Shown: one piece after another, positions 1 to 64,000 of the stretch
How the letters are laid out: every line of letters begins with the position of its first letter
How positions within the stretch are numbered: the first letter of the stretch is position 1
Assembly: GCA_033442325.1 (NCBI GenBank)
Contig: JAWQFM010000002.1
Coordinates: 980,700-1,044,699 of the forward strand
Origin: Salpingoeca rosetta
Lineage: Eukaryota > Protista > Choanoflagellata
Length of the DNA stretch: 64,000 bases
Direction: 5' to 3'
Made by a program: the position numbers and the translations under genes
The notes under the pieces: generated by a model
Seen by the model: only the letters and a program-made list of their open reading frames with translations
Told to the model about the DNA's origin: nothing
Database searches by the model: none

Positions 1-467
1 TGTGGCGCTGCGTGGACCTGCATGCGCTCTAATGTGCCGTATGTGCCATGGCAATGTGCTGTGCTGTGCTGTGCTGTGCTGGTTGTGGCCAGCACTTGTT
101 TCAACACAATTGCGTGTGCAAGTCAGTACACAATTTGTATGCTCAAACCGCCCGCCCGCCGCCACTGGCGCAGGCCTCGCTACTATCACACGCACACAGT
201 CACACAAAAAGGCAAGGCGAACATGGCAAAGAGGGGATTGACAACAAGCGCAGCTGCACGACAAACTAACAAGAGAAAAATGAACAGCGGCAAGCCATAG
301 GCGCAATGAGCAGCAGCAGCAGCAGCGATGAAGAGTGCAAGCAGCAAACAAGCAAGTGAGTAGGACAAACAGACAGACGCCTGATCGCAAGATGAACGTG
401 ATAATGCTGCTCGTGCTGCTGATGATGCTGCTGATGATGATGGTGACTGAAACATGAACGTGTGCAA

Positions 468-888
468 TTACTCGTATGTCTTCTTGATCTTGTTTCCGTC
501 CAAGGAGAACCTGAACCCACAACATGCAAACAAGACAAGAGATTAGGAGGGGGATTAGTGGAACATGTGCACAGAGAGGGAGAGAGAGGCGGGATAACAC
601 AGTGTGTGCATGTGTTGTGTGTGCGTGTGTTGTGTGTGCGTGTGTGTGCGTGCATGTGTTGCGTGCATGTGTTGTGTGTGCGTGTGTGTAAGTGTAGGTG
701 TATCGGCGTGTGTTGCGTGAGAACTCCTCCGACTTGTAAAACTCTGTGAGGTCATGAATGTCCAGATGCCGCGCCTGGTCGAACAGCAAGCAAATTATGT
801 ACGAGTGAGCGCGCTTCCTGTCGACAGTACACAGCAAAATAGCACCAGCACCAGCACCAGCATCTCCACCGCTGCAGTTGCTGCTGCA

Positions 889-927
<39 letters not shown>

Positions 928-2811
928 ATCCCAATCCCACCGTTCCAACACACACACACACACACACACACAGACACATACGCGGACACACATACACATA
1001 CACACACACACACACAGACATGCATACGCACACGCACACACGTCACAATCCAAACGCAGCAGCTGCAGCTGCACATGCGGCAACGCACCCTTGCTTGGAA
1101 CTCGTCCTGGTCAATCTCAATGACTTCGGGAATGTCCTGGTTGTAGCGCGTCTGGTGGAACGACAGTGTCTCCTGGTGAAGATTCAACAGCAGGAACATC
1201 AGCAGCTCGTTGTTGTCCTTCTTGTACGTGATGTACTTCTGGAACTTTCGCCGCATGTTCTTCATCACGCTGAACTTCTGCGACTCAATGAAGCTGGTGA
1301 GGGTGACGCGGATCGCCATGTCGACGTCGTCCTGGCGCACGTAGTCCCGCAGATGCATGCGCGCGTGTGCCTCTGCAATGCGAATCATCGACTCAATGTG
1401 GCGCACGGTGATGGGCACGCTGCCCGTGAGTTGGGACTCCCGTCGCAGCTCGCCATACAGCTTGGCAATCTTGTCCTGATCCATTTGCTGCAGCTTCGGG
1501 TGCACGGTGCGCTTGGCATATTGGATGTACTTGCGAAGCATCTCCTGCGACAGGCTCCCGCCGTCGCTCGTCCCGTTCAGCCCATCCGCAGACTCGTCCA
1601 TCGCCTGTCAATAGTGAAAGGGGGGAGGGGGGGGGCGGTTGAGGTGAGTTGGTTGGTTGGGGGTTGGGTTGAGGGTTGGGATGACGGTAGTGAACACTGC
1701 AGGATTTGCAAAGTCTTCAGCGCGTCACACGAGCCCGCTTGTATCACTGACACACACACATATGCACTGCACAAATACAAGTACACACACACAGACAAAC
1801 ACAAACAAACAAACAAACATACATACAGGCAGGCAGGCACACACACACACATACAAAACCACCCGCCAATCACGCAAACAGACGACGCACGTTGCTTGCT
1901 GGGTGGCTCTTGATGTGGCTGTTAACAACAAAGGAGGCCAGGCGCTCGTCCTTGACGGCGTCCACCACATCCTTCACCACGCACAAAATGTCAAAACGCG
2001 AGAGAATGGGTTCAGTCAGGTCCACGTTCTGGGCAAACGTCTTGCCCGGCTGGTAGCGGCCCTTGATGGGGTTGGCGGCGGCCATGACAGAGCACCGCGC
2101 CTGCAGCGTCGTCACAATGCCGGCCTTGGACACGGAGATGCTCTGCTGCTCCATGGCCTCGTGGATACTCGTGCGGTCCTGGTCAGACATCTTGTCAAAC
2201 TCGTCAATGAGGCACACGCCCTGGTCCGCCAACACGAGCGCGCCGCCCTGCAGCGTCCACTCCCGCGTGACGGGATCGCGGCTCACAGACGCCGTGAGAC
2301 CAACAGCAGATGCACCTTGTCCTGTCGTAAACACCGCGCGGTGCGCCGTCTTCTCCACATACTTGAGAAACTGCGACTTGGCCGTGCCAGGGTCGCCAAG
2401 CAGCAGCACGTTGATGTCCCCGCGCACGCGGTGCTTGCCGCCCGGGTTCTTTGGCTCGCCGCCAAACATGGCGAGGGCAATGGCGGTCTTGATGTCGTCG
2501 TGGCCGTAGATGGAGGGGGCGATGCTGCGGATGACCTTGGCGCCAATGTTCTCGTCCTCCGCAAGCTGCCGGATGCGCTTGATGTCGTCGTCGCTCAGCT
2601 CGTCCTGCAGTGGCACAGCGGTCACGGTGGTGTGTGTGTATGTGTGTGTGTGTGTGCGCGCGCGCGTGTGTGTGTGTGTGGAATGTGTGTGTATTCGGAG
2701 TGTGGCGTGTTGCAGTGAGTTGAGAGGGATGTGAGAACAGCAAGACAAGAGTTCGCAGGGTCCTTGCAATAGGGGAGGAACAAAGGATCGCAGCTGACAC
2801 AAGCGAACAGG

Positions 2812-2848
<37 letters not shown>

Positions 2849-5596
2849 ACACCAACAAACAAAAGAATCAGCATGAGTGCGTACCGTGGAGAGCTTGTCG
2901 GCCTTCTTCTCAATGTAGTTTGCTTCGATGACGGTTGAGAACACAGGAAAGCCGTGCTTGGAGTTGAGGGACTTGTCAAAGTTGTTGCGGTAGATGCCCG
3001 TCACCTCAACTTCGTCGCCAGGCTGACGACAGTGTCGTCGTACCAGGGCAAGAGCACGGGGAGAAACAGGTGGCAGTGGTGGGAACATGGTGAGACGAGG
3101 GAAAAACAGAAGGGGAGCAGCACCACAGGTAGGCAGGTGAGCAAACACAGACATACAGACACAGACACACACAGGCACACACACACACACAGCCAGACAG
3201 ACAGACAGACACATACAACCGTGGTGAGACAAGTAGGAAGCAGGTGTAGGAAGCAGGTGTAGGAAGCAGGTGTAGGAAGCAGGTGAGACAACAGCAGTAC
3301 CTTGACAAAGTCGACGTAATCCCAGAGGAGGATGACGTCCTTCTGGCGCGGGAGGCGGCCCGGCGGAACGGACCCGGGCGACTCCTGGATTGTGATGCGC
3401 TGGTAGTTGCGGTACACCGTCTCCTCCGTGTTCACCCTGTCCGTGCGACAAGATGCAACGCAATGGTCGAGGATTTTTGAGTGAGTGAGTGAGTGAGTGA
3501 GTGAGTGAGTGAGTGAGTGAGTGAGTGAGTGTGTGAGTGAGTGAGTGAGTGAGTGAGTGAGTGAGTGAGTGAGTGAGTGGGTGAGCAAACGATACCACAC
3601 ATTCATGCATCCCCACACAAACGCAAGGCAGGGACAACACATCAGAACATGGACTGACGAGAACGGGCCGCGGGATTGGCAAGTTGGGCAGTTGGCGACG
3701 GAGGTTTCGGTGATTGTGTCCTGTGCAACGGGGCCAATCGGAGACTTGCACTTTTCGCAAGTGTACTTCACAAGCTACACACATGCACATACAAGTGGCA
3801 AGCGCAGGGCAACAAACAATGCATGTGAGGGTGGAGGGTGGGGGGTGGGGCGTTAATGAGCAATTTCAACTCCCCTGTCCAGGATGACAAACCACACACT
3901 TTTCTCACAAACACGACAGCCGGACAGACACAGACAGACACAGATCGGCAGACAGCCATTGCGGCGTGCAGTGGGTGGAGGAACGGCACCTTGAGCTGTG
4001 GGAAGACGCCTGTGCGGCGGGTGACGACACCCTGCAGCTTGACCAGTGCATTGAGATGTGTTTGGCGAATGTCGCGGATGGCATCAAGCACAGGCAGCGC
4101 TCCAATGCGCACGTGGATGTCACTCTTGATGCGGTCGTAGTCTGCAGTCGAGACGGTGGCAGTGGTGGTGAGGGTGAGTGTGTGAGTGTGCCCCAGGCTG
4201 TTGGGTGAGTGGGTCGAGATCCGATAGTGTGTGTGCACTGGAGCACGGGCGGCCAAACGCATACCCACAGCACGAACACATCAACAAACAAACAAAACAA
4301 ACACACACACACATACACACACATACACACACGCAGGCAGACAGCGTTGTACGGACTTTGGAAATTGTTCGAGGAGACGTCATGGCAGCGCGTCGAGATT
4401 CTCGATGTTTTCCGTCGTGCATCCGCAACGAAGATTGCAATCGCAGGCAGATGGTTGCACAAGGTCAATGTAGCTGCAAGCCGTATGCGTGAAGGGGATG
4501 GCTGTGAGGCGGCGAGATGATGGACATGGACGCACGTGTATGTATTGGTTTGTGTGTGCGAGCGTGTGTGTATATGTGCGAGCGAGCGCAAGCATGTGGG
4601 CTTGCAAATGCGAGAAAGCTTGCACAGCTACGTGCGTGCGTGTCTGCGTGCTCACCTGACAATGAGTGATTCGCCGTTTGCTTCGCACATGTCGCGAATG
4701 CGCTTGCCGTAGATTGACTTGCCCTGCGGTGGACAGCAGACGCGAACATAGATGGCGCGGCATGTGAGCATTGGTGGGGCAGGGGTGAGGGCAGGAGCGT
4801 GACAGCACAGACAGCTCGTCATGGTGACCTGTAGCCCCAGGTGAGTCACGTGCACACACGTACACACGTGCACACACGTGCACACACGTGCACACACGTG
4901 CACACACGTGCACACACGTATACACACGTACACACACGTATACACACACATGTGCACTACGTACGTGGTCGTCTGTGGCTGTGCGGAGGAAGTTCTTGAA
5001 GCGGTTGTAGATTTCACGCTGTGTCGGGCGCATTGTGATCCACTCCCGCAGCGTGTGGCCTGCAAACGTGACGGAACATGCACACATGCTGTGAGCAACA
5101 GCAAACGGTGCAGAAGACTCAGCTCTGCCCCAGCAAACGCACACATGTGCACTTATCCACACACACACACACACACACACACATATGCACCTTTGCGATC
5201 CTCGAGGTTCTCGATGATGGTCTCGTCCTCAGCCTGGGGCAAAGCAGACAGGGAAGCAAGGAGGTGCGGTGAGCACACAACGCTACGGCCAGCAAATGGG
5301 GGGAGAAGAAACTCAGAGCGAGGAGAGGCAAGACAGTGAAGCGAAGCCTCAGCAGGCGTGCGCGTACATAGTCCTGGTCCTCCTGGAACTCCGTGTCCTC
5401 TTCGCCCTCGGCTGTACGTGCGGATCGCTCAGCAATACGGCGGCGGCGACGCGGCAGCTCGCCAGTGTCTTCCTCCTCATCATCTACAGAGACAAAAAGT
5501 GATGCGACGGGGTTGGAAGCGGGGACAAAAGGTGTCAGTTACAGGACAGGGTTGGAGATTATGAGTGGCGGGTGCACAAATGTGTGTATGGTGTGC

Positions 5597-5635
<39 letters not shown>

Positions 5636-6903
5636 TGTGTGTGTGTGTGTGTGAGCGTGTGCGTGCGTGCATTGCATGCGATTTGCTTCTGTGGTGATGG
5701 GGGTTGTGTGTGTGTGTCGATGTGATGTGTTACCACGCACCACCAAAGCCAAGGCCTGCGGGAAGGCGTGTTTTGCCGCGAACGCGCATGGCCTCATCTG
5801 CGTCGCGCTTGGCAAGCTGGCGCTCCACCCGCGCACGGGCGTTCTGTCAAGCATAACACACGCAAGCATTTGACAGGAACGGAATAGCGGGTTGAGAAGA
5901 CAAGGACGTACAACAAGCACATGATTCAAGCACTCTGCTGAGTGTGAGTGTGAGTGTGAGTGTGAGTGTGAGTGTGAGTGTGAGTGTGAGTGTGAGTGTG
6001 AGTGTGAGTGTGAGTGTGAGTGTGAGTGTGAGTGTGAGTGTGAGTGTGAGTGTGAGTGTGAGTGTGAGTGTGAGTGTGAGTGTGAGTGTGAGTGTGAGTG
6101 TGAGTGTGAGTGTGAGTGTGAGTGTGAGTGTGAGTGTGAGTGTGAGTGTGAGTGTGAGTGTGAGTGTGAGTGTGAGTGTGAGTGTGAGTGTGAGTGTGAG
6201 TGTGAGTGTGAGTGTGAGTGTGAGTGTGAGTGTGAGTGTGAGTGTGAGTGTGAGTGAGCTCTCACCAGTGACAGCTCGCGCTGCTCTGACTCGTCGAGCA
6301 TGTTCGGGTCGTAGGTATCCAACTGGGGAATCACACGGTAATCGCTGTCCAGCGAACGAATGGTACAGATCACACGGCACAGGTGAAATTGTGTGAGGCA
6401 CGTGAGAGGGAGGCATGCAGTTAGTAAGGGCAACGGTCGGCCACTGCGCAGCTTGAGCAGCAACTGCACCGCCACCAACGGCAACACCATCACCAGCAAC
6501 ACCGTGACCAGCACTAGGCAAACCCATAGGCCTACCGAGCCATGTCATCTCCAAACAGCTCCTCTCCCTCTTCCTCTTCCTCGACGTCCTCGCCAGCTTG
6601 CTGCTGCTGCAGATCCTCTGTCTCATCATCGTAGCGGTATCCTGAGTGTGTGATGTGTTTGTGGAAGAGAGCAAGTGAGACAAGAGAGCAGCAGACGTCA
6701 AAAACGGGGAGGTGCGCGTGCGTGTGCGTGTGCTCATGTGTGTTTGCAGAGATGCACACGCACGCACACAGACAGGCAGACAGACAGACCCACACGCACC
6801 CCCCCCCTACACGCATGCACACACGCACGCACACACCTTCACTGAATGGAGGAGAGGATGGACGCTCCCCAGGGGAGCTGGGTGGGTTGGACGAATCAGC
6901 CAT
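468..6903 (-). CDS. MCM2: DNA replication licensing factor MCM2 (multi-exon)
   Basis: ATG 6903. Exons approx 6903-6837, 6641-6536, 6344-6266, 5843-5741, 5483-5369, 5233-5191, 5059-4965, 4723-4656, ~4473-4357 (disrupted), 4141-3990, 3774-3659, 3436-3301, 3022-2885, 2604-1891, 1604-1089, 774-~705, 510-468 (TAA). Motifs: MCM2-type N-terminal [23 protein letters not shown], Zn finger [22 protein letters not shown], Walker A GDPGTAKS, Walker B IDEFDKM, Arg finger [15 protein letters not shown]. Confidence 0.96.
3479..3583. repeat. (GAGT)n tetranucleotide microsatellite in MCM2 intron
   Basis: Near-perfect gagt array directly visible. Confidence 0.95.
4848..4950. repeat. 10-bp tandem repeat (CACACACGTG)n, MCM2 intron
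   Basis: About 9-10 units of cacacacgtg/cacacacgta. Confidence 0.9.
5939..6257. repeat. Perfect (GAGTGT)n hexamer array, ~52 copies, MCM2 intron
   Basis: Uninterrupted repeat. It generates the spurious HSHS/LTLT/SVSV ORFs. Confidence 0.97.
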
Positions 6904-7286
6904 CGTTCTTGTATGTGTGTATGTGTGTGTATGTATGTGTGTGTTTGGGCAGCCGTTTGCTCCTTTGTGTTGTCTCTCGTCTTCTCGTCCTTCTTCTGCT
7001 CGTCCTTCTTCTGCTTCTGCAATGAGACTTGCCGCACAACAAAGGATCTGCTCGCTTTGTGTGGTGTGGTGTGGTGTGTGTCACTGACTTGCACTGCTGC
7101 AGGCAGCTGTTTTGTGTTCGAGTTCCCGCCAAATTTTGTGCGCACGTTGAACCCACCGTGGTCGCCGTGGTGGATAGCATAGTTCTTGCTACGTCTCGTG
7201 CTAACATAAGGTTTTCCCCAATTGCACAATCTAGTTGCTGTGGGAGAAAACCGACGAGCACACACAAACAACACAACAGAGCGACG
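6904..7286. promoter_or_regulatory. Putative bidirectional promoter MCM2/myosin V with E2F-like site (TTTGGCGGGAA on - strand, 7123-7133)
   Basis: 383 bp between divergent ATGs. TTCCCGCCAAA on + matches the E2F consensus, and MCM genes are classic E2F targets in animals and plants. Confidence 0.55.
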
Positions 7287-18252
<10,966 letters not shown>

Positions 18253-18666
18253 CTCGACCACGTTTTCCCGTAGCTTGGCTGTGTTGTGTTGTGCTGTTGT
18301 GTTGTGTTGTGTGTGTGTGTGTGTGTGTGCATGTGTGGTGGGAGAGACAGGCACTTTGCAAACACTTAGGATCATCGTTTCTCTTGGTTCCTTTTGTTTC
18401 TTTCTGTGTTTTTGGTTTTGTCTCATTCGCGGCTGTTGTTTTGGTCCTGCTTCGCTGTGCCGTCTCGCAGCGCCACCGTTCTCGCGAGTACAGCCGGGCA
18501 TGTATTGGCCGCACTCACAACCACTCAAAAGAGAGGGCTTGAAGCAGCACGTAACGCGCAATCAAAGCACATTGCAATGAAGTGGGGGGCGGGGAAAGGC
18601 AAACGATGCACGGATCATGTGTGTGTGTGTATGTGTGTGTGTGTATGTGTGTGTGTGTGTGTGTGC

Positions 18667-18729
<63 letters not shown>

Positions 18730-18737
18730 GTCTTCGT

Positions 18738-20010
18738 CTAGTTTGCGCCGGCACCGCTCGGGAGGGAGGAGTCGCGATTGGGTGGGGCCTCCATGGAATT
18801 GACAATGAGGTAGTCTGTGAGAGATGGGAAGAAGGCGCGCAGATAGGGGATGGGCGTCACTTCCAGACGCGGGAAATAGACCTCTCGCTGCTTCCTCAGC
18901 GCCCCCTGCATGAGTGAATTAATGGATGGCGCAGTGAGCGAGCGAGCGAGTGCGTGGGGTAAGGTGAGGCGGAGAAGCTGTTTAGAGGGACGCATGCTGT
19001 AGCGTTTTCTCGGTGATAGCGTAGATACATTACACATACACACATACATACATACATACATACATACATACATACATACATACATACATACATACATACA
19101 CATACATGCATGCATTCATACATGCATACACACACACAAACATACATACATGCATACATACATACATACATACATACATACATACATACATACATACATA
19201 CATACATACATACATACATCCATAGACACAACGACATGCGTTAAGTCACACATGGATACACCCTGACCGTGACAATGGCAAGCGCGGTGTCGTCTGGAGA
19301 GGCGCGTGTTGGGTGGCGCACTTTTCCTGCGGTGACGCGCTTTGCCGACTCTGTGTCAATGTTCCCAATGACGCAGGTGGTGATGCTCATCTTGGAGGAC
19401 GGGTGGGTCATGTACACCTCCAGGCGCAGCGAATCAAAGAAGCCGTGCAGGGCGTGCTTGGATGCAGAGTAGACGGCCGCATACGGTACGCCAATCTTCC
19501 CTGCCGCTGACGACACGGCAACCAGGGTGGCGTCGCGGGCGATGAGCTCCTGAAGCAGCAACTTGGTGATGGTGATGTAGGAGTACAGGTCGACGTCCAC
19601 AACCTCGCGCAGCGTCTTCAAATCCGTGTCCTCGAACAACTGGAAGTACGGCTTGATGTGGTTGAGCTGTAGCAGCATTGCGGAATGGATGAAGAGTGGC
19701 ACCGGCATTGCAAGACACAACACGTGGGGGGTGAGGGAGGGAGGGAGGGATGGAGGGAGCAGGAGTGGGGTGGACGGTTGGCTGTGCATGCGAATTGCTC
19801 AAGCTGTGGGCTGCACGAACTGCGCACGTACAAATGAGTGTATCCACACATGCACGTGCGCACGCACAAATGAGTGTATCCACACATGCACGTGCGCACG
19901 CATGCACACACACACGCGCGCGCACGCACAATAAGGAACATACACACATACACATACACACACGAAAACACGCGCGCGCACACACACGCACATACACACA
20001 CACATACACG

Positions 20011-20050
<40 letters not shown>

Positions 20051-20803
20051 TACACACACGCACACACGCACACACGCACATCTACAACGCACCACGACAA
20101 TGTCAAAGGGCCCGACGAGCTGTTTGCTCTTGGCAATGAGCTGCGTCACTTGGTCGAGGNNNNNNNNNNNNNNNNNNNNNNNNNNNNNNNNNNNNNNNNN
20201 NNNNNNNNNNNNNNNNNNNNNNNNNNNNNNNNNNNNNNNNNNNNNNNNNNNNNNNNNNNTTTCTTGTTTCCTCTTATTCATGTGACCTATGACGACGGTG
20301 GTTATCTGGTTATATAATGGCTTTTCCGCATGCTTTGACTGCTGATGGTGTGTGTTCTGATTGTTTTTTTGCTATTTTTTGCATCTGATCTGCGTCGACT
20401 GTGTGAGTTCCCTTCATATTCATTACATGTTACTTGATCTGCTCAGTTATCTAGTATTGGCGTATTTCGCTTCGATTTGCTATTCTTAGTTCTGTACGGT
20501 TACCTACATATGCGCCTTTCCCTCATCATCTGCCCTATTCTTCTTTGCCCAACCTCAGCATCGTCACTCGATGTCTTTAGTCTATGTTGCTTACTAGCAG
20601 TATAGGTGTGTCAATCCGTTTCTTTTTTGCTTCTTCTTATTTAGTGCGTTATTAACATTTGTGGTAGTTTAGGTTTGGTTTTTGTGCGACGTAGAGTGCT
20701 GATAAGAGGTAGAGTTCGGGAGAGAGGTAGAGGCAGACACACATACTCATAGAGACATATCCACAGCCACACACACACACACAGAGCAAACACACACACA
20801 CAG

Positions 20804-20872
<69 letters not shown>

Positions 20873-21023
20873 CAAACACACCAATGCCGACGCTGCCACC
20901 GCAGACAAGAACGCTCTTGCCACGAAGCGAAGCGAGGGATTGCTGGCGAGAGGGCTGCATCTGCAGCACAGCCACCGCGGCAACAGCCACCAACACCCCC
21001 ACCACAACCCGAAAGGACACCAT
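18738..21023 (-). CDS. Short-chain dehydrogenase/reductase, 11-beta-hydroxysteroid dehydrogenase 1-like, with N-terminal membrane anchor (interrupted by gap)
   Basis: Exons 21023-20882 (hydrophobic MVSFRVVVGVLVAVAAVAVL, Rossmann CGGSVGIG), gap, ~20158-20093, 19666-19268, 18905-18738 (TAG). FDIVVLNHI resembles the LILNHI signature of HSD11B1/HSD11B1L. Also catalytic VSS..GK, YSASK, ALHGFFDSLR and ITTCVIGNIDTESA. Confidence 0.85.
19030..19220. repeat. (TACA)n microsatellite in SDR intron
   Basis: Visible tetranucleotide array. Confidence 0.93.
20160..20259. other. Assembly gap (100 N)
   Basis: N run. It probably hides part of the SDR coding sequence. Confidence 0.99.
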
Positions 21024-21098
21024 CGTCACCGCTGTTGTTGTTTGCAGTGAACGGCTGTGACATGTGATTAATTGACCATCGAATCCAAAACAACGACG

Positions 21099-26326
<5,228 letters not shown>

Positions 26327-26333
26327 GAGCACT

Positions 26334-26390
<57 letters not shown>

Positions 26391-27061
26391 CATGTGTGCA
26401 TGTGTGTGTGTGTGTGCATGTGTGTGTGTGTTTGCGCGTTTGTATGTGAAATTGCACATGCATGTACGGGTGTGGTTCATTCTCACAAGTCTGCGTGTGC
26501 ATATGCCTTTCACCTCTGCCCCCCCCCACCACCCCTCAACTGAACCCCCCTCTTCGCCTTTGCCTCTGCTTGCTGTTTGTTTGGTCCCCTTTCTTTGTTG
26601 TTTCGTGACTGTGTACTAAGCGCGTCGACGCGAACGCAGCGTTGCTGTCGTTGTTGTTGAGTGTACAGAAAAATAAAGGGCGACAATGAAAATCAATTTC
26701 AACAGAAGCAAGCAACAAGGGTCTTATGGTTGTGAGTGTGGGGGAAAGTGTACAAAACAGGCATGGTATGCTTTCTATGCGCGACTGGCGATGCGCAGGC
26801 AACTAAACGGAAAAAGAGGGGAAGAGGAGGCAGGGGGGGGAAGGAAAGTAAAACTGAAATCATGGGATTCACGGAATCTGCGAAATGAAAGAAAGGAAAG
26901 AAAGCGATAGGCCGAGGAACCAAGGAAGGAAGAAAGGAAGGAAGGAGTAGGAAGGAGTAGGAAGGAAAGGAACCAACCAACTCATGCCAACCAACTCATG
27001 TCAACCAGCTTACGTCAACCAACTCATTGTCTTCCTCACATGCAGCGACGCGAAGATGCCA

Positions 27062-30000
27062 TCAAACAACAGACATCTCCGATTGCGTGTTCAGCTCGGC
27101 CAGCGTGACGTATGTGTGTTCTTCTTCGCACCGCTGCCGTTGTTTGGCTGGCGTTGTGGTGTCGCAGGTGGGCGATGTGGTGTTGTTGTTGAACATGCTG
27201 GTGTTGTTGTTGCCAAGTGCCTGCGGGGACGGCAAGGGAGTTGGGGAGCCGACACCGTCAAACACAAACGACTGCGCGGATCGCACCATACTGTCGCTCA
27301 GCTGTTGGTTCAGGGCCGGCGAAAGCGGAGATGGTGTGCTGCTGCCCCTGTTACGACGGAACGCCTCGTCGTTCTCACGCAGTGGAGACCCTTGTCGGCT
27401 CATGGGGGCAGACACCGTCACGCCCTCAAGCTCCCGCTGCTGCTCCTGCCGGTTGAACACCCGTCGCGCGTTGTCGTAGATGTGCGCGTTGGCGTGCGAG
27501 CCAATTGGCTGGAGATGCAGGGGCCGTGGTGGCGGCGGTGGTGGGACGTCGCCCCTGCGCTGCTCATAGAGGTGCTGCTGCGGCGACGTGGGTGACGATG
27601 GTGATGGCTGGCCGTGGTACACTTCAAAGTGGTGACGGATCATGCCCTCGCAGTCGCTCACACTCGACATGCGCGAGCGGCCATACACAGATGGGCTACG
27701 GCTCGGCAAGCGGCTTCCGTTGTTGCTCACTGCCGGCAGTGTCTCTGCCGCATACGTGGTGCAGTCGTCATCGTCGTCGTTGCCATCCCAGTTCAGGACC
27801 AGCCGTGAGCTGCTGGCCACAGATGGCAGCTGCTGCGGTGACAGCTGCTGCGATGACCCGCGGTGCTTGTCTCCGTGCACGCGCCAAGACTTGAAGCGCT
27901 CCCGTGCAATGGGGTCGTCCACAGATGCGCGCTCAAGGCCCACTGGCACACCCGTGCTGGAGGCGGCGTCGAAGCTGAGTCTGTCGCGGGAGCGGGAGGG
28001 GGGTCGGTCTGCGCTCGCATATGCGCCGCAGCCGACGGTGGCATCGGGGCGCGCAACGACCCCTGGCGGGGACTGCGTGGCCACAATGCCTGGTGGCGTG
28101 TTGTGCGGGCTGCCGGTGCAGTTGTGCAGCTCCTCGTAGATGTGCTCCTGTCCATGTCCGTGTCCCCCTTGTGACATCATGGCTGCCGTGGACGATGCAG
28201 AGGCGTAGCTGGACAGGGTGTAGCCCCGACGCCGGCGGCGACTGGGCCCATCTGAGCAGCGGAGGGACGACTTGCGCGGCGTGGGCGGGCTGGAGCTGCG
28301 GGTGAGATCCATGAGCGAGCCGCTGCGGCTGTGCGAGGAGAAGTGGTGGACGGTGCCCCGGAGAGACGCCGATCGGCGGTCGCCGCGGGAAAAGGAGGAA
28401 TGGCGCGGGAAGTGGGAGTGCGGCTGCGTGCCGTAGGGCTGGTGGACGTGGTGGTGATCTGGCAGGTTGACGATGCTGGAGCGGGCGGAAGAGCACACGG
28501 ACGAGCGAGCGCTGCCAAATGCAGAGTACTCCGAAGCGCACATGTTGACGCTTGCCTTTGGTGACCTGCGTGCGGCTGACGCACTTGGCGCGTCCATGTC
28601 GTTGATCGTCATCATCTCCGTGGACGCATATGGGGAAGCGATGCCGCTGGTGCACCTGCTTTGACGCGGCCCTTTGCTAGTCCTACCGCCCTGAACATCC
28701 ATCTGCTGCTCGCGCGCGAGAGGCGATGACGGTGACGTCTCTGCCTGCGGAGACGCGCTGCTGCTGGTGACGCGGCGGCGCTGCGGCGTTGGCGACGCAG
28801 GTACACTGATGCTGGTGGCAGCAGCTGTTGCTGTGCTGGCGGCGGCGGTGGTGGTGTTATCGTTGCAGCTCGTGGGCGTTGCTGGCTTGACAACGATGCA
28901 TGGGCTCTCCCGTGCGGAATTGCCGTTGGCGGAGGTGATGGCTCCCTCTTCTTCCTCTTCGCCGTGACGCACCTGCTCGTCGTCGTCGTCGTCATAGTCG
29001 TCATCGTCCACCACAGCATCAACAACGGTCAGATACTGCAGTTGGTGCTGCTGCTGCTGCTGCTGTTGCTGTTGGTGCATGTTCGCGGCTGCTGCTGCTG
29101 GCTGTTGCTGCTGTGGCGCTGGGCCGGCGGTGGAGGCTGTGCGCCAGAGGGTGGCGGTGTTGAGGAATTGGCTGCCGGCGCGGCTGCTTGCTCTGCTGCT
29201 GGTGGCAGGGCTCGCTGGGCGCACAAGCAAGGGCTGGTCGCACTCTGCCAACAGCTGCTCCAGCATCTGGATCTGGGACCAGTAGCGCAGAAGGTTTTGC
29301 AGGGTCTCGAGGAACTGGAAGCTGTCGCAGAGCTCAAAGACCCAGCGGGCGTGGTGCAGGGGTTTGAGCTGGTTGTCCAGGGTGAAGGTCAGCTGCCTGC
29401 CCGTGATGGCGACATCTTCCAGCTGGTCGATGGGGAAGAAGAGGCAGAAGTCCTCGTGTTCCACGTTGATGTTCGGGTATTGGATGCACAGCTCAATGTC
29501 ACCGAGGATGGTGCCCTCGCAAATCTCTGCAGCGCAGGCGCTCACAGCTGCAGCAGTTGTGGTGTTGGTTTGTTGGTTGGAGACAGGGAGAGGGAGGCAT
29601 TGGTGAGTGAAGGGTGGCCATACTTGTTTGGAGGCAGCGGGGGCATGGGCACCAGGATGTAGCACGGGTCAGGAGAGGTGGCAGATAAGCATACACGCAC
29701 GCACATGCACAGGCACAACATGCATGTGGGCACACAGACACACACACACACACACACACGCACACAAACACACACACACACACACACAGACACACACACA
29801 CACAGACACACACACACACAGACACACACACACGCGCACACACACACACACACACGCGCACACACACACACGTACGCACACACATAGACACACACACACA
29901 CACACATAGACACACACGAGCAAGTTGTGCTCACCGCCAATCTCTGCGATGGCGACCCATTGGCCCCACACCCACAACTGCTTCTTGGAGTTGTCAAATT

Positions 30001-31360
30001 CGGTGGTGCATGCACCCGACTCCGAAGGAAGGATGACACCTGCAATGTGAATAGAGCAAGAAAGCATGGGCGAATGTGAGCAAGCATTGGTGGGCGTGGG
30101 CGCACAGGTGGGTGGTTTTGGGTTTGTGGTGTTGGAGCAATCCTTGCCCACGTGTTTGGTGTGACACAAGAAATGCAGCACCTGCACACGATGACTCACG
30201 CACCGCAGGTGGCGAGGGCGCGGGCAAAGCGCAGGGCAAACGCCTCATCCATGTCCAGCTGTGCCAGAAGCTTGAGCAGCGTCTTGGACGAGAACGAGCT
30301 GTATGTGATGTATGTGTGAACATGTGTGTGTATGTGTGCGCATGTGTATGTTGGTGTGCATGTGGGTGTGCATGTGGGTGTGTAAGCTGAAGGTGAGTAT
30401 CAGAGCGTACATACAACAATGCACAAACTCAGCAGATTCCCGCACAAAGTCAGCGGTAATGACTTGCTAAGTCACTTGCAAGTCAAGGGAAGACTCTTAC
30501 GTTGCCTTGCCCTTTGCGTGTGCTTTGGGCTGGCTGTCGCGCATGAGGTACTTGAGGGTGATGATGATGGCGATGGTGTCTGTGCGCGCGCGGCGGCGCA
30601 GGTTGTGCTGGTTGGCATACTTGGAGGCCTTCTTCTTGTTGACGCGCAGGAACTGGTGCACCAGGCGAGAGGAGAGCCCGTGTGGGCGTGGGCTCTGGGT
30701 CCTGCTGCTGTTGCTGCTGCACTGCTGCGACGCATATGCGCTCTGCTGGTCCACGGGGGAGCTCCGCGAGTGCGCTTGGCGGTGCATCAGCCTGGCGAAA
30801 GAGCCTTGCGGCGCAAGCCTGGACTTGCCACTCATGGTGGAGGTGGAGATGGAGGCTGTCTCGAGGGAGGTGGCGCGTCGTGTGCTGCTGACCTCTTGTG
30901 GGGTGGTGCTGGTAGTTGCTCAGCTGCCTTCCTTCCGCGTTGCCCAGGAAGAGCTAAGCACAAGGATGGCGTGGTGTTGAGATGTGCTGCCCGTGGGAGA
31001 TGTTGGAGAAGAAGAACCTGCACGGCAACGTGACGGGTGGATGTGGTCTGTGCGTGAATATGCTGCCCACAGCAAGCTCGCTCGTGTGTTTTTGTTGTGA
31101 TCTGCTGGGTCTGTCCAAGCGAGGTATGACAATACGCTGCTGAGAACAAGGTCACGGGAGCATGTGCTGGTATGTGCGCGTGCTGGATGGTTGGATGGGG
31201 AAACTGCAAAGACGCAAGGCCAGTGGTATGTGTATGCGTGGATGATATCTGTACCTGTGAAGGGCACTGAGCGGCGGTGCAGTGAGCTGGGGGGTGGCGG
31301 CAGTGGTTGTGTTGGTTGCGGCGAAGGAATAAATGGCATGCTTGGCTTCGTGCTCATCAT
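27062..31360 (-). CDS. Uncharacterised signalling protein: DEP-like domain + PH/PTB-like domain + long disordered Tyr-motif tail
   Basis: Phase-consistent exons 31360-31255, 31017-30501 (in-frame TGA at 30922-30920; alternative ATG 30835), 30298-30204, 30039-29935, 29526-27062. The spliced segment SFSSKTLLKLLAQLDMDEAFALRFARALATCGVILPSESGACTTEFDNSKKQLWVW resembles the DEP pattern. Domain calls are by eye. Confidence 0.7.
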
Positions 31361-31717
31361 GGCATGAAAGGCAGGTAGCGTTGACGAAGCGTTGGCAGTA
31401 GCGAATGGTAGCGAATGGTAGCGAATGGTGCAAGGAGCAGTGGTCGCGTTTGACAAAATCGCGACGGTGCGGCCGCAGCACCGCCTGACGAAAGGGAAGA
31501 CCTGCATCGCGCAATCTTCACACCGAATAATTTTGTTGTTGTTGTGTTTATTGAAGGAGCGCGAGCAGCACGATGGTGTTGCTGTTGGTGTTGTGATATT
31601 GGCACGTGAACAGCACCACCGAGCCGCCACGGTGGTAGGTCTGGCGAATGTGTGGTAGACATCGCGAAGCGCAGATGCACCAGGTAGGACCAGGGAACAC
31701 ACAGCGAGGCTGACCAT

Positions 31718-31868
31718 GAACACGCGAGATTCGACACACAACGAGCGAGGTGGTACACGAACACGCGAGATTCGACACACACAACGAGCGAGGTGGTACA
31801 CGAACACGCGAGATTCGACACACACAACGAGCGAGGTGGTACACGAACACGCGAGATTCGACACACAA
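31718..31868. repeat. 41-43 bp minisatellite, ~3.6 copies (GAACACGCGAGATTCGACACAC(AC)AACGAGCGAGGTGGTACAC)
   Basis: Units start at 31718, 31759, 31802 and 31845, head-to-tail with no spacers. Confidence 0.92.
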
Positions 31869-31986
31869 GCCTAGATGTGACTGCTCTGGCGTGCAGTGCC
31901 ACTGGGAAGTGGCGTGACCAACCAATCAGGAACGCACACTGCCGTCCTGCAGGCCCAAACGTTTGATATCTGTGCACGTTGCACAA

Positions 31987-32383
31987 TCACGATAAATTGC
32001 AAAACGAAGAAACTGCTCTTCGACCTAGCCATGCAAGGGGAAAACAAATGGCGAGTCAGCCCAACAAGTCGCAAATCGCACAGCTCGTCCAATTCGCGAA
32101 TGCTCGTCACATCTCGTCAGACGCATCAGCCAGCAAGTTTCCGTGTGCCACGAACCAGACGCTCGCTCACAGGCAAAGTGAGTCCTTTGCACTCCTCCCC
32201 ACTCCTCCCAGCTCCTCTGCTCACTCACTCATGCACCCGTGCTGGCGACTTTGCTCACCTTTCTGGGAAGCGGCAAGCTGCTTTCCTGGTTGCTGGGCCT
32301 GATGTGGTGATTGTCCTGCCGGCGGCGCAACAACCAGCCGCTTCAACTCATCCACCTGCGCTTGCAGGTCCTGTCAAGAGGAG

Positions 32384-32455
<72 letters not shown>

Positions 32456-33019
32456 TGGTGGNNNNNNNNNNNNNNNNNNNNNNNNNNNNNNNNNNNNNNN
32501 NNNNNNNNNNNNNNNNNNNNNNNNNNNNNNNNNNNNNNNNNNNNNNNNNNNNNNNNNNNNNNNNNNNNNNNNNNNNNNNNNNNNNNNNNNNNNNNNNNNN
32601 NNNNNNNNNNNNNNNNNNNNNNNNNNNNNNNNNNNNNNNNNNNNNNNNNNNNNNNNNNNNNNNNNNNNNNNNNNNNNNNNNNNNNNNNNNNNNNNNNNNN
32701 NNNNNNNNNNNNNNNNNNNNNNNNNNNNNNNNNNNNNNNNNNNNNNNNNNNNNNNNNNNNNNNNNNNNNNNNNNNNNNNNNNNNNNNNNNNNNNNNNNNN
32801 NNNNNNNNNNNNNNNNNNNNNNNNNNNNNNNNNNNNNNNNNNNNNNNNNNNNNNNNNNNNNNNNNNNNNNNNNNNNNNNNNNNNNNNNNNNNNNNNNNNN
32901 NNNNNNNNNNNNNNNNNNNNNNNNNNNNNNNNNNNNNNNNNNNNNNNNNNNNNNNNNNNNNNNNNNNNNNNNNNNNNNNNNNNNNNNNNNNNNNNNNNNN
33001 NNNNNNNNNNNNNNNNNCG

Positions 33020-33097
<78 letters not shown>

Positions 33098-36000
33098 GGG
33101 GGAGAGGTGGATTGCGATGACGCGATGCAGAAAAGGGAATCAAGGGCATGGTAAATGAGGGGGAGCAGCAGCAAGGTGAGGAGGGAAGCACAGCGGCAAT
33201 TGGGTTGGTGATCAATCAATAACGAGCTGCAGTCATGCATTATACACACGCACACACACACGCGCACACACGCACACACACACACACACATGAGCGCGTC
33301 GGACGAACGCAAGCGCACAAGCCACGCATCAGCCAACCAACCAACGAACGAACCTCAATTTGCTTGTCCTTGGCCTTCAGGTCCGCTCTCAGCAGTGACA
33401 TGTTGCGGCTGGAGGGCGTCCGTGAGCCCGGCTTTGTTCCCGTGGTCCCACTCGTGCCGTTGTTTGCACGACTGCAGTGTGCCAAACACAAAAGTCGAGA
33501 CAAGACCGTGAGAATAGACCGTGAGAATAGACCACGTAGGTGGTTAACACAAAACAGCAACATTAAGTGCTCGCAAGGACAAGAGGGTGAGAGGATAGCC
33601 CATGGGACAAGAGAGCACACATGATACACCGTCGCTCGTACATGGGTGATGGCGGGACACTACTTGTGAACGACGATCCAGCAGTTGCAATAGGGTTGGT
33701 GATGCCCTTAGGTGCGGGCGGTGCCGTGAACCTGAAGAAGATGTTCACATGCACACAAGCATTAATCACACATGAGGCACTGCAGCACACACAACAAACC
33801 CGCACGGCAACACACAGCACAAACGAGGGCACAGCTCAAACAAGGCACAGCCCAACAGCAACAGCCAAAACACAATTCCCAAACATCCGGCACCCCCTCT
33901 ACACACACACACACAAACAAACAAACAAACAAACAAACAAACAAACAAACAAACAAACAAACAAGCACACACACACACACACACAAACACACACACGCAC
34001 GCATGCACCACCCGGCATCAAGCACCAGCAGAACACCAGCGACTACGCACGCTGGAGGAGCGGCGACGGTTGTGGACAACGCGGAGGAAGCAGGGGCGCT
34101 GTCATCGCCTATGGCTGGGCGACCCGGCATTTGCAGAGCAGGCGGCACGCGGCGAGTTGCCAACGGCGAACTTGTCGTGTCGTCTGCTTGTTTGTCTGCT
34201 GGCGTCGATGCCGCAGTTTCTGCGGCTGCTGTTGCTGATTTTGTTGTTGTTGCTGCTGGTTGGTCTGGTGGAACAACGGCCGGCTTGCCGCCCTGCTGTG
34301 TCGGCTGTCGCTGCTGCGGCGTGTGCTGCCCATCCTGCTTCGTGTCTGCAGAAGGCGCCTTCTTCTCAGATGCCACAACGCGAGGCACCTGCAAGGGCGC
34401 CTTGGCCTTGTTGCCATCCGCCACAGAGCTCACAGAAGCGCGCGAGCCAACAGACTGCTTGCGTAACGCTGGGACAACACGGCCCTGCTGCTGCTGCTGT
34501 TGTTGCTGTTGTTGTTGCCCCGATGAACGTGTTCGCTTCTGCTGTGCCAGATCTTGACGTTGCTTGCCTTGAGCACCACCTTCATTTGCCGCCAAAACAT
34601 TGGTTGCTTGTGCTGTCGCGTTGGACGCACGACGACTCTGCACACCGCCACCCTCTTTCCCTGCAACCCTCTGTACCCCACCGCCTCCTACGCCCCCACT
34701 TCCTCCTCGCGCACCACCACGGTCCCCGCTGCTGCCATCACCCCCACCGCCCGTGTTGCGTGCGGGGCTGGGTAGTGCAACTGCAGGCGCCTTGAGCGTC
34801 GGGTTCTGCACAAATGATCCTTGCGCCGACTGCCGCGACGGCGCTGCTGCCGTCCCCACAGCTGTTGCCGCCGTCGCTGTGTTCGTCTGCTGTGCGCCTG
34901 TTGCCCCGCCCACGCTTGGGCGAGTCATCTTCTGCAGCACCGTTACGGTGCTGCTGGTGCGCAGCTTGATGCTCTGCGATCGAGAGTTGATGGGTGTGCG
35001 GATGGCAGCCATGGCGCCCTGCCCGACCTTGGGCAGCTGCGTGCTCCTCCTGTCCAGTACTGGGAAGAAAGGCGCTGCGATGGATGGTGGCGTGGATGGC
35101 AGGCTCGGCCGGCGAATGCCAATGGACGCGCGACTCGCCGTGCTCGCCTGTCGCCGCAGCGGTGCCGGTGCTGGTGCTGGCCTCACACCGTGCCCAGCAC
35201 CATGTACACTGGGCGACCTGTTTGGCGGGAGGCGTGTTGGCGGCGGTGGTGGGCGCCGTCTTGATGGTTCTGCAGGCGTGTGTCCTTTCGACTGCAGGCC
35301 GCTCTCCACACGCGCCTTGGACGGTGTTGCTCGGGCGTCCGCCTCCCCACGCTGCTGCTGCTGCTTGCCCTGCTCCTTGGTCTGCGCGCCCGCTGCCTCA
35401 TCAAAGGGGTCCGATGTCAAATCCTCTGCCAGCCACGTCTGCGACGAGGAAACGAGTGCCTCACCCTTCTCGTCCAGCGAAATGTCGTTTGCCACGCCCA
35501 TGCCGGCGTCCCCGCCCTGGCTCATGTTCTGCCGGAACGATTGCGTGCGCATCGTCATCCCCAGCACAGACTCGAGCGGGTCCGACGGAATCTCCATCAG
35601 CACAGCAATGCGGTGTTTGCAGGCGGCGATACCACGCACGATGCTAATCAGATCCATGGACAGTCGCGACGTTGTCGAGTTGCCATCATCATCATCGTCG
35701 CCATCATCGCTGCCACCATCAGCGTTACCACCATCTCCCTCAACGTCTGCAAGCGTCTCTTCATCACTAACACCACCATCACCGTTGGTGGCAGCACGGT
35801 CGCTGTTTTCCACCGGTGCTTGTGCGGCATTTTGCGTTGTCCCGTCCTTCCCAGAACCTGTGTTTTCACCCTGCGCACCAGCCGCATCCCGCGCCGCGCT
35901 GTCCTTTGCCATCTTCTTCTCCTTCTCCTTAGCTTCCATCTCTTTCTTCTCCCTCTCCCTTTTTCTCCTTCGCTTTTTCCTCTTCTTCCTCTTCCCCCGA

Positions 36001-38534
36001 CCACCACCACCACCACCACCACCACCACCACCACCACCATCGTCATCACTACCACCATCACCGTCAAGGTCCCCACCATCCTCGTCAATCGCCTCCATCA
36101 TGTGCTGCTCTTCTTCATCGGACGGCAAGTCGTCCATCCCCGTCAGCCGAATCCAGCTGGGCTGTGTCAGGTCCTCCACCGTTTCGTCCTGGCACTCCTT
36201 GGGCTTGAAGCCCAGGCCCCACGCAAACAGGCGCGTGTAGTCGTCCAGCGACATGACGCCGTGCTTGGTGACGACGTCCTTGCCAATGGCAGAGACCACC
36301 ACAAACCCGTTGCCCACCGCTGCCTGCTTCACCTGGTAGTCGGCCAGCGTGTACTTGACAGACTTTGGCTTCTCCCACGCCTTGAGCGGCTTGCACGTCC
36401 CATTGCCCAGCTCGCCCTGCTTGTTGCTGCCCATGGTGTAGCACTTGCCCGTTTCCGTGACCACGCACGTGTTGCTCTCCCCCAGTGCCACGTGCACGGC
36501 CTTGCCGCGCCCCGTGATGCTGTTGACGAGCGTAAACGCGTCTGCCTGGTCGATGGTTGTGCGGCGAAAAATGCCAAAGGTGGAGTTGATGCCCAGCTTG
36601 TTATTCTTGTTGCAGCCGGCAGCCAGCAGCCGCCCGCCCTCCATGAGGATCATGGAGGCGTTTGGCCCGCAGAACACGCGCCGTGGCTTCATCACCTCCG
36701 GCAGATCCACCTGCCGCGGCACAAGCGACGTCGGCTGCTGCGTGCGCGAGTGCCCGAGCTGCCCGCAGTCGTTTGCGCCCCACGTGTACACGCGCGCATC
36801 ATCCGTGATGGCAGCCATGTGGTGCTCCCCAACGGCCACAGACTTGACCTCCTGCGACAGCAGCTTCTCCACAAGCTTGGGCCGCATGCACGTGCTCGTG
36901 GTGCCGTGGCCAAGCGCCCCCGTGTCGGAGCGCCCGCACGTCAGCAGCATCCCGCTGTGCGTGAGGAACGCGCTGCACTGCCCGCCTGCCGCAATGGCAA
37001 CGGTGCCTCTGTCGCCCAGCGCAGCCACGCGCTCGGGGTGGGCGCGCGGGGTGGTGTCGCCGAGGCCAAGCTCGCCCCACGAGTTCTGGCCCCAGGCGTA
37101 TATCTGGTGCTCCATATCCAGAGCCAGGCAGTGTTCCATGCCGCACACGACCTGGGTCACCTTGCGGGAGCTGCCAAACTGCACGCGGGAGATGGTGGTC
37201 TCGTGCACGTTCCAGTAGAAGACGGAGGACTCCATGGGGTGCGACGGCGTCTGCTGCTCCTTGCTGCCGCTCTCTGCCGTCTCTGCCGTCATGCTTGGCA
37301 GCTGCAAGTTGCGCAGGATGGGGCGGTTGAGGAGGTCTGTGCACGTTGGCCGCCGCGCCGGGTCTGTCTGCAGGATGGTGGCCACCATCTGCTTCAGCTC
37401 GTCGGAGTACGGGCCCTCCATCCCCGCGTATCGCGCGCGCATGATCTTGTGCACCAGCGCGGGCAGGTTGTTGCCCTGGAACGCCTTCTGTCGCTCTGCC
37501 ATCTCGTACAGGATGCAGCCGAGGGACCACACATCGCTCTTCTCGTCGTACGGCAGTCCACGGCACAGCTCGGGGGAGATGTAGTAGGGCGTGCCCACGA
37601 TTGTGTGCGCGTGCTTGTCGTGCGTGCTGACGGCCTTGGAGATGCCAAAGTCACCCAGCTTCACCACGCCCTGCTTGGTGAGGAAGACGTTCTCGACCTT
37701 AAGGTCGCGATGCAGGATGTGCAGGCTGTGCACGTACTCGAGGGCCTGCACCAGCTGCTTGAAGATGCGCAAGATCTCCTCCTCCGGGATGGGCTCCTTG
37801 CTTCTGTGGATCATCTGGTCAAGCGTGCCGCCGTCAGCGTACTCCATCTCAATGTACAGCGTACCGTCCTTCTGGTACTTGTCGTAGAGGCTGATGATGT
37901 TGGGGTGGTCCACAAGCATGCTGAGGAGCTTTGTCTCGTTCATGGCCAGCTCGCGATCGTGCGGCTTCATGTCGTGCAGGTTGATTTCCTTGAGGATGAC
38001 GAGGGCGCTGTCGGTCTTGCGGCGGTACAGCACCGCCTGCCCAAACGCGCCTTTGCCCACCACGCGGATGCGCTCAAACAGGTCGTCGATGTTCTGGTCA
38101 TCGCGGCGACGCCGCTGCTGCCGATCACCGCCCCGCTTGGGCCGTGATGTGCCTGCTTGGGTGGACGACGTGAGCGACGTGGTGGATGAGGACGGCGACG
38201 CTGGGTCGGAGGACAGGGCAGATGATGATGATGTGGCCAGCGCCGCTGCTGCTACCGCCTTGTCCTTCTTATGTTGCTTAGAATCCCTTCGGCGCTGCTG
38301 TTGTTGTTGCTGCTGTGGCTTGGCAGGGGTGGTGCTGGTGAGGCCCGCCTGCTTCTTGTTGGGTGCACGTGTATCTTGGTGGGCCTTGGCTCTGTCTGGC
38401 ACACTCCTGCGGCGAGGCAGCGGCGCCACGGGTGGTGCTGCTGTTGCTGGTGTTGGTGACGGCACGGCTGCATTTGGTTTCGCTGGAGCCCGTGTTGCTG
38501 GCTGATGCGGTTTGGCCCTTGGCGATCGATCCAT
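31987..38534 (-). CDS. NIMA-related kinase NEK8/NEK9-like (kinase + RCC1 repeats + low-complexity region + coiled coil + C-terminal CaaX)
   Basis: Exons 38534-34051, 33731-33630, 33471-33354, 32370-32259, 32024-31987 (TGA), all GT-AG and phase-matched. Kinase motifs [38 protein letters not shown]1 repeats [41 protein letters not shown]. Confidence 0.9.
32462..33017. other. Assembly gap (~556 N) flanked by (TG)n, inside a NEK intron
   Basis: N run. The flanking exons join in phase into a continuous heptad (KAKDKQIE|[12 protein letters not shown]). Confidence 0.97.
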
Positions 38535-38877
38535 GGCCTATCTGTGCGTGGGTGTGTGCGGGTGAGCGAGTAAACATGCGTGTGCGAGTGCGTGCGCGTG
38601 CATGTGAGTGCGTGCATGTGAGTGCGTGTATGTGAGTGCGTGTTTGTGTGTTTGCGTGTGTGAATATGTATGAGTGTGCGTGTGCGTGCGTGCGTGTGTG
38701 TGTGTGTGTGTGTTTGCGTGTTTGCGGGGCTGCCAACACAGGTGGATCACGTCATGCCACAACACCAACGACGGCAGCAAACACAATTCACATTGAACCG
38801 CGTGTGTGTGCGTGTGAGTGAGCGTCTGGCGAACAGCTACAGGAAGCACGAACCCATCGCAGGCAACTGCTAAAAAA

Positions 38878-39894
38878 ATGAGTGACGCACCTGCTGCAAC
38901 CTCGGCGGTCAAAGAGGAGCTGAGCACAGCAGAAGGAGGGCCGAGATGAGTTTGAGTGGTGGGTGGTGTTTGGAATGGATGCGGGCAGATTGGTTGACAA
39001 CTGTTGTTGTGGTTGTGTTGAGTTCCCCCAAAGGACAGGCAGGCTGCATTTTATGTTGTCGCTTTTCAACAACAACGCAACGGTGCGAGCGGTCGGTGCT
39101 GGTGATGATGGTGGTGGTGTGTGTGGATGTTCGCATGTGTGTTGGTGATGGTGGTGATGGCCTGGTGTTGTGGCGGTTGTGTCTCGTGGGCCGCACGCTG
39201 TCTGGCAGTGTGATCCATACATGCAGCAACTCAAGCTGTGTCCTTTGTTTGGATTGGTTGTGCTGTGGATGTGATGTGAATTCAGGCGAAGAAGAAGCAG
39301 AAGAAGAAGAAGCAGGAATGGACGTGTCAGAGGACAGGGAGGAGCGCCCTCACGGCGATGACTACGATGAGCTCTCACTGGTGGGTGGTTGGTTGGATGA
39401 TTGGGGAAGGATGGGGTTTGAAGAGGGGGTGACTCGCTCAATGCGCCTGCGAATGCACACACGAACAATTACACTCACTCACGCACACACACACACACAT
39501 TGACTCACTCATACTAACGCACACTCACGCTTACACTCACTCACGCACGCACGCTTGCACACTCACTCACATAAACACACTCACTCACATAAACACACTC
39601 ACTCACATAAACACACTCTCTCACTCGCACACGTCGCAGACCGGAGGGGAGCGGAGATCGAAGAAAAAGTCATCGCACAAGAAAAAGTCGTCGCACAAGA
39701 GCGATCGCAAGCACAAGAAGAAGGACAAGAAGAAGGACGCCAAGAAACACAAGAAGCACAAGAAGAAGCACAAGCGATCCAGCAGCTCCAAGGACCGCTC
39801 CAGAGGAGGCAGCGGCAGCGGCAACAGCAGCGAGTCATCGGTGCGTCACACACATGCACAAGAGTACACACACAGGAGTACGCACACACACACA

Positions 39895-39963
<69 letters not shown>

Positions 39964-40388
39964 GAGTGAATGCGTACATCCGATGGCAAGCACCCCCCTT
40001 TCTTCCTTGTGCGTTCTCGGTCTGCAACCCCCCTTCCATCCCGCCCGCTCATGCATTGTCTGGCTTGTGTTGTGTTTCAATTCTCACGCCTCACTTCGCT
40101 TCACGTAGGATTCAAGCTCCAGCGGCGACGAGTGGGTGGAAGCCGGCAGTGAGCCAGCAGCAGCACCAACCAAGGTGGCCGACTCGGGGCCTGCTGTGCC
40201 AAGCGCACATGAAATCGACACGGCGGCGAGTGCTGCAACTGCGGCAGAGACGGGCGGTGATGCCGGTGCGCAGCGAGACAGCTGGATGTCACTGGAATCC
40301 TCGACCGACTTCTTCTCGTCGTTTGCCGCCAAGGACACGCGAGTGAAGAAGCGCGACATCCGCGCAGCTGAAAAGGCCAAGCGGGAAG

Positions 40389-40485
<97 letters not shown>

Positions 40486-40838
40486 TGGGTGTGGGTGTGT
40501 GTGGGTGTGGGTGGGTGTGGGTGTGGGTGTGTGGGTGTGTGGGTGTGGGTGTGTGTGTGGGTGTGGACAGAGCCGTGATCGCTGTTCTTTCAGCATGCCT
40601 GCGCTTTAGTTGAAGGCGTAAAACCGCCGCCAAAGTCGTCAAGTGTAACACCGTGACGACATTGCGGTGCTCATGCCCCTCCGTCCTCACCATGCACGTG
40701 CACCTGTTGCAGGAGAGCCTGCGCGTGCGCCAATCCCGCGAGCTGAACCCGTACCTGAAGAACGGCGGCAGCGGTATGCCTCCACGTCGCGACTCAAGCA
40801 CAGCGGTCAGTGAAGCGTTTGCACGAGTGTGTGTGTTT

Positions 40839-40869
<31 letters not shown>

Positions 40870-43800
40870 ATTGTGTGTGTGTGCGTGCGTGTATTGTGTG
40901 TGTGTGCGTGTATTGTGTGTGTGTGTGTGTGTTTGCTCATTTGGGAATTATTCTCGCGCTCAATGTTGTGTGTGCGATGCTTGTTGTCTTCTTCTCGTTG
41001 CGTTGTAGAGTACACCAAGCTGGAGAGAGGCTGCTATGCGTCGTGCAAGGTATGCTCATGCGACAGTAATCCACCCATGCTGCCACCCATCACACACATG
41101 AGCTGCAAATCAACGCCTTTGCAAACATGTATGCCTGTGTGCGCAAGTATTCATTCACACACACACGCACACACACAAACGTACAGAGGCGAGTCTGCGA
41201 GCGTAACGCCGCGGCGTGGCGGGCGTGGCGGGTCATCCTTCTCCGCAACAGCGAGCCCACACCTCGGTGGGCGCACAAGCGCCCCGGGGTCGAGCGGGAA
41301 GACGATGATGATGCCATCACGATCGGCAAGCGGGTGGTCGCGCACATCGTCCACAAGCTCTTTCATCCAGTCGAGGCAGCAGCAAGACGACCGGGCCAGG
41401 GACCGCGAGTACAGTGGCCGTGATCGTGATCGTGGCCGTGAACGTGGTGGTGATTATGATCGCGGTGATGGCGCACGCGCCGATCAGCGTGGTGGTGGTG
41501 GTGGTGGTGATGGTGGCGACAGGATGCAGAGCACGCGCGATGAGGGCGGCGCAGGGAGAGGGACACGCGGTGACTATCGACGCGACAGGGACGACGCTTC
41601 CGCTGCAGGCACAACTGCATCGCCACACCGCCGCCGCCACCACCATGATGCCGACTTGGAGGAGGACAAAGAGGAGAGGGGGCACCGCGAGCACCGTGAG
41701 CCTTCGAGTCGTACACGGGACACGCAGCCGGCAACAACAGCATCATCCGCGTCCTCCACGGTCAAGACAGAGGCAGCAGCAGCAGCAACGACGACGAGTC
41801 GGGCCGCTGCACCTGCACCATCAGCGGACGAGATGAATGAAATGGCAGCCGACATTATGCGGGCTGAACTCATGGGCGACGAGGTGACACATGCACCGCC
41901 ACACATGCACGATGCATGATCATGATTCACTGTGGTTGTCTCTGTTTGATGCTGCTGTTCCTGCCCTCCTGTCGCTTGTTTGTGGTTGGCGTGGACACCA
42001 GTCCTGCTGCTGTCTTGCTGCTGTTTTGTTCCACCACCACCACCACCACCTCCTCCCCCCTCCTCCTCCTCCTTCCACCTCCTCCTTCAACCTCACCTTC
42101 AACCTCATCACCACCAACCAACTTGCTTGCCGCTGTTCTCCACCGTGGTAACAGGATGAGGCCCGCGAGCTGCGGTCGAAACTGGAGAGCCTGCGCCGCC
42201 AAGCAGCAGCAGCAGCGCCGCCGCCATCGCAACCACCAGCATCATCGTCGTCGTCATCGACAGGAGGGTTGTTGCCGCTGCCGTCTGGTGCACCGCCAGA
42301 GAAGCGTGCGCGGCGCGGTGGCGATGTTGATGAGCACCGACGCGGGCTGCATGGGGACGAGCGAGGGGGCGATCGCCAGCGCGTTGCTGTGCTGACGACA
42401 CGCACGAGCAGGGGCACGGTGATGCCCATGCCAAGGAGCGACGCGCCGGCGGGCGGCGCAAAGTGGCGCGATAAGTTCCGCAAGGTGCGAACATGTGTGT
42501 GTGTGCTTGCGCGCGTCTGTGTGTGTGTGTGTGTGTGTGTGTGTCGACAACTTGCAAGCGCTTCTTGGATGCGGTTTGCATGGTTACAATTGGAGCATGT
42601 GCACCCTCTTGTTCCTTTCATACTGCACTCACCACCACCACCACCACCGCCACCCGCCGCCGCCGCCGCCACCACCACCCTGTTGTCCAGGCGAAGACAC
42701 ACGACGTGAGCGGACAGCGCATCAAATTCTTTGCGGCAGACGGCGACGACTACGATGTGCACGAGCTTGCACAGCGCGAGCGGCTGGGGCTTGATGCAGA
42801 CTATGACGAGGAGTTTGCACGCATGGCCGCGCGTGACGCAAGCCGTGCCACAGATGACTACGATGTGGATGACATGTTTGTTGATCGCGCAGCCAAGGGC
42901 ATCTCACGCACAAAGCAAGCGGACCGAGACAGGCAGCGCGCCATCCAAGGTCAAGGGAGAGAAAGAGGGCTTGCATTGCCTTTGTGTGTTCAATCCCACA
43001 CACGCATGCAGTCTCTTTGTGCATGTGACCTGGCTTGTCGCCGTATCTCTGCGTGGATCCCTGCTCGCTGCTTTCGCCACTAGCTGACTCGTGCACCTCC
43101 ACCGCGCCCCTATGCGTGTTCCCAACACGCCATGCAGACTTCCATCGCCAGGACCGCGCGCTGGCCAACTGCGACCTCTGTCTGGACACGGACCGCTTCC
43201 ACAAGAACCTCACCATCAGCGTCGGAACAACGGTCTGTTGTCCGTCTCAAGCTGTCTCCATTGCGTTGTGAATGTTGATGTAGCACACCACACACACCAT
43301 ACACACACACACTTCTCAGCGCCAGCCCCCACCTTACACTGTCACCACACCCACACCCACAAACCCAAACAAGCAAACCCAATGAACTAACCAACCAACC
43401 AACCAACACCCCAAAACAACGCCCCCCCCCCTCACTGCTTGCCACCCTGCATGTGCGTCAGATGTACCTGTCGCTGCCTGCGCGCGGTAGCCTGGGGCCG
43501 CAGCACTGCGTGATTGTTCCCATCCGCCACACGACGGCAGCAACAGACTTTGACGAGGACGAGTATGCGGAGCTGCAGCGCTTCCAGCGTGCGCTCACAG
43601 AGATGTTTCGCTCGCGGGACATGGACGTTGTGTTTATGGAGACGGTGATGAACCCGAAGAAGAACAGACACACGGTCATCCACGCCATCCCGCTGAGTCG
43701 CGACGATGGCGCAATGGCGCCCATGTACTTCAAAGTCCGTTGTCGTGTCGTGCTCGACTGTTGTGTGGTGTGGTGTGGTGTGGTGTGGTGTGGTGTGGTG

Positions 43801-44507
43801 TGGTGTGGTGTGGTGGGGTGTGGTGTGGTGTGGCGCTGCGTGGTGTGGTGCTGTGTTGTTGTGTTACGTCGTGCTGTACGTTTGCTATGCGAGTATGACG
43901 TGGTGTGCGTGGTGTCTCTGTCGAATAGCCTGGGCTTTTCATTTTTGTCTCATCACCACCGCGCATCTGATGGGCCCATCTCCAATCAACAGAAAGCGAT
44001 TGCCGAGTGTGACACCCAGTGGTCACAGCACAAGAAGCTCATTGACACGCGCAAGAAAGGATTCCGCAGAAGCGTACGTCAATGCATGCATGCATGTGTG
44101 TGTGTGTGTGTGTGTGGTCATGTAATTGTGTTTGTCTGCCATTTTGCCTCCTTTGGTCTCAACGCGCAGCAGTGTCGACTCTCACTCACCTCGACCTCAC
44201 ACGTGTACGTCTGCCTCCCCACTTGTTCTTCCCCCACCTCTGCTGTTGTTGCTGCGTGGCGTGGGTACAGGTGCCGAAGGGCTTCCCATACTTCAACGTT
44301 GAGTTTGGGACGGATGGCGGGTTTGCGCACGTGATTGAGGACCAGACGCAGTTTCCCTTCTACTTTGGGCAAGAGATTGTCGGCGGAATGCTCGACCTTC
44401 CTCCCCGCACGTGGATGAACCCGAGACCGGACAATTATTCCACCCAGCAGCGCAACAAGGCGCGCCTGGCCACGCTGTGGGCCAACTTTGACGTTACACA
44501 ACAGTAG
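38878..44507 (+). CDS. CWF19L2: CWF19-like protein 2 (intron-lariat spliceosome factor, CwfJ C-terminal domains)
   Basis: Exons approx 38878/38946-38958, 39286-39380, 39640-39840, 40109-40390, 40713-40805, 41009-41049, 41187-41883, 42155-42484, 42691-42949, 43138-43232, 43462-43734, 43993-44073, 44271-44507 (TAG). Lys-rich tract then [116 protein letters not shown]. Confidence 0.93.
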
Positions 44508-44807
44508 CCTCGGTGGCAATGTGTGTGTGTTTGTTTGTTTGTTTGCTTGCTTGTTTGCTTGCTTGTATGTTGTGTGTTTGTGTTTGCCTTTGCTTGTTTG
44601 CTTGTGTTTGTTTCCTTGAGTGTGTTTGTTTTGGTTTGTTTTGGTTTCGTGTGTCTGCTTGTGTGCTTGTGTTTGTTTGTTTTTGCTTCTTGTTTGCTTG
44701 GTCGTGTCAGCATAACGTGCCAATATGAAAAGTTCATCAAGAATTTACATATGTGGTTGAGGAAGAAGAAGTCAGCCACTGTGCGGCCAGCAGCACAGCA
44801 GCGCTGT

Positions 44808-45313
44808 TTATCGTGGTTGGTCGCCAAAGTGTGTCTTCACGCCAAACTCCGGGCGCTTTGAGCGACGACCCTGCACATAGCAACGCGAAAGATATGTGAG
44901 AGGGAACATATGGCACGTGGTGATGCACGCATTCGCCCACGCGCGTGCGTACTTACACAAGCATACAAACACAACCAACACCGCACGCGTTCACCCCGCA
45001 AACCCAACACAACCAAGTGGTTCTTTCTACCTTGAACATGGAGGCGATGTTCCATGCGACCTTTCCACAATCAGGACAGGGCCCACCAGGCAAACGAGCG
45101 CCCAGCGTAAACGTGTGCTTGTTGCAGTTTCCGCACTGGAAGAACCGCTTCTTGGTCTTCACCTTGTTCACGGCGTGCCCGTTGTCGATGCACAGCTTTG
45201 GCGCGCGCATCGTCAGCCGCTTGCACTGCACGCCGGAGATGGGGGTTGGTCATCAGGTGTGACATGGAGTGTGTTATGTGTGTGTGTGTGTGTGTGTGAG
45301 TTGGGTGTTGTGT

Positions 45314-45360
<47 letters not shown>

Positions 45361-48300
45361 ACGTGTGTATGTGCGTTGTGTGTGCTTGCTTCTGTATCTG
45401 TCGTGTGGCAAGCTCCTCGACCACAACCCAGTGAGATGTACGCACCGTACTGCACTTGTGACACACGACGGTCGTTTCCTTGATTGTCTTCATCTTTTCC
45501 TCCATCTTCTCCAATTCCTCTCCGCGTGCCAGCATGCGCATAAGCTCCTTCTCTTCCGCCTGAAAAGTGGGAGTGAATGGATGGATGTGTGTGTGTGAGG
45601 AGTGTGAGAGTGTGAGAGTGTGAGGAGTGAGTGCGTGTGGGGATGAGACGAGCCCAAGTACAACGCGGCGGGTGGTTAACGAATGCAAGGCATATGTCCG
45701 CAATATGGTTTGATGGCGTGCACACACACACGCACATGAACACACATGAACACACACATGAACACACACGCACACCTCGTGGAATTCGTCCAGGTGCTTC
45801 GATTTGCGCTCAAGCATCGCCTTTGTCTCCTCAGAACTGACATAAGCAGCAATTCAAGATTGCAAGCATACACGCACACGCGCACACACGCACACGCACA
45901 CGCACACGCACACGCACACGCACACGCACACACGCACGCGCACACACGCACGCGCACACACGCACACGCACACACACACACACACAGATGCAAGCACCAA
46001 CGACAACACGGCCCGATACACGAACACGAGGAGTGAGCTTACGGCAAGAGAACACCACAACGCAAAGCAAAGCAACAACACGCAACAAAGCAAAGCAACA
46101 ACACGCAACAAAGCAAAGCAACAACACGTGCACACATGAGCCAACATGTGAAGTAATGCAACGCGATGACGTACTCAATATCGCCGACGATGGCTGTGAG
46201 GACGGATGACTTTGGGCGCTTGGACGTGCGCGCCTCTCGATCCTCTGCTGCAGTTACCTCGCGTCTGGCCACGCGCTTTCGCAGCTTATCCACGTCAACG
46301 TCCTCTGTCGTGCAGGTGCAAGAGCAGGTATTGCAGGTCAGTGCACAACAAGTGCATATGATGTCAGCAACAGCAGCAACAACAGCAACAGCAGCAACAG
46401 CAGCAGGGTGAACAACAGGCTCAGCTTCAGCCAATCGTTTGCGCAGCAAGACCAAGTCACCACAGCAGCGATGCAGCGTCAAGGGCGAGAGCACTGACGT
46501 GATGATGGTGACACGGGCGCATTGGGATCGACTTTGGCGAATCCGCCTTTGCTGCGGGCGAGCGCGGCTGCACGTGCGTATGGATCACGCGCTTTGGACA
46601 GTTGGATTTGCGACCCCTGTGCAATCACAATACAATCGCACGTGACAGGCAACGAAGGCGCAAGCATCAATGACAATGTGTGAGCGGTGCTTGAAGGGCG
46701 ACCATGGAGAAGGCGCCCTGCATATTAGCAGCACGCTTTGCAAAGCACAAGGGATACGAGCAAAACAACACGCACAGAAATGCTGTGCTTCGGGCATCAT
46801 GTGCATTCAACCACGTGTCAGGACACAACCAGCCGTGCAACGCAAGTATGCACACGAGAACCATTCACGCACAGCCGCACAAACACATTGAAGCATACGT
46901 CACACACATGCACACACACACGCACAAATACACGCACAAATACACGCACAAACACACACAAAATACACGCACAACAAAGTGTGCATCCATGCGTACCGCC
47001 TGTGCGCCGCGTGCAAGCATGGGTCTTGACTGTCCGTTGAGTGCAAGGAGCTTGTCGCACGTGGCCGTGAGCACGGAGGTCGATGCCTGGGTGTCTGGAC
47101 GGACACCCGATCTTGGGCGGTTGAGGAAGGACCCATCGCGCTTCTTTGCCGCTTCACGAAACTCGTGCTCAACCATCTTCTTTGCAAGCGGATCTGAATC
47201 ACACACACGTGTCCACGACACAGCGGTGGTGGTGGTGGTGGTGGTGGTGGTGGTGGTGGTGGTGGTGGACAGAGAGAGAGAGAGTGTGTGTGTGTGTGTG
47301 TGTGTGTGTCAGTTGGTTTGTGTCTGTGCAAGTTGCCCTGTTGTCATCCATACCAATACACCGCAGAGCACACATGCAACATACGTCACAGCACACGACA
47401 GAGCACACCGCCACGACCGCTTACTTGAGGAAGTCATGGTGCGCATGGCCTTACGAAAGGTGTTGTTGGCACTCAGGGATGTCACGGCTTCCAGTCGCAG
47501 CTGACTCTTCATCTTCTCCATCGGCGTCTTGGCCTTCTTCGATGAAGATGACGATGATGCACTCTTTCCAACAACAGATGCGCCTCGTGCAAGACCAGTG
47601 GACGATGATGGTGATGGTGATGGTCGACCACCGGACCGCTGCCGCGCCGCCAACACCGTGCGCGCGTTGGGATTCGGGCCCATTCTGTGCACACATGCGT
47701 GTGTTTGTGTTTCAAATGTGTTCGTTCATGTGTTCGTGAGGGCGTGTTCAAAACTGCGAGTTTGTATATGTGTGTTCATCGGCGATCGATCAGCAGATGC
47801 AATGAACCTTTGTTGACACCAACAACAGAGTAAAGTGTGCAATAAAAGAGACAAGGTTGCACGGATATGCCTGAATACGAACCCGAGGTTGAGGACTTGC
47901 CGCGATTGCCTCTTCTTCTTCCTGTACGCGGAGCCAACATGCGCTTGGCAATATTCCCTGACACCGCGGCAGTAGTCATGATCGTGTGTGTGTGTGTAAG
48001 TGTGTGTGTGTGCGTATGTGTGTGTGTGTAAGTGTGTAAGTGTGTATGTGTGTATGTGTGTATGTGTGTAGGTGTGAAAGTGTGAAAGTGTGTTAGTGTG
48101 CATGTGTGCACGTGTGTATGTGTGTGTGCTTGTGCACTTGTCAGTATGCATGCATCGGTATGCATGCGTCAGTGAGAGCGGTACGTGCGTGTGTGTTTGA
48201 GCAGGTGACATGCCTCACTCACCCCAGTTGCAAATTGACTGGCCAGCTGCATGGCTTGCCGTCTTTGGTAAACGCCTTGCACATGGCGAAATCCGAGCAC

Positions 48301-50419
48301 GTGCCAACCATGAGCAGTTGGCTTTCATCGCGCACCGTCAACATTGGCCGCGAGCCGGCGCGCTCCTGTCACGCACGTCGTGTGTTAGGAGGGGGCAGGT
48401 AGTTGTGTTCAGAATGAAGCGTGGGGGAGCATACACACACACACAACAACAAAACGTGCACACGATGTACACACACACACACACAACAACAACAACAACA
48501 ACAAAACGTGCACGATGTACACACACACACACACACACACACCTCCATGAGGACCGGGTCGGAAATGCCGACAAAGACGCCAGCATTCTCGCGCCAGTGC
48601 TTTGCATGCACTGCACCAGAGACGAACAGGCCAACCTGCATAATGATGCACAAACACATGCGCCCACGCAAATGCATCACGTTATCCAAGTCCGGGCGAG
48701 GCGTCACGGGTTCAGCACAAATGCACACACACACACATGCAAACACACACACACATGCAAACACACATGCACATGCAAACACACATGCACACACACATGC
48801 AAATACACATGCAAACACGCACACGCCCTCCAGTTTCACGTGCAAGAGCCAAGGCAGCGCACCCCGTCGTGGTTGAGGTCTGACATGGTCCAGATGGCGT
48901 AGTTTGCGCCCTTGGATGTCTGTTTCGTGGGCGACTTCTTGGCCACGACCCCAAACGTCACAATTGTCTCCGTTGCCGATTCGGGCGACTTTGCACGGTG
49001 TCGCAGCTGTTGCAAGCATGAGCACGCATTGAGGTGAGCGGGGCGGGGGAGAGGAGGAAAGAGGGGTTGCTGAGGGTGGTTATGTGATAGCTTTGGCAGT
49101 TGTTGCCGTGATGTCAAGTTGGAGACTGCAAACGCCGGCACCTCGGACAGCGACGCAGCTCATTTGCTTCCTGCTACAGCGACACCAAACACAAGTGCAT
49201 GTGGCTGCATCTTGCTGCGTGAGTGCGCGCGTCACTTACCACACTGACAATGTCACGGATGGGAACAAACTTCCGCCCACTCATCATCGACTTGAGCTGC
49301 AGACTGCCAATGGTTCGGTTCCTGTGCAGAGAACATGTGTGTGTGTGTTGCAGTAGAGGAGGTGAGCGAGCATTCGTACAGAAGGGAGCCATCATGCAGA
49401 GAAGCAACAACAGCGACGACAAAAGCAAGCGCGTGCGTTTGAGTCACACCAAACAACGTACTTGAGTCGGAGTCCCGTGTACTCGTCCTTATCGCTCTGT
49501 GTCCAGTTGGATGCGCCGCTGGTTGTTACCTTTGCACCGGTGCCTGCCGATGGCGATGCCCCTGATGTTGAAGCGCTGCCACTGGTGCCGGGTCGCCTGG
49601 GCGCATTTCGCGGAACCACCGCCCGCTGTGGCGGCGCCGTCTGCTTTGCCGTCAAGGAAGCTGAGGACGGATGGGTAGTCATGCCGGGCGTAGCTTGCTT
49701 CTGCGACCCACTGGTGCTTTGAGGGCGAACGCTCCGCGTCGGTGCAGCAGCTGCTCGTGGCGTCGAAGGTTTCCTGGCTGCGGTAGTTGCTGCGGCTGCT
49801 GTGGTGGCATTGGTGCTTGGTGTGGGCTTGTTAGCGGCACTGTTGCTGTTGGTGTTGTTGTTGGTGTTGTTGTCATTTGTGGTGGTGTTGTCGTTGATGG
49901 TGGCGGTGGCGCTGTTGTTGGTGGTCTTGGTGCTGTTGGCCTTGTTCAGCTGCCCACGCACCTTTGCCAACTGCTGCTCCAACGCCGCGAGTTGTGCTTG
50001 GAGGGCAGCTGAATCCTGTGCTGAATCCTGTTCTTTCTCTGCTTCGGCGGCATCTTTCTTGTCCTCCTTTGTTGTTTCTCCCTCGTCCACGTCGCCAAAG
50101 ATGTCGGACAGATCGTCCGTTGCCCAGAACCCGGAATCCCCCTCTGCACTCAAACAGACAAGGGCGAGAGTGGTTGGACAACAGTCAAAAGAAAGAAAGG
50201 GAATCAGACCGTACACAGAACACACACACAAAAAAGAGATTCATCCACACACAACCACACGTCAACGCACTCACACACACGCACACACACACAAAGAGAT
50301 TCATCCACACACAAAGACACAACGTACATCAACGCACACACACTTCACGCTTACACACACACACTACACGCTCACACACACACACTACACGCTCACACAC
50401 ACACACACGCACCCATCAT
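44808..50419 (-). CDS. MCM10: Minichromosome maintenance protein 10 (OB fold, CCCH Zn finger, C-terminal Zn motifs)
   Basis: About 15 exons: 50419-50413 (ATGATGG), 50143-49462, 49321-49240, ~49006-48863, ~48634-48543, ~48365-48223, 47957-47883, 47684-47425, 47192-46997, ~46617-46500, ~46304-46173, ~45835-45776, ~45560-45446, ~45226-45031, 44870-44808 (TAA). Motifs: [83 protein letters not shown]. Confidence 0.9.
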
Positions 50420-50712
50420 CGATGATGTCTTCCTTGTTGCTTGGTCGCACTCAAAAAAATGGCGCCACGGACTTGGTGCTTGATGCGCAGTGTTGGTGAT
50501 TGTGCGGAAATATGGCCAGTTTTCTGTTTTGGTGAAATGAGGTGGACTGCAGCCAAACAAAACCATCGAACCACGACCTTCCACCAGTCTCTGCCTTCGT
50601 GTTTGTGTTTGTATGTTCGCATCGACCCCCCCCCACCGCCCCTCATCTCGCTCACGCGCTCTCCTTGTCGTCGTCGTCGTCCACAAGCACCCACACACAA
50701 GGCACCTTCACC
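50420..50712. promoter_or_regulatory. Putative bidirectional promoter MCM10/talin with E2F-like TGGCGCCA (50460-50467)
   Basis: 293 bp between divergent ATGs, with a palindromic TGGCGCCA beside an A/T run. Confidence 0.45.
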
Positions 50713-51729
50713 ATGGACAACTCCATCGCTCTGACCGTGGTCTGGGCGGAGAAGGACACTCAGCAAATCATCAAGGTACATGCACACTTGTTCCTGTGTG
50801 ACGTGTCTTATTGCGTGTCGCCACATCACGACATGTTCGTGTGCTACACGCACAGGCGCTCGCTTGTAGTACTATCAGTGACATTGACAGTGGCAGTGTT
50901 GCTGCTGCTTGTGTCTCAGCGCAGTGGCTCGTATCGAAAGTGTGACTCACTTTCTCCTCTTGTTTATGCACCTTTGCTCTCGTCTCTGCTCTCTTCCAAT
51001 CTGCCCTTGCTCGCTTGCCTGATGCAGTTTGGACGGCAAATGACCGTGGCGCAAGCGTGCGTGCTTGCTCTCACAGAGTTTGGTCAGGATCCATCTCTCG
51101 GTACGCGGCTCGCTAACATCCGCGTTTCCTGCTTTCCATCACCCGTGTGTGCACCTACGAACACGGCTTGCTCTGTTATTCTCGCTCGTTTCCTGTGCCA
51201 GCTTCCACGCACCACACATTCACATCTCGTTTCTTGCGCATGAACATTGCCCTGCTTCATCGTCGTCACAGCGGATATGTATGGCTTCCTTCGGCAGTCC
51301 ATGCATGGCGGCTACGACATCTGGGTCGACCCAAAGGCCACCATCGGCACCAGTGGCCTGCGCAATGGGGTGAGCGCTGCACACCCGCTGCCTATCATTT
51401 GCATTCCTTGCGCAGGCTTGTCCATGTTCGTTCACGCGTGTTCTTTGCACCACCTGTTCCCTCTGCACCAAACGCTCACGCAAGAAAGAAGCAATGTACG
51501 GCTACCTCTCACACACCCTCTTGTTATCTCAACACACACAAACAAATACACACACACACACTGCGTGCGATGATCGCAGCAAATTGTGCAGTTTGCGCCA
51601 AAGCAGCGCCCCCTCAAGATTCGCCTCATCGACGGCAGCGAAAAGACCGTCCGTACCGTCAAGGTGGGGGGAAACACCACCAGGTCCCACTGCATGTGAT
51701 ACCCCATCTGTACTGCTGTGGCTGCTATA

Positions 51730-51774
<45 letters not shown>

Positions 51775-54084
51775 ATCCTTGCCCTTTTTTCATCGTCTTG
51801 CCCTTGTGCTTGCCCTGGTTTGCGTGTTGTTGTGCAACACGACCGTGTACGCACCATGCTTCCCGCCACTCACCATCACGCACATGTGGCCACAGATTGA
51901 CGAGAGCCTGCCTGTTGGCGCGATTGTGCACAACGTGTGCCAACGCATCGGCATCCACAACCACGAGGAGTACTCGTTCATGCTGGACGAAAAGGCCGCT
52001 TCTCCACAGGACACCCGCCGCTCAAAGAAGGAAACCCTCGTCGACCTTCGCAAGCGCATGGCTGTACGTCTTTGTGCGTGCCTGTGTGTGTGTGTGTTTG
52101 AGTGTGTACGCGTGTGTGTGTGTGTGTCTTGTGTGTTTGTGTGTTTGTGTGTCTGTGTTGTGTGTGCGTGTGTGCGTGTGTGTACGTGTGTCTGTGTGCG
52201 CTTCATGATGTTGCTGCCATAAGGGCTGTGCGCTGCCCTGTTTCTTCTGTTCACCTGCCCGCCTTTGCGGACCGTCCCGGTGCACGCCAGTGCCTCACAT
52301 GTGCTTCCCTTGCTGCACACCACCACGCAACAAACACACACACACACACACACACGCAACACACACATACACATGAACGAATCTCACGCGCGGGTGTATC
52401 TACAGGACGATGAGAAGTGGCTGCAGCACGAGCTGACGCTGCGAGCGCAGGGCGTGATGCCGGACCAGGTCCTCGTCCTCCGTAAGAAGTTTTTCTTCTC
52501 CGATCAGGAAATCAACAGAGACGATCCTGTGCAAGTCAACCTCGTCTACGGACAGGTGTGTGTATGTGTGTGTGTTTGTGTGTATTTGTGTGTGTGTGTG
52601 TGTGTTCGTGTGTTCGTGTGTTCGTGTGTGTGTGTGTGTTTGTGTGTGTTGCAGTCGCTGTGGGTCGTCTCCTTGCTACTGTGCTTGTGCTTGTGCTTGT
52701 GCTGTGCTGTGAACTCTTTCGGTACTGTTAACACTGACGCTACCCATGCTGTTTTATTGTGCACTTCACAACCGTTCAGGCCAAGGACTCGATTGTCAAG
52801 GGCGAGCATCCCTGCACCCTCGACGAAGCCGTACAGGTCAGTCCCCCCCCCCGGGCACGTGTGAGGTTTGCATGTGTGTGTGTGCATGTGTGTGTGTGTG
52901 TATGTCTGTCTGTCTCTATCCGTCTGTCTGCTCCCATCTGTGTGCGAGTGCTGCACTCCGTCACCGACCGTGCTTGTGCCACTTAGTTCTGTATTCTTGC
53001 TCTGCTTTCACGCACGTTTACATTGACACCACTCCACTCCCTTGCTCTTCCTCCCTCTTCCCTTCTTCCCACTCAGTTTGCTGCCATGCAAGTGCACATT
53101 GAGCATGGTGACCACAACCCTGACCGCCACAAACCGGGCTACCTCGACGACCTGCGAGCCGTGCTCCCTGCGGAGTATGTCAAGGTCAAGGGCGTGGAGA
53201 AGAAAATCTACGCAGAGCACAAGAAGCTCGTTGGCCAGCCCGAGCTGAACATCAAGTTCAAATACACCACCATGTGCCGCGCCCTCAAGACATATGGCAT
53301 CACCTTCTTCAGCGTGCGGGAGAAAGTGAAGGGCAAGAACAAGCTCATCCCACGCCTTCTCGGCGTCACTCGCGAGAGCGTCATGCGCATGGACGAAAAG
53401 ACAAAGGAGGTGCGGCTGTGTGCTCGTGTGTATATGCGTTGTTTTGTGCGGTTGTATCTTTGCTTGTTCTTGTTCTTGTGTGTGTGTGTGTGTGTGCGTG
53501 TACGTGTGTGCATGTGTGTACGTGTGTGCATGTGTGTACGTGTTTTGTGCCTTTGTGTTCTTGTCCATGTGTTTGTATGTGTTGTTTTGTGCGGTTGTTT
53601 GTGTTCTTGTGTGTGTGTGTGTGTGTGGTTGTTTGTTGCGTGTTGCGCACTTTTAGGCGGTTGTGAATGTGTTCCAAGTTCACTGCTCGTCATATTCATT
53701 GGCACCATCACACCACCGCCGTCACCACGACCGCCACCCTCCCCTCCCCCAGGTGCTGAAGACATGGCCGCTGACGACGGTGAAGCGGTGGGTTGCATCA
53801 CCCAACAGCTTCACCCTCGACTTTGGCACGTACTCCGACTACTACTCTGTGCAGACGCTTGAGGGCGACAAGATCTCGCAGCTCATTGCGGGCTACATCG
53901 ACATCATCCTCAAGAAGCGCCGGCAACAGGACAGGCGGGAGTCTGCGTCCAGCATGGCAGCACAATCTGGAAACACAACCTCACAACTCGCCCGCGCCGA
54001 ACGCGTCAACCTCCGCGGCAGCAAGGCGACGCAGGTGGGCGTTCGTGTTTGCGTGCGTCTCTGTGCTTGCGCGCGTCTCTCTCT

Positions 54085-54132
<48 letters not shown>

Positions 54133-57100
54133 ATGGGTATGTGTGTATGCGTATGTGTGTATGCGTATGTGTGTATGCGTACGTGTGTGTGTGTCATGTT
54201 TGTCTGCCTCTGTGTTCAAACGCATGTGCAAGTGCGGTTTGCGTGCGAGTTCACGCGAGTTCGACTTGCAAATGACCACCACCCCCTCACCCATCATGCA
54301 CACACGCAAACACACCTGTCCCCTCTTCCACAGATGAACGTGCGTCAGTCCGCCTCGGGCCACGCTTCGGTTCGTTCCACCATGCCGTCGTCCTCTGTTC
54401 TCGTCCTTGTGCTTCTTTTCTTCTTTCTTCTTCTTCTTCTTATGCTCCACTTGCACAGCTTACCCACATGTCCACTTCGCTGCATGACTGTCCCACCGAC
54501 ACAAAACGCCGCAACACCGCCGCAACACCACCACAACACAACACAACACGCGATACAACACTCTCCCCCTCTCACACGCTTACACACACTGCCACGCTCA
54601 CACAACACACACACACACAACACACAACACACACGCATACTACCTGCCGAAACAGCTGCGTCCGCGCCTGCGCTCGTCGGCACAGGCACAGTCCACGCTT
54701 GCCAACCACATCTCGCGTGCCAACCGCGTGTTTGTGCTTGCAGGCAAGAAGATTGCGTCGCCCGCCACGCTGCCGCCGCTTGGCGAGTCCGCGTCCGCCC
54801 ACCGCTGGCGCGAGGAAAAGGACCTGCTCGCCCGGCAGAACGTCGCAGCCGAGGTTGCCGCCATCCTCTCTGCCACCGCCAACATTGTCACGCTCACAAC
54901 AGCCCGCAGCGACAACACCAAGGTCAACTTCACCGCCGTCGGCGCCAGCATCTCCACACTGGCGTCCAACATGCGGTCTGCCGCCGAGGACGTGGCCATG
55001 CTCATGGCCCTCAACCCGGTGCAGGCAGACAACTTCAAGTCGGCGCTGGAGCAGCTGTCATCGCACCTGCGCTCGTTTGTGGACACGGTGGCCCCGACAG
55101 AGCGCGGCATCATGAACCGCCAGAACATCCTCTCCTCTGCAAACCAGGTTGGCCAAAGCGGGTCGGCGCTGCTGTCCCTGGCCCAGGCGGCCGAGGTCTC
55201 CGACGAGAAGCAGAGCCACATCATGGGCCTCACCAAGGCCATTGCAAACGCCACCAGCGTGCTTGTGGACCGCGCAAAGACGGTGGCCGGCAAGTGCGAC
55301 GACGCCGTGCTGCAGAGCAGCGTCATCACCGCCGCCAAGACCACCGCTGTCGCCACAACGCAGCTGGGCACCTGCTCCAAGATGCTGGTGCCATCCATCC
55401 ACAGCGCGCTGTGCCAGGAGCAGCTGCAGGAGAGCGCCCGCGCCCTGGCCGCCTCTGTGGAGACGCTCGTCAGCGCGGCTCAGAACGCGTGTGCGGACGA
55501 GCAGGCCGTTGGCGAGCTCGCCCACGCCGCCACCGCCGTGTCCGACGCCCTCGGGCAGCTCATCCAGGGCATCAACGAAGTTGTTGTTGTCGTCGGCAAC
55601 ACCGCGTCGACCGGCGGCTCGCGCAGTCGTGCGGGCACGGCGTCCGGTGCCGCAACGGGCACGTACGCGACCCTGGGCGCAAGCGTGTCGCCCATGTTTG
55701 AGCGCGCGTGCGAGGAGATTCTGCAGTCTGCAGACGCCCTCCCGCGCCGGCTTGGCGACCCGCGGCAGATGGTGGCGACCGCAAAGCAGCTGGCCAAGGC
55801 CACGGCCGTGGTGGTGAGCGAGGTGAAGGCACGCGCCAACAGGGAGACAGACCCGACGAAGCAGCAAGAGCACCTCAAGACGGCCCGCCGCCTTGCCGAC
55901 GCCACAACGCGCCTGGTGGAGGCCACGAAGAAGGCGTCGCAGAACCCCAAGAGCAAGAAGGCGCAGCAGGCACTTCTGGACGCAGCGTCGAACCTGCGCG
56001 ACGTGACGAAAGCCACAGCCAGCGACGTCATTCTCAAGCGCGCCATCACGGGGCTGGTCACCAGCGCCAAGCAGTCTGCCGCCTCCGTCACCCAGCTCAT
56101 CAGCGCCGTGCACGCCACGGACGACCTCGTGCGGGAGTCGTCAACACGCGAGCGGCTGGCGGCGCAGTGCCAGCACATCCGCGGGCAGACGGCGCGCCTG
56201 ATCACGGCCATTCGCGGTGCCCGCCGCGACCCCATGAACGCTGCGGCGCAGATGGACCTGGTCAACAAGGCGCAGGACTTCCTGGCGCCGGCCAAGCGCC
56301 TTGCGGAGGCCGCCAGAAACGTCGCGCCCACGTTCACGGACGCCGCAGCCACCATGCAGGTGACAAACTGCGCACGCAGCGTCAACGCGGCCCTGGCAGA
56401 CCTCAAGTCGTCCATTGCGTCCACGGCCGACGCCTCGGACAGCCTTCAGTTGAGCCACGCCGTGGAGAGCGTACTCACGCTCGGCTCCTCGCTGGCCCAG
56501 CTGGACGCGATGGCGGAGCAAGGGCAGTTGGCGGCGATGCCTGGGGACGACCCTGCCGAGGCGGTGCGGCGCATCATGGCGTCCATCCACGCCGTCAAGA
56601 CCCGCATCAAGCAGTTCCAGGCCGCGGTGAAGCAGGGCAACGAGGACTTTGTCAACAAGTGCGCCAACGCCATGGCCAAGGCCCTCAAGGAGCTCACCGT
56701 GGCGGTGCAGGTGTTTGCAGCGAGCACACCGGCCTCTGAGCAGCAGCGCGCCATCCTCGCCCACGCCCGCGCGGTCATGCAGCAGGCGGCCCAGCTGCTG
56801 ATGGAAGGCCGCAAGCTCGTGAGCGGCGCAGAGGCCGGCAGTGGCGGCAAGATGTCGGCTGCGGCCATGGCGGAGGTGAAGGCTGCGAGCAAGCAGCTGT
56901 TGGAGAGCCTGTCGCAGCTGGCCTCGGACCTCCCGGGCCAGCGCAGTGCGCAGCAGTGCGCGCAGCAGGTGCACAAGCAGGCCAAGCCGCTGACACAGAG
57001 CAAGGGCTTCAGCGTGCAGGCGCAAGGCCCCGAAGTGTTCCAGCAGCACTCGGCCACCGTGATGTCCGCGGCCAATGCCTTGTCGCAGGTGGTGTCGGAG

Positions 57101-59297
57101 GTGTCTGACAAGGCCCTGCTGGGCGGGCCCGACGAGGTTGCCGCGGCATCGCAGCGCCTGGTGGAAGTGCACAAGTCGTTTGTGTCTGCGGGGCTCACCC
57201 TTGCCGGCGCGTGCGAGACGCAGGAGGACGCAAAGGACCTGCTGTCATTCCTGCAGAGCATCTCCACCAATGCGGAGAAGCTGCTGAAGCTTGGTGCTGC
57301 CACGGCCGTGGACCCGACAGACAACAGCCAGCGCAACCTCCTCTCCTCCGCCGTGCGTGGCATCTCTTCATCCATCAACAATCTTCTCACCGCGTGCACG
57401 CAGTCCGCCCCGGGCCAGAAGCAGTGTGACAAGGCCATTCGTACAGTGCAGGCCGCAGCGGCCTCGCTCGAGAGCCCAACATCCGCCATCAGCGCAAGCT
57501 CCTACTTTACCTGTGTTGACGACGTGCTGACCAAAACCAGAGTGCGTCAGTGCATGTTTGTTTGTTTGTATGCTTGTTTGTTTGTTTGTATGCTTGTTTG
57601 TTTGTATGCTTGTTTGTTTGGTTGGTTGGTTGGTTGTATGCTTGTTTGTTTGTTTGTATGCTTGTTTGGTTGGTTGTATGCTTGTTTGGTTGTATGCTTG
57701 TTTGTACGTGTTCTTCAGCTCGCTTCCCCTGCACGTGCCTTCTTTGCACACATTCGCGCACACACGCATGCATACTTACTCACACACAACACGCACACAC
57801 TCACTCACACACTCACACACTCACACACTCGTTCTTGTCTTCTCTGTGCAGGACCTGGGCTCTGCACTGGCTGAGGTTGCGGGCCACTGCAAGAACCGTG
57901 ACACAGACCGCTTCAACTCTGCACTGCAGCACGCCACAGATGCCGTCGTCGGTCTCTGCGAGGACGCTGCACAGGCAGCATACCTGGTTGCCGTGTCTGA
58001 TGTGTCCTCCTCTGGTGGCTCTGGCGGTGGGGCGCTGGACCAGGCGGGCGTGATTCGTTCCAAGGAAGCAATCGAGCACGCGTGCGCAACGCTGGTGAGC
58101 TGCACGTCGTCCCAGCAGGAGGTGATGGCGGCGGCAAAGCGCATCGCCACAGATACAACGAGCCTGTGCCACCTGTGCCGTGCGGCGGCGGAGCAGACAA
58201 CCAACCCAGTTGTCTCGCAGCAGCTGGTCGAGGTGTCCACGGCCATCTCCGGCGCCACACGCGACGTGATTGCCAACGCAAAGCAGCTGGCCTCGTCCAT
58301 GACCCCCGAGGCGCGCGCTGCGTGCCAAGAGAGCTCGGCACAGCTGAACGAGGTGGTGGATCAGCTGCTTCAGCTGGCCACCGACGCGGACGCGGATGCG
58401 AGCGGTGCCGGTGCCGCCGCCTTCAGCGAAGAGGCGAAAGCGCGCCAGAAGCCGTTCTGCACCGCTGGGCGGGACGTGGCAGAGGCAAGCTGCAAGCTCA
58501 TCACCGCCGCCAAGAGCCTGATTGCCAACCCACGCGACCCGCCAAAGTGGGAGGAGCTGGGCCAGCACTCCAAGACAGTGTCGCAGTCTGTGCAGGCGCT
58601 CGTGTCCGCCATGCAGGACAACGCGCCCGGCCAGCGCGAGTGCGACAACACCGCCTACGAGATTGGGCAGCTGCTGCACGACCTGCAGGAGACGGAGTAC
58701 GCGTGCCAGAGCGGCACGCTGGAGGTGGCTGACGACGAGACGATGGGCGGTTTCCAGGAGGAGATTGTGGGCATGGCTGCGAACCTGCGCGAGGCGTGCG
58801 ACGCGCTCAAGACGGGCGGAACGAGCGACCCGGCGCGTCTGGCGCACGCAGCGGAGGCAACGCGCACCATCGCAGACTCGTTGCTCACGAGCATGATTGG
58901 CGCCATCTCGCACATCAAGGACAGCGAGGTGCAGCAGTCCGTGTGCGCGCAGGGCCGGACGTTGCTGGAGGGCGTGAGCCAGCTCGTGCACGCGGCACGC
59001 GACTGTGGCGGCAACCCGGATGAGAAGACGAAGCACCGCATTGTCGCACGCGCGCGTGAGAACCTGGACAAGGGCATCACAGAGTTCTGTAACACGATTG
59101 GGCAGCTCACCAACGAGACTGGCGTTGCTGCTGGCAACCTGAACAACATCAACCGCGCCCTGGACAAGCTGGAGCTCGGAGAAGCGGCCGAGTTCACCAC
59201 TGCGCAGAACTTTGTCGACTACCAGGACTCTGCCAACAAGCACACCCGCAAGATGGCCACAAAGGCACAGGTGTGTGTGTGTGTGTATGTGTGTGCT

Positions 59298-59332
<35 letters not shown>

Positions 59333-60648
59333 TGGCGCATCGCAGTTTGTGGTGGTGTGGTGGCGTTGTACTGGTTTTGTTCAAGTCGATCTTCGCGTTT
59401 TTTTCATGTTACTTGTTTGACTCATACTTCTCCTATCCCCCCCCCTTTTTTTTTGTTTCCCAAACCCACACAGGACATGTTGAGCAAGGCGCTTACGGAG
59501 CCGGAGGAGGTTCCTGCACTGGCCACCGATCTCACCAACCAGCTGCTCGCGCTCATCTCAGACACCACCGGTGCCCTCAAGGGCTTGCCGTCAGACAAGT
59601 TTGCCACACAGCTCAAGGGTGCCGTGCGTGATCTCGGTGTTGCCTGCAGCAACCTGGTCGGCTCCGCTGGGCTGCTGCAGCAGCGACCAACGGACCAGGT
59701 GGCGAAGCAGGAGGTGGCCGACAGCGCGCGCGAGGTGTCGCGTCAGGTGCAGAGCGTGGTTGCCCAGCTGCAGGCTGGTTCCCGCGGCACGCAGGCGTGC
59801 ATCGACGCGTGCGTCAAGGTCGAGGACACGGTCACAGACCTGGAGACAACGCTCATGTTTGCATCTGCGGGCTCGCTCATGCCGGACGCGCAGACGACGT
59901 TCACGGCGGAGCAGGGCCAGATCCGCGACAAGGCCAAGCAGCTTGTGGAGCAGACCAAGGCGCTTGTCACGGCAACGGCGGAGTCCCAGGACGACCTTGC
60001 TGCTGCTGCGGAGAAGCTCAACACCAACTTTGACGCACTCGTCGAGTCGCTGAAGCTTGGTGCAGCCTCGCTTGGGCCCGACCAGGTGGACGCCCAGGTG
60101 CTGCTGCTGAACGCTGCACGTGATGTGGGCGCAACGCTCGCTGAGCTCCTCACCACAACCAAGTCCGTCTCCGGCAACCCACACGATGTACGTTTGAATG
60201 AAGCAGAAGGACGGGGATAGTGGAGGGGAGGGGGCATGTTTTGTGGTGCGTACACGGGGGTGCTGTTGTTGAATTGCGTTTGTGCTGCTCAAGATTTGCA
60301 CATGTGCCACTTGCATTAATTCACTGCGTGGCGGTGGCGGCTACTCACCAATGCATGCACACACGAATAGGATGCGGCTGTGAAGAAGCTGGGCGAGCAA
60401 GCGCGGACCATGGCCACGAACATCAGCGGGCTGCTGAAGACGGTATCTGGCATCGATGATGGTGCACAGCGCGTCACACAGGCCCTCGAGTCTGCAATGC
60501 AGGCCATTGAGCGGGAAGAAACGAGGTGCGGAATGTGTGTGTGTGTTGTTTAAGTTGTTGTTGTTTGTTGTTGTTGTTGTTGTTGTGTTTGTTGTTGTTT
60601 TTGTTTTTGTTGTTTGTTGTTGTTGTTGTTTGTTGTGTTTGTTGTTGT

Positions 60649-60703
<55 letters not shown>

Positions 60704-62038
60704 TGTCATTGTTGGTTGTTTGAACAAGGATGTGCGAAGTCATCGTGTATGTTTCGTGTTGTCATTGTCATGCATGGTTCGCCTCGGGCCGGATGTTTAT
60801 GAATGTGCTCACCCACTTCCCTGGCCTTCCACACCCCCACCCTCCCCACCCCCACCCTTTCCTTTCTGTACACACCGCGCAGCTCCAGCCTTGTTGATGA
60901 GGATGTGAAGGACGAGGATGCGGTGGGCAACCTGATTGCGGCATCGCGGCCCGTGACCTCGGCGGTGACCAAGCTGGTGACGGCCATGGGCTCTGGCCAG
61001 GTGGATCGCCTGACGGGCGCCGCGAACGACGTACGCAAGGCCGTGATTGACCTGATGAAGGCTGCCGAGGTGGCCAGCGTTGTGAGCGAGGCGTCCACAG
61101 GCCGGGACGAGGTGCAGTCTGCGAGCAAGGGGTGCGCTGCGGCTGTTCGCGGCCTGCTTGGCGTTGCCGCGTCGCTTGCGGGCCGCCCAGCGACTTCCGA
61201 CGCGAAGAAGCAGGCGCTCGAGTGGTCACGGCAAGTGGCGTCCAACCTGGCTGAGGTTGGCCAGGCCGCGCAGAACCTCAAGGGCGATGACTGGGTTGAC
61301 CCGACCGACCCCAACGTCGTTGCGGAACAGGAGCTGCTGACCGCTGCTGCCGCCATCGACTCTGCCGCGGACAAGCTCTCTGTGATGCAGCCCCGCGCGG
61401 AGGTGCAGGTGGAGGACCTTCCGTTTGAGGAGCAGATTCTCGGCGCCGCAAAGAGCATTGCCACCGCCACGTCGTCACTGGTCAAGGCCGCCAACGCCGC
61501 ACAGAAGGAGATGGCCGACACCATGCCGTTCTCTGGCGATTATTACAGTGAGGAGGCGCAGTGGTCAGCGAGCATGGTGTCTGCCGCCAAGCTGGTTGCG
61601 TTTGCCACGCAGAACCTGTGCGAGGCGGCCAACGCCACGGTGCAGGGCGGCTCTGCCGACGAGAAGCTGGTGGCGTCTGCGAAGAGCGTGGCCAACTCCA
61701 CTGCGCAGCTCATGCTTGCTTGCCGCGCAAAGATGGATGCGCAGTCGCCGACGGCCAAGCGGCTGCTGGCTGCCGGCTCCGCCGTCAAGAAGGCTGCAGA
61801 TCACTTGGTGGAGTCTGCCAAGACGGCGCTTGAGGAGGCGCAGGAGGCAGACATGTCCCTGGACGAGCGCCCCGTGCAGAGCATGCGCCAGGAGATTGAG
61901 GCTGTGGAGGCCGTGCTGAAGCAGGAGCGCGAACTGGAGGCTGCAAAGCGCAACCTGGCCAAGCTGCGCGCTACCAAGTACAAGAAGGGCAAATCCACCT
62001 GGGCCGCCTCCCTTCGCCTCTCCAAGCACATGGAGTGA
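50713..62038 (+). CDS. TLN: Talin (FERM F0-F3 head, R1-R13 rod, I/LWEQ, dimerisation helix), ~2500 aa
   Basis: Exons approx 50713-50775, 51028-51100, 51272-51369, 51580-51663, 51896-52062, 52405-52555, 52781-52836, 53077-53409, 53753-54034, 54334-~54373, 54744-57540, 57852-59270, 59474-60187, 60371-60525, 60883-62038 (TGA). Motifs: LRKKFFFSDQ..DPVQVNLVY, LKTYGITFFSVREKVKGKNKLIPRLLGVT, KRW..SFTLDFG, QLIAGYIDIILKK, APGQKQCD, GSRGTQACI, WVDPTDPNVVAEQELL, FEEQILGAAKSIA, ERELEAAKRNLAKLR. Confidence 0.97.
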
Positions 62039-62644
62039 TGGAGTGAGAGCGAGACGCAGCAGGCATGTGGTGGTGCCGCCGTGTGGTATGACTTGTCGTT
62101 TGCTCAGCGAGGTGGGTGTTGTTGGTGCACGTGTGACATGACAAGTTGTTTCTTTTGTGCGACCTTCTCAATACAGTTTTGGTTCTGTGGTTGATTCCCC
62201 GTGATGTTTGCGGTTGACTTGTGACTGTACTGAGCGCACTTTCGTTCTGTTGTTTGTTTACTCTCGTTTCGTTCGCTCCATAAATGCCGCGAAAGCCGAA
62301 ACGTCTCAAGTGTAAATCATGAACAGAGCAGTGGTCACAGACCAGACAAGATGTCAGGCAGCGAGCTGCACATGACAATTGGGCAAAGTCTTGGGCGGCA
62401 GCAAAAGTAAGCGTCGGTGCATTTGTTTCGTGGGCGCGTCAGCTTGACTTGATAGCGGTTTGTTGCGGCATGCCTATGAAGAGAAATGTGGGGATGCATG
62501 TAAGATTCATGAATGAGTGAATGAGAATGGCGGCAACGATGGAAGGGCACACAAGAAACATGGGGTTAGGGAGAGAATGGCAAAAGAGAGGTTTTGAGGG
62601 AAAAGGGAATTGGGAAAGAGGATTTTTTTTTCCTTCAAGGAATG

Positions 62645-63250
62645 TCATCCGCTTGCCACCCCAGCTTTCAGGGCCAATGAGGCCAAGTCAGCAACGGTCA
62701 TGGAAGTGCGGAAGCACCACTTGGCCATCTGGTCTGAAGACACCAAGTATTTTGTCTGCGATGGACTGGGTTTGAGCGCACATGATGGATGGAAGCAACA
62801 AGAGCCTTTTCTCCTCCATTGAAGGTGGATACTGGGGTCTGCCGCAACACGTGCGCCACGTACCAGCTTGACGAGGGTTAATGCAAACTTGGCGAGTTTG
62901 CCCCTGTCGCCATCGGGGTAAATGGAAGATTGGAAGAGAGGGGAGGATAGAGGGAGGGAAAGGGGGGGGGGGGGAGAAAAGGGTGGAAAGAAAGGGTGGA
63001 AAGAAAGGAAAAGAAGAGAAGACAAAGAAGCAGAGATATGCTTGCATCGAGCAGGGGAAGCGTACCGGTGACGTTTGCTTGAGGAGCGTCGTTGCCCCAG
63101 CTGGTGTCAAAGACGACCGTCAACTTGATTGAGGTGTTGGTTCGCACGATGGTCATGCCGGGCGTTCCAGATGCCGGGGAGCGGAGTGGTTTCCTTTGAA
63201 GAAGCGGGTGAAGGGGGGTCCTGGCTGGAGCCAGCCGGGCTGCATCTTAG
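62645..63250 (-). CDS. Possible 3' exons of an unidentified gene (weak)
   Basis: Coding-like stretches ~63250-63067 and ~62902-62645, separated by a pyrimidine-rich GT..AG segment on the - strand. No recognisable domain and the frame is unresolved. Confidence 0.2.
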
Positions 63251-63590
63251 CCAACCATAGTCGTCGTGGTCGTCAGGCGCAGCAGAAGAGAGAGCTTGAG
63301 AAAATGAACACGACCACGTGGGTCGCTGCACATGTGCCACTGAAAAAGACGACACAAAAGAAGCAGGCGGAAAAATCACGCAGGCAGAAATAACTGTGGT
63401 GGAGTAACGGCAGGCGTGTGCACGTGGCGATCAACGTGGCAAGTAAGCAAGCAAGGTAAAAAAATCGTGGGAAACGTCACATTCGATGTGGGCTGCTGTC
63501 AAATTTGACAACATCACTGTTTGTGCTGTCGCCTCATGGTTGCATCTCTTCATTAATTGTTGCTTGCGTTGCCCCTTGCTCGTGTTTGGG

Positions 63591-63635
<45 letters not shown>

Positions 63636-64000
63636 TGTGGTGTGCGTGTGTGTGTGTGTGTGCTTGTTTGTGTGCGTTGTGTGCCTTTCTCACCACCCAC
63701 CAACAAACAAACCCCACACGAAAACAGGAGGAGCTTGGTTGATGGATGGTTTGTCTGACACATACGACGCGCACGAAAAACAACAACAACAAAAGCCTGC
63801 ACAAGCAATGCTGCAAGGCGCAGCCACCAAACAGCAAAGAGGTATGCACGATCAAAAAACAAACACCACAAGTCCCCCTGGTCATATGGGTGTGATTGCG
63901 AAAATGCGTGTCGGAATGTGAATGAATGAGCGTATAGAATATCAGAGATGATGAGCCTGGTAGAATTGGCTATGTAAGAGTCTATCTGATTATCAAACAG

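What the first reader, a model, noticed from the sequence alone, without database searches (positions are those of the whole stretch)
27062..30835. Novel DEP + PH/PTB-like docking protein with multiple pTyr-type motifs and a PDZ-binding end
Seen after splicing: basic helix, DEP-like segment, a beta-rich ~100 aa domain ending in an amphipathic helix (..ARWVFELCDSFQFLETLQNLL), then a ~750 aa disordered tail. The tail carries HIYEEL, HLYEQ, HIYDNA, HTYVTL and SPYAST, an SH3-ligand-like VPPPPPPRP, and C-terminal EMSVV (class I PDZ motif). Known: IRS/Dok/Gab/FRS2 adaptors use a membrane-targeting domain plus a Tyr-rich tail. Inference: an independently assembled RTK/GPCR docking scaffold. The DEP portion is invisible in the ORF track because it is split across three exons.
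Basis: partly seen in the sequence, partly recalled or inferred. Interest (0 to 1): 0.7.

Follow-up and report, generated by a model that had tools for sequence, protein, structure and literature searches.

The report
Orphan choanoflagellate scaffold with conserved tyrosine motifs
This is a real, expressed four-exon gene of the choanoflagellate Salpingoeca rosetta (PTSG_01200) that encodes a small folded head and a roughly 700-residue floppy tail carrying a few conserved tyrosine and proline motifs. It looks like a lineage-specific signalling adaptor, but neither the proposed DEP domain nor tyrosine phosphorylation could be shown.

Summary
The window is Salpingoeca rosetta DNA. The four minus-strand exons (30835-30501, 30298-30204, 30039-29935, 29547-27062) join in frame through GT..AG introns to give exactly NCBI's hypothetical protein PTSG_01200 (1006 aa).

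The join is supported three ways. Intron positions and phases are the same in Barroeca monosierra and in a Tara Oceans contig. A Salpingoeca infusionum transcript ORF carries both head segments contiguously. Published RNA-seq shows 20 FPKM in the swimmer sample against 1-5 elsewhere.

- **Sequence families:** Pfam, PDB sequence search and an exhaustive HMMER scan find no known family, only four or five choanoflagellate relatives.
- **Structure:** two AlphaFold models are poor (pLDDT 42-44). In both, the beta domain draws almost only PH/PTB/FERM-F3 folds, weakly (Z 5-5.9).
- **DEP:** not demonstrated (profile-profile P 0.015-0.08, probability 3% or less).
- **Tail:** only 7.5% is identical across three species, yet HIYEEL, PPPPPPRP and YV[TSD]L are conserved.
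- **PDZ end:** the class I ending is not conserved.

A pTyr/SH3 docking role is plausible but untested. The scan had already noted this same stretch once (s1-432726), not other DNA.

The parts
30501..30835 (-). Exon 1. It runs from the ATG at 30835 and encodes residues 1-111 plus 2 nt. It holds a non-conserved Ser/Gln-rich start, a basic helix (about residues 56-83, window 30587-30670) and the first helix of the 'DEP-like' segment (residues 84-100).
   Evidence: First ATG after an in-frame stop; donor GT at 30500-30499. Conserved in B. monosierra (P0005/P0006, L026).
30204..30298 (-). Exon 2 (95 nt, residues 112-144). It encodes the second and third predicted helices (SFSSKTLLKLL ... ALRFARALATCG).
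   Evidence: AG acceptor at 30300-30299 and GT donor at 30203-30202. Same exon, phase and sequence pattern in L026 and L024/L025.
29935..30039 (-). Exon 3 (105 nt, residues 144-179). It holds a conserved F-x-x-SK-x-Q-x-W-x-W-x-x-W motif, which could be a hairpin closing the helical segment or the first strands of the beta domain.
   Evidence: AG at 30041-30040 and GT at 29934-29933. Conserved in three other species.
27062..29547 (-). Exon 4 (2486 nt with stop, residues 179-1006). It encodes the beta domain and the whole tail.
   Evidence: Part of the 867-aa ORF. The acceptor after ...ctgcag at 29550-29548 is used in the NCBI model, and the same AV-x-AC-x-A start is conserved in L001 and L024.
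29237..29524 (-). Beta-rich domain with a C-terminal amphipathic helix (residues 187-282). It is probably a PH-superfold (PH/PTB/F3-like) domain.
   Evidence: Five strands plus a helix, pLDDT 65-73 in the core. Fold matches are almost only PH-like at Z 5.0-5.9 for two models. hhalign against S. rosetta F3/IRS pieces gives P 0.045. This is the most conserved part of the protein: 52-64% identity with the near relatives and 25% with S. infusionum.
27065..29215 (-). Disordered tail, residues 290-1006.
   Evidence: No Pfam family. 75% disorder-promoting residues, and 7.5% of positions identical in three species.
28205..28240 (-). Polybasic motif RRRRRGYTLSSY (residues 615-626).
   Evidence: RRRGYT(V/L) is conserved in P0002/P0006 and P0003.
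28127..28144 (-). HIYEEL (residues 647-652, Tyr649).
   Evidence: Identical in S. rosetta, B. monosierra and the Tara contig. It is one of only two strictly conserved islands of the tail.
27881..27919 (-). DDPIARERFKSWR (residues 722-734), a conserved motif without tyrosine.
   Evidence: The pattern D-[PL]-IA-x-x-R-x-x-SWR is present in three species.
27521..27547 (-). VPPPPPPRP (residues 846-854). It fits P-x-x-P-x-R, a class II SH3 ligand pattern.
   Evidence: Second strictly conserved island.
27464..27484 (-). HIYDNAR (residues 867-873, Tyr869). It is of the Y-x-N type.
   Evidence: LYDNAR in the Tara orthologue; degenerate in B. monosierra.
27101..27118 (-). HTYVTL (residues 989-994, Tyr991), 15 residues from the C-terminus.
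   Evidence: YV[TSD]L lies near the C-terminus in all four orthologues, including the distant S. infusionum (EHTYVDL).
27065..27079 (-). C-terminal EMSVV.
   Evidence: Present here. The orthologues end in YIV, SCV and LFA, so only a hydrophobic end is shared.

Best explanation
PTSG_01200 is a genuine, single-copy, expressed gene of Salpingoeca rosetta. It belongs to a small family seen so far only in craspedid choanoflagellates.

The protein is soluble. Its N-terminal folded module of about 200 residues consists of three predicted helices followed by a beta domain capped by a long helix, most likely of the PH/PTB/FERM-F3 superfold. After that comes an intrinsically disordered tail of about 700 residues, whose only conserved parts are short linear motifs:
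- a polybasic RRRRGYT
- HIYEEL
- D-P-IA-x-ER-x-x-SWR
- PPPPPPRP
- (I/L)YDNAR
- a near-C-terminal H-x-YV-x-L

It most likely works as an adaptor. The head would place the protein by binding a membrane lipid or a peptide. The proline motif would hold SH3 proteins. The tyrosine motifs, once phosphorylated by one of the many choanoflagellate tyrosine kinases, would recruit SH2 proteins: YEEL is Src-type, YxN is Grb2-type and YVxL is Shp2-type.

Shown here: the gene structure, expression, restricted distribution, disorder and motif conservation. Inferred: the fold, phosphorylation, the partners and any receptor link.
For: - **Gene model and identity:**
- **Conserved exon structure in B. monosierra and a Tara contig:**
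- **Contiguous transcript ORF in S. infusionum:**
- **Expression:** sense FPKM of 1.35, 3.72 and 4.76 (attached), 20.4 (SwB), 2.4, 2.0 and 4.6 (colonies) and 2.1 (chains), with antisense near zero (PMC4054682 supplements). The gene set was refined with RNA-seq.
- **Copy number:** no paralogue in the genome.
- **Relatives:** only 5 proteins among 1.84 billion representatives match.
- **Fold:** PH-like fold matches fill the lists for two models. The language-model lead points to syntrophin PH and IRS-type PTB.
- **Motif conservation against a 7.5% background:**
- **His at -2 of the tyrosine:** 4 of the 15 tail tyrosines have it, exactly the flagged ones. The binomial P is 0.002, computed post hoc.
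- **Readers are available:** at least 60 SH2 exon matches in this genome.
- **Literature:** Grb2 and Shp2 homologues are present in choanoflagellates, while Gab, Frs2 and Dof are absent (PMC7260276, PMC2747914).
Against: - No phosphorylation evidence. The gene is absent from the held supplements of the one S. rosetta phosphoproteome paper.
- The models are poor (mean pLDDT 44 and 42).
- All fold scores lie under the level at which chance arrangements are common (Z under 8). Foldseek finds nothing at E 0.001 or better, and puts Sac7d-like small barrels beside the PH-like folds.
- YEEL and YVTL also fit the phosphorylation-independent Y-x-x-hydrophobic sorting pattern.
- The polybasic runs could equally be nuclear localisation signals.
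- The family is missing from Monosiga brevicollis and animals at the sensitivity used.
- Matches of a tyrosine motif to an SH2 class come from general knowledge of animal SH2 domains, not from a test.
Confidence: 0.45

Rival explanations
1. The protein is a lineage-specific scaffold made of short linear motifs, but it does not work through phosphotyrosine. The Tyr motifs would act as Y-x-x-hydrophobic or purely structural contacts. Regulation would come through Ser/Thr phosphorylation, since RRRRGYT fits a basophilic kinase site and Ser is 16% of the tail. The basic stretches would direct it to the nucleus, the cytoskeleton or acidic membranes.
For: The tail holds 112 Ser and 61 Arg among 717 residues. 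Conserved motifs without tyrosine exist, namely DPIA-x-ER-x-x-SWR and PPPPPPRP. No phosphotyrosine data were found. Only 2 of the 15 tail tyrosines are identical in all three species of the alignment.
Against: The two best conserved tyrosines sit in motifs with textbook SH2-ligand form. Four share His at -2, as one kinase or reader specificity would give. There is no transmembrane segment that would give a sorting signal its usual context.
Confidence: 0.3
2. The head is a very divergent member of a known animal-type module, and homology is hidden by divergence. Candidates are a pleckstrin-like DEP-then-PH arrangement, an IRS/Dok/FRS2-type PTB, or the F2-F3 remnant of a FERM domain. The protein would then be a derived relative of a known adaptor rather than an independent invention.
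For: - hhalign aligns the helical segment to S. rosetta DEP domains in the canonical register (the C-F-x-G helix and the A-x-x-x-G-x-x-L-L-x-x-G-x-I helix), with P 0.015-0.08 against 0.3-0.5 for cross controls.
- The beta domain against F3/IRS pieces gives P 0.045.
- Many top fold matches are FERM F3 lobes and IRS-1/Dok PTB domains.
Against: - No Pfam DEP, PH, PID, IRS or FERM match at E up to 10.
- The gene is not hit in six-frame scans of the genome with DEP or IRS models.
- hhalign probabilities are 3% or less.
- The helical part is modelled at pLDDT under 50, and no DEP structure appears among the fold matches.
- The language-model search of the helical part gives nothing.
Confidence: 0.15
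3. The gene model is an annotation artefact: exons 1-3 do not belong to the large ORF, or the locus is not protein-coding.
For: I could not lay reads on the junctions.
Against: All splice sites are canonical and phase-compatible. Exon sequences, positions and phases are conserved while the introns are not. A complete transcript ORF in S. infusionum spans both segments. Sense-strand RNA-seq signal is present. RNA-like runs hold 0.80-0.81 of the sampled words, equal to the exon plus UTR share of 0.81. That last point is suggestive only.
Confidence: 0.03

Closest known systems
Gab/DOS, IRS, Dok and FRS2 docking proteins of animals
   Same: The layout is the same: a small N-terminal targeting module of the PH superfold, then a long disordered tail with a proline-rich SH3 ligand and several tyrosine motifs. 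One of these is a YV-x-L-type motif close to the C-terminus, as with the Shp2 sites of Gab proteins. The resemblance is one of working principle only.
   Different: No detectable sequence homology: Pfam PH, IRS and PID models are not matched. A helical segment precedes the beta domain, in place of a lipid anchor or a canonical PH. The family is restricted to choanoflagellates. Phosphorylation and partners are unknown.
Pleckstrin (PH-DEP-PH) and other DEP proteins (Dishevelled, P-Rex, RGS7/9, Epac)
   Same: The proposed order is a DEP-like helical segment followed by a PH-like domain. A weak profile match lies in the canonical DEP register.
   Different: The DEP model is not matched, and the profile-profile probability is 3% or less. 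The hairpin arm between helix 1 and helix 2 would be much shortened. No DEP fold was recovered from the models.
FERM F3 / IRS-type PTB lobes (talin, SNX17/27, merlin, IDOL)
   Same: These give the best structural matches to the beta domain (Z 5.2-5.8). The weak hhalign match to S. rosetta F3 pieces covers strands 5-7.
   Different: There are no F1 or F2 lobes and no Pfam FERM or IRS match. Only five strands are modelled with any confidence.

Membership tests
DEP domain (Pfam PF00610) | Sequence match to the DEP profile at or above the gathering score | tested here: not met
   No match at E up to 10 for the exons, for P0001 or for P0001:50-290. The six-frame genome scan finds 14 DEP pieces elsewhere, none at this gene.
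DEP domain (Pfam PF00610) | Profile-profile similarity to bona fide DEP domains | tested here: inconclusive
   hhalign against 3 to 12 S. rosetta DEP pieces gives P 0.02, 0.08 and 0.015 and probability 0.7-3%. The register is the canonical one. Cross controls give P 0.3-0.5.
DEP domain (Pfam PF00610) | Three-helix bundle with a beta-hairpin arm and C-terminal strands (winged-helix-like fold) | tested here: inconclusive
   Three helices are predicted in both models, but at pLDDT under 50. No DEP structure is among the matches.
PH-like superfold (PH, PTB, FERM F3) | Seven-stranded beta sandwich closed by a C-terminal helix | tested here: inconclusive
Five strands and the helix are modelled (pLDDT 65-73, and 57-63 in the second model). 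Foldseek has no hit at E 0.001 or better. Atlas TM-scores are under 0.4.
IRS-type PTB (Pfam PF02174; IRS, Dok, FRS2) | Sequence match to the IRS profile | tested here: not met
   No Pfam hit. The genome scan at E up to 10 hits 13 places, none in this gene. hhalign gives P 0.045 only.
Phosphotyrosine docking proteins (functional class) | Several tyrosine motifs in a disordered tail, conserved among orthologues | tested here: met
   HIYEEL is identical in 3 of 3 near orthologues. YV[TSD]L is present in 4 of 4. (I/L)YDNAR is present in 2 of 3.
Phosphotyrosine docking proteins (functional class) | Tyrosines are phosphorylated and bind SH2/PTB proteins | not testable with these tools
   No entry in the held supplements of PMC11984502. 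Needs phosphoproteomics and binding assays.
Phosphotyrosine docking proteins (functional class) | N-terminal module brings the protein to a membrane or receptor | not testable with these tools
   The fold is only weakly assigned. There is no lipid anchor signal (the N-terminus is MSGK, and Gly is not at position 2) and no transmembrane segment.
Class I PDZ ligand | C-terminal [ST]-x-hydrophobic, conserved | tested here: inconclusive
   The endings are SVV (S. rosetta), SCV (Tara), YIV (B. monosierra) and LFA (S. infusionum).
Class II SH3 ligand | P-x-x-P-x-[KR], conserved | tested here: met
   [16 protein letters not shown] and PPTPPPRP are found in the three near orthologues, in one of the two strictly conserved islands. 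Binding itself was not tested.

The most novel reading that the evidence does not exclude
Choanoflagellates have very large tyrosine kinase and SH2 repertoires and keep Grb2, Shp2 and Src, yet lack Gab, IRS/Dok-type and Frs2/Dof docking proteins. On this reading they evolved their own docking protein from unrelated parts. PTSG_01200 would link their lineage-specific receptor kinases to the shared Src, Grb2 and Shp2 readers through the HIYEEL, YDN and YV-x-L motifs, mainly in swimmer cells. This would be a case of convergent assembly of the docking-protein principle outside animals.
Probability: 0.3. Interest if true: 0.65.

Novelty: new variant of a known kind. Interest (0 to 1): 0.4.

Why it matters
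How the elaborate phosphotyrosine machinery of choanoflagellates is wired is largely unknown, because most of their receptor kinases and adaptors have no animal counterparts. A conserved, lineage-specific protein built like a docking adaptor would be a concrete and genetically tractable entry point, since S. rosetta can be edited. It carries motifs that fit the three reader types shared with animals (Src, Grb2, Shp2). If the reading is wrong, this is simply one more orphan disordered protein.

Tried and rejected
- **Read laying.** There is no read-level junction evidence.
- **Joined models.** The joined protein was used only through the database record P0001, which is identical to the join. 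The B. monosierra and Tara exons were handled exon by exon, as separate rows.
- **Pfam, exon by exon and on the whole protein.** Nothing beyond chance.
- **PDB sequence searches with the protein and with the profile.** Chance-level rows only.
- **Word-based search with the full-length alignment A3.** It was swamped by low-complexity words and returned only P0003. The search from P0004 returned only itself.
- **Foldseek against PDB.** No row at E 0.001 or better.
- **ESM Atlas by shape.** TM-scores under 0.4.
- **Atlas by features.** Leads of 0.76-0.78 for the whole head and nothing for the helical part.
- **Second AlphaFold model on the S. infusionum head.** No better than the first.
- **Nearby IRS-type PTB hit in the window.** It turned out to be the F3 lobe of talin, not a Dok/FRS2-like gene.
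- **Literature.** No paper holds the locus tag or the accessions. The phosphoproteome supplements have no entry.
- **Complex prediction.** Not used, because no specific partner pair is claimed.
Full report
**What the window is.** A word-based protein search with the large exon returned NCBI's 'hypothetical protein PTSG_01200 [Salpingoeca rosetta]', 1006 aa, at 99-100% identity. Its accessions are EGD80611 / XP_004997172 / UniRef F2U137. The window is G000:C2:980700-1044699 of the 55-Mb assembly. Rfam finds no RNA family in the window.

**Gene structure.** On the minus strand the first ATG after an in-frame stop is at 30835. The exons are 30835-30501, 30298-30204, 30039-29935 and 29547-27062, stop included. 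All three introns are GT..AG, with phases 2, 1 and 1, and the frame is kept. The database protein P0001 is exactly this join. Intron 3 is mostly a (GT/CA)n run.

The joined protein was always given as the database record P0001.

I therefore have no junction reads, and I sent nothing from those places to search tools afterwards. The other evidence is good.
- The S. rosetta gene set was refined with RNA-seq from eight conditions (PMC4054682).
- PTSG_01200 has sense-strand FPKM of 1.35, 3.72 and 4.76 in attached samples, 20.4 in column SwB, 2.4, 2.0 and 4.6 in colony samples, and 2.1 in chains. Antisense counts are near zero. The table gives log2 fold 2.35 (P 2.8e-10) and 2.85 (P 1.2e-16) for swimmers against attached cells and against colonies. 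There is only one swimmer sample.
- The held file is captioned 'thecate', but its own column heads say Swim. I go by the columns.
- In genomic contigs of Barroeca monosierra (L026 and L001; species) and in a Tara Oceans marine metagenome (L024, L025), exons 2, 3 and 4 are found in the same order. They have GT..AG borders at the same codon positions and phases, while the introns are unrelated.
- A complete Trinity transcript ORF of Salpingoeca infusionum (P0004, 546 aa) carries the helical segment and the beta domain contiguously.
- RNA-like runs hold 0.80-0.81 of the sampled words of 27000-30900. That equals the exon plus UTR share of 0.81. This is suggestive only.

**Distribution.** HMMER read all 1.84 billion representatives with residues 55-290. 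It found five proteins: the query itself, B. monosierra (P0002, with fragment P0005; the full model P0006 has 795 aa), the Tara protein P0003, and S. infusionum P0004 at 25% identity. Nothing came from Monosiga brevicollis, other holozoans or animals at that sensitivity. There is no paralogue in the S. rosetta genome. No paper in the library names the gene.

**The head.**
- Pfam gives nothing at E up to 10, whether exon by exon, for the whole protein or for residues 50-290. PDB sequence searches give only chance rows.
- AlphaFold on a five-row alignment gave mean pLDDT 44. It shows a long basic helix (residues 76-100), two short helices (116-125 and 130-142), five strands (197-250) and a long helix (255-281). 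Only the strands and the last helix reach pLDDT 65-73. The S. infusionum head gave pLDDT 42 with the same pattern.
- VIA-align against 48,161 chains placed almost only PH-superfold domains on the beta domain. For the second they were Avo1 PH at 5.9, SNX27/17 F3, IRS-1 PTB, IDOL F3, GULP1, APPL1, ARH, Dok2 and Dab2.
- These Z values are below the level at which chance arrangements are common, and the two models share their alignment. I read this as a consistent lead, not a proof.
- Foldseek has no row at E 0.001 or better. It mixes Sac7d-like small barrels with PH, PTB and FERM rows.
- The Atlas shape search is empty. The language-model search names syntrophin PH (0.78) and IRS-type PTB (0.76), both under the tool's trust level.
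- hhalign of the beta domain against five S. rosetta F3/IRS pieces gives P 0.045 over strands 5-7.

**DEP.**
- The S. rosetta genome has 14 DEP exon matches, none at this gene.
- hhalign of the helical segment against those DEP domains gives P 0.02, 0.08 and 0.015, with probability 0.7-3%. The alignment is always in the expected register: the S-F-S-S helix on the C-F-x-G-S helix, and A-L-R-F-A-R-A-L-A-T-C-G-V-I on A-V-x-L-G-x-x-L-L-x-x-G-x-I. Cross controls give P 0.3-0.5.
- The feature search of this part alone gives nothing.
- DEP is therefore possible but not demonstrated. An alternative is that the conserved W-x-W-x-x-W stretch of exon 3 supplies the first strands of a full seven-stranded PH-like sandwich.

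**The tail.** Residues 290-1006 are 75% disorder-promoting residues, with 112 Ser, 63 Pro and 61 Arg. There is no transmembrane-like stretch. In a three-species alignment only 54 of 717 positions (7.5%) are identical. The only windows with 5 of 8 identical positions are GQEHIYEELHNC and GDVPPPPPPRPLHLQ.

By eye, the alignment also shows these conserved motifs:
- RRRGYT
- D-[PL]-IA-x-x-R-x-x-SWR
- (I/L)YDNAR
- H-x-YV[TS]L-x-E, about 15 residues from the end; the distant S. infusionum protein has EHTYVDL there

HLYEQ and SPYAST are not conserved. The binomial P is 0.002, computed post hoc. The C-terminus is SVV, YIV, SCV or LFA in the four species, so a class I PDZ ligand is not a conserved feature.

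**How it probably works.** The layout is that of a scaffold: a folded head, then a long disordered tail whose conservation is confined to short motifs. The genome offers readers, with at least 60 SH2 exon matches over the Pfam cut-off. Published surveys found Grb2 and Shp2 homologues in Salpingoeca and Monosiga, but no Frs2 or Dof (PMC7260276) and no bona fide Gab/DOS in Monosiga (PMC2747914).

From general knowledge of animal SH2 domains, not tested here, YEE[IL] fits Src-family SH2 domains, Y-x-N fits Grb2, and Y-[VI]-x-[LVI] fits Shp2. P-x-x-P-x-R is a class II SH3 ligand. I therefore favour a pTyr/SH3 adaptor at 0.45. A phosphotyrosine-independent motif scaffold follows at 0.3. A hidden relative of a known DEP, PTB or FERM family stands at 0.15. 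An annotation artefact stands at 0.03.

**Novelty.** The gene is annotated only as hypothetical, and the family has no name. If the adaptor reading holds, it is a new variant of the docking-protein kind, built without detectable homology to Gab, IRS, Dok or FRS2. If it does not, it is an ordinary orphan disordered protein. The scan had already noted this same stretch once (s1-432726). That is not independent support.

Noticed in passing
window 52300-57900 (+), e.g. 53308-53412 and 53747-53911: The two Pfam IRS-type PTB matches inside the window belong to the FERM F3 lobe of a talin gene. The long ORF 54728-57874 is talin rod. Most 'IRS' hits in the S. rosetta genome look like FERM F3 lobes of talin and MyTH4-FERM myosins rather than IRS, Dok or FRS2 adaptors.
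   Followed up: partly
window 29548-29934 (intron 3) and many other introns, e.g. 26300-26420 and 53400-53700: Introns are filled with long (GT/CA)n runs that reach close to the splice sites. The Tara relative (L024) has the same habit, while B. monosierra introns are AT-rich.
   Followed up: no
window 20160-20259, 25022-25121, 32462-33017: There are three runs of N (assembly gaps). The last lies just upstream of the neighbouring gene, which another reader noted as NEK-like.
   Followed up: no
PMC4054682, held supplementary file 12: The file captioned 'upregulated in thecate cells' has columns headed Swim/Attach, Swim/Colony and Swim/Other. The captions of files 12 and 13 may be swapped in the held copy. 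PTSG_01200 is highest in SwB.
   Followed up: partly
P0001 residues 647-649, 837-839, 867-869, 989-991 (window 28136-28144, 27566-27574, 27476-27484, 27110-27118): There is a recurrent H-x-Y signature (HIY, HLY, HIY, HTY). It is also seen in the orthologues (HIY and HLY in B. monosierra; HTY and HAY in S. infusionum). It may mark the preference of one kinase or reader.
   Followed up: partly
L026 and L001 (B. monosierra contigs of one run): The orthologue is split over two short contigs. Each ends in a homopolymer A/T run inside intron 3, so the gene caller made two partial proteins there (P0005 and P0002). The EukProt model P0006 joins them.
   Followed up: yes
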